Position numbers and translations under genes: made by a program. The notes beneath the pieces were generated by a model. That model was not told the origin of the DNA, ran no database searches, and saw only the letters and a program-made list of their open reading frames with translations. From an uncultured Gammaproteobacteria bacterium (GTDB lineage Bacteria; Pseudomonadota; Gammaproteobacteria; UBA9214), in contig CAWHCQ010000009.1 in NCBI GenBank assembly GCA_963827755.1, positions 32,001 to 96,000 on the forward strand: a stretch of DNA of 64,000 nucleotides. The letters are read 5' to 3'. Positions 1-64,000 of the stretch are shown in pieces; positions within the stretch are counted from its first letter, which is position 1; every line of letters starts with the position of its first letter.

Positions 1-105
1 TTTCGGCCATTCCTTGCCGTCCACGTTTACCCGGTTCGGGTCTTCGCTGTTAGCGGCATCTATCAGTGCCATCGCCTTGTCGAGCATCGTTTGTTGTTGT
101 GACAT
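1..105 (-). CDS. DUF4202 family protein, 5' part (runs off the window edge)
   Basis: Manual translation MSQQQTMLDKAMALIDAANSEDPNRVNVDGKEWPK; IDAANxEDPN is the typical DUF4202 N-terminus. Confidence 0.7.
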   Translation of the reverse strand, partial: MSQQQTMLDKAMALIDAANSEDPNRVNVDGKEWPK

Positions 106-164
106 ATATAGCTATCCTGTTTTAACCGGTCCCTATATTACAGATAAATCCTGAATCATGCCGC

Positions 165-809
165 CTACGCCCCCTCGCTCCCCCGGCGCTGCAGGTACCC
201 CGCAACCGCCCCCTTCGGCACCCGCGACAGTTCCTGCATCAATGACAGGGGAATATCCCGAATAGAATGCTGTTCCCCGATATCCTCCAGCATCTGCAGC
301 CACAAATGCGCCGTCATTTCGGCATCGGCCAGCGCCCGGTGAAAGGTACCGCTGCAGGGCAGGCGCTTGTACTCCACCAGTGTCCCCAGCTTGTGGCAGG
401 GCGCATTCGGATATACACGGCGCGACACCAGCATGGAACAGGCAAATTCACCCGAATAGCCACGCCGTATGCGTTGCAGTTCGGCATCGAGGAAACGCCG
501 GTCAAACGAGGCGTTATGGGCCACCATATCGAAATCCCCGATGAATCTCCTGAATTCAGCCATCACCGTCTCGCACGACGGGGCCTCGCGCAACATGGCA
601 TTGGTGATTCCGGTATAGCCCTCGATGAAGGAACTGACCCGCCGGTTCGGATTCATCAGCTGCTGGAAGCGGTCGGTAATCCTGCCGTTCTCGATGCGCA
701 CCGCGCCGATCTCGATGGCGCGGTCACCCTGGTCAGGCGACAGGCCCGTGGTCTCGAAGTCGAGCACAATGACGGTATCGGCTTTTCTATGCCTGTCGCT
801 ATTCATCAC
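165..809 (-). CDS. DEDDh 3'-5' exonuclease (DNA Pol III epsilon-like)
   Basis: [15 protein letters not shown] and HRALADA motifs. Confidence 0.9.
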
Positions 810-878
810 CCTGCCCGCTTAAACCGGCCTGCCGCCGTGTGTCTTCCCGCCAGGCGGCTGAAGGCACGGCTGCTGCGC

Positions 879-1379
879 TCAGATATTCCGGATTATCCGC
901 ATCATGTCCAGGGTGGTGACGATGCCGGTCAGCTTTTTGTTGCGGGTTACAAACACGCGGTGAATATTTCCCTTCAGCATCGTCTCTGCAACGTCCTGTA
1001 CACGGGTGTCCTCGCTGACCTCGAAAATCATCGGGGTCATGATGTCCCGTACCTGGACCGGTGATTCATACTCGGTGTGGAAGGTCTTGATTTCCTCCCG
1101 GCTCATGTGGCGCTCGAGTTCAAACAGGTAGACATCATGTGTCGTCTCCGAACCCTGGTTGCTGCCCGTCACCCTGTTCTGGCGCACGATATCCGTCATC
1201 GATACCACGCCCACCAGCTCACCGTCCGCCGTCGTGACGGGGGCCCCGGAGATGCTGTTATCAACCAGGAAATCGGCCAGTTTGTCCAGCGGCCAGTCTG
1301 CTTCAGCGGCAAGCACCTCGCTGTTCATCACTTCACTGACCGAAATATCCCCGGCCTTTTCTTGCGTTTGATTCATCAT
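879..1379 (-). CDS. CBS domain-containing protein
   Basis: Two CBS repeats (ISGAPV..GVVSMTD; IHRVFV..GIVTTLD). Confidence 0.88.
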   Translation of the reverse strand: MMNQTQEKAGDISVSEVMNSEVLAAEADWPLDKLADFLVDNSISGAPVTTADGELVGVVSMTDIVRQNRVTGSNQGSETTHDVYLFELERHMSREEIKTFHTEYESPVQVRDIMTPMIFEVSEDTRVQDVAETMLKGNIHRVFVTRNKKLTGIVTTLDMMRIIRNI

Positions 1380-1469
1380 TTTCTCCTCTATAGCCTCTCG
1401 ATAGAATAACGGGGCCGCCTATCATTCACAAAACCGGTGGCAGATACCAGCTTTCCCGGTAATTCCCGT

Positions 1470-2633
1470 TTATTCCCGGCGTGGCTTGCGCATATCGAGC
1501 AACGCCTGCATCGCGGCCAGCAATTGCGGCACATCATGCGCCTTCGGCCTGAAATCCACATGCGCAAGGCCGTCAATCAGGAACAGCTGCGCCTGCCCCG
1601 CCGGCAGTGCATTCGCCAGTGCAATGCTCTCGGTATAGGGAATCAGCCGGTCGCCACGCCCGTGCAGCAGGATAACCCCGGCCCGCAGGCGTGACAGGTC
1701 ATGGGCCGCAGGATTGATGCCCTCCAGTTCACTGCGCATGCGCGGCGCAAGCCTGTCCAGCAGCCCGGGGACCTCTGCCGGGAGATGATTGTCGAGCAGG
1801 TCATAAAAAGCCTGCGCATCCGCAGCCATGTGGCCGGGCAGCGGTTCATCCCCGTCCAGCTGGTCACCCGTGAGATACGCCGCGTAACGCCGAAAGAACT
1901 CGCGATCCACCGGCAGTTCCAGCAAATCCAGGTTCGAGCGAATGAAGGTCGCCCGGCTGTACGGATGGGGTGACAGGCGGCCCGTACTCGAGGCCGCCCC
2001 GAGCGCAGGCGCAACGTCGGGGTAATAACCGGTGGTGAGGAAGCTGACAACGTTCTCCAGTGAATAATACCCCCCCACCGCAAGCACGAAGCGGACTCGC
2101 TCGCGGATATCCGGCTCAAGCGCGGCCAGCAGCACCGGGCCTGCACCGTAGCTGAAGCCGGCGATACCGATATGCCCCGCCGGTGCAAGCGCCGGGCGCG
2201 AGGCCAGCCATGCAACACTGTCGGCCACATCGCGCACATCAGTGGCGCGCATCCGCTTCTGGCGCACCCCGGGGTTGTCCGCGACCAGCACCGTGAAGTC
2301 CAGGCGCACCAGGGTATTCGCCATGGCGACGACCCGCGCATCGCGCCGGCCGCGGGCCACCACGCCGGGGACCAGCACAATGGCGGCACGTGCGGCCTGC
2401 GCAGGCCGGTAGAGATCGGCCGCGCGCTCCTCGCCGCCCGTCACGAAGCTGACCGGTTCGCGCGCCGGTCGGGGCGCCAGCGCCATCAGGCGGCTGCCCG
2501 CCTGGCCGGAGGCCAGGTCTTCCAGTGCCAGCCCCGCCTCGCTATCGCCGAAATCAGGTGTGCTGCAGGCCTGCAGGCCGGCACAGAGGAGCAGCAGGAC
2601 AAGCGGGCAGATCGGGATGCGCAGTCCGCTCAT
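1470..2633 (-). CDS. Alpha/beta hydrolase, probable lipoprotein
   Basis: Lipobox LQAC; GFSYG nucleophile elbow; LLHGRGD..IP; C-terminal His (LAHV). Confidence 0.75.
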   Translation of the reverse strand: MSGLRIPICPLVLLLLCAGLQACSTPDFGDSEAGLALEDLASGQAGSRLMALAPRPAREPVSFVTGGEERAADLYRPAQAARAAIVLVPGVVARGRRDARVVAMANTLVRLDFTVLVADNPGVRQKRMRATDVRDVADSVAWLASRPALAPAGHIGIAGFSYGAGPVLLAALEPDIRERVRFVLAVGGYYSLENVVSFLTTGYYPDVAPALGAASSTGRLSPHPYSRATFIRSNLDLLELPVDREFFRRYAAYLTGDQLDGDEPLPGHMAADAQAFYDLLDNHLPAEVPGLLDRLAPRMRSELEGINPAAHDLSRLRAGVILLHGRGDRLIPYTESIALANALPAGQAQLFLIDGLAHVDFRPKAHDVPQLLAAMQALLDMRKPRRE

Positions 2634-2647
2634 GTCATTAGAACGCC

Positions 2648-3766
2648 TTAACCACCACCCCGGGGCATCAACCTTAGCAGCTGCCCGTCACGCTCATCGG
2701 TCAACAGGTAAAGCAACCCGTCCGGCCCCTGGCGGACATCGCGAATGCGGCCGAGTTCGTCTTCCAGCAGGCGTTCCTCGCGCACCACCTTCTCGCCATC
2801 AAGTTCCAGTCGCACCAGCAAGCGGAACTTCAGCGAACCAATGAAAAGGTTGCCCTGCCATTGCGGAAAACGCTTGCCCGTATAAAACGCCATGCCCGAG
2901 GGGGCAATCGACGGCACCCAGTAATGAACGGGTTGCGCCATGCCCGGCTTGTGCGTGCCTTCGCCGATACGCGTGCCAATGACATAGTTGACCCCGTAGG
3001 TAATCACCGGCCAGCCGTAATTGACACCGGCCGCTGCAATATTCAGTTCATCACCGCCCTGCGGCCCGTGTTCGTGGGTCCACACCCTGCCGCTGAGCGG
3101 ATGCAATGCCGCGCCCTGCATGTTGCGGTGACCATAGCTGTAGATCTCCGGTTTTTTGCCGGCGCTGTTTACGAACGGGTTGTCGGCCGGGATGCGGCCA
3201 TCGTCGTGCAGGCGAATCAGCGAGCCGGCATGGTCGTCAAGGTCCTGCGCACGCGGGCGATCACCGCGATCGCCGAGGGTGATGAACAGGAAGCCGTCGT
3301 TGTCGAACACCAGGCGTGAACCGAAATGCTGGCGCGCGCCGCTCTTCGGCAGCAGGCGGAAGATGACCTCGACCTGTTCAAGCCGGTGCCCGCGCAGCCG
3401 GCCGCGCGCCACGGCCGTGCCCGTGCCGCGGATGTCGCTCTCGGCAAAGGAAAAGTAGACCAGCCGGTTGTTGTTGAAGTCCGGATGCAGGGCCACATCA
3501 AGCAGTCCGCCCTGGCCGTGCTGGCGGATCGGCGGCAAACCGCCAATCGGCTCGGGGTGCAGCACTCCGGCAGCACTGATCAGCCGCAGTCGGCCGGCCC
3601 GTTCCGTGACCAGCATGCGTCCGTCCGGCAGAAAGGCCAGGCTCCAGGGATGTTCCAGGCCTGCGGTGACGGTCTCGTAGGTGAAGGCCGGGGCCTGGCC
3701 CGGCACGGCCTGCGCCGCAGGCAGCGCGACCAACAGGAAAAACAGGACTGCAAGACTTGTTCTCAT
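2648..3766 (-). CDS. PQQ-dependent sugar dehydrogenase (GSDH/YliI-like)
   Basis: Signal peptide; GLEHPWSLAFLPDG, GQGGLLDVALHPDF, YGHRNMQG, EHGPQGGDELN. Start reassigned to ATG 3766. Confidence 0.92.
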   Translation of the reverse strand: MRTSLAVLFFLLVALPAAQAVPGQAPAFTYETVTAGLEHPWSLAFLPDGRMLVTERAGRLRLISAAGVLHPEPIGGLPPIRQHGQGGLLDVALHPDFNNNRLVYFSFAESDIRGTGTAVARGRLRGHRLEQVEVIFRLLPKSGARQHFGSRLVFDNDGFLFITLGDRGDRPRAQDLDDHAGSLIRLHDDGRIPADNPFVNSAGKKPEIYSYGHRNMQGAALHPLSGRVWTHEHGPQGGDELNIAAAGVNYGWPVITYGVNYVIGTRIGEGTHKPGMAQPVHYWVPSIAPSGMAFYTGKRFPQWQGNLFIGSLKFRLLVRLELDGEKVVREERLLEDELGRIRDVRQGPDGLLYLLTDERDGQLLRLMPRGGG

Positions 3767-3896
3767 CGCTGCTGAAAGTCGAACCGGCCCCGCTTGCCTT
3801 GCCGCCTTAAACCCGTGAAGCCGGCGGCAAAAGATCAGCTTGTGCCTGTACGATTCAGCAGGCCCGTGCAGCGCATCATGGTCACAGGCCGGCGTG

Positions 3897-4742
3897 CTAT
3901 TTCCTCGGCGGGCATTGCGGATCCGACGACCAGACCAGCAGCGGCCGGTTGGCATGGCGCATGACATTGGCCGTCACCGAGTCCTCCAGCGGCCGGCGTT
4001 CGCCGCTAAGGCCGTGGGTCACCATGGCCACGATATCGATGTTGAGTTCATCGGTACGCTTGAGGATTTCCTGGATCGGGCGCAGGTGCGTTGAGCAATC
4101 CAGTTGCACCGAGATACCCTTGTTGGCGAGTTCGACGCCGTGGTGTCCGAGGAATTCCCTGCGCTTGCTTGCATCGGCCACGTCATCGCACTCCGGGTGA
4201 TCGTGGAACAAAACCACTTCAGAGTGATAGCGCTTGGCAAACTGCTCCACGCAGGGGAGTATGGCGGCCGATGTCTCTGTCCCGTCAAGCGGCACCAGCA
4301 TACGGCGGAACAGGTGGCCGTGCGGGGTGTTGCTGCTGTCGGCGCGGGTGGAATGCAGGATAAACAGCGGACAGGGGGACTGGCGGACCACATGCTCGGT
4401 AACACTGCCTTCGCGAATGTTTTCCAGTCCCGAGCGCCCGTGCGTCGACATCACCAGCAACGAGGCATTCACCTCCGTGGCATAACGGATAATTTCCTCG
4501 GTCGGGTCACCGCAGCGCAGCTCGGCATTGACCTTCCAGCCCCCGGCCTGCATCGCGTCATGGTACTTTTTCAGCAGGGGATGGTCGGCGGCATCGCCGG
4601 CGGCAGCAAGATCACTGCCTGGTTCCAGCACGTGCAGCAGATACAAATCAGGGGCTGACTCCTGTCCAAGTTCCTTGAGGTAGCTCAGCGTTTCAGCGAA
4701 TATCTCGGTACCGTCCACGGGCAAAACAATCCTGTCCAACAT
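3897..4742 (-). CDS. Universal stress protein (two USP domains)
   Basis: IVLPVDG..MSTHGRSG..GSVTEHVVRQSPCP, then a second LVPLDG..MVTHG domain. Confidence 0.9.
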   Translation of the reverse strand: MLDRIVLPVDGTEIFAETLSYLKELGQESAPDLYLLHVLEPGSDLAAAGDAADHPLLKKYHDAMQAGGWKVNAELRCGDPTEEIIRYATEVNASLLVMSTHGRSGLENIREGSVTEHVVRQSPCPLFILHSTRADSSNTPHGHLFRRMLVPLDGTETSAAILPCVEQFAKRYHSEVVLFHDHPECDDVADASKRREFLGHHGVELANKGISVQLDCSTHLRPIQEILKRTDELNIDIVAMVTHGLSGERRPLEDSVTANVMRHANRPLLVWSSDPQCPPRK

Positions 4743-4931
4743 GCCAGACCTCCTCCGGTTAGCAGGGCGTTATTCGATCTTCTGTTTAATCACAGAATAG
4801 TAGCCCTTGTTCCCAAAGTCCACGCCAATCAAGCGCCAGGCAGCCGTTCGTGATGCGTTTGCATGCCCTGCCAGCGGCCGACGGCATTGCCGGGACAGAC
4901 CCCGTGGCGGGCTTGTTGCCGGTATCCCGGG

Positions 4932-6500
4932 CTACTTCCCGCGCCAGTGCAGGTGATAGAGGTCGTGACGCCGGTCACGCAGGTTTTTCACCGTGCCGCT
5001 GTTTCTTGCGGTGACCAGCGTCTCCGGGCGCAGGTCGGCAATCGCCACGGTCTCCACGTTGGGGGTCGTATCCGCCGCGATGCCGTCGCGGGAAAACGGA
5101 AAGTCGCAAGGGGTGAGGATACAGCTCTGCGCATACTGGATATCCATGTTGTGGACGTTCGGCAGGTTGCCGACATTGCCCGACATGACCACGTAGACCT
5201 GGTTTTCCACCGCACGGGCCTGGCAACAGTAGCGCACACGCAGGTAGCTTTGCCGTTCATCGGTACAAAACGGGACGAACAGCAACTGGATGCCCTGGTC
5301 AGTCAGGTGCCGCGCCAGTTCCGGAAATTCCGCGTCGTAACAAATCAGCACACCGATCGGCCCGCAATCCGTGTCAATGGCATTGAGCTTGCTGCCACCC
5401 TCGATATTCCACCAGTACTCCTCGTTCGGTGTCGGGTGGATCTTGGGCTGCTCGTGGATAGCGCCATTGCGCAGGAACACGTAGGAAATATTCTCCACCC
5501 GCCCCGACTCGACCCGCGTCGGATGTGACCCTCCGATGATATTGATGTTGTAGCGCAGCGCCATATCGCGCAGCGCTGCAGTGAAGCGCGGTGTGTACCT
5601 GGTCAGCGCCTCGATGGACTCGGCGGGCGTGAGCTGCTGGTCCTCGATGGACAGCAGTTGCAGGGTGAACAGTTCCGGGAAGACCACGAAATCACCCTTG
5701 TAGTCGGCCACCACGTCGACAAAGTAGGCGACGATCTCGAGGAACTCCTCGAACGAGCTCACGCGACGCTGCTTGTATTGCACGGTGCCGATACGAACGG
5801 TGTCCGGCATACGCTCGCCGTAGCCCCTTGTCTTTGCAGATGGCAGTGTTTCCGGGACCTTGGGGTTGCGCCAGACGAGGTGCACGCCGTAGCCCATCGA
5901 CTGGTGATCGACACCGAGGTAATCGGGGAGGATGCCAATGACCTCGAATTCGTTCCGCAACTGGAAGGACAGCACCGGGTCGCGCGCCTGCTTCGCCTTG
6001 ATCGCCTCGACATAGTCCACGACATTGCCGTATTTCCTGATGCGCCTGGCGAGCGTGGGCAGACGGCCGGCGAAGACAATGCCCTTGAGACCGAGTGACT
6101 GGCAGAGTTTCTTGCGTTCGTTATACAGGCGTTGTCCGAGCCGGTACCCCTGCAACTCCGGATCGACGCAAACCTCCATCCCGTAGAGCCAGTCGCCAGC
6201 GGGATCATGACGTGATGCATAGCCGTTGCCGGTGATCTCCACCCAGGTGTGGGGCTTGAGGCAGATCGCCTCGCTGATGCGAAAGGTGGCACAATAACCG
6301 ACCACCTTCTCGTCCAGCAGGACGACAAACTGGCCCTCGGGAAAATTGTTGATCTGGCCGGTGATGGCGCCTTCCGAGTAGCCGGTCAACCCGGTGCCGG
6401 CATACGCGCGGGTCGACAGCCGGGTGATCTCCGGCACATCGGCGGGCTGCGCATTGCGAATGCTCAGCTTGCTTGACTGGTTGGAAAGCTTGCCGCCCAT
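4932..6500 (-). CDS. GNAT N-acetyltransferase / carbon-nitrogen hydrolase fusion
   Basis: N-terminal GNAT (VCVDPELQGYRLG); nitrilase triad motifs VFPEL, QPKIH, ICYDAEFPE. Confidence 0.9.
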   Translation of the reverse strand: MGGKLSNQSSKLSIRNAQPADVPEITRLSTRAYAGTGLTGYSEGAITGQINNFPEGQFVVLLDEKVVGYCATFRISEAICLKPHTWVEITGNGYASRHDPAGDWLYGMEVCVDPELQGYRLGQRLYNERKKLCQSLGLKGIVFAGRLPTLARRIRKYGNVVDYVEAIKAKQARDPVLSFQLRNEFEVIGILPDYLGVDHQSMGYGVHLVWRNPKVPETLPSAKTRGYGERMPDTVRIGTVQYKQRRVSSFEEFLEIVAYFVDVVADYKGDFVVFPELFTLQLLSIEDQQLTPAESIEALTRYTPRFTAALRDMALRYNINIIGGSHPTRVESGRVENISYVFLRNGAIHEQPKIHPTPNEEYWWNIEGGSKLNAIDTDCGPIGVLICYDAEFPELARHLTDQGIQLLFVPFCTDERQSYLRVRYCCQARAVENQVYVVMSGNVGNLPNVHNMDIQYAQSCILTPCDFPFSRDGIAADTTPNVETVAIADLRPETLVTARNSGTVKNLRDRRHDLYHLHWRGK

Positions 6501-6825
6501 AGATCTCTACCGTTTAACGCCGGCTGAATGTAAATAATCAGAACAGGGCCGGTGCCGGCTGACCCGCTGTTCTCCCTGAAAGACCGGTATCGCCCCCTGT
6601 TGTGTCTATAGAATACTTGAAATCTCACTCGAATACCCCGCCCCCCCTGAAGCATGCCCGCCTGCTGTGAAAACGACACCTGTTTGTTGCATGTATACAC
6701 GACGGCCTTTGCAGGAGCACAATCCGGAAATCGCTGTTGACAAATTCACACGGTGTTCTAGTTTTATAATGCACAGCGACACAAGGGACGACATCAGGCT
6801 CTCGCTACCAGCGGAGGAGCACGAG

Positions 6826-6938
6826 ATGAGCACGACAAATACGACAACCGGTCAGCCTGGTGATCTCCCCGGTCCCGACGGTTTCCTGGACAACACGCAG
6901 TCGTGGACCCGGGTGAAGAAGCCAGGGCCTGTATGTAA
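6826..6938 (+). pseudogene. Internally deleted TusE/DsrC/DsvC-like sulfur relay gene remnant
   Basis: RBS GGAGGAG then ATG 6826 gives ..DGFLDNTQSWTR; an overlapping second frame gives DPGEEARACM-stop. These match the two ends of DsrC-like proteins with the middle missing. Confidence 0.6.
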
Positions 6939-6971
6939 GGACTGGAAAACGATTCCGGCCTGGAGACAAGC

Positions 6972-7481
6972 ATGAAACGACGACTTTATTTTCTCATCCC
7001 CGATACCGGTCATGCGCAGGCCGTGGTAGACGACCTGGACGCATTCGGCATCAACACCGCTGCCATGCACGTCCTCGCGAAGCCGGGCATCGACCTGGGG
7101 GACCTGCCGGTCGCAACCGGCAGGCAACGCGCGGATACCGGCGCCCGGCTTGAAACCATCCTCTGGGACGGCAACCTGGCGATCTACTTCCTGGCCCTGT
7201 TTGCCCTGATCGCGATGTTATACCTGCAGTTTGCCTGGTACTGGCTGCTGCTGCCGGCAGCCGTCATGGTGGTGACCTTCCTGATGGGAATCATATTCAC
7301 TTCCCGGGTTCCCAATGTACACCTGTCCGAATTCCGCGATGCCATGCATCACGGTGAGCTCCTGCTGATGGTCGACGTCCCGCTCTGGCAGGTGCAGCGC
7401 GTCGAGACACTGGTACATACGCAGCACCCCGAGGCCACTGCCGGCGGCGTAAGCTGGCACATCGACGCCCTGCGCATCTAG
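6972..7481 (+). CDS. DUF1269-like membrane protein
   Basis: MKRRLYFLIPD start, two TM helices, GELLLMVDVP..HPEA C-terminus. Confidence 0.65.
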   Translation: MKRRLYFLIPDTGHAQAVVDDLDAFGINTAAMHVLAKPGIDLGDLPVATGRQRADTGARLETILWDGNLAIYFLALFALIAMLYLQFAWYWLLLPAAVMVVTFLMGIIFTSRVPNVHLSEFRDAMHHGELLLMVDVPLWQVQRVETLVHTQHPEATAGGVSWHIDALRI

Positions 7482-7627
7482 ACGATTTTGCGGGTCACAT
7501 GACGGCCATGTGCAGGTGCGCGACGAAAGAATAGAAGTTGACAGGCAAACGCCGTGACCCGGCGTTAACGCATGCAGCAACCGTAAATAATTCAGGACAG
7601 GCCCGCAGGGTGCGTTGTGCACCCTGC

Positions 7628-8542
7628 CTATTTCCGGGGATGGCAGGTAAGCTGCCCGGCCTGCCCGAATAAAGCGACAGCATTTGAACACCCGATCTGG
7701 CGGGCAACAGCCTGCGGCAATTGCGCCAGCCAGCGCCTGTGAAACCCCCAGAACCGCGGCAACTCCTGCCAGCCGCTGTCATCTTCATCCCAGCTGTCGA
7801 GCTGCTCAACCGGCCACACCGGGTCCGACCCCGCCATGAACCGTTGCGGATACTTCAACAGCAGCGCCTTCCACTCCGGCAGCAGCAACCCGTCTTCATC
7901 GGTCAACGGATTATTCACGAAGCGCCAGGGGTCACGCGCACCCAGCCCGCCCCAGACATTGCCGCAGTTCGCAAGCACGCGGTCAACCGCCGCGGGCGCC
8001 AGCACGGCCCCGCTGTGTGCCCAGAGGATGCGCGTATCCGGAAATTGCCGGCACAGCTTCAACATGAAATCGGGCCGTGAAAACTCGGTATGTATCATCA
8101 CAGGCACATCGAACTCAGCGGCCAGCTTCAACAATTGCTGCAGCACCATGGCCTTCTCGAGCGGCGGTGTAAACCCGCCAATGACATGCAATTCACCGAT
8201 CCCCCGGTAACGGCCGGATGCCAGCGCCGCCCGCGCGCGCGTCACCGTGGTTTCGTCGCGTGCCCAGCGATGCCAGTCACCCCCCTCGCGGTAGGGGCTG
8301 AAGAGCGGCACGATCCTGCCCGGTGCCAGCGAGTGCAGCTGCAGTGCGAGTTCCGCCGGGGTCCCGATAACGACACCCATGACAATATGTTGCTGATCAA
8401 GCATGGCAATGGCATCAGCGGGGGTTGTTAATTCCCGCTGGGACCACTTGTAGTGCAGGTGCATGTCGGCGACGGGCTGCGCGACAAGAGACTGCGCCAG
8501 GCACAGTAGCCCGCAAAGCAGGCCGGATCGGCTGGATATCAT
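7628..8542 (-). CDS. Amidohydrolase family protein (exported)
   Basis: Signal peptide; DMHLH, GIGELH, IHTE, WAHSG, GSDP. Confidence 0.8.
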   Translation of the reverse strand: MISSRSGLLCGLLCLAQSLVAQPVADMHLHYKWSQRELTTPADAIAMLDQQHIVMGVVIGTPAELALQLHSLAPGRIVPLFSPYREGGDWHRWARDETTVTRARAALASGRYRGIGELHVIGGFTPPLEKAMVLQQLLKLAAEFDVPVMIHTEFSRPDFMLKLCRQFPDTRILWAHSGAVLAPAAVDRVLANCGNVWGGLGARDPWRFVNNPLTDEDGLLLPEWKALLLKYPQRFMAGSDPVWPVEQLDSWDEDDSGWQELPRFWGFHRRWLAQLPQAVARQIGCSNAVALFGQAGQLTCHPRK

Positions 8543-8591
8543 CGCTGTTCTGCGAGCTTTAAAAATTTTCCGGTTAAGGTACACTCTCGCC

Positions 8592-8726
8592 ATGAAAAGT
8601 GAAGCTCTCTTCATCATGTTTCTCATCGCGCCCTGGGCCCTGGTGCTGATTGTCCTGCTCATTTATCGCCGACGGCAAAAACGCAAGACGCTTAACGATT
8701 CCTCAAGTGGCCGGAAAAATCAATAG
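8592..8726 (+). CDS. Small single-pass membrane protein
   Basis: 44 aa; hydrophobic helix followed by RRRQKRK. Confidence 0.45.
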   Translation: MKSEALFIMFLIAPWALVLIVLLIYRRRQKRKTLNDSSSGRKNQ

Positions 8727-8821
8727 AAGATCGATCGGGTCATCCATTACCTGTCATTGATTATTGTGCCTGCTGGCTCCTCCAGACCGGGGCGTTGGTT
8801 TTTCTACCGGAGGCAGTACCG

Positions 8822-9436
8822 ATGTTGAAATTCGTAAGCAAGCACATTCTTACCGGGCTGGTAACCATTCTGCCTGTTGTACTCACGGTCTATCTTCTTT
8901 ACTGGTTTGCAGTATCGATAGAATCGATGCTGGGCAACATAATCCGCCACTGGCTTCCGCAAGACCTCTACTGGCCCGGCATGGGCTTCCTCGCCGGGCT
9001 GGTGCTCATGTTCATCGTGGGATTACTGATGCATGCCTATGTGGTCCAGGTGCTGTTCGCCATGGGTGAAAAAATCCTCTACCACACCCCGGTGATCAAA
9101 TCGATTTACCCGGCAATACGCGACTTCCTGAATTATTTTTCACCAAACAAGAAAAAAGAATTCAACAAGGTCGTGGCATTAACGCTCGGGGACAGCGGCA
9201 TGCAGGTGATCGGATTCGTCACCCAGGAAAACCCGGAAAACCTGCCTGAAGATTTTCGCCAGCAAGACAATGTCCTGGTCTACCTGCCCCTGAGTTACAT
9301 GATCGGGGGTTATGCCGTGCTGGTGCCGCGAAGCGCTATCCGCCCGGTCGGCATGAATATGGAGGAAGCGATGCGCTTCACGCTGACCGCCGGCGTTACC
9401 GGTGCTACCGGCCCGGCCTCCAGGAAGAGGAAATAA
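8822..9436 (+). CDS. DUF502 membrane protein
   Basis: TGLVTILPVVLT, PVIKSIY, IGFVT, MNMEEAMRF pattern. Confidence 0.88.
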   Translation: MLKFVSKHILTGLVTILPVVLTVYLLYWFAVSIESMLGNIIRHWLPQDLYWPGMGFLAGLVLMFIVGLLMHAYVVQVLFAMGEKILYHTPVIKSIYPAIRDFLNYFSPNKKKEFNKVVALTLGDSGMQVIGFVTQENPENLPEDFRQQDNVLVYLPLSYMIGGYAVLVPRSAIRPVGMNMEEAMRFTLTAGVTGATGPASRKRK

Positions 9437-9560
9437 TCCCCTGCCGGGACCATCGCTGCGCTCCTTGTCCCGGCCTGCATAATGACTCGCCCTGTTACCG
9501 GGCAGGCCGGATCAAGTGCAGCGGATCCGGCGTTCGACGGGGTCGCTCAGTGATTAAACT

Positions 9561-10706
9561 TCAACGGCTGGTGAGCTTCAGTTCAATGCGCCGGTTGCGC
9601 CGGTAGGCCTCCGCGGTATCGCCATAGTCCAGCGGGTGGTGCTCACCAAACCCCGCCGCAACCAGGTGTTCCGGCGCTATGCCCTGCTCGATCAGGAACT
9701 TCACGATACTCAGGGCACGCGCGGTCGAGAGTTCCCAGTTGGACGGGAATGCGATGCGAATCGGCCGCTTGTCGGTGTGGCCGTCGACACGCAGCACCCA
9801 GTCGATGTCGTCCGGAATCTGCGCAGTGATTTCTCTCAGGGTGCGCGCCACTGTCGCGATCTCTCCCCTGCCCCCGCTGTCCAGCTCGGCCGATGCCGAG
9901 GAGAACAACACCTCGGACGGCAGGATAAAACGGTCGCCCTCGATGCGGATATCCGGACTGTCTTTGAGGGCGTCCCGCAACCTGCCAAAGAACTCGGAGC
10001 GATAGCCCGCCAGCTCCTCGACCTTGCGGGCCAGTGCGATATTCAGGCGGCGCCCGAGATTTTCGATCTCGACCTTCTGCGCCGACGCCCTGGCCTCCGA
10101 CACATCGAGCGCCTGGGTGATATTCAGCAGCTGCTGGCGCAGCGCCAGAATCTGCGCACTCAACTCATTGACCCGTATCTGTGCCTCGGCGGACAGTTGC
10201 TGCTGCTCCGACGCCTCCTGCCGGCTGTCCCTGAGTGCCGCCTGCAGGCCCTCGCGGGTTTGCTCGAGGCCGGCAATGCTCTGCTCTTGCTGCTCGATGC
10301 TGCTCTCGGCGGAGGCAATCCGCGCGCGTGCCGCCGCCAGCTCGGTGCGCAGCCGGTCAGACGCCGCGGTCGCTTCAACCGCGCGCAGGGTCACGACCTG
10401 CAGTTGCTGCGCCAGCCCGTCACGTTCCTGCACCATGCTGGCCAGCTCACCGGACAACGCCAGCAAGCGGCTTTCCAGTTCGCTCTTTTCGGTGCGCTCC
10501 AGCGACAGCACCGCGGACAGTTCCGCGATCTGGCTGCGCAGGCTGTCCAGGGCACGATCGCGCCCCACCAGGGCATCGGTCAGCGTGAACTGGCCCACCG
10601 AAAACAGCAACAGCACGAAGATGACGATCATCAGCAGGGCGGCGAGCGCGTCGACGAACCCCGGCCAGATATCGACGCCCCGGCGCCGGCGACTGACAAG
10701 TAACAT
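9561..10706 (-). CDS. MotB/OmpA-family peptidoglycan-binding protein with long coiled coil
   Basis: WPGFVDAL TM with conserved Asp; VDGHTD, NWELSTARA, RRNRRIE. Confidence 0.88.
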   Translation of the reverse strand: MLLVSRRRRGVDIWPGFVDALAALLMIVIFVLLLFSVGQFTLTDALVGRDRALDSLRSQIAELSAVLSLERTEKSELESRLLALSGELASMVQERDGLAQQLQVVTLRAVEATAASDRLRTELAAARARIASAESSIEQQEQSIAGLEQTREGLQAALRDSRQEASEQQQLSAEAQIRVNELSAQILALRQQLLNITQALDVSEARASAQKVEIENLGRRLNIALARKVEELAGYRSEFFGRLRDALKDSPDIRIEGDRFILPSEVLFSSASAELDSGGRGEIATVARTLREITAQIPDDIDWVLRVDGHTDKRPIRIAFPSNWELSTARALSIVKFLIEQGIAPEHLVAAGFGEHHPLDYGDTAEAYRRNRRIELKLTSR

Positions 10707-10713
10707 GCTGTTG

Positions 10714-11902
10714 TTACCCCGTACCGGTGGGCTTGCCGGACTTGGTACGGCCCTTTGCGCCGGTCTGCGCCCAGGCCGACAGGGTACGGCTCATCATGCG
10801 CAACTCATCACGGATCTCCTCGGCCAGTTGTTCACGGCCGGCACTGAACTCGTCGACAAAGCGCTTCAGGTTGATATCGAGGCTGCGCAGGTGCTCCTGC
10901 ACGGCCGGATCGCCGTCACTGCCGGTCTCGGCCAGCCGGGTCAGCACCGGCACCAGTTCGCCCTGGCCCCTGGCCAGCACACCCAGCAGGCGCTGTCCTT
11001 CACGCGCAACATCGGAAAACGACGCAAGTTCACGCCCGAGCGAGAGGATCTGTTCACTGATCTGGCGACGCTGGTCCTCGTCACGCACCACGTTGCGCTG
11101 CAGCTTGTCCAGGGTCTCTGCCGTCTGCTCCAGCATGGCATGGATGTAGACCGGTTCACTGGGTTCACGGTCCGGGTTCATGCTCCCCGACCGGCCTGCT
11201 CACCGTAAGGCGCGTGACCCCCGAGAGCCAGTCCTCCAGCTCGTTGAAAAAGCGGTTCTGCGCGTGGGACGCCTGCAGGTCAAGAAAACCCAGCACCAGC
11301 GAGCCGGCAAGGCCGAACAACGAGGAGCTGAATGCCGTGCCCATCCCGGACAGCGGGCCCTGCAGTCCCTCCATCAGGCTGCCGAACATGGCGGTCGTGT
11401 TGTTACCGGTCGCGGTGAGCGTGCCGATCATCTGTCCAACCCCGCTGACGGTCAGCAACAGACCCCAGAAGGTGCCCAGCAGCCCGAGGAAAACAAGCAG
11501 GCCAATCATGTAACGCGAGACATCGCGGGACTCGTCGAGTCGCAGCCTGACGCTGTCGAGCAACGCGCGCAGCGACAGATGCGGCAGGCTCGTCAGTTCC
11601 TTCTCGTGCCGGCCAAGCATTTTCGCCAGCGACGCCAGCATGCGCGGCTCGGCAGGTGCCCGGGGTCCCAGGAACTTGCGCTTGCCCCGGTACTTGTTGA
11701 TCCAGGCCACCTCGGAAGACAAACTGATCACCTGGCGAAAATTGATGATGATACCGATCAGGAACACCAGCAGAATAATGCCGTTGAACGCCGGGTTTGA
11801 CTGAAATGCCTCGGCCAGGGGGGCGTACAGCACCGCCACCGCCAGGGCGACCAGGCCGAGAAACGGGATCATCCACAGGAAAACGTGGGTGGGACGCGTC
11901 AT
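10714..11902 (-). CDS. MotA/TolQ/ExbB-like proton channel protein, split by a +1 frameshift near 11175
   Basis: GLLGTFWGL and GMGTAFSSSLFG motifs; ORFs 11165-11902 and 10714-11181 join if one C is removed from GAACCCGGA. Confidence 0.8.
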
Positions 11903-12106
11903 GGTTGTTCTCCTTGCTAGCAATTGCCTCTAATTCCCGGCGCAGGACAGAGGAACCGGCCGTTGTGGCGAGCCTGCGCAGGCGAGGTGGCGTAGCTTAA
12001 CACGCAGCGGAAACCTGCAGTGTGACTTTACGACGGGGCCTGCAGAAAATGGCCCGGGGCCCGTGAAAAACCGGGGCAGATCGCCGTGTAAATCAGAATG
12101 CCCCTG

Positions 12107-12325
12107 TTACTCCTGGTCACCGGCATCGGGACTCAGGCCGAATTCAAACCGGTCGATCTTGATGCCCTCGGGAAATGCGTTTTTCAGGCGTCTCTCGAAT
12201 TCCTGGTAGACCTCCGCTTTATGTTGCTGGACATCATAATCGCGACTGCCTGAATCAATTCCTTCCAGCTCCAGGTCCAGCTTGAACTCTACATCCGGAG
12301 CAATTTGAAAGCGTATCTTTGCCAT
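12107..12325 (-). CDS. Small hypothetical protein
   Basis: 72 aa after a strong RBS (AAGGAGGAG); globular-looking composition. Confidence 0.7.
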   Translation of the reverse strand: MAKIRFQIAPDVEFKLDLELEGIDSGSRDYDVQQHKAEVYQEFERRLKNAFPEGIKIDRFEFGLSPDAGDQE

Positions 12326-12387
12326 AATGAACTCCTCCTTTCCGGTTGTGTTGCAGATCACCTCGCACAGTCACCAGGACCCCGTAT

Positions 12388-12861
12388 TTACCATTTGTTG
12401 CGCGGGCCACCCGGCAGGCGTCGATTCCTTACTGGAATGTAGATCTCCAGGACGCCGTTGTTGATGCGCTGCGTCATTCGACCCGTGTCGGCATCGCAGG
12501 GAAGTCGCAGCTGCCTGTGGACTCGCATCTGCCATTGCGATGTTCCAGCAGCATGCCGGTCTTGCTGACGGGTCCGGCCGCCTTGAGCAACCTCAAGTAC
12601 CAGGCGGTTGCGCCGCAGATAGACATGGACGTTCCCGGGACTTAATCCATCAAGCCGGGCGCGGACGTAATAGCCGTCCCCGGCCTTACCTGTTTGCACG
12701 CGCAAGGAGCCCTGGAAGTGATTACCCCCGGGAGACCCTGCATATGAAAGCCGGTTCCTGTCGGCCGGGTAACCGGCAAAGCCGTAAGCCCCTGCATTGA
12801 CGGGCAACAAGGCTGCCAGAAGTATGCCCGCAATCGACACCTTTATTCTCTGCCACATCAT
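12388..12861 (-). CDS. Hsp20/alpha-crystallin domain protein with signal peptide
   Basis: YYVRARLDGL..RQLRLPCDAD..NGVLEIYIP; N-terminus ..LLAALLPVNAGA. Confidence 0.7.
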   Translation of the reverse strand: MMWQRIKVSIAGILLAALLPVNAGAYGFAGYPADRNRLSYAGSPGGNHFQGSLRVQTGKAGDGYYVRARLDGLSPGNVHVYLRRNRLVLEVAQGGRTRQQDRHAAGTSQWQMRVHRQLRLPCDADTGRMTQRINNGVLEIYIPVRNRRLPGGPRNKW

Positions 12862-13084
12862 TCCTGTCCCCCGCTTCACGTTGACCCGGGCGCCGCCAGG
12901 GCTGGCCCGGTTATTTGAAAAGAATACCCAGGAGCCTGTCGGACTTGGGACGATCACTGCGCCGGCGGGCAACGGCATTTTTCCGATCCTCCTCGTAAAT
13001 AGCTACGGCTATTCTCCTCGAACGATCGAAAAAATGACCTCGTTCTCCCACCCGGCTCGCTACGATCGCCCAAGTCGACAGCTC

Positions 13085-13279
13085 CTAGCGCAGGGGCTTG
13101 AACAGGGGTTTCTTCTTTTTCCCCCGAATGCACATCACATCCATGCCGATTTGGTGCGGTGTATAGACTGTCGTCCTGATCAGCCAGTCTCCGGACGGCA
13201 ACCGCGCCTGTTCGCTCATGGTCCTGATCTGCGTGGTATCGTCATAGACATCTTCGATGACATCGTAAACAAGTTTCAT
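13085..13279 (-). CDS. Small hypothetical protein
   Basis: 64 aa with RBS GAGGGAG. Confidence 0.55.
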   Translation of the reverse strand: MKLVYDVIEDVYDDTTQIRTMSEQARLPSGDWLIRTTVYTPHQIGMDVMCIRGKKKKPLFKPLR

Positions 13280-13663
13280 TGTTATCTCCCTCTGCAGTCG
13301 CACGAAAACCCCGTGGCCTTCATATCGCTGCCGACCACTGTAACAAGTATAGTATCAATCACAAGCCCGGGGGTTTGGCCCCGAAGGTGCCGGTCTCTGC
13401 GTATATTCGACATTTGCACAGTCCCGGTGGACGTCGGTTTATACAGCCGGCCGTGATACGGATCTGGAAGGTTATCGACAGCAATCACGGCACTGATACT
13501 GGTGTGACATGATGGAAATTCTTTACCCCGCAGACATGCCGCACCTGCCGGCGACGACAGTCTTCACTGTTCCGGTCTTGCAGCGGCCGTGCACTGTCCT
13601 GCGACGGCATGACACGGGCACCCTCCTCCGTGCCGGCGGACGCGACCCCCGGGGTCGTGCCGC

Positions 13664-16411
13664 GTGAGCGAGAAATCATCCCCCGCCGCTACCGCGCCCT
13701 GTCCCGTGGCGGCGCCCCATGCCGGGCCGGTTGAAGACATACTTGCAGCCCTGCACGGCTCGCCGAAAGGCCTTGACAAGGCTGAAGCCGCCGCCCGCCT
13801 GCAGCGCTATGGATACAATGCCCTGCCGGCCGCCGAACCGCCGGGCATCGCACAGGTATTCCTGCGCCAGTTCGCCAGCCCGCTGATCTACGTACTGGTG
13901 GCGGCGGCACTGGTGTCGCTGGCAATCCGCGAGTGGTCTGACGCCGGCTTCATCTGTGCGGTGCTGTTGCTGAATGCCGTTATCGGCACCGTCCAGGAAT
14001 ATTCCGCCCAGCGGGCCGCGACGGCCCTGCAGCAGCTGGTCCGCACGCGCTGCCGGGTCTTGCGCGATGGCGACGCCTATGAGTGCGAGGCGGAAGAACT
14101 GGTGCCCGGCGATATCGTGTTGCTGGAATCGGGTGAGCGCGTCCCGGCAGACCTGCGCCTGCTCGCCTGCCATGACCTGGAGGTGGATGAATCCCTGCTG
14201 ACCGGTGAATCCGTCGCGGTGTTCAAGCATGCAGACAAGCCGCTGCCGGAGGACAGCCCGCTTGGCGACAGGGTCAACATGGCCTTTGCCGGCACACTCG
14301 TCAGCCGCGGGCGCGCCCAGGGCGTGGTGACGGGCACCGCCCTCAACACGGAACTCGGACGCATCGCCTCCGCCGTGCTCGGCAAACCGCTCACCAAGGC
14401 ACCGCTACTGGTGCGGATGGAACGGTTTACCCACCGCGTGGCTATCCTGGTCGGCGTCGCCGCGTTGCTGCTGGCTGCTGTTTCACTGGGTCGCGGCATG
14501 CCGCTGGATGAAATCTTCCTGCTTGCCGTGGCACTGGCCGTCTCGGCCATACCCGAGGGATTGCCGGTCGCGCTGACGGTGGCGCTGGCCATTGGCATGC
14601 GGCGCATGGCCCGACGGCATGTGATTGTCCGGCGACTGCTGGCGGTGGAGGCGCTCGGATCCTGCACCTTTATCGCCACCGACAAGACCGGCACCCTGAC
14701 CGTCAACCAGCTCACGGCGCGGCGGATCGTCTTTCCCGGCCAGCCGCCGTGGGAAGTGACCGGCGACAGCCTGGAACCGGAAGGCAGCATCCTCACGCCG
14801 CGCGGATCGCCGCTGCCGAAGGAACAGGCCATGCTCGGCTGGCTGTGCCAGGCCGCGGTGCTGGCCAACGAGGGTTTGCTCGCGCATCGTGATCACGGCT
14901 GGGCCCGGTACGGCGATGCCGTCGATGTTGCCTTGCTGATCATGGCGCACAAGGCCGGCGTGACAAAGGCGGAGGCCGTTAATGCCATGCCGGAGATTGC
15001 GACCATCCCGTTCGAGTCGGAACGCCTGTTCGCGGCGAGCCTGAATGAGAAGGACGGCGGGCAGCACGCCTTTGCCAAGGGGGCGCTGGAACGCCTGCTG
15101 CCGATGTGCAGCACCATGGCCACCACCGCGGGCCCGGTGGCACTGGACCGTTCCGGGCTGGAACAGCAGGCGCAGGCGCTGGCCAGCCAGGGCTATCGCG
15201 TCATGGCGCTGGCAGCCGGTGCTATCGAACCGGGCCGGCAGGAAGCGTTCTCCGGGGAGCACCTCGGGGAATTGACCTTGATCGGGCTGGTTGGCCTGAT
15301 CGACCCGCTGCGGCCCGAGGCAAAGGCGGCCGTGACGGCCTGCCGTGCGGCCGGTATCCGGGTGGCAATGCTGACCGGCGATCATCCGGCAACGGCGTTT
15401 GCCATTGCCAGCGAACTGGAACTGGCGAGCAGCCCGGCGGATGTCGTCACCGGGCCGGAGCTGAAGCAGGCGACCGATGCGGCCGCCATCGACCGGTTGA
15501 CCGGGCGGGCGCGGGTATTTGCCCGCGTGGAGCCGCAGCAGAAACTCGACATCATCCACTCCCTGCAGCGCAACGGGCACTTCGTGGCCGTCAGCGGCGA
15601 CGGCGCCAACGATGCGCCGGCATTGCGCGCGGCCCAGGTCGGCGTGGCGATGGGCCGAAGCGGCACAGACGTGGCGCGCGAAACCGCGGACCTGATCATC
15701 ACCGATGACAACTTTGCCTCGATTGTGGCCGGGGTCGAAGAGGGACGCATAGCCTATGCCAACGTGCGCAAGGTGATTTTCCTGCTGATCTCGACCGGGG
15801 CCGCGGAGCTGGTGCTGTTTACCCTCGCGCTGCTGACCGGGCTGCCGCTGCCGCTGCTGGCGGTACAGCTGCTGTGGCTGAACCTGGTGACCAACGGCAT
15901 CCAGGACGTGGCACTGGCATTCGAGCCGGGCGAGGGTGACGAGCTGCGTTGTCCGCCGCGGTCGCCGCGGGAATCGATTTTCAACCGGCTGATGATCGAA
16001 CGCGTCGTCCTGTCGGCGCTGGTGATTGGCAGCGTTGCCTTTCTGCTCTTCCGGTTACTGCTGGAAAGCGGCCTCTCCCTGGACGAAGCGCGCAACGGGA
16101 CCCTGATGCTGATGGTGCTGTTCGAGAACATCCATGTCTTCAACAGCCGCTCGGAGAGGCTCTCGACATTCAGGCACAACCCGATGCGCAATCCGCTGCT
16201 GCTGTTCGGCACGCTGACGGCACAGCTGGTTCACATCGGCGCCATGTATACCCCGTGGATCAGCGACGTCCTGAATATCCAGCCAATCTCGCCGGAACTT
16301 TGGCTGGAACTGCTGGGCTTTGCTCTGACCGTGCTGCTCGCCATGGAACTGCACAAGGTCCTGCGGCGGCGGCTGACGGTACCCTGTGGTCCCGGCAGCT
16401 CAGCGGACTGA
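13664..16411 (+). CDS. Cation-transporting P-type ATPase (type IIA-like, Ca2+?)
   Basis: LTGES, IPEGL, DKTGTLT, KGALE, TGDH, GDGANDAPAL, LWLNLVTNG. Confidence 0.95.
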   Translation: MSEKSSPAATAPCPVAAPHAGPVEDILAALHGSPKGLDKAEAAARLQRYGYNALPAAEPPGIAQVFLRQFASPLIYVLVAAALVSLAIREWSDAGFICAVLLLNAVIGTVQEYSAQRAATALQQLVRTRCRVLRDGDAYECEAEELVPGDIVLLESGERVPADLRLLACHDLEVDESLLTGESVAVFKHADKPLPEDSPLGDRVNMAFAGTLVSRGRAQGVVTGTALNTELGRIASAVLGKPLTKAPLLVRMERFTHRVAILVGVAALLLAAVSLGRGMPLDEIFLLAVALAVSAIPEGLPVALTVALAIGMRRMARRHVIVRRLLAVEALGSCTFIATDKTGTLTVNQLTARRIVFPGQPPWEVTGDSLEPEGSILTPRGSPLPKEQAMLGWLCQAAVLANEGLLAHRDHGWARYGDAVDVALLIMAHKAGVTKAEAVNAMPEIATIPFESERLFAASLNEKDGGQHAFAKGALERLLPMCSTMATTAGPVALDRSGLEQQAQALASQGYRVMALAAGAIEPGRQEAFSGEHLGELTLIGLVGLIDPLRPEAKAAVTACRAAGIRVAMLTGDHPATAFAIASELELASSPADVVTGPELKQATDAAAIDRLTGRARVFARVEPQQKLDIIHSLQRNGHFVAVSGDGANDAPALRAAQVGVAMGRSGTDVARETADLIITDDNFASIVAGVEEGRIAYANVRKVIFLLISTGAAELVLFTLALLTGLPLPLLAVQLLWLNLVTNGIQDVALAFEPGEGDELRCPPRSPRESIFNRLMIERVVLSALVIGSVAFLLFRLLLESGLSLDEARNGTLMLMVLFENIHVFNSRSERLSTFRHNPMRNPLLLFGTLTAQLVHIGAMYTPWISDVLNIQPISPELWLELLGFALTVLLAMELHKVLRRRLTVPCGPGSSAD

Positions 16412-16649
16412 GCCATAGCTCCTCTCCGCGGCCGCCTCCCCGGTGAGCAAGTCCCGCAGGCCGGGTCAGGGAGCAACGCGACGGACCCGGCATTGATTGC
16501 CGGACTCTCTGGCCAGCGGAATGCCGGATATCGCGAAATGGACGGCAACCCCGCTGGAAGATAACGGGTCATTCGAGGCTTTTTCTCTGCCAGCAACGCG
16601 GTTATGCTACAGACCACCAATACGAGCACATGTCATGGAGGCATCGTTG

Positions 16650-17063
16650 ATGACGGACCAAAAACGCATCTGCGTAAAAGACGTAATGAAAACCAGCTTC
16701 GGCACCATCAACGGCAACTCAACCGTCATGGAAGCCATCGACGAGATGAAGCGCTTGCAAACCGCCATCCTCATCGTCAACAAGAAGAACGAGCACGACG
16801 AGTACGGTCTTTTACTGGTGTCGGATATTGCGCGCAAGGTGCTGGCGATGAATAAATCACCCAAGCGCATGAATATCTATGAAATCATGACCAAACCGGC
16901 GGTCTGCGTCGACCCCGACATGGACATCCGTTATTGTTCGCGCCTCATGAGCACAATGAACCTGATGCGCGTCCTGGTGGTGGAAGACAAGGAACTTCTC
17001 GGTACCGTGAGCCCGCACGCCCTGGTGTTGAACGGCCTGGCTGAAATCGAGACATATAACTGA
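16650..17063 (+). CDS. CBS domain protein (type usually found in DUF1538/PII operons)
   Basis: RBS GGAGG; two CBS repeats with DMDIRYC motif. Confidence 0.8.
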   Translation: MTDQKRICVKDVMKTSFGTINGNSTVMEAIDEMKRLQTAILIVNKKNEHDEYGLLLVSDIARKVLAMNKSPKRMNIYEIMTKPAVCVDPDMDIRYCSRLMSTMNLMRVLVVEDKELLGTVSPHALVLNGLAEIETYN

Positions 17064-17074
17064 CCGGCCCTGTT

Positions 17075-17383
17075 TCAGCGGGTGCGCTGGCCGCTGTCCG
17101 GCAACACCTGCTGCAGCATCCCCGCCGGATTCATTTGCTGAAACTGTTTGCTTCCCTGGCTGAAAGTCTTGCCCAGGCTATCGATACTCTTCTCCATACG
17201 CTGCATGGAGTCATTCATGGCATTCATACTCTGCTGCATTTCGCCGACATCCTCCGACATGACACTCATATAACCGGTCATCTCGCTCATCGAGCTGCTC
17301 ATATCGAACATCAGCTTTATAAATGCAAGCGCAATGACGCCTGCGCCGATAAATAATACCGTCTGTAATGGTTTGCCGCTCAT
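17075..17383 (-). CDS. Membrane-anchored Met-rich coiled-coil protein
   Basis: N-terminal TM followed by heptad-spaced Met residues. Confidence 0.6.
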   Translation of the reverse strand: MSGKPLQTVLFIGAGVIALAFIKLMFDMSSSMSEMTGYMSVMSEDVGEMQQSMNAMNDSMQRMEKSIDSLGKTFSQGSKQFQQMNPAGMLQQVLPDSGQRTR

Positions 17384-17527
17384 TCTTTTTACACCTGCAC
17401 GCTATCGACAAGAGACTTGAAATAATTCTAGCAGATCACCGGGCAGCGGGCACCGGCCCGGGCGCAGCAGCATCGCGGCTTGCCTGTGTCCGCCGCATGC
17501 AATTGCAAGGGCGCAGTCTGTCGTGAA

Positions 17528-18529
17528 TCAGCGCTGCAGCACAATGCGGTAATGCGTCTGGCCGCTCCTTAATCGTGTGATGGCCTCATTGACGTCTTCA
17601 AGGCTGAATTTCTCGATCACCGGCTTGATGTTATGCAGGCTGGCGAATTCAAGCATCCTGGAAATGGTTGCAGGGCTGCCGACCGGAGAACCGGATAGCG
17701 AACGTTGCCCCATGATGAGTGAAAACACATTGATATCGAGCGGGTCCAGGGTCGCACCCACAAAGTGCAGGCGGCCGCGGGGTTTCAGTGTGCCGAGATA
17801 GAGGTTCCAGTCCAGCTTGACGTTAACCGTGGAAATAACCAGGTCAAAACGGCCGGCCGCCGCCTCGATTTCACCCTGGTCGCGGGAGTTCAATGTATGG
17901 TGAGCGCCGAGATCCAGGGCTTCTTTCTTTTTCTCTTCGCTGGAGGTAAACGCCGTCACCTCGCAACCCCATGCATTCAGAAACTGCAGCGCCAGGTGGC
18001 CAAGACCGCCGATGCCGATCACCGCCACCTTGTCGACGGGTTTTATATCGAACTGAACCAGCGGATTGAACACGGTAATCCCGGCGCAAAACAGCGGGCC
18101 GGCAGATTCCAGCTCGACACCGTCCGGAATCGGGACCACGCTGTTTGCCTGCGCACGCACCTTGTCGGCAAAGCCGCCGTGATGACCGATGATGGTTGGC
18201 TGGGCAGTGGCGCACAGGTTGTGGTCGCCGCTGTGACAAAGTGCGCAGGCATTGCAGTAACCCGCATGCCAGCCCAGTCCCACTGCCTGGCCGACCTGCA
18301 AATGTTTAACATGGTCACCGACCCCGGCAATCTTTCCCACCACTTCGTGCCCGGGTACAACGGGATACTGTGTCATCCCCCATTCATTATCGATGACGCT
18401 CAGGTCACTGTGGCAAATTCCGGAGTAGAGAACATCGATTTCAACTTCATGGGCTTTTAATTCGCCGGGATCATACTCAAAGGGTTTGAGTTCTCCGCAG
18501 GGTTCAAATGCTGCAAAGGCTTTTATCAT
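17528..18529 (-). CDS. ahr: Zn-dependent NAD(P)H alcohol dehydrogenase / aldehyde reductase (Ahr/YjgB-like)
   Basis: GICHSD, GHEVVG, CxxCxxC..C structural Zn site, GIGGLG. Confidence 0.9.
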   Translation of the reverse strand: MIKAFAAFEPCGELKPFEYDPGELKAHEVEIDVLYSGICHSDLSVIDNEWGMTQYPVVPGHEVVGKIAGVGDHVKHLQVGQAVGLGWHAGYCNACALCHSGDHNLCATAQPTIIGHHGGFADKVRAQANSVVPIPDGVELESAGPLFCAGITVFNPLVQFDIKPVDKVAVIGIGGLGHLALQFLNAWGCEVTAFTSSEEKKKEALDLGAHHTLNSRDQGEIEAAAGRFDLVISTVNVKLDWNLYLGTLKPRGRLHFVGATLDPLDINVFSLIMGQRSLSGSPVGSPATISRMLEFASLHNIKPVIEKFSLEDVNEAITRLRSGQTHYRIVLQR

Positions 18530-18558
18530 GACAATTTTCCTCGTGGTGGCGTGTGGCC

Positions 18559-18686
18559 CGTAGCCCGGATGCAACGCAGTGTAATCCGGGGATCCTGCCA
18601 CATCACCCCCCGGATTCCGTTCCACTCCATTCGGGCTACGATACTACGCTACTGTAGCCCGGATGAAACGCAGTGTAATCCGGGGA
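18559..18686. repeat. GTAG-type REP cluster (3 units, alternating orientation)
   Basis: GTAGCCCGGATG(C/A)AACGCAGTGTAATCCGGG twice, plus one inverted copy between them. Confidence 0.8.
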
Positions 18687-18730
18687 ATCTGCTATCATCT
18701 GCCACCTTCCTGCCAGTTACCCCGACAACC

Positions 18731-19786
18731 ATGACCGACAAACGCATTGAAGATATCAATATCAGCAGCTGCAAGCGGCTGATTACGCCCGATGATCTCA
18801 AACACAAGCTGCCGATTACCGACCAGGTCGTCGAAACGGTCATCGACAGCCGCAGGGTGATTCGCGATATTATCGATCGCAGGGATGCACGCCAGATGAT
18901 CGTGGTGGGCCCCTGCTCCATCCACGACCCGAGAGCGGCCATCGAGTATGGCGAGCGTTTGCGCAAACTTGCAGACCAGGTCAGTGACACGCTCTACCTG
19001 GTGATGCGGGTTTATTTCGAGAAACCGCGCAGCACCATTGGCTGGAAGGGACTGATCAACGACCCGCACATGAACGGCTCGTTCGAGATCGAGGAAGGGC
19101 TGCACATCGCGCGGCGCCTGCTGCTCGACCTGGCCGGGCTCGGTCTGCCGCTGGCCACCGAGGCACTCGACCCGGTTTCACCGCAGTACCTGCAGGACCT
19201 GATTTCCTGGTCGGCGATCGGCGCACGCACCACCGAGTCGCAAACACACCGTGTCATGTCCAGCGGACTGTCCTGCGCCGTGGGTTTCAAGAACGGCACC
19301 GATGGCGGCCTCGGCATCGCCATCAATGCGCTGAAGTCGGTCAGCCACCCGCACAGCTTCCTCGGCATCGATGAAGGCGGACATGTTGCCATCGTCGAAA
19401 CCACGGGTAACAAGTACGGGCATATCGTACTGCGCGGCGGCAACGGCAAGCCCAACTATGACGCCGAAAATATCGCCCGCTGCGAGGCGGAACTGCGTGC
19501 GGCAGGTGTCTGCCCGCACATCATGGTCGATTGCAGCCACGACAACTCCTGCAAGGACCCGAACCTGCAACCGGGCGTTGCAGAAGACATCACCCGCCAG
19601 GTCCTGGCGGGCAACCGCTCCATCATCGGCCTGATGATCGAGAGCAACATCAATGCCGGTAACCAGCCAATCCCTGACGACATAGCAACACTGAAATACG
19701 GCGTATCCGTGACCGACGGCTGTATAGACTGGATAACAACCGAAAAAATGATCACCGCCATGCACACCCGGCTGGCGTCCACGTAG
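18731..19786 (+). CDS. aroG: 3-deoxy-7-phosphoheptulonate (DAHP) synthase, class I
   Basis: GPCSIHD, RVYFEKPR, GWKGLINDP, IGARTTESQ, GFKNGTDG, DCSH. The paralog (aroF/G/H) is uncertain. Confidence 0.93.
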   Translation: MTDKRIEDINISSCKRLITPDDLKHKLPITDQVVETVIDSRRVIRDIIDRRDARQMIVVGPCSIHDPRAAIEYGERLRKLADQVSDTLYLVMRVYFEKPRSTIGWKGLINDPHMNGSFEIEEGLHIARRLLLDLAGLGLPLATEALDPVSPQYLQDLISWSAIGARTTESQTHRVMSSGLSCAVGFKNGTDGGLGIAINALKSVSHPHSFLGIDEGGHVAIVETTGNKYGHIVLRGGNGKPNYDAENIARCEAELRAAGVCPHIMVDCSHDNSCKDPNLQPGVAEDITRQVLAGNRSIIGLMIESNINAGNQPIPDDIATLKYGVSVTDGCIDWITTEKMITAMHTRLAST

Positions 19787-19852
19787 GAGCCAGCGCAAGC
19801 TGGCGAACCGGCGAACCGGCGAACCCTTCGCGAGCTGGCGCTCGCTCCTGCA
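19783..19852. repeat. GTAG-type REP doublet
   Basis: GTAGGAGCCAGCGCAAGCTGGCGAA..TTCGCGAGCTGGCGCTCGCTCCT; same family at 32504 and 34362. Confidence 0.8.
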
Positions 19853-19886
19853 CATCCAGTGCCAGACGGCTATACCCGGGAAATTT

Positions 19887-20255
19887 CTAGTCGCCCTTCT
19901 CTTCCAGCACGCCTGCGGGCAATGTGTAGGGTGTGGCTGCCAGCAGGCTCCCCTGGTAGATGAGACCCGGACAGGGATGGTCGAAATCAACCTGGTGGTA
20001 AATAAATTCGAATACATCGTCCGCCCGGTCTTCCTCGACAACAATAGTGACCACGCGTACCGAATAGGCGGCGACCTGTCTTTTTCTCTTGTATTTCCGG
20101 CGCATCTGCAGACCGAACCCCCGGCAGAGAGAGGTATTTGCCGTGATAATGCCTTTCTTTGTTCGCAGCACCTTGAGCAGTGCCATGTCCTGACCTTCAT
20201 CAGGCAGGATGCAGGTGATAAGTTTTGCCTCTGGAAAATCCTGCAGCCGGGTCAC
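19887..20255 (-). CDS. PII-like protein (divergent)
   Basis: KLITCIL..RGFG..VVTIVVEEDRADDVFEFIY..PCPGLIY; overlaps the upstream PII gene by 4 nt. Confidence 0.7.
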   Translation of the reverse strand: MTRLQDFPEAKLITCILPDEGQDMALLKVLRTKKGIITANTSLCRGFGLQMRRKYKRKRQVAAYSVRVVTIVVEEDRADDVFEFIYHQVDFDHPCPGLIYQGSLLAATPYTLPAGVLEEKGD

Positions 20256-20641
20256 GCGCCGTCCCCGTGATGTTTCTTTTCCAGTTGTTCAAGCACTTCT
20301 TCGGGGATATAGGTGGCCGCTTTATCCAGCGGCGTGACATACATGAAGCCCATGCCCGGCGTGTCCAGCTGGCCGGCCAGGTAGATGTTGTTGAATACCG
20401 TTTCCAGTTGCTCGCTGGAGACAACGATGTTGACCACTTCCTTTTCGACTTCCACGGCGACGCCGAGTATGCCAAGCCGTTCCCTGACGCCGCTGCCCCT
20501 GGCATAAAAGATCGTCGCGCCCTGGGCGCCGGCTTCCTGGGCCGCCTGGACGATGGTATCGCCCAGGCCGCGTTGCACGATGCAGGTTATCAGGCGCACA
20601 TCGGTCAACAAGGTGATGCTGTGTCTTGTTTTGTTTGTCAT
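20252..20641 (-). CDS. PII-family signal transduction protein
   Basis: ITCIVQRG..AGAQGATI..ARGSG..EKEVV..PGMGFMYV. Alternative coupled start at 20665. Confidence 0.85.
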   Translation of the reverse strand: MTNKTRHSITLLTDVRLITCIVQRGLGDTIVQAAQEAGAQGATIFYARGSGVRERLGILGVAVEVEKEVVNIVVSSEQLETVFNNIYLAGQLDTPGMGFMYVTPLDKAATYIPEEVLEQLEKKHHGDGA

Positions 20642-20664
20642 GAGTGAATGTTCCCGGGTCGGCA

Positions 20665-22413
20665 TTATTGCGCAGTTGCCACGGCTGCCGTTTCCAGGCG
20701 TGCCCTCAGCCGAAACCACAAGCCGGTTGCCAGCACTGCAAGGATGGGCCCGATCGAGGCCATGGACAGCATGCCGAAGCCTTCCACCACCTGCACCGCA
20801 TCGCCGACGCCCAGCCCCATGGCCAGTACCAGCGGTACGGTAACGGGGCCGGTGGTCACTCCGGCGCTGTCCCAGGCAATGTTGACGAACTCCTCGCTGG
20901 ACAGCAAGGTGAGCACGATTGCCAGCAGGTAGGTCGGCAGCAACAGCCAGGCGAGCGGCAGGTCATAGATGATCTTGACCATTCCCAGGGCGATGCCGAA
21001 GGCGACCCCGCCGGAGACGGCGTACATCAGGGTGGATTTTCTGAATACCCCCTGGGTCAGGTTCTGCACGGTGAGCCCGAGGGTGTTCAGCGCCGGTTCG
21101 GCCAGGGTGGCGCCGAAGCCGAGAAACCAGGCGAATACCAGCACCAGGCCGAGGCCGATCGTGTAGAGATACAGCGGCGAGGTTTCAACCGCGGCAATCT
21201 GGGTAAACGCTGCCGGCAACAGGCTGCCGGACTCGCTGCCCAGCCTGGACAGTCCGTGAGTCAGTCCCAGGTTGAAGATGCAGATGCCGGCCACTGTCAG
21301 CACGATGCCATAGCCGATCATGCCGGCGTGCCTGATCTTTTCAGCCAGCACCAGTTTCATCACCAGGTAAAGGAACAAAACGAGCGGCAGGATGGCACGC
21401 AGGCCAAGCACGATTTCCCTGCCGGGCGTCGTCTCGTACCAGGCCGGCACGGCCGCAGACTGGCCGCCGGCCGTGGCGGCCAGCATGATGGACTCGACGG
21501 GGACTGCGGCAGTGACGTAAATGGCCAGGCCGAGCACCCCGATGACGGGAAACAGGGAGGCCAGCGTGACAATGCCGAAGCCGGAGAGGCTTGCATTGCC
21601 TTTGCCTGTCGAGGTGGCGATGCCGATGCCCAGGGCAAGGACCAGCGGCACGGTGACCGGACCCGTGGTGACTGCACCGCAGTCCCAGGCGAGCCCCAGC
21701 ACCTTTTGCAGTTCGGGATGGAACGCGGCATACAGCGACAAACCCAGTGCCGGGACCAGGGTGAGATAAATCATCGGCTTGAGACTCCAGCCATAGAGGA
21801 AGCGCAGGGTACCCAGCACCGCGGCCAGGCCGACACCGCAACCCACCACCAGCACCAGGGCACCGGACCGGTCATTGAGAATGGTGTAAAGATAGGGCGC
21901 GGTCTCCACCGCAACGAGCCGGCCCGCGATCTTCAATGCGCCGATGGCCGGCTCCGCCAGGGTAACGCCGACACCGAGCAGAAAGGTAATGGCCAGGACG
22001 ACCGGCAATGCCGATTTGCGCGGCAGGGTATGGCCGATGATCTCGCCAAGCGGCATCAGCCCCAGCTTCAGTCCCTCCATGAACAACATCAATCCAATGA
22101 TCACGCCGAGCAACCCGAAAGCCATGCTCCAGGGTTCACTGACGACCTGGTTGAGAATAAAGACCAGGAACAGGACCAGGTAGGCAGCCAGCGGGATCAC
22201 GACCCTGAACTGCTCCATGAAACGACCCCGGGCATGGGTCTTGATCAGGCGAAAGATATCGAGGGGGCTTAATGTAACCGGCGGCGCAACATGGGGAATG
22301 ATTTTTCCGTTGGCGTCGAAGCTGACGTCAGGCGTGAGCAGGTTGTAGCTAACCTGGTGCTCGACCAGAGAGACATTACGCAGGTATTCACTGTAGCGGA
22401 TGGTGTCTGTCAT
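20665..22413 (-). CDS. DUF1538 membrane protein (two fused DUF1538 domains)
   Basis: TLAEPA and AWD(C/S)xxVTTGPVTVPLVLA motifs each occur twice. Confidence 0.9.
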   Translation of the reverse strand: MTDTIRYSEYLRNVSLVEHQVSYNLLTPDVSFDANGKIIPHVAPPVTLSPLDIFRLIKTHARGRFMEQFRVVIPLAAYLVLFLVFILNQVVSEPWSMAFGLLGVIIGLMLFMEGLKLGLMPLGEIIGHTLPRKSALPVVLAITFLLGVGVTLAEPAIGALKIAGRLVAVETAPYLYTILNDRSGALVLVVGCGVGLAAVLGTLRFLYGWSLKPMIYLTLVPALGLSLYAAFHPELQKVLGLAWDCGAVTTGPVTVPLVLALGIGIATSTGKGNASLSGFGIVTLASLFPVIGVLGLAIYVTAAVPVESIMLAATAGGQSAAVPAWYETTPGREIVLGLRAILPLVLFLYLVMKLVLAEKIRHAGMIGYGIVLTVAGICIFNLGLTHGLSRLGSESGSLLPAAFTQIAAVETSPLYLYTIGLGLVLVFAWFLGFGATLAEPALNTLGLTVQNLTQGVFRKSTLMYAVSGGVAFGIALGMVKIIYDLPLAWLLLPTYLLAIVLTLLSSEEFVNIAWDSAGVTTGPVTVPLVLAMGLGVGDAVQVVEGFGMLSMASIGPILAVLATGLWFRLRARLETAAVATAQ

Positions 22414-22452
22414 GGGACTGGAAAATGACCGGCTTTTACTCGCAGGCCCACT

Positions 22453-23592
22453 CTACCCTTTTTTATGTTCGACTGCGCGCCGGCTTTGCGAGTAGCTCCG
22501 CCAGACCTGCAGCTGGAGTGCGCCAAGCCCGAGGACGAACAGGACGAACACCGCAAGGCCGCCGACCACGGGAATAATCTGCACCAGCAGGAGCGCCAGC
22601 AGCGCGAGCACAATGGAGAACACGCGCAGACCCTTGCCTGCGGTTTTCGCCTTGCCGGTGAGACGCAGGCCGGCGTCGCCCACGTAGATCACGCCGCTGA
22701 GGAATCCGCCGAGCAGGGACACCGAGTACCAGGCAAGCAGGGGCAACGCCACCAGCATGCCGATCACGCTGACCAACAGCAGCAGCACCACGAAGGGGGT
22801 GGCGAACAACACGGCAACGCCGATACCCAGCGCGGTAAGGGGTGATCGCCGCAGGCCATCGGCGCCGGCCACGCTGAAGGCCGGGAACAGCAGGTAATAG
22901 ACGCAGCCCGCCACTGCCAGCGCCACAAGGAAAACGAAACCCGCACCCCTGCCCTGCGGTTCCTTGTAAAGCACAGGCCTGGCAATGATGTCGCCCTCGA
23001 TCACGGCCCCGGCGGCAATGTGCGGTTTATTGTCGCTGCGGTAGACCAGGTTTCCCCTGAGCCTGGCGCCAGGAAAAATGCGGATTTCTTCGGCCATGAG
23101 TTCCACGTCGCCCGCGACGTCGGCAGAGACCGTCACGGCCTGCGCCGCCACCTTGAGTTCCCCGCCCACCTGGCCGGCCACGTTCACTTCCCGCCCCGCA
23201 AGCCACGCCCACCCGCCGATGGTCGCAGCCGGCGTGATGTTGACGGTCTCACCGGCGGCGACGACATGACCCGCGACCAATCCTGCGATGCTGACGGAGC
23301 GCCCGGCCGCGCGCACATCGTCGTCGACCCGTGCCCGGACCGTCACGGTCTCGCCGGCAACCAGCACATCGCCGCCCACCGATTCATCGATCGTGACGCG
23401 ATTCCCCGCCGCGACCACATCACCCTTCGCCTGTGCCATCACATCCACGCTGCGACCGGCAACGTACAGGTCATCTTCTATCGTGCCGCGCTTGACCACC
23501 ACCTCCCCGGTCTCCTGTGCAAACAACAGCGACCCGGTCGACAGTGCAATCAGCAGGCCAGGCAGTGTCCAGAATCTATGACGGTTTCGCAT
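22453..23592 (-). CDS. Membrane protein with beta-helix (bactofilin-like) repeats
   Basis: Signal peptide, repeated VxGDVxxAGxxVxI units, then multiple TM helices. Confidence 0.75.
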   Translation of the reverse strand: MRNRHRFWTLPGLLIALSTGSLLFAQETGEVVVKRGTIEDDLYVAGRSVDVMAQAKGDVVAAGNRVTIDESVGGDVLVAGETVTVRARVDDDVRAAGRSVSIAGLVAGHVVAAGETVNITPAATIGGWAWLAGREVNVAGQVGGELKVAAQAVTVSADVAGDVELMAEEIRIFPGARLRGNLVYRSDNKPHIAAGAVIEGDIIARPVLYKEPQGRGAGFVFLVALAVAGCVYYLLFPAFSVAGADGLRRSPLTALGIGVAVLFATPFVVLLLLVSVIGMLVALPLLAWYSVSLLGGFLSGVIYVGDAGLRLTGKAKTAGKGLRVFSIVLALLALLLVQIIPVVGGLAVFVLFVLGLGALQLQVWRSYSQSRRAVEHKKG

Positions 23593-23605
23593 CGCAGGGT
23601 GCGAC

Positions 23606-24016
23606 TTATTCCGGCACGCCCTGCCAGAGCATCTGGTAACCCAGTTCGTAGGTCTCGTCGCAGAATTCCGCCAGCGCCTGGAATTTCTCCTTGAATATGG
23701 TGTCGGCGTGCGATTTCTCGTGCTGTTCGAACGACTTCCAGAAAGTCACGATGGCCAGCTCGCCCTGCTTGATCTTCGCGGCGGTCTCGTTATCTTCCGG
23801 TGACTCGCCAACCGTACCCTCTTCGGAAACAAAACCGGAATACTTGTAGACCTGCCCTGCGATGAAGCCGCCATTCTCGTCGCCATAGGTGTTTTTCACG
23901 ACATTGCACATCTCGCCCAGAGCCAGCTCGACGTCTTCAACAGTGACACCGTCCTTCAGGTCAACCACGTTGAACATCATCACGCAGCCGAAGGGTATTT
24001 CAATGGGTGCAAACAT
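23606..24016 (-). CDS. Hypothetical protein, Dabb/ABM-type fold, similar to the sulfur oxygenase reductase N-domain
   Basis: RBS GGAG; motifs GEMCNV, TFWKSFEQHEKSH, YELGY. Confidence 0.6.
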   Translation of the reverse strand: MFAPIEIPFGCVMMFNVVDLKDGVTVEDVELALGEMCNVVKNTYGDENGGFIAGQVYKYSGFVSEEGTVGESPEDNETAAKIKQGELAIVTFWKSFEQHEKSHADTIFKEKFQALAEFCDETYELGYQMLWQGVPE

Positions 24017-24111
24017 ATTCTTTCTCCGTTAGAGCCAAAAATCCAGGGGACAGTATACGCTACCCTGTAGGAGCGGATCTCATCCGCGATCATGGCCTTG
24101 ACCGATACGGA

Positions 24112-24825
24112 TTAACGCGGTGCACGCCAGGGAACAAGCATCGGCACGCGCGACTGGTATTCCCTGTACCTGTCACCGAGTGTTACCACCAGGTCGCGCT
24201 CTTCCAGCAGAGTGCCGGCAATAATCCACGCGCTCCAGAGCACGTTGAACAACAGGCGATCCGCCGTGAGGTCAGGCTGCGACCAGATCATCACAAGGAT
24301 AAAGAAGTATTGCGGATGCCTGACCCATCGATAGGGGCCACGTTCGTCGAGGCAGGCCAGCGGCTCTGATGTGCCGCGCAGATGACAGCTGATCGCCCGC
24401 AAACCGAAGATATCGAATGAGCGCAGCGCCAGGTTGCTCCAGACAATTCCACCGATTGCAGCCACGAACAGGACGCGCATTGCGAGGCGCACCGGGTCGT
24501 TCGCAGTTACCAGCACAGGCTCGGAGACCTGCCAGAGGAACACGACGCCATACAGGCATATTCCGGCGGCGATCGAGTAGGCGGCGCCGTGGTAGTACTC
24601 CGGGGCCAGGCTTGCAAACCACGCCTTGAACACGCGGCGAATCATGCCGCTGTGCTGGGCGAAGAAAACCGCTGAAAGACCCGCATCAAATACCAACACG
24701 GCTGTCGTCTGTTTACAGAAAACCAGCAGTTGCCACGGACCCGTGAAAAGAAAAACGGTAAACGCAACCAGTGCGGTAATTCCAAACAGTGCAGAGAGCA
24801 CCTGTGCAAGCCGGGGTCCGGACAT
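24112..24825 (-). CDS. Isoprenylcysteine carboxylmethyltransferase family, MddA-like S-methyltransferase
   Basis: FFAQHSGM, GPYRWVRHP, LEERDLV..Y.EYQSRVPMLVP. Confidence 0.75.
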   Translation of the reverse strand: MSGPRLAQVLSALFGITALVAFTVFLFTGPWQLLVFCKQTTAVLVFDAGLSAVFFAQHSGMIRRVFKAWFASLAPEYYHGAAYSIAAGICLYGVVFLWQVSEPVLVTANDPVRLAMRVLFVAAIGGIVWSNLALRSFDIFGLRAISCHLRGTSEPLACLDERGPYRWVRHPQYFFILVMIWSQPDLTADRLLFNVLWSAWIIAGTLLEERDLVVTLGDRYREYQSRVPMLVPWRAPR

Positions 24826-25011
24826 GGATGGCCGGGATTCGCCGCCATCGCCGGACTGCCGTTCGCCTGAACTGTTCTTTTTAATGGGGCCGCACCTGCA
24901 GAAGTTGTTGTGGCAACCGGAAACCGGACCAATAAGCAGCGCGCCTGGCGTTTGTCAGCATCACTTCACGCCCTCGACCGATACAGTCATCCGCCCCGTG
25001 TCCCCGCTATC

Positions 25012-25701
25012 CTACGCCCTGCGCAGGAACGCAAGCCAGCGTGCCAGGTTCAGCAGGCTGGCGAGCGAGCCGGCCACGTAGGTCAGGGCCGCTGCCCGCA
25101 GCACCCTGCGCACGGCCGCCTCGTCATCGGGCTGAATGTAGTGACCGGCGACGAGAATCGGTAACGCCTTGTTGAAGCTGGCGTCGATCTCGACCGGGAG
25201 GGTAACCAGGTGCACCAGGGTGGCGCTGGCCATACTGCCCAGTCCGATGGCGGCCATGAGCAGGCCGGCCGATGGCGCACGGGTGATTGCCAGCGCAACC
25301 GGCAGCAGGAACATGGCACCGGCACCGAGCTGCTGGGTGGTCTGCGCCAGCCTGACCAGGCGATGGCGCAGCGCAAGCTTTGGCTCGTTGCGCTGGTGCT
25401 GTATGGCATGGCCCACCTCGTGCGCAGCCACCGCCACGGCCGTCAGCGAGTTGTGATCGTAGTTGTCGGGACCCAGCCGTACTGCGCGCACTTCCGGATC
25501 ATAGTGATCGCCGCCCGGTTGCGTTTTCTCCACCGGGACATCAGCCATCCCGAACTGGTCCAGCAAATGGCGTGCAAGCTCGCCGCCTGTTCCGGGAATC
25601 CGCGGCAGCACCCCGGCATAACGCCGGAAGGTGTAACGCGCCCACCACTGCGGACCGAATACCAGCAGCAACAGGAACAGGATGATAAGAATAATGTGCA
25701 T
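25012..25701 (-). CDS. Zinc metallopeptidase (YugP-like)
   Basis: DHYDP, AAHEVGHAIQ, TLPVEIDAS, AAALTYVA. Confidence 0.9.
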   Translation of the reverse strand: MHIILIILFLLLLVFGPQWWARYTFRRYAGVLPRIPGTGGELARHLLDQFGMADVPVEKTQPGGDHYDPEVRAVRLGPDNYDHNSLTAVAVAAHEVGHAIQHQRNEPKLALRHRLVRLAQTTQQLGAGAMFLLPVALAITRAPSAGLLMAAIGLGSMASATLVHLVTLPVEIDASFNKALPILVAGHYIQPDDEAAVRRVLRAAALTYVAGSLASLLNLARWLAFLRRA

Positions 25702-25816
25702 GGCTTATGACTGAATGAACTCTGCCTGATACGTCTTGAACATTGCAAATCAATCGCGTCTGACTCTATTGACTTTGCGCCAGCGGACTGCGTCTGTATA
25801 TCCTATAATTATAGCC

Positions 25817-26356
25817 ATGAAACGAAGCTGCCTGATCAGGCACGGATGGCTGCCGGCGGTGGCGTTGTGCTGCTGCCTGCCCTGCCTTGCGGCCACCGTT
25901 TACAGGACGGTGGATGCAAACGGCGTGGTCAGCTTTTCCAGCACCAAACCGGAAGGCGACGCCCCGGTGGAGACCCTGGTGATCGACACCCTGGCGCCAC
26001 AACCCGGCGATGCAGAGCGGCAACGCCTGCAGGCCATGCGCGAGATCGCCGAGCGCATGGCCGCCGATCGCATGGCGCGCGAGAAACACCGCGCCGAACT
26101 TCGCCTGTTACAGGCACAGGCGCAACGCCGCTACCAGGCTCCGGAGCAACCCCTGCCGGACAACACCCGCCATTACATCGGCTATCCATCAGGATACCCG
26201 CGCTATTACACCTACCCGGCACGACGACCCTGGAAACACGGGCACAGGCCATGGCCAGAGTACCCGCCTGCATGGCCCTCGCCACATCGCCCACGGCAAG
26301 ATCACCGCCCCGGATCCCCCTCTCGCCCCCTGGCAGCGATTAACCCGCAGCGCTGA
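25817..26356 (+). CDS. DUF4124 domain exported protein
   Basis: Signal peptide then VYRTVDANGVVSFSSTKP; Pro/Tyr-rich tail. Confidence 0.75.
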   Translation: MKRSCLIRHGWLPAVALCCCLPCLAATVYRTVDANGVVSFSSTKPEGDAPVETLVIDTLAPQPGDAERQRLQAMREIAERMAADRMAREKHRAELRLLQAQAQRRYQAPEQPLPDNTRHYIGYPSGYPRYYTYPARRPWKHGHRPWPEYPPAWPSPHRPRQDHRPGSPSRPLAAINPQR

Positions 26357-26658
26357 TACGCAAGGGCTGGCGCCCTGAAATCGGCACATCAAAGGGATCA
26401 GCCCCCTGTTGTCCTGGTCACCAACAAACAAATAGAACCTCCCCTCCCGCGCAGGGACGGCTGCATGGATGCAGGAGCAATTGCCGAAAGCACCAGGGAA
26501 AAACCCATGGAATCAGCATGTTAGCCTTATATTGCTCAACTCCCCAACCCTCGCCCTGCGGGAGAGAGTAAAGCCGCCGGGCTAACGCAGGCCTGAGCCC
26601 ACTGATTTGAGGAAAATCAACAGCTACCGATACTAATAAGACAAACCCGGAGCTTGCC

Positions 26659-27492
26659 ATGAACAAATTGACATCTTTTTTCGCCCTTGTTGCCGCCCTT
26701 GTTGCCGCCACGATGGCCATCAGCTTCGCGGAAAGTGCACACTCGGGCGAAACAACAGCCGAGGAACCGGCCGTGCCTGTCCAACAAACTCCCGCGCCCG
26801 CAAGCAGGGTTGTGCCGGGTGGCAATGCACAGGCCTGGCAGCAACCGCGCTACTGGCCTGTACCTCAGCGGGGTTACCGTCAAGCGCCGCCTGGCTATCC
26901 ACCGGCCGGACAATACCCGGCCTATCCTGCGGCGCCTGCGGTGGCCCCGGCAGCCCGGGTGAACCCACTCAGTGCCGAACTGAAACAGATACAGGACCAA
27001 TTGACCGCGAAAAGCCGCGAACTGGAAGAGGCCCGCAGCATGCTTGAGCAACTGCGCGGGGACCTGCAGGACAGTCTTGCAGCTGAAGAAGCCCTCTCCG
27101 ACAAGATCGCATACAGCACCCGCGAGCAAAATGCCTTGCGCATGCGCGTGACAGAACTGGTCAAGACACTGAACACGGCCAACGTCACAATGGAACAGCA
27201 GCACCAGCTCATCAACAACCACCAGGCAAGCAACCGGAATCTCACCGCGGAACGCGATCGTCTAAAGAGCGAACTCGCCAGCCGGAACGAACAACTCGCA
27301 GCACTACAGGCTGAACTGCAGGCGGCCACGCAGGCCCTCGCGCAGGCAAGGACCAGCGCCGGCACCGCTGCCGAGGCACTCAGTGCAGCCATGACGCAGA
27401 TCGGCACGCACATGGACGAACTGACCAGGCTTGAAGCCAAACTGCAGCAGCTGGAAACCCGCCTGCAGAACGACTGGAAATCAATCAAGTAA
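26659..27492 (+). CDS. Exported coiled-coil protein
   Basis: Signal peptide, P/Y/A/Q-rich segment, long heptad region. Confidence 0.7.
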   Translation: MNKLTSFFALVAALVAATMAISFAESAHSGETTAEEPAVPVQQTPAPASRVVPGGNAQAWQQPRYWPVPQRGYRQAPPGYPPAGQYPAYPAAPAVAPAARVNPLSAELKQIQDQLTAKSRELEEARSMLEQLRGDLQDSLAAEEALSDKIAYSTREQNALRMRVTELVKTLNTANVTMEQQHQLINNHQASNRNLTAERDRLKSELASRNEQLAALQAELQAATQALAQARTSAGTAAEALSAAMTQIGTHMDELTRLEAKLQQLETRLQNDWKSIK

Positions 27493-27633
27493 AGCAGAAT
27501 CGATCGGAATCGATCGGGTCAGACTCACTACTGTCCCACATAATCATTACGAAAGATTATTGAATGCTGCTATTCCGGTGATTACATTGTGTTGAGCGGT
27601 ATGTGGACATGAAATTCCAAAACAATAATAAAC

Positions 27634-27718
27634 TCATACCCGCGAAGACGGGTATCCAGTAAGTCACTGATTAGCCGGGGCACAAAATTCCTGGATTCCC
27701 GTCTTCGCGGGAATGACG
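27634..27718. repeat. TCAT(T/A)CCCGCG-type REP doublet
   Basis: TCATACCCGCGAAGACGGGTATCCAG ... CTGGATTCCCGTCTTCGCGGGAATGACG inverted pair. Confidence 0.75.
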
Positions 27719-27734
27719 GCGTGGAGGCCGGGAC

Positions 27735-27917
27735 TCAGTCGTTACCGGATTCTCTGCCCAATGCGTTACCTATCGTGGCAGACATTGTAGCGATGACCAG
27801 AAAAACGATAAACCCGAAGCCTGCGTTGCCTTCATTGCCAAAACCGTTTCTCAGCATGAGATATATGGCGAACAGATAGGCGCCACCTGCGATGTAGCCC
27901 AGAATTTTACGTATCAT
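27735..27917 (-). CDS. Small two-TM membrane protein
   Basis: RBS GGGAGG; two hydrophobic helices. Confidence 0.6.
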   Translation of the reverse strand: MIRKILGYIAGGAYLFAIYLMLRNGFGNEGNAGFGFIVFLVIATMSATIGNALGRESGND

Positions 27918-28021
27918 GAAAAACCTCCCTGCCGGTAGAATTAGGAGATCTCATCAGCGCCTGTGCATGTACTGATAATCCCCGTCAGGCTGTATATCGG
28001 CAGAAAGCTGAATTTCTGAAT

Positions 28022-28081
28022 AATGGTATCAGGGCATATTTTCTCCTTGCATTAGAGTTAGATGCGCCCCGACACCGTATT
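28022..28081 (+). repeat. Hairpin element family A (degenerate copy)
   Basis: GGTATCAGGGCATATTT..TTAGAGTTAGATGCGCCCCGACACC; overlaps the SPOR gene stop codon. Confidence 0.6.
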
Positions 28082-29011
28082 CTCCCTGACTATCCATACG
28101 TCATCTATTCCGAGCTTTTCTTTAACCGGCACGGCCGCGGCCTTTGCCGCCCTTACCGTGGGGAAGCCCGTTACCTGCAAGCGCCAGTACGTCCTGCCCT
28201 TGACTTCAGCGCTATGGATTTCCACCGCAATATCCATGGATCGCGCCCTGGCGGCAGACAGTTCTATATTTCCCTTGTTTCGTGAAGACATGAGGTTTAT
28301 CGCCCACGGGCCCTTTTTATCGGCGGTTGCCGGTTTGGCGGGCGTCTGTGCGGCTGTTTTCTTGCTGGCCATGGAAGCCCGTGTGACAGGTGTTTGGGGT
28401 GTCATTCCGACAGCGGTCTTGCCTGCAACTGCTTTTGGTCCTGAAGTCGGGCCCGCGCTGGTGGGCTGCAGCTGTGCAGCCCCGGCCCTGATCGTTGCTT
28501 CTGCAGCCGGCAGGACGTCAGTCCGGGTGCCTGCGACTGGCGTCGATTCCGGAATATTGGAAAGCCCGGCCACGGGCGTCTTCCCTGACGGCGGTTTAGC
28601 CGCCGCCGGCTTCAGGCTCTCAGGCCGCGCCGGGGAGTTGATCTGTCCGGGGCTGTCGCCGCCGGCTGCCGGTGTGCCCTGTACGGGCCTGCCGGGTAAG
28701 CGTTGGGGAATGCGCTGTCCAAGTTTCCTGTCCAGCGAGGCGATGGCATTGCCCAGTGCCGCCATCCGCGCATTCAACGAGGTATACCTGCCCTCCAGCA
28801 GGGAGGCGTTGAATACCTGTTCCCGCATTTCGGAAAGCTCGGAGGCCTGCCTGTAGGTGAGTGATTCCAGCTTGCTTAGCCGGTTGTTTACACCGGTCGT
28901 GAAGAGGTAAACGCCTGTGATGCAGATGGCAAGGACAATGATAAGGTATCCATAGTAGAAAGCCCGGTGGGAGCGCTTGTTACGGGGTGGCTGTGGTGCA
29001 TTTGCCTGCAT
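28058..29011 (-). CDS. SPOR domain protein
   Basis: TM, coiled coil, P/A linker, C-terminal WAINLMS..YWRLQVTGF..LGIDDVWI. Confidence 0.8.
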   Translation of the reverse strand: MQANAPQPPRNKRSHRAFYYGYLIIVLAICITGVYLFTTGVNNRLSKLESLTYRQASELSEMREQVFNASLLEGRYTSLNARMAALGNAIASLDRKLGQRIPQRLPGRPVQGTPAAGGDSPGQINSPARPESLKPAAAKPPSGKTPVAGLSNIPESTPVAGTRTDVLPAAEATIRAGAAQLQPTSAGPTSGPKAVAGKTAVGMTPQTPVTRASMASKKTAAQTPAKPATADKKGPWAINLMSSRNKGNIELSAARARSMDIAVEIHSAEVKGRTYWRLQVTGFPTVRAAKAAAVPVKEKLGIDDVWIVRENTVSGRI

Positions 29012-29083
29012 GGCTGCCTCGGTATCTGTAATGGGTTGTTGACAGCCTGAAATATACGATGATTTTCGGAGTATAAGAAGCAC

Positions 29084-29143
29084 AAATGGTGTCGAAGCAC
29101 ATTTAACTCTGATATAAGAAGCAAATGTGCTCCGACATCCCTT
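29084..29143 (-). repeat. Hairpin element family A
   Basis: GGTGTCGAAGCACATTTAACTCTGATATAAGAAGCAAATGTGCTCCGACATC. Confidence 0.8.
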
Positions 29144-29153
29144 ATCCGGCCCA

Positions 29154-31031
29154 ATGAACACGCACGCCAAAACCGCCGCTAGCGGGAATCTCCAGGCGAT
29201 TCTCGACGAAATCAATGCCCTGCTGCAGGCCGCCAACGGCATCGATGAAACGCGCGCCAAGAAAGTGCGCAATGCCATCGAAACCCTGCGCAACACCGGC
29301 AACACGCTCGCTGCCGGGGAAGAACAGCCCGCCGATGGCCCGCCGGCCGATGACGACACCGCAGAAGACAAGGCGATGAATGCGCAAATCGATACCGCCC
29401 TGGAAGAGCTGCGCATGCGCGTACACAGGCAGGTGCAGCGCCGCAACCGCGACTATGAGAAAGCACAACAGCTGATGGATGAGGTAGAAACCGCGCTCAA
29501 GGCGAACGAACTGCAATCGGCGGAACGCGCCTATCACAAGACGATGTCCGTCATGGGGAATATCCCGGGGCTGTCCGAACAGCGCTGGCAGGACATCGAA
29601 AAGCGGCTGAAGCGTGTCCGCCCGCAGCTGCGCAAGCTCGAGTCCTGGCGCCACTGGGGTACCACACAGGCACGCCGGCAACTCATCGACCAGGTAAAGC
29701 AGCTGAAAGACGCCGGCCTGCCGCCGGAAAAACTCGCCGTGCAAATAAAGCAGGCACGCGAGCAATGGCAGGCCTGGAACAAATCCGGCGATCACTCGGG
29801 CAAAGGGCTGTGGAAGGAATTCGACAGCACTTGCGAGGAGGCCTACAAACCCTGCGCCGTGCATTTTAAAAAGCTGAGGAAACTCCGCGCGGAAAACCTT
29901 GGCCAGCGCCAGGCCATTATTGATGATCTTGACGCGCGCTACGCGTCGACCGACTGGAAACATCCCGACTGGCGCGACATCAACAAATACACCAGTCAGG
30001 CCCGCCGCAATTTCTACAAAATCGGTCATGTCGACAACAAGCATCGCAAGCCGCTTGCCAGGGCACTGGACGAGGCGCTTGAAAAATTTGAAGAGCACCT
30101 CGGCAGCGAACGCGAGCGCTCCCTGAGAATCCGGGAAAAGCTCATCACCGATATCGAGGCACTGGACGAAGTGGTCAACCTGCGCGACGCCCTCGAGCGG
30201 CTTGAAGCACTGAAAAAACAATGGACGGTCACGGTCACCGGCAAGCGCACGCTGGAAAACAAACTGTGGGAGCGCTTGCAGGCGGCCTGCGACCGCACCT
30301 ACCGGCGCCGCGATGCCGAACGCAAGCAACGGGATGCCGAATGCAATGCAAACCTGAAGCAAAAGCAGGCGCTGATCGAGGAACTGACCGGCGCCGCCGC
30401 AGCGGGCGACGCGGAATTGCTTGCCAACACCTCGATACTCGCGCGGACCAGGCAGCAGTGGGAAACCATCGGCCGGGTATCGCGCAAGGATGAACAAGGA
30501 CTGGACAAGCGCTGGCGTGCGGCACAACAGCAATTCACTTGCGCCCGGCAGGCTGCGGAATCCATGGCCCATGCCTCTGCGCTGGATAACCTCGCCAAAC
30601 GCGCCGCCCTGTGTAGTCGGTGGGAGCAGGCTGTCCTGACCGGTAGCGCGATCCAGCCGGATGCTGTCGAGGCCGAGTGGGCCGCCCTGCCCGCGCTTGC
30701 CAGCGCCTATGCCGCGGCAATCCAGCAGCGCTTCAGCCAGGCCCTCAACCGTCCCGACGACACGACACTGTCAAGCAACCATGCAGCGAAGAAAGCGGTC
30801 TGTCTCAAGCTGGAAGTCCTGCTGGAACTGGAATCACCGCAAGACTGCCAGGCCGAACGCATGGCCTACAAGGTCGAACGGCTCAATGCAGCAATGAAAA
30901 AGACACTCGACGCAGAGGACTCGCCCGAGGACCTGCTGCTGGCGGCACTGACCACCGGCGCCGTACCTGCCGAGGCCGCCGGGGCCATCGAAAGACGCAT
31001 CGAGGACTGCCTGGCGCGTTTCAAGCCGTAA
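29154..31031 (+). CDS. DUF349 domain protein
   Basis: Repeated helical units W..G....LW..F...C; C-terminal LELESPQ..QAERMAYKV. Confidence 0.8.
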   Translation: MNTHAKTAASGNLQAILDEINALLQAANGIDETRAKKVRNAIETLRNTGNTLAAGEEQPADGPPADDDTAEDKAMNAQIDTALEELRMRVHRQVQRRNRDYEKAQQLMDEVETALKANELQSAERAYHKTMSVMGNIPGLSEQRWQDIEKRLKRVRPQLRKLESWRHWGTTQARRQLIDQVKQLKDAGLPPEKLAVQIKQAREQWQAWNKSGDHSGKGLWKEFDSTCEEAYKPCAVHFKKLRKLRAENLGQRQAIIDDLDARYASTDWKHPDWRDINKYTSQARRNFYKIGHVDNKHRKPLARALDEALEKFEEHLGSERERSLRIREKLITDIEALDEVVNLRDALERLEALKKQWTVTVTGKRTLENKLWERLQAACDRTYRRRDAERKQRDAECNANLKQKQALIEELTGAAAAGDAELLANTSILARTRQQWETIGRVSRKDEQGLDKRWRAAQQQFTCARQAAESMAHASALDNLAKRAALCSRWEQAVLTGSAIQPDAVEAEWAALPALASAYAAAIQQRFSQALNRPDDTTLSSNHAAKKAVCLKLEVLLELESPQDCQAERMAYKVERLNAAMKKTLDAEDSPEDLLLAALTTGAVPAEAAGAIERRIEDCLARFKP

Positions 31032-31162
31032 ATGGTGTCAGCCTGTTTTCCGCTTATGTCGAAAAAGGGGCCGGAATTTCCTGACCATATCGGAAACAGA
31101 CATAATATTCAGGCGCAGCGTCGCCCCCACCCGGAACCGGAAAACAGCCGAGGAAAATCCCC

Positions 31163-32410
31163 ATGACTGAAAACAGTTCAACGCACAGTCCCTCGCAGCA
31201 AGGCAATGATGCTGACCATATCAATGAAATGTTCGCGCTGGTCAAGCCGCACTCGCCGCTGAATATCATCAATACCCTGCACGATGAACCCGATGACGTG
31301 TTCGCGCAGGTGCTCGACCGCCTGCCGCAATCCATGGCCATGCGGGTACTGCACCACCTGCCCGTGGCAAGAAGCACGGCCATCGTCAGCAGCTTCGATT
31401 TCGAAGCGGGCCGGCAATGGATGACCACCCGCCACTACCCGGAGGACAGCCTTGGCCGGCTGATCTGCAAGCCGCACGGCGTATTCAGCCCGGAGACCAC
31501 GGCAGCAGAGGCCATTCGCGAGATTCGTGCGCTGGTGACGCGCAGCATGATTACCTACGGCTACGTGGTGGATGCCGGGCAGCGCCTGGTCGGCATACTG
31601 GTGATGCGCGACCTGATGCTGGCAAGGCCCGAACAGCCGCTCAGCGAGATCATGCTCGCGCACCCGTTCTCGTTCAAGCCGGAAACACCCGTCAGTGACG
31701 CGATGCAGGCGATGGTTCGCCGTCATTACCCGACCTACCCGGTGTGCGATGAAGACGAGAAGCTCATCGGTGTCATCAACGGTGACGTGCTGTTCGGCGA
31801 GTACACCTTTCACCTCAGCGCACAGTCCGGCCAGATGGTCGGTGTTGAAAAGGAAGAACACCTGAATACGTCCTGGCCACGCAGCCTGCGGCTGCGGCAC
31901 CCCTGGCTGCAGCTGAACCTGTTCACCGCGTTTGTCGCGGCCTTTGTCGTCGGCCTGTTCGAGGACACCATCCAGCAGGTGGTACTGCTTGCCGTGTTCC
32001 TGCCGGTGCTGGCCGGCCAGTCCGGCAACACCGGCTGCCAGTCGCTGGCCGTCACCCTGAGGGGCATCACCCTCGGTGAATACAAGGCCGGCTTCGGCAG
32101 CATCATGATGAAAAAGGAAACCCTGCTCGGCATCCTCAACGGCGCGCTGGTCGGGGTCACCGCCGGCATCGGCATGTTCCTGTACGCCATGATGAGCAAC
32201 AACCCGGATGCCCTGCTGCTGGCATTGGTCGTGTTCCTGGCGATGGTCGGCAGTTGTACGGTCAGCAGCGTTGCCGGCGTGCTGGTGCCGATTACCCTGC
32301 AACGCCTCGGCGTCGATCCTGCAACCTCGTCGAGCATCTTCCTGACGACATGGACGGACGTCGCCAGCATGGGCATGTTTCTCTGGCTGGCAACCGTCAT
32401 GGTCCTGTAA
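31163..32410 (+). CDS. mgtE: Magnesium transporter MgtE
   Basis: CBS pair, RHPWLQLNL, GQSGNTGCQ, GVDPA..TTWTDV. Confidence 0.88.
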   Translation: MTENSSTHSPSQQGNDADHINEMFALVKPHSPLNIINTLHDEPDDVFAQVLDRLPQSMAMRVLHHLPVARSTAIVSSFDFEAGRQWMTTRHYPEDSLGRLICKPHGVFSPETTAAEAIREIRALVTRSMITYGYVVDAGQRLVGILVMRDLMLARPEQPLSEIMLAHPFSFKPETPVSDAMQAMVRRHYPTYPVCDEDEKLIGVINGDVLFGEYTFHLSAQSGQMVGVEKEEHLNTSWPRSLRLRHPWLQLNLFTAFVAAFVVGLFEDTIQQVVLLAVFLPVLAGQSGNTGCQSLAVTLRGITLGEYKAGFGSIMMKKETLLGILNGALVGVTAGIGMFLYAMMSNNPDALLLALVVFLAMVGSCTVSSVAGVLVPITLQRLGVDPATSSSIFLTTWTDVASMGMFLWLATVMVL

Positions 32411-32503
32411 TCTTCCCTGCAACCCGATAGCAGACAGCCGCAAGGTCCATGCATCATAGGGAGTAAATGGTGTCAGACTCACTGTTGTCCTTGCCGCTCA
32501 ACC

Positions 32504-32642
32504 TGTAGGAGCGAGCGCCAGCTCGCGAAGGGTTCGCCTGTTCGCCGGTTCGCCAACCTGTAGGAGCGAGCGCCAGCTCGCGAAGGGTTCGCCTGTTGGA
32601 TTCGCCTGTTCGCCGGTTCGCCAGCTTGCGCTGGCTCCTACA
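32504..32642. repeat. GTAG-type REP cluster
   Basis: GTAGGAGCGAGCGCCAGCTCGCGAA twice, plus an inverted copy. Confidence 0.8.
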
Positions 32643-32684
32643 GTGATTCGTGATTTGTGATTTGTGAATTGTGAATTGTGATCA
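32643..32684. repeat. Heptamer tandem repeat (GTGA(T/A)T(T/C)) x6
   Basis: gtgattc gtgattt gtgattt gtgaatt gtgaatt gtgatca. Confidence 0.75.
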
Positions 32685-32732
32685 ACAGGGTCAGATTCCT
32701 TTGATCCGCGCCGATAAAATCCGCCCGAAACC

Positions 32733-34151
32733 CTAGCCCGCCTTTTTGCGCCACGTGTGGACTGCCCTGTCAGGCCGCCACTGGTTCCCGGACCCTTCGT
32801 GAATCGTCAGGATCGGCCTGGGTTTTACCGGGATCTCCACCTCTTCTTCCGCAATCACTTCCCTCGACAGGCTGACGCGGCGGTTCCCGAGCCGTAGCAC
32901 GAGTTGCTTCTCGCCCGTGTAGTAGGGATGCCAGAGCCGTATCAGAACGGGAACAGAGACATTCAGCCAGAAGGCAGTCAACATGAGCGTGTAAAAGGCC
33001 TGCTCGGTAAATATGGCATGCTCGACATAGCCTATGTTGAGCACCACGAAGGCAAGCTCCGCACGTCCCAGCATGCCGAAGCCGATCATGATGCTCTCGT
33101 GCCAGTCAAAATGACCTGTATAACGTGCAGCCAGCAAGGCCGAGATTGTCTGGCCAAGGAGCAGGCCTGCTGTCAACACCAGGGTTTCCGGGAGAACGGA
33201 AATGATAATGTCGACATCAAGGATAATCCTGGTCCCGAGCGTTACAAAAAATACCGGGCCTATCCACGAAAAAGCGACATTATCGATCACGTGTTTGGCG
33301 TTTTGATAGGCGGCTTCCTGCGCAGCCTTGTCGACGTGAAAATATTCCTTTTTGAGTATCAGTCCGGCCATGTAGGCGCCAACGGCCGGATGAAAGCTGA
33401 AATAGTGGGCAATAATGCCGATGACAAGTCCCAGCAGCAGGATGGCGAGCGTCGCGTTGCCGGATTCCCCCAGCATGAGCAGGTCGCGCACACCGTGTTT
33501 GCGGATAAACGGGATGCGCTGCATGAACCTGCCCGGGCTCTCGCTTGGAAATATCCATAACCCCAGGGCGGTCACGATTCCGAAAAAGACAAACACATTC
33601 AGAATCACGGACAGTATGCCGGTGATCGACACTTCGCTCTCGCCGGTGGCCAGGGGTACCACCAGTGCAACCAGGGCAAGTGATCCGATATTGTCGAGTA
33701 CTGCCGAGGTCATGATGCCGCGTGCTGCACTGGAGGTATTCAGGCCTTCACTTCGCAAGCAGACCATGGTCAGGGAAACAGCGGTCATCGTCATTGCCAG
33801 GCCGCACATCAGCGCGAGTTTGACATCACCCCAGAAAAACATTGCCGTGCAGTAGGCGACGAGGAAGGGGCCGATTGCGCCGAACAGGGCAATCCCCCAG
33901 CTTCGCTTGATACCCTGGACGAACTTGCCCGGGTTTTCCTCGAAGCCCAGGGCGAACATGATGATGATAATCCCGATGCTCGAGAGCCCTTCGATGAACG
34001 GTGAGGTCTCGACGGGCAGAATGCCGATGTTGACCATCAGCGATCCAAAGGCAAGAAAATAAAGGACGGCTGTCAGGTTGGTGCGCTTCGCAAGGAATGA
34101 TGATACGAAGACGCCGAGCCAGATAATTGCAAGATATTCCAGGTCTTTCAT
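32733..34151 (-). CDS. Cation:proton antiporter (CPA2 family)
   Basis: Polytopic membrane protein; MFALGFE, AVLDNI, GAYMAGL, PVFFVTLG, GMLGRAE. Confidence 0.88.
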   Translation of the reverse strand: MKDLEYLAIIWLGVFVSSFLAKRTNLTAVLYFLAFGSLMVNIGILPVETSPFIEGLSSIGIIIIMFALGFEENPGKFVQGIKRSWGIALFGAIGPFLVAYCTAMFFWGDVKLALMCGLAMTMTAVSLTMVCLRSEGLNTSSAARGIMTSAVLDNIGSLALVALVVPLATGESEVSITGILSVILNVFVFFGIVTALGLWIFPSESPGRFMQRIPFIRKHGVRDLLMLGESGNATLAILLLGLVIGIIAHYFSFHPAVGAYMAGLILKKEYFHVDKAAQEAAYQNAKHVIDNVAFSWIGPVFFVTLGTRIILDVDIIISVLPETLVLTAGLLLGQTISALLAARYTGHFDWHESIMIGFGMLGRAELAFVVLNIGYVEHAIFTEQAFYTLMLTAFWLNVSVPVLIRLWHPYYTGEKQLVLRLGNRRVSLSREVIAEEEVEIPVKPRPILTIHEGSGNQWRPDRAVHTWRKKAG

Positions 34152-34361
34152 CGTCGCCTCTACTGCTACACCTCACTTGGTCTGCAGCACTGAAGCGGTG
34201 TTCGGGTACAGGCTGCAAGTCAGACTGAACCGTCAAAGTATTGACGAATAATTCTCAGGGTTCAGCCGTGTTGGCAATACCGTTCATTTACAAATTCTCG
34301 TCGTATCAAATCAGCACAATTGCCTTGTTGTATATATCGACCTGCAAAAAATAAAATTAAG

Positions 34362-34466
34362 TGAACCCTTCGCGAGCTGGCGCTCGCTCCTGACACATCC
34401 TGTGCCGCTCACCGACCCTTAATAATTGTAGGAGCCAGCGCAAGCTGGCGAACCGGCGAACCGGCA
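34362..34466. repeat. GTAG-type REP doublet
   Basis: Same family as 19783 and 32504. Confidence 0.75.
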
Positions 34467-34487
34467 AGGACAGCAGTGGATCCGACT

Positions 34488-34991
34488 TTATTGATTCTCC
34501 GGCAACTTGCTTGATGCACGGACTCTACCCGCTTCATCCACCACACGAATCGCCGCATAATCGCCTTTTGGTATCGATACCAATACGCACGGACTCGTTA
34601 TAACCTGTGCCATTAATGCATCTGCCGGAGGCTCTACCCACGAGACCAACAAGGTCAAATCATGACCGCTGATTGCTGCAGTCCCGGAGGCCAGACCAAG
34701 CTGGTAACCCGCTGTTGAATGCTTCCCCATGTAAACAGCAATTACACCCGAACGATTGAAATCCACGGTTGGCAGGTAACCGCTATCATCTAAAATATGT
34801 TTTCTTGTCTGCTTGTATGCAGACTTATACGCCTCAATGTTGCTTATCCATACCACAGATGGCTCCATGCCATCATTCCAGCACTGGCTACTCTGTGTCA
34901 GCAAAGCGGCTTCAACTGTTGCAGGCGTGGATCCTGGAATACCATTTGCCCTGCAGGCAGAGAGCAATAAAACCAGAAGACCGGTCCACAA
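34488..34991 (-). CDS. PrcB-like protease complex subunit, lipoprotein
   Basis: Lipobox LSAC; MGKHSTAGY..AQVITSPC motif. The TTG start is inferred. Confidence 0.7.
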   Translation of the reverse strand: MWTGLLVLLLSACRANGIPGSTPATVEAALLTQSSQCWNDGMEPSVVWISNIEAYKSAYKQTRKHILDDSGYLPTVDFNRSGVIAVYMGKHSTAGYQLGLASGTAAISGHDLTLLVSWVEPPADALMAQVITSPCVLVSIPKGDYAAIRVVDEAGRVRASSKLPENQ

Positions 34992-34998
34992 CCGGGCC

Positions 34999-37644
34999 TT
35001 ACCTCTGTAGCTGGTGTAGTGCACTTTTTTTATCCAGTCTTCTATAGGGTCGCCGGGTGAGTGTGCCTGATTCAGTCGATAGCGCCGAAAAACCGGTGAT
35101 GTAGGACGTTGGGAATTCACTCAATGACTGATTTGCATTCACGTCGACTTCCAGTGGTTGCTCAACAGTAAGATATGCACCGCATGACTCTCCTGCATCA
35201 CAGATCAAGGCGTTATTGTTACTGTCACTGCCTGAAATAATCAGATAAGTGCCTTCTGGCACCTGGTCAAAACGATAGGAATACTCGCCGTCAATTGCGC
35301 TTGCTGCATACTCATACAGCGCATCCCCCGTGACTGGATCAATCAACAGAACATACTGAAAACCAGCGTCAGCTGGTACAACGTCATTGCTGATTTGCAT
35401 GATTACGGGCACAAAAACGGTGTTGGCAGAAGATGTAATCGTAATCGTTGCTGTATAGGTCCCTGCTTCCAGACCGGCACGATTGATAGAGACGACATAG
35501 GTGCCGTTACCGTTAATATCAACAACATTCTCCGTAACAGTCAACCACGATGCGCCAACAGTCGGCGTATCCACTGTCAGTTCGCCGCTGCCACTATTTT
35601 CAAGGCTCAATGACAGGTTCGTACCAATGGATCCAAAATTAAGCGACGAAGGGCTGGCCACCAGATTTTGTGCTACGGCCGCCCCCCCGGCAGCAACGAC
35701 TGCCTTATGGGCATTGATTAAACCATATCCGTACACATCATCACGACCTGCCAGTCCAAGGTCTACTGTCAGTTGCCCACTGGATAGCAGGCTGTCAAAT
35801 GCCGCGGGGGACAACGCAGGGTTTATCGCCTTCATCAAGGCAGCAACACCTGCGACATGCGGGCTGGCCATTGATGTCCCGTTCAGGAACCCGAAAACCG
35901 GCACAATACTGCCCGAAGTATCATCACCTCTCGTACTCAGAACCAGGTCCGGATAGCCATCGCCATTAATATCCGGGGTACCATCCCCGCCCGGCGCGGC
36001 AACATCGATAGTCGCTCCAAAGTTTGAATAGGATGCCTTGTTCTTGTTTATGTCTACGGCACTCACCGATACCACGCCATTATAAGATGCCGGGTAGAAG
36101 GGAACGCTGTTGTTGTTATTGCCTGCGGCTGCCACGACGATGACGCCCTGGTTCCTCACCTCGGTTATCAAATCCTGGGACGCCTGGGAAAATCCGCCAC
36201 CGCCGAGACTCAGATTAATCACATCGGCTCTCTGGTCGGGCAACGTTCCGGAATCATTATCAAGACCCGCGGCATAACGAACCGCCTGAGATACGTCGTA
36301 TGAGGTCCCCCCCTGGGCACCAAGAACACGCAGAGGCATTATCGACGTTGACCAGGTAACCCCGGAAACACCTGTCATATTGTTGGTAGCCGCACCAATC
36401 GTGCCGGCGACATGCGTGCCATGAAATGCAGAAGAACCGATATTATTCACATCTCCCGGATCATTCGGGTTGTTATCAATGCCATCCCCATCCCCTGAGG
36501 CTGATGGTGACTGTATAAAATCATAGCCCTGTATGAGCCTCCCTTGCAGATCCGGGTGCGTCAGAATTACGCCCGTATCTATCACAGCGACAATGACATC
36601 ACTGCTACCCGTTGTAATGTCCCACGCCTGTGGCAAATTGATCAACGGATAATGCCACTGCAGGGAATAGCGCTGATCATTCGGCAGCAATAAAGGTTGA
36701 ATTAAATAGTTCGGGTCTGCATATTTTATGTCGGGGCGCTGCCGTAATGCCTTGATCATCCTGATCGTTTCAATCTTCTTTGGGTCAATATTTACACTCT
36801 GCATCAGGACAGATTGACGTTTTTCTGCAGCATTTGTTTTCAGGGTCTGGACTGCACTTTCTGTTTGCCGGGTCTCGTCGAGGCTAAACAACACTTCCCT
36901 GTTCATGGCTCCGGCTTTTGCGGCCAAACCACTGCTACTTGCTTTTGAGGACAGGCTGGTAACGCTGCTTGTTGCTGCGTCGAGTGCATCGTTAAACCGC
37001 ACCACCATATCGCCAGGGACAAAGTCATCCAGTGTACTCAGGGTGTCTACAGTACCGGCAGGCGCTTCCTGACTCACCGTCAGAACGTAATTCGATGCGC
37101 CGGAATATGCAAAAACCTCGATAACGTAGGTGCCGGTAACCGCTGATATGATGGTTTCTGTATGACCAACACCTTCTGAACTATCTACGATGATGCCATC
37201 GGTATCGCCTAAAAATAAGTCAAGATCATTCAAGACCGAAGAATCACCGATGATGAGGGTAATCCGCTGGCCAGCGACAAGCGAGATCCTGTACAGGTCA
37301 GTCGCGTCTCCAGCGAGCCGGGAACGACCAGCCTCCCCTTCACCGGGTTGATTAACGTAACCACCGACATTAACAGGATTGGGTATATCCTGAATTGTTG
37401 AAAGCGTGTCGTTGGGAACAAATGCGGCGTTAACATCATTTACATCTCCATCGACAACACTCCCCCCCGTGGCAACAACACTCCCGCTTATCGTGAAGGT
37501 GGCTATATCAGTCTGTGGGGCCGGGGGTACAGATGAACCACCTCCCCCGCCCCCGCCGCCCCCGCCGCCGCAAGCAGGAAGAATCACTGCCAGCGCGCAA
37601 GAGAGAAGGAAGTGCCTGGTCTTCGGGGTTATGCTCCCGTTCAT
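34999..37644 (-). CDS. S8 subtilisin-like serine peptidase, lipoprotein with accessory beta-sandwich domains
   Basis: LPAC plus poly-Gly; catalytic VIDTG, HGTHVAG, GTSMASPHVAG. Confidence 0.93.
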   Translation of the reverse strand: MNGSITPKTRHFLLSCALAVILPACGGGGGGGGGGGSSVPPAPQTDIATFTISGSVVATGGSVVDGDVNDVNAAFVPNDTLSTIQDIPNPVNVGGYVNQPGEGEAGRSRLAGDATDLYRISLVAGQRITLIIGDSSVLNDLDLFLGDTDGIIVDSSEGVGHTETIISAVTGTYVIEVFAYSGASNYVLTVSQEAPAGTVDTLSTLDDFVPGDMVVRFNDALDAATSSVTSLSSKASSSGLAAKAGAMNREVLFSLDETRQTESAVQTLKTNAAEKRQSVLMQSVNIDPKKIETIRMIKALRQRPDIKYADPNYLIQPLLLPNDQRYSLQWHYPLINLPQAWDITTGSSDVIVAVIDTGVILTHPDLQGRLIQGYDFIQSPSASGDGDGIDNNPNDPGDVNNIGSSAFHGTHVAGTIGAATNNMTGVSGVTWSTSIMPLRVLGAQGGTSYDVSQAVRYAAGLDNDSGTLPDQRADVINLSLGGGGFSQASQDLITEVRNQGVIVVAAAGNNNNSVPFYPASYNGVVSVSAVDINKNKASYSNFGATIDVAAPGGDGTPDINGDGYPDLVLSTRGDDTSGSIVPVFGFLNGTSMASPHVAGVAALMKAINPALSPAAFDSLLSSGQLTVDLGLAGRDDVYGYGLINAHKAVVAAGGAAVAQNLVASPSSLNFGSIGTNLSLSLENSGSGELTVDTPTVGASWLTVTENVVDINGNGTYVVSINRAGLEAGTYTATITITSSANTVFVPVIMQISNDVVPADAGFQYVLLIDPVTGDALYEYAASAIDGEYSYRFDQVPEGTYLIISGSDSNNNALICDAGESCGAYLTVEQPLEVDVNANQSLSEFPTSYITGFSALSTESGTLTRRPYRRLDKKSALHQLQR

Positions 37645-37891
37645 CTCCACTCCATGATTACGGTCAGTCTCTTCGAGATCAACAGGGCCCGACTCACTAC
37701 TGTCCCATAACTGCTCATAGTGGGAGATGGAGTTTGTGCGACAGCAGTGGTTCAGACTCCTTTGATCCGTCAACAATCAGCAGTATCAATCAAGTACGAC
37801 CCTGTTGATTCCTGTTAATTCACCATTGATTTGTGAAAAATTGTGTCATGAAAAATGTCATAGCACATTTTCTACTTCGGCCCCTTTTCCC

Positions 37892-38695
37892 CTAGCGAAA
37901 CAGGCCCGATATTCCCTGCTTTTGAAAATTTCCGTAGGCGTTAAAGCGCGCATCGGACAGCGCGGCATTCGAGACCGCGGTGACCTGGTACTGCGTGCCA
38001 TGCTCGATGTCCCGCACGGCCAGCGGCACACCTTCCAGGTCGGCTGCAAGTAATTCAAACTGCTCTGTCATACCGCCCAGCAGGCCACTGGCAGTGCCCG
38101 CCATGCTGCGCGAAAGCCTGACCAGGGCTTCAAGTGTGGCGAAATCCCGGGTTGACAGCTTGCCGCTGGCCGCGGTCGCCATGCAAACCTCCGCGACGGG
38201 ACGGCCATTCTTCAATATGCCGCTGGCCTGACATCGCAGCCCGGCAATGGTGTGACTGCCGCGGTCAACGGTCCGGATGTCGGCGGTTCTGACCGGCTTG
38301 CCTGCAGCAGGCGCGCCCGGTATCGCCCCCATGCGCTGCTCGATCATTCTGCGCTGTTCTGCCGGCAGCCCGGCAAGCATGTCCGCCATGTACGGCGCCA
38401 TGGATTGCTTGATGTTGGCAGCCGTCTGCACCGCGGCCTCAAGTTCTGCTGCTGTCAGCTGTGTGTATTTCCGCTGTTGCGGCTCTACATAGGTGATGAC
38501 CCCGGTCCCGCTGTCATAGAGCAGGTATTCACCCCTGTCATCACTGCTCACCCGGCCCTTGCCGTTCCTGGCCTGTATTGTCGTGTTCAGTCCGTCCGAA
38601 CCACGTACTTTCAGTGTGGCATCTGCGTGTACCGGCATGGCCGCCAGCATGACGGATGCCGCGACCATACCGCCAATAATGCACCTCGAAATCAT
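37892..38695 (-). CDS. Exported protein, DUF4412-like
   Basis: Signal peptide; IAGLRC..EVC; LEGVPL; RBS GGAGG. Confidence 0.65.
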   Translation of the reverse strand: MISRCIIGGMVAASVMLAAMPVHADATLKVRGSDGLNTTIQARNGKGRVSSDDRGEYLLYDSGTGVITYVEPQQRKYTQLTAAELEAAVQTAANIKQSMAPYMADMLAGLPAEQRRMIEQRMGAIPGAPAAGKPVRTADIRTVDRGSHTIAGLRCQASGILKNGRPVAEVCMATAASGKLSTRDFATLEALVRLSRSMAGTASGLLGGMTEQFELLAADLEGVPLAVRDIEHGTQYQVTAVSNAALSDARFNAYGNFQKQGISGLFR

Positions 38696-38745
38696 AGTGA
38701 TATCCTCCGTTGGTTTTATTTCAAATGATTCAGCGCCCGGACAAT

Positions 38746-38803
38746 AAAAGGGGCCGGATACAATTTCAGATTCCATTTGAAAATTGTATCCGGCCCCTTT
38801 TCC
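38746..38803. repeat. Hairpin element family C
   Basis: AAAGGGGCCGGATACAATTT..AAATTGTATCCGGCCCCTTT; also at 44698-44754 and 50068-50128, with half copies elsewhere. Confidence 0.8.
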
Positions 38804-38884
38804 GCATGGATTATACTACCATGTCAGGCCTGAGGCGTATAACAGTAAACCCGGGCCAGATCCGATATTGACAGGAGAAACGAA

Positions 38885-39292
38885 ATGTCTGAAACGATTT
38901 CCGGCGGGTGTTTATGCGGGAAGGTAACTTTCGAGGTGTTGAACGAGTTTAAACAATTTCATTTATGCCACTGCACTGAATGCAGAAAAATAACCGGTTC
39001 TGCTCACGCGTCCAATCTGTTTGCCAGCGCGAAAAATATTAAATGGCTAAGTGGTATTGAGAACATCAAGCAATATGATTCTCCGGAATATGGTATATCA
39101 AAGGCATTTTGCACCGAGTGCGGTTGCGGCGTTCCCTTCATTACGAAAAATGGCAAAGTATTGGTTATTCCAGCGGGTTCGCTCAATGGAAATCCCGACA
39201 TTGCGCCGCAGGATAATCTCTTCTGGCCGGAGCGGGCCGGGTGGTATGACGAGGCAGTTGCTGCAGTACACTTTGATGCTTTCCCGGAGTGA
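38885..39292 (+). CDS. GFA family (glutathione-dependent formaldehyde-activating-like) protein
   Basis: GGCLCG, CHCTECRK, FCTECG. Confidence 0.9.
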   Translation: MSETISGGCLCGKVTFEVLNEFKQFHLCHCTECRKITGSAHASNLFASAKNIKWLSGIENIKQYDSPEYGISKAFCTECGCGVPFITKNGKVLVIPAGSLNGNPDIAPQDNLFWPERAGWYDEAVAAVHFDAFPE

Positions 39293-39310
39293 GGCATTAA
39301 TTCATTTCAG

Positions 39311-39358
39311 TTGGCCGAATGAATTCGGCCCTACAGTAGGGTCGAATTCATTCGACCA
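39311..39358. repeat. GTAG-type REP pair
   Basis: GGCCGAATGAATTCGGCCCTAC / GTAGGGTCGAATTCATTCGACC. Confidence 0.75.
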
Positions 39359-39519
39359 GCGATGTTTAATAACCGGTACGGAGGCGTTTATCGGTTTAAT
39401 GCCTGCATTCTTTTCCGGGGACGTGCAATAGCAACCACCGTCATGGCAACACTGATTAACAGGTAACGGGTGCCAGAGCACATTTTCCATAATCACACCA
39501 GCACGCTATGCTCTATACC

Positions 39520-40230
39520 ATGAGAAGGAAACACGCCCGTACCCGCATCATTTTACTGCTAGCCGGCCTGTTGCTGGCATGTTCTGCAGCCGCACAGGAA
39601 CAAAGCATCCGCCCGGACATCAACCGTCACTTCGTCGATCCGGACTGGCAACAGTGGGTCAACACCTTCGAGCGCCCCGGTCGTGAAGTCTACGACAAGC
39701 GTCATGCCATCGTCGCCGCCAGCAAGGTCCGTCCCGGCATGGCGGTCGCCGATATCGGTGCCGGCACCGGCCTGTTTACCCGCCTGTTTGCCACCGCCGT
39801 CGAACCGGGCGGCACCGTCTATGCCATCGATATCGCCAGCAGCTTTATCGACAATATCCTGCGTACCTGCCGCGAACAGGGACTAATGAATGTGACGGGC
39901 ATCGTCAACACGCCCGTTGATACCGGACTGCCGGCAGACTCCATCGACCTTGCCTTTATCACCGACACCTACCATCACTTTGAATATCCGCAGCAGACAC
40001 TGGCTTCCATATACCAGGCGCTGCGCAGCGAGGGACGCGTCATCATTATCGACTTTCGTCGCGACCCGCGCATCAGCTCGAACTGGGTTATGGGACACGT
40101 ACGCGGCAACAGGGCACAGGTCATTCAGGAAATGAAGGTGGCCGGCTTCCGGCTTGTGGATGACAAACCACTGATGCGAACCAACTACTTTCTGGAGTTT
40201 GTCAAATCTGGTAACAAAAAAGGCGAGTAG
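39520..40230 (+). CDS. Class I SAM-dependent methyltransferase with signal peptide
   Basis: VADIGAGTG, AIDI, DTYHHFEYP; N-terminus ..LLACSAAA. Confidence 0.85.
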   Translation: MRRKHARTRIILLLAGLLLACSAAAQEQSIRPDINRHFVDPDWQQWVNTFERPGREVYDKRHAIVAASKVRPGMAVADIGAGTGLFTRLFATAVEPGGTVYAIDIASSFIDNILRTCREQGLMNVTGIVNTPVDTGLPADSIDLAFITDTYHHFEYPQQTLASIYQALRSEGRVIIIDFRRDPRISSNWVMGHVRGNRAQVIQEMKVAGFRLVDDKPLMRTNYFLEFVKSGNKKGE

Positions 40231-40246
40231 CTACAGAAAAAGCTAC

Positions 40247-40300
40247 GGGTGTCAGAGCACACTACCACTTGTATCAGGGTTAAATGTGCTGACACTCTTT
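40247..40300 (+). repeat. Hairpin element family A
   Basis: GGGTGTCAGAGCACAC..CTTGTATCAGGGTTAAATGTGCTGACAC. Confidence 0.75.
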
Positions 40301-40319
40301 TCTCTGTTAACCGCTCCAC

Positions 40320-40349
40320 AAAAAGCCCGGCAGTCATCGCCGGGCTTTT
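40320..40349 (-). terminator. Rho-independent terminator
   Basis: AAAAAGCCCGG-loop-CCGGGCTTTT; lies 20 nt after the OmpA-remnant stop. Confidence 0.75.
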
Positions 40350-40368
40350 GCACGTCTGCTTGACACGG

Positions 40369-40495
40369 CTACTGTTGCCGCAATTCCACCCGGCGGTTCA
40401 TCGCCCGCCCGTCCTTCGTGCCATTGTCCGCAACGGGTTCAGCTTCACCATAACCCCTGGCCGTGAGTCTGGCGGCGTTCGCGCCATGCTTGAAG
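40369..40495 (-). pseudogene. 3' remnant of an OmpA-family gene
   Basis: RLTARGYGEAEPVADNGTKDGRAMNRRVELRQQ-stop, with no upstream part of the gene. Confidence 0.75.
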
Positions 40496-40602
40496 GAAAA
40501 TGCAATCTGAATCAACGGGATCGGATGCCCTGCTGTCCCACACTCCATCCCCTCAGGGGGAGGGCCGGGCTGTAAATTCACCGCAGAAGAACAAATACAA
40601 AT

Positions 40603-41376
40603 TCACCCCCCGGCCAACCCCTCCAGCCAGTTCGCAACGGCCTCGACCAGGTCATCTTCCCGCCCGTCAAAGAAATGATTCGCCCCGTCAATCTCGACCT
40701 GCTTATAGCCGCGGTTACCCGCCTTCCCGGCCGCCTGCGCACGCGCACCGGCGCTCCCCAGCACCCCCTCGAGATCCTCACTCCCGTAGAGGTCCAGCAC
40801 CGGCAGCGTAATCCCCCCGAGCGAGCGCACGCCGTCCATGCGCGGATCCTCCGACCCCTGCATGCCGATGGCCACAAAGCCCTGCACGTCCGGTTTCGCG
40901 CCGGCGAGGTAATAAGCGGTCATCGCGGCCCCCATGCTGTGGCCGATCAGCACCACCTCTTTAGCACCCTTCGCTTTCAGGTAGGCAACCGCCGCATCGA
41001 TGCGCGGGGCGACCTCGTCGAACAGCGGCGCGTACTCGGCGTGTTCGGCCTCGTTGGCCAGCACGGGCATCTGGATGGACAGGGTGTTCCAGTCGTGCGC
41101 GGCCAGTTCAACGCGCAGCGGCTGGATCACCTGCTGCCAGTCCGGGTGGATGCCGGTCCCGTGCATCACCACGACAGCGCGGCCCTTGTCCTCAGCGGCC
41201 TCGGTATAAATCCCGAGAAAATCATGAGCACCGTCGTTCAGCCAGACCGCCTCGCCGTCCATGATGGCGTCGACCACCTGGTTCGCCCAGCGTTTTTCCT
41301 TGGCAAGGTCCGAGGCCTGCAGGGTAGCGCTTAAGCTAAACAGTGAAATTGCCAGGAACCTGGTCAATGCGTGCAT
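40603..41376 (-). CDS. Exported alpha/beta hydrolase (DUF3530-like)
   Basis: Signal peptide; IGHSMG, LDLYGSED, GANHFF. Confidence 0.8.
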   Translation of the reverse strand: MHALTRFLAISLFSLSATLQASDLAKEKRWANQVVDAIMDGEAVWLNDGAHDFLGIYTEAAEDKGRAVVVMHGTGIHPDWQQVIQPLRVELAAHDWNTLSIQMPVLANEAEHAEYAPLFDEVAPRIDAAVAYLKAKGAKEVVLIGHSMGAAMTAYYLAGAKPDVQGFVAIGMQGSEDPRMDGVRSLGGITLPVLDLYGSEDLEGVLGSAGARAQAAGKAGNRGYKQVEIDGANHFFDGREDDLVEAVANWLEGLAGG

Positions 41377-41415
41377 GGGATTCTCCTCCGGGTGATCGGG
41401 TGGGATAAATGGAGT

Positions 41416-41478
41416 AAAGGGTGTCAGAACACATTTAACACTAATATATAAGGAACAAATGCGCTCTGACAACCTTTA
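41416..41478 (-). repeat. Hairpin element family A
   Basis: GGGTGTCAGAACACATTTAACACTAATATATAAGGAACAAATGCGCTCTGACAACC. Confidence 0.8.
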
Positions 41479-41480
41479 TC

Positions 41481-41855
41481 CTACTTCTTGAACAACTCGT
41501 CCAGCTTCTCATGCGCCGGGGCTTCCTCGCTGCGGGTTTCTGATGCAGCCCCGGAGGGCTCACTCCCGAACAAGGCGTCCAGCGCCTGGTGCGACGCAAC
41601 AGTCTGATCCGCGGACGCAGTAAAGGCATGCGGATTGATCTGGAAATAACCACAGAAATTAGCCCGCAGCTTATCGGACACGAGGTCGGCAACCGGCTCC
41701 CGACATTGCTGCGCCAAAGTGGTATCGAAAAACACACACATCCGGCACACGTGCAGCTGTGCCCGGCAGTGAGGACATTCCTCGTGACGTGCCAGCGGCA
41801 ACAACAGATCCGGCAGCGCCCCGCCGCATTTCCAGCATTCATATGTTTCGATCAT
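41481..41855 (-). CDS. Cys-rich zinc-binding hypothetical protein
   Basis: CWKC, CPHC, CRMC, C..ANFCGYF. Confidence 0.75.
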   Translation of the reverse strand: MIETYECWKCGGALPDLLLPLARHEECPHCRAQLHVCRMCVFFDTTLAQQCREPVADLVSDKLRANFCGYFQINPHAFTASADQTVASHQALDALFGSEPSGAASETRSEEAPAHEKLDELFKK

Positions 41856-41908
41856 GGAAGACTCCATACAGATACTTGTGCTCTGACGCACTTTTCTCCT
41901 CTGCAAAG

Positions 41909-42008
41909 ATCAACAGGGTCGGACCTTTTTTATCCGCTATTGATTCATCCGTCATCCCGGCGAAGGCCGGGATCCGGCAATTTCAATCGAGTCTGACCCT
42001 GTTAATTC
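41909..42008. mobile_element. ~100-bp composite MITE/REPIN-like element (family B ends with an internal CGTCATCCC REP)
   Basis: Inverted ends ATCAACAGGGTC..GACCCTGTTAAT; near-identical copy at 43720-43821. Confidence 0.65.
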
Positions 42009-42013
42009 TGGCC

Positions 42014-42409
42014 TCACCGCTCCCATTCCTCAAACTGCGGGGCCGTTCCGCCGATGTGGTCCCAAGGCGCCTTTGACCCAACAAAGATGTGTGCCCGAAT
42101 CTCAACGCCCGGGTCGCCATTGACGGTTCCAAGAGCGACACCGTGAACCTGGCCTTTGTACGTGCCGCACAACGTCGTCCCGCATGTTGCACAGAAACAC
42201 AATCCCCATTCCAGCCCGGATGAATATCGCCGTATGTTATCGCCGCCGGCAACCCAGCTGAATGAAGCGGGATCTGCCAACTCCGCATAGGCTGACGATG
42301 CGCCACTAAATGCCTTGCGGCATTGCGAACAGTGGCAGGATCGAGCGTTCGTAAGGACGCCGTCGATTCGATATTTCACTGTCCCACAGAAACATTCACC
42401 CTCGATCAA
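42014..42409 (-). CDS. GFA family protein
   Basis: GECFCG, CHCSQCRK, FCATCG, HIFVGSKAPW. Confidence 0.88.
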   Translation of the reverse strand: MIEGECFCGTVKYRIDGVLTNARSCHCSQCRKAFSGASSAYAELADPASFSWVAGGDNIRRYSSGLEWGLCFCATCGTTLCGTYKGQVHGVALGTVNGDPGVEIRAHIFVGSKAPWDHIGGTAPQFEEWER

Positions 42410-42480
42410 GTTATCTGTTCCTCGCTCAATGACGTCCGATCAACAGGCCCGGACCGGGCCTTTTGATTCTACTCATTTAC

Positions 42481-43668
42481 TCAATTGGCAGAAAGGTGGA
42501 GCATGGCTTCGTTCTGGTCAATGAAAAACCGGAAGTGGTTCAGAAAATTCATGCCCAGCAAGCCGTCCACACTCGGCATGCCGGCCAGGTCCAGCACACC
42601 GATTTCGAGTTGGCTGACTTGCCAGTCACCCACCGAAAGGGCATCGAGTGTATAAACAGGTGCCCGGACCGTGCCATTTGCTGTATTAAAGGCAGCGGTC
42701 CTGCCGGTATCCCGATAGCGGATGCCATGTTGCTCAAGCACATCGGGTGTGAAAATCGTCATGGATGCACCCGTATCGATGAGCAGCCGTATGCTCCGCC
42801 CACGCACCGGTCTCGCGTCAACAATATAATGATTGCCGCTGCGTTGTAATGGTATGCCGACAGCCCCGGTCGCAGGATCCCCCGGCGCCATGTCCTGCAT
42901 CCCGGCCAATGCAATGCCCAGCTCAGCGAGCATCGCCTGTGCCTGTTCACCGACATCAGGGTCCTGTGCTACCAGCAGTAATGAACGACGCGCAGCCTGT
43001 TTGTCGTCAAGCGCCAGTTGTACGGCGGCCAGCCCCATGAACCAGGGTGCATGATCCGGTTCGAGCGCGATGAGGCGCTGGTACAACGAAAGCAACGCGT
43101 ATTGATCGTCGTTGCGTTTTAGTAATTGGGTCAGTTCGGCCACAATGGAGCGAATACGCACGGCTATACGCGCCCGCATGGCCGGGCGATAGGCATGGCC
43201 CCTGGCCTCGTAGAGCTGATCAATCGCTGCGTGCAAGTCTTGCTGGCCGTGATACGCAGCCGCCAACAGGATTCGCGCCTCCACATCACGGTAGGCGGCG
43301 ACCAGGAAATGCTGCAATAACTGCTCTGCCAGACTGAAACGGCGATCTTCAATGAGCAGATTGGCGTGAGACAGAATTTTTGTTCTGGCATCTGCCACCG
43401 CTGCGTCGCTCGCGTGAGCCTGTAATGACTCATAGCGCTGCAGTACCGCCTCGAATTCATTGCGCTCCAGCAGATTCACCAGGTTATCCATATGACCGGG
43501 CGCCGTCGGTGAAAAGACGGCTGTTTCATCCGGGTTAACGGGGTTCGCTGGAGTGAGGCTACCGGGCTGTGCTGACTGTCCCGGATCAGTACCCCAATAA
43601 TTGTACGCATACCAACCAAGGCCACAGCCTGCCATAAATATCAGTAAACCGAGGATAAGTTTGCGCAT
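42481..43668 (-). CDS. Retropepsin-like (clan AA) aspartic protease with TPR-like region
   Basis: LLIDTGAS, TANG, GLLGMNFL; N-terminal TM. Confidence 0.88.
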   Translation of the reverse strand: MRKLILGLLIFMAGCGLGWYAYNYWGTDPGQSAQPGSLTPANPVNPDETAVFSPTAPGHMDNLVNLLERNEFEAVLQRYESLQAHASDAAVADARTKILSHANLLIEDRRFSLAEQLLQHFLVAAYRDVEARILLAAAYHGQQDLHAAIDQLYEARGHAYRPAMRARIAVRIRSIVAELTQLLKRNDDQYALLSLYQRLIALEPDHAPWFMGLAAVQLALDDKQAARRSLLLVAQDPDVGEQAQAMLAELGIALAGMQDMAPGDPATGAVGIPLQRSGNHYIVDARPVRGRSIRLLIDTGASMTIFTPDVLEQHGIRYRDTGRTAAFNTANGTVRAPVYTLDALSVGDWQVSQLEIGVLDLAGMPSVDGLLGMNFLNHFRFFIDQNEAMLHLSAN

Positions 43669-43719
43669 GGTTGGTGGTACCCGCTTAATGGTGTCGCTTA
43701 ATTGAATCAATAGAATTGA

Positions 43720-43821
43720 ATCAATAGGTTCAGACTCCTTTGATCCGCTATTGTTTCATCCGTCATCCCCGCGAAGAGGCCGGGATCCAGCAATTTCAAT
43801 CGAGACTGACCCTGTTGATTT
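43720..43821. mobile_element. Second copy of the ~100-bp composite element
   Basis: ATCAATAGGTTCAGACTC..CGTCATCCCCGCG..GAGACTGACCCTGTTGAT. Confidence 0.65.
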
Positions 43822-43840
43822 TTCCGACACCTTTAACTCA

Positions 43841-44194
43841 TTACTCATCAACAATAACCTCGAACCCTCCAAAGATCATGCGTCTTCCATCAAACGGCAT
43901 GGGATTACTCTCCGGATGCAACCGTGGATCGGCCATGGCCTGCTTCATGCCTGCATTACGGGCTTCTTTTGAGGGCCAGGCAATCCACGAAAAAACGACT
44001 GTTTCATTCGCCTGGCATTTTACCGCCAGGGGAAAAGAAGTGACTTCCCCATCCGGAACATCATCCCCCCAGCACTCCACCAGTTTCAACGCGCCATGTT
44101 CCTTGAAAACGGCGGCTGCGGCCTGCGCGTGCTTTTTGTAGACCGCTTTATTTTCATCAGGTACCGCAACAACAAATCCGTCAATATATGTCAT
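43841..44194 (-). CDS. DUF1428 family protein (YbaA-like)
   Basis: YIDGFVVAVP, ECWGDDVP, PFDGRRMIFGGF. Confidence 0.92.
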   Translation of the reverse strand: MTYIDGFVVAVPDENKAVYKKHAQAAAAVFKEHGALKLVECWGDDVPDGEVTSFPLAVKCQANETVVFSWIAWPSKEARNAGMKQAMADPRLHPESNPMPFDGRRMIFGGFEVIVDE

Positions 44195-44783
44195 AGGAAT
44201 TCCTCCCCTGGGAAACACTACGCTGGTACGCACACTGAATCATGCCCGGGTCCCTGGCGGCTTGTGTACACAGCCGCTCCGCCCGCGGCCGGATGCCGAC
44301 CCGCCCAAGATCAAGCCGGTCGGCATCCCAGCAGGTTTGTACCGTTATATTGCACGGTGCACGGGGTCGGACCTACGCAACTCACTGACATCACTCGATA
44401 CTTACCCATGATAAAGGTTATTTTCGGGCTTAAAATGCCTGTTCTGGCCACAATATGGTACCTGCAAGGTCTACGAGGCACTCAAGATCCTCCAGTATTC
44501 TCTGTGCGAGAAATCGCGCCTTCGCAATTTCTTGTATGCGTTATTTTGACCCTGAAAAATACCATCTAAGACAGGTTTGCGATCTGAATTAACGTGTTTA
44601 TTGAGCTAATTCAACCGGTTGACGAGGTCCGACCCTTGGATACTCCCATTCAACCCGAGAATCTCTTAATGCAGCTGTATCTATGATGTCCAGCGACAAA
44701 AGGGGCCTGATACAATTTTCGAGTTTAATCAGAAAATGTATCCGGCCCCTTTTCCGCCTCTGATTTGATTTACTGCACAGAGA

Positions 44784-45215
44784 CTATTGCCACCCAATCA
44801 CACTGTAGCTTTTTTCGGACAGGCATTTGTTCACGAAATTCATAAACAGTGGCGAAGTCTCCGTCATTTGCAGACCACCGCTTACCATACCGGCTGCCGC
44901 GCCGGCCGCCGCGCCGGCGAGGGCGCGATTTCCGACATCATGAGAACTATCACGCACCGCCCCCCAGGCCGCAGCCGAAGTGCCGCCTATGGCGGCACCA
45001 CCCACGGTCTTGCGGCCAATATCGCCGTCTTTTCTTTGGTTGACGCTCGAAGCGCGGGCTAATGCAAAACATGCAGCGATATCCTGCTGCGCCTTCTGTT
45101 CACCTACCGATTTCAGATGGTTATTGGGATACAGCACCGGTTGCTTTGGCTTGGTGGCACAACCGCTGATGCCGGCCGCTGCAAGCGTGGCAATACACAA
45201 CAGGCAGCATGCCAT
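44784..45215 (-). CDS. Glycine-zipper lipoprotein
   Basis: Lipobox ISGC; GAAIGG..AGAAAGAAAG; VNKCLSEKSYSVIGWQ. Confidence 0.75.
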   Translation of the reverse strand: MACCLLCIATLAAAGISGCATKPKQPVLYPNNHLKSVGEQKAQQDIAACFALARASSVNQRKDGDIGRKTVGGAAIGGTSAAAWGAVRDSSHDVGNRALAGAAAGAAAGMVSGGLQMTETSPLFMNFVNKCLSEKSYSVIGWQ

Positions 45216-45295
45216 TTTTCTACTATTCACGAAACGAATGGATGTCCACATCATAAGTATGCATTTCCCAACTAAAAGGGGCCGGATACATTTTC

Positions 45296-46072
45296 CTAGC
45301 TGTAAAGCACAGGCGCGCCAGCTTGCTGATGAATCTGATTACATGCCTGCTGTGAAATCCCCATACCTTGCGCCAACTCATGTAAATACTGTGCTTCGGC
45401 TTTGGAATCCAGGTCAATCGAGGTCAGCGACATAAGATAGACCTGTTGTTCCATCCCTTTTGGAATGCTGCGAATAAAGGCAGCCGTGTCCAGCGGCGCA
45501 GACATTTCATCACGGAGGAATCGCTTTTCCGACTCGGAAACATCACCCAGGTGTTCGACGATCCGCTCTTGCTCGGCCTTGTCGATTTGACCATCGGATT
45601 TGGCGGCATTGAGCATTGCCCGCAGCAAAATCTCTGCCTGGTGTTCCTGGTCAACCGTGGGCTGTATCTGCGCTGCCTGCCGGGAGTCACCCATAAAAGA
45701 ACCAAGAATATCGCCGATGTCACCACCCTGTTTTGCAGCGCCACCACCAGACAGGCCGCTGAGCAAACCACCCAGTCCGCCGGCACTGCCGCTTTTATTG
45801 CCGCCCAGCAGTCCGCCCAGTGCGCCGGCAATACCGCCACCACCACCGCCGGCACTCGCGCTTTTATTGCCACCCAGCAGCCCGCCCAGTGCGCCGGCAA
45901 TACCGCCACCACCACCGCCGGCACTCGCGCTTTTATTGCCGCCCAGCAGCCCGCCCAGTGCGCCGGCAATACCGCCACCGCCACCACCGCCGCTCCTGCT
46001 GCCCGCCATACTGACGCCCTTGGCAACCAAACCTGCCATGACCAACTTGCCCAGCATATTTGACATACTCAT
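45296..46072 (-). CDS. DUF533 / TerB-like tellurite-resistance family protein
   Basis: LLRAMLNAAKSDGQID..E..YLMSLTSIDLDS..YLHELA. Confidence 0.85.
   Translation of the reverse strand: MSMSNMLGKLVMAGLVAKGVSMAGSRSGGGGGGGIAGALGGLLGGNKSASAGGGGGGIAGALGGLLGGNKSASAGGGGGGIAGALGGLLGGNKSGSAGGLGGLLSGLSGGGAAKQGGDIGDILGSFMGDSRQAAQIQPTVDQEHQAEILLRAMLNAAKSDGQIDKAEQERIVEHLGDVSESEKRFLRDEMSAPLDTAAFIRSIPKGMEQQVYLMSLTSIDLDSKAEAQYLHELAQGMGISQQACNQIHQQAGAPVLYS
45780..45992 (-). repeat. In-frame 69-nt tandem repeat, ~3 copies
   Basis: GCTTTTATTGCC recurs at 45791, 45860 and 45929; encodes GGGGGGIAGALGGLLGGNKSASA. Confidence 0.9.
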
Positions 46073-46145
46073 AAGAATTATCCTTTGTATTAAAAGAAAC
46101 GTTAGTTGCGCAAAACCAGGATCAAATAATGACTTTACCCGATTT

Positions 46146-46194
46146 TACCTGAAACCAGGATCTAACCCCGGCGCCTGAATGTTAAAGATTGTGA
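46146..46194 (+). repeat. 49-bp direct repeat, copy 1
   Basis: 46/49 identical to 49989-50037. Confidence 0.9.
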
Positions 46195-46221
46195 ACCACA
46201 GGAGAAGAGGCCCCCGGAGGG

Positions 46222-47646
46222 TCAAAAGCGACCACCGGTACGAAAGCCACCACCGCGGCGTTTCAAGACGGAACCCAGGGTGCCGCCCCGGCGCGAGGAC
46301 GGGATACGCCAGACCTTGCGCGAGCGGCCGAAACCGCCGCTGCCAAAATCCGGGTTGGAACGGGTCTGGCGATAGCGCTGGTTGCGCAGGATGGTGCCCC
46401 ACAGGTCATCGGAACTGGCGACACCGCGCAGGAACTCTTTCATGATCACGGCCAGCAACCCGGTATTGTCGAACTGGGAATGCATGTCGTCGAAGCGTTT
46501 GCGCTTGAAGTTGCGCCTCACGCCTTGCAGTTCCTGCAGACGGGCCAGATGCCGTTCATGCATCTGCTTGTGATGATCCAGGGCATCCTGGTGCTGCCTC
46601 TTCTCGCTGTCTATATTGGCGAGCCTCTGGATGATGCGGTCATCTTGCGGGGTAATCGTCGTCTCGGCATGCTGGCGCAAGGATGAAAAACCTTCACGCT
46701 CGAACTCCGCCACCAGCGTGGCGATGGCCTTGTTGAAGTACTGATCCTCTGCGGCGGCAAACAGGGCCTGGTCCTGCAACAGCCGGTTGAAGGTCTCTTC
46801 TTCCTGCTGGATGCGCTGATCGATCTTGCGCAGTGCCGCTTCGGCCTGTTCCACTGCCGCGCGCTGTACAGGGATGCCGTCTTCATCCGCAGCCGCCGCC
46901 TCCAGCGCTTCCAGGGCCGCAAAGGCTGCATCGGCATCGCTGCGCACCCGCTGTGCATGCTCGCCCAGCCGGGCCGGAATCTCGAGCAACATGGCGTAGT
47001 TGGGACGGGCCGCGTGATAAGCGCACAAACGCGCCACCTTCGCATCGAGAAAGCGGGCCAGGGGTCCGGCCGAATAGCGTGATGTTCCGTAGTGTCTTTT
47101 CCACAGATACATAAACAGCGAATCCGCCTCATAGGGTTCGCCTTTCTCGACCCGGTCCGCTGCAGCCTGTGTCGTCTTTTCTTCCGCCTGTATGGCAATT
47201 TCGTCAGCGGCATGCGCGGCTGCAAGCAGTTCCTTGTGGGCCGGATCCTCCTGCAGGCGCTGCTGGGTCGCGGCCTCCATCGAATCGAGTCGTTCGGCGG
47301 CCTGGTCGACCTGCTGATGCATGGCTTCACGTTCAACATCCAGGTCATCCTCTGCCTGTTGTGATGCCTCGATACGTGACTGCAGTGCCTGCAAGGCCTG
47401 CTCGCGTTCTCCAAGCAATGTCTGTACGCGCCGATCGGCGGCATCGAGCCCCGTAATGACCTCCCCCCTGACCAGTTGATCAAGCCGGATTTCGGCCAGC
47501 TGCCGGTAGCCATCCGCTTCTTCCTGCCGCAGATGCACCAGCTTCCTGCTGGTGATTTGAACCTGGGTATCGAGCTCGCTGACCTGCTGGCGCACCTGGC
47601 GCAGGCCCTGGTCGATCGAAGTGAGTGTTTGCTGGCCGCTCCACAT
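46222..47646 (-). CDS. Long coiled-coil hypothetical protein
   Basis: Heptad-rich; KGEPYEADSLFMYLWKRHYGT; Gly/Arg tail ending GGFRTGGRF. Confidence 0.8.
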   Translation of the reverse strand: MWSGQQTLTSIDQGLRQVRQQVSELDTQVQITSRKLVHLRQEEADGYRQLAEIRLDQLVRGEVITGLDAADRRVQTLLGEREQALQALQSRIEASQQAEDDLDVEREAMHQQVDQAAERLDSMEAATQQRLQEDPAHKELLAAAHAADEIAIQAEEKTTQAAADRVEKGEPYEADSLFMYLWKRHYGTSRYSAGPLARFLDAKVARLCAYHAARPNYAMLLEIPARLGEHAQRVRSDADAAFAALEALEAAAADEDGIPVQRAAVEQAEAALRKIDQRIQQEEETFNRLLQDQALFAAAEDQYFNKAIATLVAEFEREGFSSLRQHAETTITPQDDRIIQRLANIDSEKRQHQDALDHHKQMHERHLARLQELQGVRRNFKRKRFDDMHSQFDNTGLLAVIMKEFLRGVASSDDLWGTILRNQRYRQTRSNPDFGSGGFGRSRKVWRIPSSRRGGTLGSVLKRRGGGFRTGGRF

Positions 47647-47654
47647 AATCAGGT

Positions 47655-48569
47655 CTACCAGGCGGTGAGCGCGGCGCCGGTCGTCGGCATGGCATAGTCG
47701 GGTGTCAGCTGGCCGCGCCGCTTCACACCAAAATCGCGCTGCTGGATAATCCCGTCGTCGCTTTTATCGGCGGCGATTTGTTCATACAGCTGTTCGCTTA
47801 CCCGCAGCGCCCATTTATTTACTTTATAGATCTTGCCGTCCTCTTCATTGCGAACAGGAAGTGTCAGTGTGCTGCCGTCCTCTGTCAGCGCCTCGACGAT
47901 AACGTAGTAGTTACGGGCATCGGTGTTGACATCGGGCATGCGCCATACGCCACTGGATTCACCCGGCCGCGATACGATGCGTACGCTGTATTCCTGCTCA
48001 AGCTGCGCGCGCAGCTCCTTCAGGGAGACAACCGCTTTCCCGGCTGCATCGGCATCCTCTTCGCGCAAGGCCGCCTGGCCCTGAAGGAGATACTGCTGCG
48101 CACGTTCGCGCGCCTCGGGCACCTCGGTCAGTTCGATAATGGCCTGGCGCTGCGTGGCCAGTTCGCCGGGGAGTGCTGCCAGGCGACGTTGCTGCGGGCC
48201 GCTGATCATCGTTGTGTAGACAATCGCTACCGCAAGGATCATGGCCAGGATCGCCAGCAGCGCCTTGCCCCAGGTACCCCGGGTGATGTAGATGTGTGCG
48301 AGGGTGACGCGCCAGCCCGGTTCGGGCGGCGTGTAGACAAAGCGCTCCTCATCCAGGGCCGCAACACCTTCGGCCAGTACATGATCGGGAACATCGATAC
48401 CCTGGGCGGCATAGATTTCGCGCAGCCGTTTGATCAGCGTTTGCTCGCGCGCTTCTGTATTCAGCTCACGCTCGACCAGCAATTGTCGATGCCGGAGTGT
48501 GTCGACCACATCCATTGCCAGCATGACATCATCGAGGGGATGCCTGGTTGCGGTATCTGTCCCGGCCAT
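47655..48569 (-). CDS. DUF6384-like membrane protein
   Basis: LDDVMLAMDVVDTLRH, LREIYAAQGIDVPD, DKSDDGII. Confidence 0.7.
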   Translation of the reverse strand: MAGTDTATRHPLDDVMLAMDVVDTLRHRQLLVERELNTEAREQTLIKRLREIYAAQGIDVPDHVLAEGVAALDEERFVYTPPEPGWRVTLAHIYITRGTWGKALLAILAMILAVAIVYTTMISGPQQRRLAALPGELATQRQAIIELTEVPEARERAQQYLLQGQAALREEDADAAGKAVVSLKELRAQLEQEYSVRIVSRPGESSGVWRMPDVNTDARNYYVIVEALTEDGSTLTLPVRNEEDGKIYKVNKWALRVSEQLYEQIAADKSDDGIIQQRDFGVKRRGQLTPDYAMPTTGAALTAW

Positions 48570-48599
48570 TGTCTGGAACTGCCTGTTGTCCGGGTTCTG

Positions 48600-49776
48600 T
48601 TATGACTGACCCGGCAGTGTCAGCGGGAATGCCCTGCCTTCCTCGACCAGCCGTGCCAGGCGCTGCTTGCCTTCTTCCACCGCATCGCGGATTTCTTCAG
48701 CATTCTGCGTACTCAGCTTGCGCATTTCCTCGATAATGATGCGCGAGTGTTCCTGGTAACTGACGACTGAATCAACCAGGCGCTTGACGGCATCGGCACG
48801 AATGGTCGGACCGTAGCCGGCCCTGATTGCCGCTTCCTGCACTTTGCCGCCGATATCAGCCAGGTCTTCAAGGCTCCTGCTGACACCCTCTTTCATCGCG
48901 TTCAGGGTCTCGGTGCTCTCGTGCAATCCAAACATACCGGTAAATGATGCACTCAAGGCGGTTAATACGGTTTCATTGGTGCCGAAGAAACTGATCGACT
49001 GCTGGTACACGCGTTCCTTGGCATTGGTGGTCTGGATGAGCCGTGCCATGACAACCTCGGAGGTGTTGTAGCCCACTGTCAGGTTATCGGAGAGATCCTT
49101 GCTGATCTGGTAACGCTTGTCGGCCGTCTGTACATCACGCATGCGCTCATCGCGCGTCAGTTCCAGGCGTGCACGATCGGCGGCATCTTCACCTTTATAC
49201 TCGCCCAAAACGTCCATCGAAGCCTGCAGCTCGGCCTTGGCGGCATCCAGTTTGTCCTGGGCGATTTTCAGGACTTCCAGCGCCAGCACCTCGGACTCTT
49301 TCAGGGCGCCGCGGAAATCCTGGTAGGCGGTAAGTATCAGGTGTTCGCGCTGGATCTGGTCTTTGGAATCTTCTGCAACTTCCAGGTACACCTTTTTGAT
49401 TTTATCGAAGCGGCCGGAGATGTCGCCGCGGCTCACCTTCATCCAGACATTCTGTACGCGTTCCCAGGTATTGACCTTGCCGTCTTCCAGTTGTTCGACC
49501 ATCCCCTTGGCATCTTCGCGAATGCTGTTGAATGATTTGATGATGTCTTCATAGCGTTCGCCGATCTGCATGGCGCTGACCTGTTCGCGGACGACTTCAT
49601 TGAATAACGAAGCCTGGTTCAGTGTCATGGCGATCGCCACGACCTTGTCTTCATCCAGATCGGTAATCTGATTCAGCAACGCGATAACGGGGGCTTCCTG
49701 TGCTGTCCGCCGGCATCAGGTCAAGATCACGCAGCGAGTTGAGCGCTTTGTCGAGATATTTTAATGGTGTACTCAT
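48600..49776 (-). CDS. Helical 'cell surface protein' (TelA-like coiled coil), +1 frameshift near 49708
   Basis: ATG 49776 with RBS gives MSTPLKYLDKALNSLRDLDLMPA; continues TAQEAPVIALLNQITDLDEDK in the next frame. Confidence 0.7.
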
Positions 49777-49988
49777 GGGACATTCCTCACTGTTGTGGAT
49801 TGCAGACTAAAAAACTGACCGGGGCAAGCTGATGCTTTAGCCCGAGTGTAGTGCCTTCCGGCAGGAAAGGCGCCGGCTACAACTACAACTCTGGCCGGAA
49901 AATACAGCTAAATCAGAGGGGTCGGTGACAAAATCCGGTTATTCTCATTCGTGACCCTCCCCCTTTGATCATGGCATTACTCGAATTC

Positions 49989-50037
49989 TACCTGAAACCG
50001 GGATCGGACCCCGGCGCCTGAATGTTAAAGATTGTGA
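49989..50037 (+). repeat. 49-bp direct repeat, copy 2
   Basis: Matches 46146-46194. Confidence 0.9.
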
Positions 50038-50186
50038 CCATTGGAAAAAACCCGTGGATTCCGGCACCAAAAAGGTGGCGGATACAATTTTCAGACCTGA
50101 TCGGAAAATATATCCAGCCCCATTTTCTCCAAACACCTGCTACACTCGCCCTGTAATCTATAACGAATTCTGGAGAGGAACAACAC

Positions 50187-50624
50187 ATGGGATTATTCGA
50201 TTTTGCGAAAAATATCGGGGCGAAAGTTTTTGGTGACAAGGAACCCCCTGAAACTCAGGCCGACAAGATAAAGAGCCATATTGAAACCGACAATCCGGGT
50301 ATTACGGATCTTAAAGTCGCCGTTCACGAGGGTATCGTTTCACTCGGCGGTGAAGCCGCCTCCGGTGAAGCCCTGGAGAAGGCCGTTCTGCTGGCCGGCA
50401 ACGTCAAGGGCGTTGAAAAAGTCATGGCTGTCACAGTCAAGGCCGCGGATGAACCCAAGGTCGAATACTACGAAATCAAGTCCGGTGATTCGCTCTCGGC
50501 CATTGCCAAGAAATTCTATGGCGATGCGATGCAGTATCCGCGACTGTTCGAAGCAAACAGGGAAGTGATAAAGGACCCTGATAAAATTTACCCGGGGCAG
50601 AAAATACGGGTCCCGATGGACTGA
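50187..50624 (+). CDS. kbp: BON-LysM protein (YgaU/Kbp-like)
   Basis: MGLFDFAKNIGAK, GNVKGV, YEIKSGDSLSAIAK..IYPGQKIRVP. Confidence 0.88.
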   Translation: MGLFDFAKNIGAKVFGDKEPPETQADKIKSHIETDNPGITDLKVAVHEGIVSLGGEAASGEALEKAVLLAGNVKGVEKVMAVTVKAADEPKVEYYEIKSGDSLSAIAKKFYGDAMQYPRLFEANREVIKDPDKIYPGQKIRVPMD

Positions 50625-50680
50625 TTTGCACAGGGGGCGGAGGAATAATAATTTATTTCCTCCCCCCCTTTTGCAACAGG

Positions 50681-51346
50681 CTACGAGCGTCTGCGTCCCG
50701 GCCGGGGTGAACGCATCCACGGTGGTGGCGCACCACCCGGCCCTGCCATCGGTGACCCGGGCGGCGGCATCCGCTGTCCGGTTGGCATATTCCACGGCGG
50801 TGGCGGTGGCTTTCGACCAGGGGGACTAGCCGCGACCGCCTGGTTCCAGGCCGCCTTTCGCCAGCCCTGCATGTGCAGGAACGCATCGAATTCCTGCTGT
50901 TGATGTTGATCGAAGCGCTGCTTCTCCTGCTGCTGATAAGCCGAAAACTTCTCCAGGTCACCACGCTGCTTCAGATCCAGCCCGTTGTGCTCCTGCTTCT
51001 GATGGGCACGGAAGGCTGCCCAGTCCTGCTTCCACCACGCCTCGTCGAGATCATCCTCATCCAGCTCAGGTGTCTTTTCGATGGTTGGCGGTGCCGCCTC
51101 CGTGGCGGCCTGGCCTGCCGGGCCTGCCTGGCCTGACTGCGAAGTGGGTGTACTGCTTTCCGCCTGCGGGGTTCCCGGCAGTGGTGCGTTCAAAATGTCC
51201 TTGACGCGCTCAAGCAGGGAATCATCGTCATCCTCCTCAGGCGAGGATTGCGTTTGTTTCGAAGCCGGTGCCTTTGCTCCGGGCAGGGGTGCATTCAGAA
51301 TTTCACCCAGCTTGTCAAAAAATCCTTTGTCTTCTTGCTGTGCCAT
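50681..51346 (-). CDS. Hypothetical low-complexity protein
   Basis: RBS AAGGAG; ILNAPLPG motif twice, Q-rich helix, Pro-rich tail. Confidence 0.7.
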   Translation of the reverse strand: MAQQEDKGFFDKLGEILNAPLPGAKAPASKQTQSSPEEDDDDSLLERVKDILNAPLPGTPQAESSTPTSQSGQAGPAGQAATEAAPPTIEKTPELDEDDLDEAWWKQDWAAFRAHQKQEHNGLDLKQRGDLEKFSAYQQQEKQRFDQHQQQEFDAFLHMQGWRKAAWNQAVAASPPGRKPPPPPWNMPTGQRMPPPGSPMAGPGGAPPPWMRSPRPGRRRS

Positions 51347-51363
51347 CTTCAACTCCTTTACTG

Positions 51364-51633
51364 TCAGCGCTGTACCTTGATGAACTTCGACAACCAGACG
51401 AGGAGCAATGCGCCTGCCAGCGCTGCCACGCAGGTAACGATCAGCCCGCCAACCGTGCCGCCGCCGCCAATACCAAGCAAGGCCAGAGCGTAACCGCCGA
51501 CGACGCCACCGGCTATGCCGAGAATCATATCGCCAATCTTGCCAAAGGGAGGTGTGCCACCAATGAAACTTCTTGCAATCAACCCGGCGACAGCGCCGAT
51601 CGCCAACCAAACCAACAAAGACCATGCAGGCAT
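51364..51633 (-). CDS. GlsB/YeaQ/YmgE family stress-response membrane protein
   Basis: IGAVAGLIA..ILGIAGGVVGG..AGALLLVW. Confidence 0.85.
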   Translation of the reverse strand: MPAWSLLVWLAIGAVAGLIARSFIGGTPPFGKIGDMILGIAGGVVGGYALALLGIGGGGTVGGLIVTCVAALAGALLLVWLSKFIKVQR

Positions 51634-51861
51634 ATCCAGTACTCCTTTCCAGTCATGTCAATCCTGAAGCCAGGATTGATCAAGGGGGGGCGTATTATCA
51701 CTACTCATGGACTGGTAATTCAAGAGCCCGGAGAGCGTTTACTTTAAAAACAGGCAGTAAATGTGCCCTGACAACCTTTTCCCTGTACAGGCATTCTGCA
51801 GATGGCCATGCCAGGAACCCCTGATTAATTTGTGAATCACGGTATTCAGTTCCTGTACTAC

Positions 51862-51933
51862 CGCAGGGTGCGTTTTACGCACCATGAATTAACGGCCTGC
51901 GCGTGCTCATCGGTGCGTAAAATGCACCCTACA
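51862..51933. repeat. REP doublet (AGGGTGCG..CGCACC)
   Basis: Inverted pair; related singlets at ~7603 and ~53692. Confidence 0.7.
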
Positions 51934-51950
51934 AGGGTTCATGAAATAAA

Positions 51951-52331
51951 TCAGAAAAATTCAACATCACGTTCGCTCACCACATGAAGATGAGTCTTGC
52001 TATCGGTATATCCCGAAGCAGCAAAGGCCTGTTCAGCCAGACCGCGCAGCTCATCAGGACGGGAAGCAACAAGCACCAGCCGGAATCGATTAAACTTTTT
52101 TTTATCACGCTCCTCAACGCCGCGCTCCAGCGCCGAGGTGATCACTCCCTGAATATCGGGTTCACTATCCGTGGTAATAATGTAGATCAACAATCGGCCA
52201 CCAATACTGACTTTTCTTTCCGAAGCGCCCGCTCTTCCTTCCTGGCAGTCAATTTTTTCAAACACTTCTTCCGGACACGAACAGCCAAGTGTTTCCTGAA
52301 CAAAACGTTTGATTTCCGGATTTTTTTGCAT
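51951..52331 (-). CDS. Hypothetical protein
   Basis: TLGCSCPEEVF..FNRFRLVL..HLHVV; RBS GAGG. Confidence 0.7.
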   Translation of the reverse strand: MQKNPEIKRFVQETLGCSCPEEVFEKIDCQEGRAGASERKVSIGGRLLIYIITTDSEPDIQGVITSALERGVEERDKKKFNRFRLVLVASRPDELRGLAEQAFAASGYTDSKTHLHVVSERDVEFF

Positions 52332-52365
52332 GGATACCTCAAGACCCCACAGCACCTACCGGTAC

Positions 52366-52635
52366 TTATTTCAGGGTGCCCTGTACCGTCCCGTCCGGGT
52401 TCAGCCCGCAATCCAGCGTCACCACCTCGACTCCATCCATGATCTTGATGGTGAGTCGATCCTCCGCGAGTTTCTCGATTCCTTCATACTGGGTTCCCGG
52501 AGGAAGTGATGCACGCATGCTCTCAAAGCAATCGATTCCCAGCTTGGGATCGACACCCGGGGCGGAGCGCTGTTGATCACAAGAGGAAAGAAGTGCCGTT
52601 ACGGCAAGGAAAACAGTCGTGGTGAGGGTTCGCAT
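52366..52635 (-). CDS. Small lipoprotein
   Basis: Lipobox LSSC; RBS GGGAG. Confidence 0.65.
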   Translation of the reverse strand: MRTLTTTVFLAVTALLSSCDQQRSAPGVDPKLGIDCFESMRASLPPGTQYEGIEKLAEDRLTIKIMDGVEVVTLDCGLNPDGTVQGTLK

Positions 52636-52657
52636 GCTCGGAGTCTCCCGTCTTATT

Positions 52658-52717
52658 AAATGGTGTCAGAGCACATTTGTTGCCTATATTAGAGTTAAAT
52701 GTGCTCTGACACCATTA
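52658..52717 (+). repeat. Hairpin element family A (near-perfect copy)
   Basis: ATGGTGTCAGAGCACATTT-GTTGCCTATATTAGAGTT-AAATGTGCTCTGACACCAT. Confidence 0.9.
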
Positions 52718-52786
52718 TATGCAATTCACCCGTCACGCCCCATTCTTGTCATTCCATTACGCTGCCTGACAGCGTATAAAGCGCCC

Positions 52787-53644
52787 ATGAAAGTACCTAA
52801 ACGATTGAAACCACTGGTCGAAGACGGCCTGATCGACGAGATTCTCTTCCAGTTGATGAGTGGTAAAGAAGCACAGGTCTATGTGGTTCGCTGTGGCGCA
52901 GAGATACGCTGCGCCAAGGTTTATAAAGCCGCTAACCAGCGCAGCTTCAAACAAGCCGTGCAGTATCAGGAAGGGCGCAAGGTTAAAAACAGCCGCCAGG
53001 CCCGCGCCATGGGGAAACGCAGCCGTTACGGACAAAGAGAATCAGAACAAGCCTGGGTCAGCGCAGAAGTCGATGCGCTCTATTGTTTGGCCGCTGCCGG
53101 TGTGCGCGTGCCCACCCCCTATGGCTTTGTTGATGGCGTACTGTTGATGGAACTGATAACCGACGACGACGGCATCGCCGCGCCGAGACTCAATGACCTG
53201 ACCCTGACCAGCACGCAGGCACGTGAGTATCACAAGCGAATAATTGCAGAAATAGTGCGCATGCTCTGCTCGGGTCTTGTCCATGGCGACTTATCGCCGT
53301 TCAACGTGTTAGTTGATAAGGAAGGGCCAGTCATTATCGATCTTCCACAAGCAGTCAATGCCGCAGGCAATAACAGCGCGGGCACGATGCTGGAGCGGGA
53401 TGTTGACAATATGGCAATATATTTCGGCCGTTTTGCCCCGGAGTTACTGAAAACCGACTACGGCAAGGAAATTTGGGGACTGTATGAAAGCGGCAATCTC
53501 CAGCACGACACACCACTTAGCGGGCACTTTGCGCGCAGCACGGTGGATGTCGATGTGGCAGAAGTCCTGCAGGTGATTGACGACGCCCGTGAACAGGAAG
53601 CCGAACGGCGCCAACGGGAACTGGCTGCACGGGAAGACAATTAA
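52787..53644 (+). CDS. RIO1-like Ser/Thr kinase (PA4780 family)
   Basis: MSGKEA, CAKVYK, VHGDLSPFN, IIDLPQAV. Confidence 0.92.
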   Translation: MKVPKRLKPLVEDGLIDEILFQLMSGKEAQVYVVRCGAEIRCAKVYKAANQRSFKQAVQYQEGRKVKNSRQARAMGKRSRYGQRESEQAWVSAEVDALYCLAAAGVRVPTPYGFVDGVLLMELITDDDGIAAPRLNDLTLTSTQAREYHKRIIAEIVRMLCSGLVHGDLSPFNVLVDKEGPVIIDLPQAVNAAGNNSAGTMLERDVDNMAIYFGRFAPELLKTDYGKEIWGLYESGNLQHDTPLSGHFARSTVDVDVAEVLQVIDDAREQEAERRQRELAAREDN

Positions 53645-53724
53645 AGAAAGAATAAAGGGTTTAATGCCTCCGGCCCTTTTTTTGACTGGGTTCAGGGTGC
53701 GTTCTACGCACCATGACACCCCCG

Positions 53725-55354
53725 TCATTCATACCCCCCCTCCGTCCCCAACCGCACATCCTCCACCGCCCCACCCACCGTGAAATGATAAATATCCTGA
53801 AACCCCCACCCCGACAAGCCAAGCACCTCGTGCATCGGATCATCAAAGAAACACCCGATCCCCGTACTGCGGATCCCGGCCGCCTCGGCCTCGAGGTACA
53901 GCAACTGACCGATCATCCCGGCCTCCCAGTAAAGCCGCGGATAAAACCACGGCCCATACCGTTGCAGCGGCCCCTCGAACGCCGCCAGCATCGCCAGACT
54001 GAAACACCCGTCACTGGCAATCGCCTGTCGACAGGAAATCTCCCGGGCCGCCGCGCGGGTATCCCGCTCCATCAGGCAATACAGCGGCAACTGTTCCGGG
54101 CAGCCCGGCGGCTTCTCCCACGGGTCGGCCTCGGTGAGCGCCTGCTCGAGCACCGCCCGCTGCACCGGGTCGCGCACCAGCAGGTACAGGCCCGGGGGCA
54201 CATCGTCCACGCGGTGCACCATCAGCGCCAGGTGCAGCGCCGACGTCCAGGGCAGCGTGTTAAACGGTACCGCACCGGGCACCGCCAGGGTCCGGTCCAG
54301 CATGCGATAAAAATCCATCGCTGACAGGCGCGTCTCCCCGTCCATCGCAACAGCACTGCGCCGCTGACGAATCATGCGGCGCAAAGAAACAGAACGCGGC
54401 GCCGGCAAAAAAGACTGCGGCGGCTGTACAAACGACTCATACGCACACACCCCATGCGGCTTGCGCAGCTGAACGGGCGAAGTCCTCGAGTCCCCAGTCA
54501 ACATGGTCCGCACTCAAGCGGTTCGGTTGCCCCTGCCAGTCCAGTGACTCAAAGGACTGACAAACCGCCGCAGACAACACCGGCAAGGTCACCGCAGCGG
54601 GCCCCGGCAGACAGGCAATCAGCATATCCGGCTCCTCCGCTTCACTCTCGTGCGCCTGCGAGGTCCCCAGCAACCGGGCCAGCTCATCCGTGCCGGGTTC
54701 ATCCAGCAGGCGCGTCTGCCAGCCAAGACCGGCGGCCGCCACGCTGAGCGCACCCAGCGCGTGCCCGGCATCGTGCATGCAATAGCGGTAGGCCCGCCGG
54801 CCATACTTCCAGGCCTCGCGCCAGTAGATCGAGGTCAGCCCGATGAAAAACGTCTCCGCGGGAAAGCCGCTGCACAATCGGTTCCAGCGTTCGCGATCAA
54901 ACACCGCGCGCACTTCCAGGCCGTGCGCCTGCGCGGTGTAATGGCCGACCATGGGTTGCTCACACAAACCCTCGATGGGCCCGCACACCAGGTAGCCTTC
55001 CGTCGGGTGGAGGTTGCCGCTGGAGGCATTGACGCGCAACGCCCAGCGCGCCGCACCCGCGGTCTTCCAGGCGGACAGCGACAGGCTGTCGTAGAACAGC
55101 TGTGAAATGGATTGAAGATTCACCGGCGCCGCAACCGGCAGGCACCCCGGCGTAAAGACCGCATCAAAGCCGGGTTCATCGGTCGGTGCGACTTTGTCCA
55201 GCGCAATCAAGCGCGCCCCCGCATAGCGGCGAAACGGATCCGGCTGGTTGGCCCAGTCCAGCCCGTCCGGCCCGCTGGCGAAGCGCTCGAAGCGATGCTT
55301 GGTCGCCTGGTGATAGGCAAACACGGCCTGCAAGCGATCAGTTAATGCGGACAT
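53725..55354 (-). CDS. SagB/ThcOx-family two-domain nitroreductase, +1 frameshift near 54477
   Basis: YHQATKH, SSGNLHPTEGY, REAWKYG; then RQRRSAV, GIGCFFDD in the second frame. Confidence 0.85.
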
Positions 55355-55440
55355 CACAAGGCTCCCTCGCCCGGATCCGGCCCCTTTTTTTGTGAGCTGC
55401 CGAACACCCCGCCTGGATTATCCCGCTGTCAGACCCCGTA

Positions 55441-57013
55441 TTACCAGAAGGCCACTACCAGCCACAGGGTCAACAGCAGCAGTACCACGGCCTGGGCGCG
55501 ATAATCCGTCCACCACGGGCCCGGTACGGTGCGCGCCAGGATCTCCGGCCGGTAGGTGAACCGGGCAACCTGCTGCGGTGATGGTGGCGCCGTTAGCCTC
55601 CCGGTCACCCAGAACAGCACGCTGCTGGCAGCAAAGATCAGGCCCGCGATCAGGGTGAAGTGCAACTCCAGCCAGCCCGTCAACGTGGCGACAAAACACA
55701 GCGCCGAGACGGCGTGTCCGCCCAGCAATGTTGCCAGCGCGGCGCCCGCACCCGCACGTGGCCAGAACAGTCCAAACAGAAAGATCACCACCACCGGCGG
55801 CACCAGGAACGCCAGCGCGGTCTGCAGGTAATGGAACAGGCCCTCGAAGCCGCCGATGAGTGGCGCGACCAGCGCAGACAACAGCATAAACACCACGATG
55901 GCGGTGCGTCCGATCCAGACCGTCCGGCGCGGCGTCAAGCTGCGGCCACATCGGTTTGACGAAATCCAGTGTCACCAGGGCGGCGGCCGAATTCAGCGTC
56001 GAGTCGATACTGGACATCAGCGCCGCAACCAGTGCCGCGAGCACCAGCCCGGCCAGGCCCGGCGGCAACAGCGTGCTGATCAGCGCAGGAAACACCTGGT
56101 CTCCCTGTTCCAGGCCGGGCATAAAAACGCTGGCCATCACACCCGGCAACACCATCAGGAACAGCACCGGCAGCTTCAGCAGACCGGCGAACAATGCACC
56201 GCGACGGGCATGGGCGATGCTGCGGGCTCCCAGCACCCGTTGCACAATGAACTGGTTGGTACACCAGAAATAAAATCCCAGTATCGGCACCCCCACCAGC
56301 GTACCCAGCCACGGCAGGTTCTCATCCGCAAGCGGTAACATCAGCGACAGGTGCGAGGGCGGGGTCTGCGCCACCAGCTGTGCCCAGGAAAAATCCAGTT
56401 GCGCAAACGCGAGTACCGCGACCACCGAGGATCCGGCCAGCAGGATCACCGCCTGCAGGACATCGGTATAGACCACCGCGGCAAGACCACCGGCTGCCGT
56501 GTAGAGTCCGGCAATAACCGCCAGCAGCAGCGCCGCAGTGAACAGGTCCAGCCCCGGCATGAACACGGTGAGCACGATGGCGCCGGCAAACAGCGTACCC
56601 GCGGTGTCTACCACGATATTTGCGACGATGGTCAGCAGGGAAAAATAGCGGCGCACATGGCGGTCATAGCGGTATTCAAGAAACTCCGGGACCGTGCCAA
56701 TGCGCGCATTCAGATAGAGCGGCACCAGGAACAGCGCAAACACCACCAGGATCGGGGCTGCCATCCATTCGTAATTGGCCACGGCAATACCCCAGGTATA
56801 GGCCGCGCCGGTCAGGCCGATCATTGTGGTGCTGGAGATGTTCGAGGCAAACAGCGACAGGCCAATCGGCAGCCAGCCCAGCCGTCGCCCGGCCAGGAAC
56901 AGGTCCTCGGCGCTGTGGGTACGCCGCGCCATGCGAAATCCGATGGCAAATACCACCAGGAAGTAGAGGACAACGATCACGAGATCAACCGTGCTCAGTG
57001 ATATATCCTGCAT
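55441..57013 (-). CDS. Sodium:solute symporter (SGLT-like), +1 frameshift near 55938
   Basis: FLAGR, SLFASNI, YTDVLQ, NQFIVQR, ALMSS; C-terminal TMs lie in ORF 55441-55938. Confidence 0.88.
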
Positions 57014-57113
57014 GTATACGGACCGCCCCCGGCTAACGAAACAAAGACGACACGGAGATTAACGCGCGCAAGTCAGGTTTCATAGTCGCCCTTTTCCACC
57101 AGGGAATATAACC

Positions 57114-57178
57114 AATAATGGCCCCGGAACACATTCTTCACTTGTATTAGAATCAAACGTGCGCTGACACCCTTTTAT
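57114..57178 (+). repeat. Hairpin element family A (degenerate copy)
   Basis: ..GAACACATTCTTCACTTGTATTAGAATCAAACGTGCGCTGACACCC. Confidence 0.65.
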
Positions 57179-57195
57179 TCCGAACAGAGGCAGAA

Positions 57196-58092
57196 ATGAA
57201 TATCAATCAATCAAGTGAATACGAAATCAAGGATGAGCTCAATTTTGTCGAGACCGAACATGGATTTACCTATATCGAGATCAACAATGCCCTGGCCCAT
57301 GCCACGCTATCGACCTATTCAGGCCAGCTTCTGTCCTACCGGCCAACAAGCCAGAAGAACGATTTGCTGTTTCTCAGTGACAAGGCCTACTACCAGGACG
57401 GCAAGGCGATAAAAGGCGGTATTCCGGTTTGCTGGCCCTGGTTCGGTCCTGATCCGGATCACCTCGGAAGGCCCGCACACGGTTTTGTGCGCACCCGTCA
57501 ATGGGAAGTTAACGCCAGCGAGTCCCTGGCGGATGGCTCGACAAAGGTTGTACTGGGCCTGGCTGATACGGATGAAACACGCAATATCTGGCCGCACCCG
57601 TTCAAACTGAATATCGAAATCAGCGTCGGTGATTCACTCAAGGTCGCGCTTGTTACACACAATAGCGGTGAAGAACGCATCACTATCAGCCAGGCACTGC
57701 ACACCTATTTCCAGGTTGGTGATATCAGCAAGGTCACGGTGCTGGGTCTTGAGGGCAGTGAATACCTGGATAAAGTGGACGGCTCCGCCTGGAAAACGCA
57801 ATCCGGTCCGGTCACCATCAATGGCGAAGTCGACCGCATCTACACGGACGTCAGCGGTGAACTGGTGATCGATGATGAATCGCTTGCTCGCAAGATCCGG
57901 ATCCTCTCCAGAGGGTGCAGCACAGCCGTGGTATGGAATCCATGGATCGAAGGTGCCGCGTCCATGGCTGATCTCGGGGACGAGGACTACAGAAAAATGC
58001 TCTGTGTTGAAACCGCCAATGCCGGCCCGGAGACGATAGAAATTGACGCAGGTGGCAAGTATCGTCTCGAAGCGGAGTATACGATCGAGTAG
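57196..58092 (+). CDS. D-hexose-6-phosphate mutarotase (YeaD-like)
   Basis: AIKGGIPVCWPWFG, HGFVR, ALHTYF, VVWNPW, LCVE. Confidence 0.92.
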   Translation: MNINQSSEYEIKDELNFVETEHGFTYIEINNALAHATLSTYSGQLLSYRPTSQKNDLLFLSDKAYYQDGKAIKGGIPVCWPWFGPDPDHLGRPAHGFVRTRQWEVNASESLADGSTKVVLGLADTDETRNIWPHPFKLNIEISVGDSLKVALVTHNSGEERITISQALHTYFQVGDISKVTVLGLEGSEYLDKVDGSAWKTQSGPVTINGEVDRIYTDVSGELVIDDESLARKIRILSRGCSTAVVWNPWIEGAASMADLGDEDYRKMLCVETANAGPETIEIDAGGKYRLEAEYTIE

Positions 58093-58196
58093 TAATAAAA
58101 GAGGCCGGATACGAATGGCACTTGCCTGAGCTTAAATCCGATGTCATCCCGGCCAAGGCCCACTGTCTGTCCGGCATAATAGAGGAGCGTTAAAAG

Positions 58197-58254
58197 AAAT
58201 GGTGCCAGAGCACATTTTTGCCTAATATTAGAAATAATTGTGCTCTGACACGAA
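58197..58254 (+). repeat. Hairpin element family A
   Basis: GGTGCCAGAGCACATTT..TATTAGAAATAATTGTGCTCTGACAC. Confidence 0.8.
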
Positions 58255-58330
58255 TGGCAATGCTAGTGAGCTTAACCTGGCGCCATGCTTGCAATCTGGA
58301 CGGCGTTCGGTACTATCGAACTTCACTTGA

Positions 58331-59254
58331 ACAGTAAGCGGCACGGTGGTCAGCAAGACCGGGGATACCCTGACCATGAAGACAGACTTTGCCGGCGAGA
58401 TCAAGATTGCCTGGGACAAGGTCATCAGCGTGTCTACCGTGGCACCGGTGGTGGTGCAGCTGGATGATGCGACCGTGCTAAAGGGGACGCTGGCCCGTTC
58501 CGGTGACGGCAGTGTCGGTATCCAGGGCAGTGAGCTGGTGCAGGCCGAACAGGTACCCGTGGCGCGGGTCGCACTGATCAATCCGCCGGTGCCGGAGAAC
58601 GGTGTCAAGCTGAGCGGGCGTGCCAATGCCGGTTTCTACATTGCCAAGGGCAACACCGACAAGGAGGCCTACCACGGCGACATCGAGAGCGTGTCGCGCA
58701 CCAAGCAGAACCGTTTCACGGCTGGCGCGATCTACAATCAGGCAAAGGATAACGACATAGAGAGTGAGAACAATGCCACGGCCTACCTGAAGTACGACCA
58801 TTTCCTCACCGAGAAGTGGTACACCTATGCCAATACGCTGCTGTTCAAGGACGACTTCGCGGACCTGAACCTGCGCACCACGCTGGGCCTGGGTGCCGGC
58901 TACCAGTTTTTCGAGTCGGAGCGGACCAACCTGTCGCTGGAGGGTGGCCTGTCCTACGTGAACGAGGACTTCGAACAGGCGGAGGATGACAGCTATCCGG
59001 CGGCGCGCTGGTCGCTCAACTACGACCACTTCCTCTATCCGAAAAGGCTGCAGTTCTTCCACTTCCATGAAGGCCTGCTGGGACTGCAGGATACCAAGGA
59101 CATCATCATTTTCACGCGCACCGGTTTACGCGCCAGTCTGATCGAAAGTTTCATTGCCACGGCAGAGGTCGATGTCGACTGGGACAACACCCCGTCACCG
59201 GGCAACGACCGGGTCGATACGCGCTACCTGTTTAACCTCGGTTACGGTTGGTAG
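58331..59254 (+). pseudogene. DUF481 outer-membrane beta-barrel, 5'-truncated
   Basis: GNTDK, YDHFL, LGAGYQF, C-terminal LGYGW. An in-frame TGA sits just before ..VSGTVVSKTGD, and there is no signal peptide. Confidence 0.65.
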
Positions 59255-59299
59255 CGATTGATCCATGATCGATAGGGTCAGACTCACGGTTGATCATTG

Positions 59300-59668
59300 T
59301 TATCTGGCAATCATCTTGTTGTATTCACTGGCATCGAAAAAGACTTCCAGGGCAATGATTTTTTCATCCGCCACCGTCGCCAACTGGACCACGGCTACAT
59401 CCTTCAGGGTTTCCATGGTGGTCCTGTAGTGCAGGATACTGCAGACATCACTGCCGTCGACAAAGGTCCGGTGTCGCTCGATCCGCACGAGGATCGGGCC
59501 GACACGGGAAATGAGGGCTATGCAGGTATCCGCATTGTCGGTCTTTGAGACAGGACTGCGGTAAGTGAACTGTGTATCTGACAGGAACTCTCTGGCACGC
59601 TCGAAATCACGTGCATCGATGGCATCGATGAAGGCCGTGACTATGGTTGCAGGTGACTGCTGGCTCAT
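59300..59668 (-). CDS. SnoaL/NTF2-like protein
   Basis: IVTAFIDAIDARDFERA..VDGSDV..KIIALEVFFDA. Confidence 0.8.
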   Translation of the reverse strand: MSQQSPATIVTAFIDAIDARDFERAREFLSDTQFTYRSPVSKTDNADTCIALISRVGPILVRIERHRTFVDGSDVCSILHYRTTMETLKDVAVVQLATVADEKIIALEVFFDASEYNKMIAR

Positions 59669-59880
59669 ATGCCAGCCACCAGGATGGAAACAGAGTCCGG
59701 ATAAAGCTCACTAGTACTCATTACAGCAATACTATCCGGAAATTATTCAGAAGGGAAAATAGTCGGCTTACTTTCTCATTAGCGGGAATAAGGGACAGAC
59801 TGACCCTGTTGATTTCCCCCTTTTTGTGATATCCATTGATCAGAGTTCCTGAAGCCGTATTGCCGTACCCCGGAGGAGTG

Positions 59881-60903
59881 ATGATCGGAAACCGACCTGC
59901 CTGTAAAACCCTGCCGGGTAGCCTGGTCCTGCTTTGCTGCCTCCTGAGTGTTTCCTGCATCCCGATCGTCAAACAGTCCCGTGCGTTCCCGGTGGACGCA
60001 GCGTTTCTGACGAATCTGTATGCCGATCAACGCGAGCGCATCCTCGTTCTGCCCGTATGGCAGAATTATCCCGCGTTCATTTCAGAGCCTTCGATCGCTG
60101 AATCCTCGACGCTTGCGTTCGGGGACCCGCTGATTCTGCAGGTTGCGGACCTGTACGAGGTCCACAACCAGGTGCCCGGGCGGACCATTGCGGGTGTCAT
60201 GGTGATCATCCCGCTGGCTGCTGTCGGCCATGGCGTGGAATTTTATGGATTTATCATCATCGGTGAATCCGGCAGGATCACGTGGGTCAGACCGGGGTAT
60301 CCGAAGTCAAGGGTGTTGTCTTCGGTTTATCTTTCACAAGACGATAAAAACGAACTGCTGCGGACATTCCGTGACGTTACCGAGATCCCTTCTCCGCTGA
60401 CCTCACCTGTATGGCGCTTTATCGGCAAGCTGAAACTCTCCGTCGATTACAGCGCGGATCAAAGAGACGAGGTTGTCGGTTTTTTACAGGGCATTGATGA
60501 CGAGATCTCCGGCCGCGGTCTCATCCTGTACCTAAGCGGTGATCGCTACGAGGGCGAGTACATCGACGGGCGGCCGCATGGACAGGGTGCCATCAAGAGC
60601 ACGGACGGACACCGCTACGAGGGAGCCTGGATCGGTGGCGCAATTCAGGGTCGCGGCACCTACGCGTGGCCGAATGGCATGCGTTACGACGGTGAGCTGG
60701 TGAATGGCAAACCCGAAGGGCGCGGTAAAATGGTCAATCTAAATGGCAACTGGTACGACGGCGAGTGGCATGACGGCTATGCCGAGGGGGAGGGCAGGAC
60801 GATGATCGATGGCGAGATGTACGAGGGTGCCTGGTTTCGCGGCTGCCTGCGTGGCAAAGACCAGCCGATGGGCTGGGGATTGCCGCCAAGGCAATGCCGC
60901 TGA
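59881..60903 (+). CDS. MORN-repeat lipoprotein
   Basis: Lipobox-like SVSC; several GxxYEGxWxxG repeats at the C-terminus. Confidence 0.75.
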   Translation: MIGNRPACKTLPGSLVLLCCLLSVSCIPIVKQSRAFPVDAAFLTNLYADQRERILVLPVWQNYPAFISEPSIAESSTLAFGDPLILQVADLYEVHNQVPGRTIAGVMVIIPLAAVGHGVEFYGFIIIGESGRITWVRPGYPKSRVLSSVYLSQDDKNELLRTFRDVTEIPSPLTSPVWRFIGKLKLSVDYSADQRDEVVGFLQGIDDEISGRGLILYLSGDRYEGEYIDGRPHGQGAIKSTDGHRYEGAWIGGAIQGRGTYAWPNGMRYDGELVNGKPEGRGKMVNLNGNWYDGEWHDGYAEGEGRTMIDGEMYEGAWFRGCLRGKDQPMGWGLPPRQCR

Positions 60904-60960
60904 TTAATATAAATAAAGGGTGTAACAATTAATCTGCGTCCTGTTGCCTTAACGTAATTG

Positions 60961-61485
60961 TTAACCCTGCTCATGGCGGTTTATAAAACCTTCCAGCGCT
61001 TCCAGTCTCATTGGGCCAGGGTTGACGCCGAGCAACTTACCTTGCGGTGAGAACAATAGATAGGTTGGCGTTCCTCGAAAAGCCTCTTCGGTCAATATTG
61101 GATAGTTCAACCCGATCAATGCCAGATTACCAATGTAATTCGGATAACTTAATTCATTGCTGGCCAGAAAGCGCACTACTTCTTCTTTTTTATCCAGTCC
61201 GTCAATCGAAATACCAATGACCCTTGCATCTTTGCCGCTGTGATTTTCATGGAATGAAGAAATCATCGGTTCCTGCTGCCGGCATATACTGCAGTCGGTG
61301 GCCCAGAACATCAGCAGTACCCACTGTCCCCGGCCAATGTCGTCATTGATCGAATAGGCCTTGCCATCGATGGTGTGCAAGCCAAAATCCGGCAGGCCGG
61401 CATCGGCATATACAGTTTGCGCACATAACAGGCACGCAGCCAGGACCATGCAGTTGATTTGTTTGAAAACAGTCATCGACGTCAT
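60961..61485 (-). CDS. TlpA-family thioredoxin-like disulfide reductase
   Basis: Signal peptide; FWATDCSIC; GTPTYLL. Confidence 0.85.
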   Translation of the reverse strand: MTSMTVFKQINCMVLAACLLCAQTVYADAGLPDFGLHTIDGKAYSINDDIGRGQWVLLMFWATDCSICRQQEPMISSFHENHSGKDARVIGISIDGLDKKEEVVRFLASNELSYPNYIGNLALIGLNYPILTEEAFRGTPTYLLFSPQGKLLGVNPGPMRLEALEGFINRHEQG

Positions 61486-61502
61486 ACGGGTTGTTCCTGC
61501 AA

Positions 61503-61565
61503 TAAAGGGTGTCAGAGCACACACATTCTAATAGTAGGGGAAAATGTGCTCTGACACCCTTTTTT
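61503..61565 (-). repeat. Hairpin element family A
   Basis: GGGTGTCAGAGCACA..AAAATGTGCTCTGACACCC. Confidence 0.85.
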
Positions 61566-61571
61566 ATTGAG

Positions 61572-62780
61572 TTATTCCCCGGCCCCGCACTCTTTGCAGT
61601 ATTTTCCGTGGATATACGTTGCCTTGTTGCAATGACTGCATTGCCTGTACTGGTTAAAACCGCATAAAGGACAGGCAGAACTCCCGGGCGGTAAATGCGC
61701 CCCGCAATCCTGGCACAGTCCTTTTGTTATTCGCTTCTCGACCAGTTTTTCCCTGGAGAACAGCTTCTTCTGCAGAAAATAGATCAACGACAACGCCGCC
61801 ACTATGCCCAGCCCCATCAATAAATAATGCCAGATCGCCACGAGCTTCATGGACTCGAGAAATTCAATCACGTGCCTCAGGAGCTTTTTGGGTATGACGT
61901 TGTAGACCAACTCGGCAATCTTGAATATCACCGGAATGAAAACCACAACCAGCAGGTGCGAGGAAACCAGGGACTGGAACGGGCGGCCTGCAGCAATACT
62001 TTTTGAATTCCAGAAGAAGAAACCGGCTACCAGCGGCAACAGGAAGAGCATTTCCATCCCGAGGCGTTTTACCGGGTGCCAGAAATTACGGCTGCGCAGG
62101 TCCTCCAGCAGGCTGCGCCTGTCCGCATCGGATGAAGACTCGATCACCTCGAACAACCCGGCCAGTTCGGGGTGTTGAACCAGCGATGATGCCAGCACCC
62201 TTTCCTGCTGCACCAGTGAATCCAGCGTTTCGGTTGTCTTTGAAACCCGTGTTTTCAGCGAGGCAGTGCTATCACCTGCCCCGCCTTGCGCCGCAATCAC
62301 CTCGAGAAGCGACGTGTTATAAGCGCCTGTCACCCGCTCAAGTTCCGATTTTACCTGGATCGCTTCTGTTCTCAGGCGAAGGAATTCGCTTAGTTCAGCA
62401 GACAGTTCCCGGTCGTCTTCCATGCTCCGTATCCGTGCTGAAATCGGCGCACAGACAGGATGCTCCCGCTTTAGCCTGTCTCTCTCATCGATCCGCTCAT
62501 AACTGCCGCGGAATTCAGACACGATACGGGCAATCCGCACAAGGCGGTTCGACTCGTTCCATTCTTCATCGATTACCACGTCACGGCAGTGCTGAGGGAT
62601 ATATTCCGCGGGGCTGGTCAATTGACGTGTATGGTCAGCCAACCCCTCGAAAATTGAAATCAGGATGAACAAATCAAGAAGCAGGACGACCGCAAGCGCC
62701 GCCTTGCCGATTGGTTGACTGTCCAGCGTGGTAAGACCGCGTTTGACCGCCTTCAGCTTGTTTCGTATCAGGCCTGACAT
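61572..62780 (-). CDS. Membrane protein with C-terminal double zinc ribbon
   Basis: TM, periplasmic coiled coil, 3 TMs, four CxxC motifs. Confidence 0.75.
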   Translation of the reverse strand: MSGLIRNKLKAVKRGLTTLDSQPIGKAALAVVLLLDLFILISIFEGLADHTRQLTSPAEYIPQHCRDVVIDEEWNESNRLVRIARIVSEFRGSYERIDERDRLKREHPVCAPISARIRSMEDDRELSAELSEFLRLRTEAIQVKSELERVTGAYNTSLLEVIAAQGGAGDSTASLKTRVSKTTETLDSLVQQERVLASSLVQHPELAGLFEVIESSSDADRRSLLEDLRSRNFWHPVKRLGMEMLFLLPLVAGFFFWNSKSIAAGRPFQSLVSSHLLVVVFIPVIFKIAELVYNVIPKKLLRHVIEFLESMKLVAIWHYLLMGLGIVAALSLIYFLQKKLFSREKLVEKRITKGLCQDCGAHLPPGSSACPLCGFNQYRQCSHCNKATYIHGKYCKECGAGE

Positions 62781-62847
62781 ATCTTCGCACTCCCCGGGTC
62801 AAGGGATCAGTGTACTTGAAATGCTGAATTCAAAGGTAGTCTTGCAA

Positions 62848-62905
62848 TAAAGGGGGGCAGCACATTTACCGCTTATATCAGGAGTAAATGTGCCGACACC
62901 CTTAG
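62848..62905 (+). repeat. Hairpin element family A
   Basis: GCAGCACATTTACCGCTTATATCAGGAGTAAATGTGCCGACACCC. Confidence 0.75.
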
Positions 62906-62920
62906 CTTCCAGCAATGCTC

Positions 62921-63418
62921 CTAACCGAGAACCTGTGGGTTGAGTTGCCAAAGGGAATAATTCAGTGCAGCTGCGAAACTGACCCACAGCAGGTAAGGGA
63001 TGAGCAGCGCACCGGCAAGCGGGCGCACGCGCCAGAAAGACACCAGGGTGGCCACGATAAGGATCCACAGCACCAGGATGTCGGCGAACGACAGAACGCC
63101 GAGGTGCCAGGCAAAGAAAAGCCAACTCCAGACTGCGTTGAACGCAAGCTGCAAAAGAAACAAAACAAGCGCTTGCCGATTGGCACGGAATCCACCGCAA
63201 CGCCATACCAACCAGGCGGCGATGCCCATCAAGGCATACAGAACCGTCCACACCGGACCAAAAACCCATGGCGGCGGCGCCCAAACAGGCTGGGCAAGCT
63301 GGGCGTAGAAAGACCCGGCCTGTATTGAGGCCACGGCACCAACGGCAGAGGCAGCGAAGCTCAGCACCAGCCAACCGACAAGCCCCAGGATCTGCTTTTG
63401 CATAGACAGTGATGACAT
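62921..63418 (-). CDS. tspO: TspO/MBR tryptophan-rich sensory protein
   Basis: WAPPPWVFGPVWTVLY, NAVWSWLFF, LLIPYLLWVSFAAALN. Confidence 0.92.
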   Translation of the reverse strand: MSSLSMQKQILGLVGWLVLSFAASAVGAVASIQAGSFYAQLAQPVWAPPPWVFGPVWTVLYALMGIAAWLVWRCGGFRANRQALVLFLLQLAFNAVWSWLFFAWHLGVLSFADILVLWILIVATLVSFWRVRPLAGALLIPYLLWVSFAAALNYSLWQLNPQVLG

Positions 63419-63456
63419 ATGGATCTCCGTTTTGTTGCCTGACATTGTATTTCGTT

Positions 63457-63517
63457 AAACGGTGTCAGAGCACATTTTCCACTTATATTAGTGTTAAATG
63501 TGCTCTGACACCCTTTC
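63457..63517 (+). repeat. Hairpin element family A (near-perfect copy)
   Basis: GGTGTCAGAGCACATTT-TCCACTTATATTAGTGTT-AAATGTGCTCTGACACC. Confidence 0.9.
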
Positions 63518-63520
63518 CTT

Positions 63521-64000
63521 CTAGATCAATCCTGTTTTTCTCATTTCCCAAAAACATTTTTCCGTCGCAGCAATATCAACAGAAGCATCATGTGCATTCT
63601 CAAAGTCCTTGCCAAATAATTTGGCATGTAATTCTGATAATTTTGGCCACTTATAACCATAAGGGCCGGAAAGCTGGCAGTAGTCGGTAGAGGACTGCAT
63701 GGTGCAGAGTTTGGTTTTTTGTTCAAAGCTGGATCGAATTCCCTTTCTCAGAAACTCTGCCCCCACAATTTTCTCATCAAAACTCATGTTGTGAGCAACA
63801 ATAAACCCGGCCTTCTCAACCAATTCATTAAAAAGGTTCAGCACCTTGTCAAGAACCTCTCCTTCATTGATTGCTTTTTCTGTGGTAATCCCATGAACTC
63901 TTGATGCCTCCAGGGGTATTACAAAGTTTTCCGGTCGAATAATAAAATCGGCAGATTCGATACGCTTGCCCCTGTCATCTGACAATATCCAGGCAACTTG
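63521..64000 (-). CDS. DEDDh 3'-5' exonuclease, 3' part (5' end beyond the window)
   Basis: VHGIT, VAHNMSFD, CTM, KWPKLSEL, AHDASVD. Confidence 0.85.
   Translation of the reverse strand, partial: QVAWILSDDRGKRIESADFIIRPENFVIPLEASRVHGITTEKAINEGEVLDKVLNLFNELVEKAGFIVAHNMSFDEKIVGAEFLRKGIRSSFEQKTKLCTMQSSTDYCQLSGPYGYKWPKLSELHAKLFGKDFENAHDASVDIAATEKCFWEMRKTGLI

Follow-up and report, generated by a model that had tools for sequence, protein, structure and literature searches.

A stand-alone SOR-like Dabb protein with a candidate iron site in sulfur-oxidizing Gammaproteobacteria

Sulfur-oxidizing Gammaproteobacteria (for example, SUP05, Thiothrix, symbionts of lucinids, and groups from sediments) account for a large part of sulfur cycling in the sea, by pathways that are regarded as well mapped. 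Sulfur oxygenase reductase (SOR; EC 1.13.11.55; PF07682; NF047630; PDB entries 2cb2, 6m35, 6qpa, and 7x9w) carries out an O2-dependent disproportionation of sulfur and assembles into a hollow sphere of 24 subunits. Each subunit consists of two fused domains (about 308 amino acids), its C-terminal half binds no iron, and its cysteines are located at a distance of 9.5–13 Å from the iron. In the excerpted text of PMC7398979, the iron ligands are His86, His90, and Glu114, the variants H86A, H90A, E114A, and C31A are inactive, and activity drops approximately 10-fold in C101A and C104A.

Monooxygenases and cyclases of the ABM type (PF03992; SnoaB, PDB 3kg0; RslO4, 7bio; ActVA-Orf6, 1lq9) fall in the single-domain size class. 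The cofactor-independent ABM enzymes are homodimers and use no metal. The heme oxygenases IsdG, IsdI, and HmoA (PRK13313-13315) adopt the same fold as the protein described below; in the excerpted text of PMC4835899, the IsdG-like barrels work as homodimers and the catalytic triad of IsdG/IsdI is Asn6/Trp66/His76.

Here, we describe a 136-amino acid protein of an uncultured gammaproteobacterium (GTDB lineage UBA9214), encoded within a window of 64,000 nucleotides that represents the whole stretch of DNA analyzed (GenBank assembly GCA_963827755.1, contig CAWHCQ010000009.1, positions 32,001 to 96,000 of the forward strand). The family to which it belongs resembles SOR in its predicted Dabb (dimeric α-β-barrel) fold with a long β2-β3 insertion, in a T-x-W-x5-H-x3-H motif of equal spacing (Trp+6, Trp+10), in a Glu on strand β4 inside an aromatic-E-x-x-Y motif, in a Cys on helix α1, in a second Cys that pairs with C101, and in a G-F pair at the start of β2. 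It differs from SOR in that it has one domain of 136 amino acids, lacks the chimney helix-loop (SOR residues 125–152, as described for StSOR in the excerpted text of PMC7398979), and has no counterpart of the C-terminal-half residues that are invariant in our alignment of SOR sequences (A3), M297 and E298 among them. With its single domain, its scores below every curated SOR cut-off and no equivalent of C104, the protein lies outside the SOR family as curated; what the family shares with SOR may be its chemistry.

The gene and its relatives

An initial annotation of the window, made from its letters without database searches, had proposed that this open reading frame (ORF) encodes a half-size SOR with a candidate iron site and a catalytic cysteine. 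The translation in the ORF list confirmed the ORF with all the motifs quoted for it, namely FNVVDLKD (residues 15–22), GEMC37NV, GGFIAGQ (residues 49–55), IVTFWKSFEQH99EKSH103, and TYE124LGY. The SOR strings that had been set beside these are likewise correct: PDB SOR chains and metagenome SOR genes read AINMAELKN, GPKVC31MV, PGFVGFQ, YTFWKDWKDH86EEMH90, and PWE114PIY. The ORF is located on the minus strand, which had been left unstated. Its features are listed in Table 1.

Table 1. Location of the gene and of selected codons and elements in the window.
Feature	Position in window	Strand	Basis
CDS, 136-aa one-domain SOR-like Dabb protein	23606..24016	minus	ORF list, ATG start; AlphaFold pLDDT 87.1
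Shine-Dalgarno GGAG, 7 nt 5' of ATG	24024..24027	minus	direct sequence reading
Cys37 codon (helix α1), candidate counterpart of SOR Cys31	23906..23908	minus	hhalign pairing, conservation
Residues 59–86, long β2-β3 insertion, block pLDDT 60–79	23759..23842	minus	model; length common to SOR
His99 codon, pairs with SOR iron ligand His86	23720..23722	minus	alignments
His103 codon, pairs with SOR iron ligand His90	23708..23710	minus	alignments
Cys119 codon, pairs with SOR Cys101	23660..23662	minus	alignments
Glu124 codon (strand β4), candidate counterpart of SOR iron ligand Glu114	23645..23647	minus	alignments

The [G + C] content of the gene (approximately 55%) is lower than that of its neighbors (62–68%). 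A gene for a 379-amino acid membrane protein (22453–23592, same strand) begins 13 nt past the stop codon, and a terminator-like hairpin (24065–24048) separates the gene from the one upstream. Besides this membrane protein, the neighborhood encodes an ICMT-like protein, a Zn peptidase, and a DUF1538 protein; none of these neighbor genes is syntenic with the family gene at other loci.

As a single sequence, the window protein matched no Pfam or NCBIfam model at E ≤ 10, and its matches in the PDB sequence set were at chance level only. Relatives are numerous: 2986 of the 2990 candidates scored from a set of 5.8 billion proteins had E ≤ 1e-3. The best 120 of these are 86–94% identical to the window protein, and their name, where one has been given, is “hypothetical protein.” Among representatives of clusters at 50% identity, 229 matched at E ≤ 1e-3, many of them being fragments or frameshifted calls. 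The family comprises two subfamilies, one 50–94% identical to the window protein (subfamily 1) and one 32–41% identical (subfamily 2, including P0187, P0217, and P0229). Identity is maintained at 70–90% across the named relatives, from Thiothrix to Thiodiazotropha. Names given to relatives by the source databases are “hypothetical,” “ABM,” “heme-degrading monooxygenase HmoA,” and “ligand-binding protein SH3.” Full-text searches of the literature (main texts) for a SOR-like protein with a single domain yielded none. The gene is real and strongly constrained, and it has neither a name nor a Pfam family.

The view that the protein stands alone held up, because a search for longer relatives returned only two, both with unrelated Pfam domains, although by the nature of that search the scarcity of longer forms is weak evidence. 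Two giant proteins among the representative matches (P0173 and P0257) were set aside as spurious, as they are repeat proteins in which each repeat matches weakly (approximately 10 bits in P0173). We also considered Alvin_1688, which a transcriptome table of Allochromatium vinosum lists as “antibiotic biosynthesis monooxygenase” (excerpted text of PMC11267869); no tie to the family was established from that table.

Predicted fold and relationship to SOR

An AlphaFold2 model generated from a 34-row alignment (pLDDT 87.1, pTM 0.79) predicts the order β1 (residues 12–20), α1 (26–44), β2 (51–58), β3 (87–93), α2 (96–116), and β4 (119–128), with a less confident insertion (59–86) between β2 and β3. 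According to this model, the protein is one ferredoxin-like β-α-β-β-α-β domain and belongs to the Dabb/ABM superfamily. Foldseek matched the model to 103 PDB chains at E ≤ 1e-3. The top structural matches, in both Foldseek and VIA-align, are cofactor-free ABM enzymes and Dabb proteins, with the best core superposition (Z 11–13.6) found for the ABM group: RslO4 (Z 13.6, rmsd 1.4, 97 residues aligned), SnoaB (Z 13.3), FasU (Z 12.7), and entries of olivetolic acid cyclase (Z 11.4–12.6). SOR chains follow at Z 10.5–10.6 and rmsd 3.3–3.9. As cofactor-free ABM enzymes rank first and SOR is found at these lower values, structure alone fails to single out SOR.

The structural aligner placed the model on the C-terminal half of SOR (residues 147–308); VIA-align returns only the best alignment for each chain, so that the lack of an alignment to the N-terminal half is no evidence against one. 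The SOR chains align 122–126 of the 136 model residues, in contrast to 94–105 for the ABM proteins, which have no β2-β3 insertion. Because the SOR chains align the most residues, they alone cover the insertion. In the hhalign comparison, residues 59–86 align with SOR residues 45–75 with a gap of just two residues.

Sequence profiles gave a different ranking. Searching the PDB sequences with the family profile yielded 26 matches at E ≤ 10, of which nine are SOR and 17 are triosephosphate isomerases; the best seven are all SOR (best E 0.019), and no ABM, IsdG, or other non-SOR Dabb chain occurs among the matches at this threshold. When the 34 alignment members were scanned singly, SOR was the Pfam family matched by the most members (11/34; best E 9.5e-5, 21.8 bits), followed by Monooxy_af470-like (7/34), ABM (5/34; best E 0.001), and CT0912-like_C (5/34). 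The NCBIfam model SulOxRed matched 4/34 members (best E 3.7e-4) and covered positions 7–106 of its 308. The scores for SOR and ABM lie below the curated cut-offs: the best member for SOR, P0187, has 21.8 bits where Pfam asks for 25 and 19.6 where NCBIfam asks for 400, and the best member for ABM (PF03992), P0123, has 19.7 bits where Pfam asks for 23.1. The window protein itself scored only 12.5 bits with a profile of the SOR N-terminal half built in this analysis.

To compare the families as profiles, a set of SOR sequences was assembled from metagenome genes that were fetched with a motif-derived DNA pattern (130 relatives gathered, 34 of them aligned in A3). The hhalign comparison of the family with whole SOR gave a probability of 76% (E 2e-5). 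With the N-terminal half alone the probability was 86% (score 39.2), vs 17% (score 25.9) with the C-terminal half, and controls scored 9.1–18.1 (40 column-shuffled N-terminal halves) and 16.3 (the reversed N-terminal half). At the level of sequence profiles, the resemblance to SOR is thus beyond chance, and the comparison shows the family to be homologous, distantly yet specifically, to the catalytic N-terminal half of SOR. Best hits among cofactor-free ABM/Dabb proteins had been named in advance as an outcome that would speak against a SOR-like enzyme; this is the outcome of the structural comparison (Z up to 13.6), whereas the sequence profile favors SOR instead.

The structural ranking could also be taken at face value, in which case the protein would be a cofactor-independent ABM oxygenase or isomerase that acts on a small organic molecule (for example, a quinol or a polyketide-like compound) and whose histidines would serve as acid/base groups instead of metal ligands. 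The Pfam matches to ABM and Monooxy_af470-like agree with such a function, as does the designation “ABM” that one atlas cluster and UniRef give to relatives. We nevertheless regard it as unlikely, since the ABM enzymes are out of reach of a family profile that finds nine SOR sequences, the long β2-β3 insertion is matched by SOR only, the conserved residues C37, H99, H103, and E124 coincide with the catalytic set of SOR, and no biosynthetic or catabolic gene cluster is present near the family loci examined.

Candidate active-site residues

Several residues of the family pair with conserved residues of SOR (family/SOR): G50/F51 with G39/F40, T91 with T78, W93 with W80, C119 with C101, and Y127 with Y117. 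In the SOR alignment A3, G39, F40, T78, W80, H86, H90, C101, and E114 are present in 34/34 sequences and Y117 in 33/34. The initial annotation had recognized the four catalytic residues of SOR, in the same order and with similar spacing, in the 136-amino acid protein. For the two histidines this was upheld, as H99 pairs with H86 and H103 with H90 in both HMMER and hhalign. Glu114 of SOR meets a glutamate directly in P0187 of subfamily 2 (HMMER; “PWEPLY” of SOR vs “TFEVVY”), and in the window protein E124 pairs with E114 once an 8-residue gap in the hhalign alignment is moved. The register of the cysteine depends on the aligner by one residue: C37 coincides with C31 in both greedy and global hhalign, and HMMER puts it one helix position off. 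For C104 of SOR there is no counterpart in the family, where the segment corresponding to C101-E114 is 8 residues shorter than in SOR.

Conservation of these positions, for which the annotation had called as a check, is pronounced, with C37, H99, H103, and E124 near-invariant in both subfamilies. Together with C119, each of them is kept in 120/120 close relatives. Among the cluster representatives that cover the site, C37 is found in 88/89, H99 in 70/75, H103 in 67/71, C119 in 57/60, and E124 in 58/61. H99, H103, and E124 are invariant in alignment A4, which spans both subfamilies; C119 is replaced in two subfamily-2 members of A4, by Ala in P0187 and by Val in P0229. Judged by helix periodicity in the predicted structure, H99 and H103 would share a face of helix α2 with F96, and C37 a face of helix α1 with L33 and V40; both faces would point inward, toward the ligand-holding cleft of Dabb proteins. 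By alignment and conservation, H99, H103, and E124 are therefore candidate ligands of a 2-His-1-carboxylate iron site, with C37 and C119 as putative pocket cysteines.

Given the fold, a heme-degrading or heme-binding protein of the IsdG/HmoA type has to be considered as well. JGI names one cluster of relatives “heme-degrading monooxygenase HmoA,” NCBIfam models of IsdG-type heme oxygenases weakly match subfamily-1 members (5/34 alignment members, best E 1e-4 for P0123), and structural matches to IsdI, IsdG, and MhuD were obtained as well (Z approximately 8.9–10.4). The catalytic residues differ, however. In a weak phmmer alignment of P0123 with IsdI (E 0.24–0.37), which is gapless from β3 through both catalytic positions and has one single-residue gap upstream of β2, Trp66 and His76 of IsdI fall on the conserved Ser102 and the invariant Phe112 of the family, and H99 and H103 of the family fall on a Phe and a Leu of IsdI; chemistry of the IsdG type is therefore unlikely. 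Moreover, no heme-uptake or bilin gene occurs among the annotated recurrent neighbor families. Taken together, we consider a heme-related function very improbable. A separate assignment of N16, W93, and H103 as an Asn/Trp/His triad of the IsdG kind was dropped, as the catalytic Trp of IsdI differs from the β3 Trp in the alignment.

Distribution, gene context, and possible role

The genome from which the window derives (2.85 Mb, 92% complete) has genes for DsrA, AprB, and two SoxY proteins; neither a RuBisCO large subunit nor a full-length SOR was found in this 92% complete assembly. Species genomes contain at least 570 family loci. The best 80 of these are mostly from gammaproteobacterial MAGs, with Thiothrix, Cocleimonas, Leucothrix, Candidatus Thiodiazotropha, Sedimenticolaceae, SUP05, and Arenicellales as named carriers, and members of the protein clusters add Sulfurisoma and Thermocrinis. 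Within the genus of the window's genome, the family is present in 14 of the 24 other species and missing from 10.

We analyzed co-occurrence with sulfur oxidation genes in 301 genomes sampled evenly from the class, with counts that ignore kinship. The family is present in 57/301 genomes (52/264 genera), dsrA in 93/301, full-length SOR in 11/301, and SoxY in 143/300 scored genomes (G242 left out; the tally includes G285, which is flagged unpublished). The family was found in 51 of the 93 genomes with dsrA, in 5 of the 59 with SoxY only, and in 1 of the 149 with neither marker, kinship again being ignored. The sole carrier with neither marker (G320; 93% complete) belongs to the same genus as a genome with dsrA. 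The family is almost restricted to sulfur oxidizers, above all those with DsrA, and these counts support a strong link to sulfur oxidizers. Since the family is missing from 10/24 species of the genus and from 42/93 dsrA genomes, it is not a core part of the pathway. SOR is likewise found in sulfur oxidizers, and the family is present in 7 of the 11 sampled genomes that encode SOR. In contrast to SOR, the family is five times as common in the sampled class (57 vs 11 of 301 genomes), and its carriers include marine Gammaproteobacteria that are mesophilic, as well as phage contigs.

No conserved operon was found at 80 loci of subfamily 1 and 25 loci of subfamily 2, and sulfur genes are not conserved neighbors at the loci examined; wherever the family gene and dsrA share a contig, they are far apart. 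The recurrent neighbors at the 80 subfamily-1 loci are ABC transporter components of a generic kind (an ATPase or a fused permease-ATPase; 15 loci), thioredoxins (8), LysR regulators (7), and an AhpC/TSA-type redoxin approximately 19 nt downstream (5), and in four Thiodiazotropha loci the gene is housed in the gap between parB and atpI. In 8 of the 25 subfamily-2 loci, the gene comes last in a series on one strand, after genes for Hsp20, a DnaJ-like protein, Hsp20, and DegP/HtrA.

Relatives are also present on 15 viral contigs of IMG/VR (identity 51–68%), all of which (15/15) retain C37, H99, H103, and E124; a tblastn search of GenBank phage records gave no match. For three of the contigs, PHROGs confirmed that the surrounding genes are phage genes. 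On L125, the family gene follows a DNA polymerase exonuclease gene and is itself followed by Hsp20, rIIA, and rIIB; on L133, genes for a tail protein, a DnaB-like helicase, and a 2OG-Fe(II) oxygenase are near; and on L127, those for a tail tube, a baseplate hub, and a tape measure protein. The gene is thus carried by phages, including T4-like phages.

These neighborhoods raise the possibility that the protein functions in stress or redox homeostasis and oxygenates no sulfur, with the cleft formed by the histidines, the glutamate, and the cysteine sensing or buffering a metal, a persulfide, or an oxidant, or forming the site of a small redox enzyme that serves the response of these bacteria to heat shock and oxidative stress. 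The chaperone and DegP/HtrA genes that precede the gene in subfamily 2, the redoxin and thioredoxin genes near it in subfamily 1, and the Hsp20 gene directly after it on L125 are consistent with such a role, as are the structural matches to stress-related plant Dabb proteins (At3g17210, Z 11.9; Populus SP1, Z 11.8). However, the DegP-led cluster is absent from 17/25 subfamily-2 loci and the AhpC/TSA gene from 75/80 subfamily-1 loci, the way in which the family tracks dsrA is left unexplained, and the candidate metal-and-cysteine cleft, with a layout identical to that of a known active site, suggests catalysis. A stress or redox role accordingly appears unlikely to us.

As the candidate iron and cysteine residues are conserved and the family is found almost exclusively in sulfur oxidizers and some of their phages, the protein is a good candidate, though a candidate only, for a new sulfur enzyme. 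The reading that we prefer, and hold to be plausible while somewhat short of probable, is that of a free-standing protein, homologous to the catalytic half of SOR, that works as a homodimer with mononuclear iron and oxygenates Cys-bound sulfane sulfur in the cytoplasm of Dsr-type oxidizers. The minimal SOR-like enzyme that the initial annotation had envisaged is supported as far as homology to the N-terminal half of SOR, conservation of the residues, the stand-alone form, and the link to sulfur oxidizers are concerned; the structural ranking, with ABM/Dabb proteins first, does not support it.

Under a mechanism of this kind, the cytoplasmic Dabb domain would pair into a homodimer, as other single-domain Dabb proteins do, and each subunit would hold one mononuclear non-heme iron in the cleft between helices and sheet. 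Cys37 would take up sulfane sulfur as a persulfide or polysulfide, and the iron would activate O2, so that this sulfur would be oxygenated to sulfite or thiosulfate. The chemistry may correspond to the oxygenase half of the SOR reaction, or it may be similar to that of a persulfide dioxygenase. As it would lack a 24-mer shell of the SOR type, the enzyme would probably act on cytoplasmic sulfur that is bound to proteins or thiols. In cells whose stored sulfur is oxidized via Dsr, it may serve to dispose of, or process, a surplus of zero-valent sulfur.

A more far-reaching interpretation, possible in our opinion but doubtful, is that the family represents the minimal free-standing catalytic unit of SOR: a homodimeric, mononuclear-iron sulfur or persulfide oxygenase of the cytoplasm of Dsr-type oxidizers that outnumbers SOR by far and that marine phages disseminate as an auxiliary gene of sulfur metabolism. 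If so, it would add an unrecognized O2-dependent step to the textbook Dsr/Sox scheme, and it would show what a single-domain ancestor of SOR may have looked like. Should the protein have no such activity, the family would still be among the better-conserved unknowns of sulfur oxidizers. If it does bind iron and turn over sulfane sulfur, it would be new both as a sulfur-cycle enzyme and as an auxiliary gene of phages, and it would provide a natural minimal model for SOR chemistry.

Possible horizontal gain and viral copies of the family gene

The gene for the 136-aa one-domain SOR-like (sulfur oxygenase reductase-like) Dabb protein has a GC content of about 0.54–0.55, against 0.62–0.68 for the flanking genes (window 23600–24200), and its presence is patchy within the window's own genus (14 of 24 species). 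Copies are also found on 15 viral contigs of IMG/VR (L124–L138), all of which retain C37, H99, H103, and E124 (15/15). On viral contig L125 (5911–6942), the gene order is T4-like: the family gene has a DNA polymerase exonuclease gene on one side and Hsp20-rIIA-rIIB on the other. The low GC content, the patchy presence in the genus and the phage copies are, taken together, consistent with acquisition by horizontal transfer.

Genomic neighborhood in the window and in Candidatus Thiodiazotropha

The gene following the target encodes a protein with a signal-like N-terminal segment, a long V/G/A-rich run of short repeats and a hydrophobic C-terminal half, for which no Pfam match was obtained. Its relatives are present in loci L025 and L028, yet apart from the family gene there. 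In four Candidatus Thiodiazotropha loci (L068, L071, L072, and L074), the family gene lies in the gidA-gidB-parA-parB / atp region, flanked by parB and atpI.

Neighbors of the target gene in the window
Feature	Position	Strand	Remark
379-aa protein	22453–23592	(-)	starts 13 nt past the target stop
Gene pair, 155-aa P-II-like protein and 582-aa DUF1538 membrane protein	20252–22413	(-)	the P-II-like gene overlaps the end of the DUF1538 gene

Database names and related full-length proteins

P0123, a subfamily-1 member, represents a 90%-identity cluster that also contains many proteins of 74–87 aa labeled ribosomal protein S21, apparently an anomaly of clustering or gene calling. Subfamily-2 proteins (P0187, P0408, P0409, P0412, and P0413) carry the NCBI label "ligand-binding protein SH3," which is at odds with the predicted model of a Dabb domain; a full-text literature search found this phrase in no paper.

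Full-length divergent SOR-like genes occur in six sampled genomes (G043, G077, G164, G171, G210, and G267). They score 204–218 bits against the Pfam SOR profile, compared to 446–471 bits for canonical SORs, and may form a distinct full-length SOR subgroup.

Stress-gene context of subfamily 2

In seven loci (L104, L110, L111, L115–L117, and L119), the subfamily-2 gene is the last of a same-strand series preceded by Hsp20, DnaJ-like, Hsp20, and DegP/HtrA genes; the cluster is partial in L113 and L118. An upstream DegP-like gene was present in 8 of the 25 subfamily-2 loci examined. This arrangement may reflect a regulon for heat shock or proteostasis.
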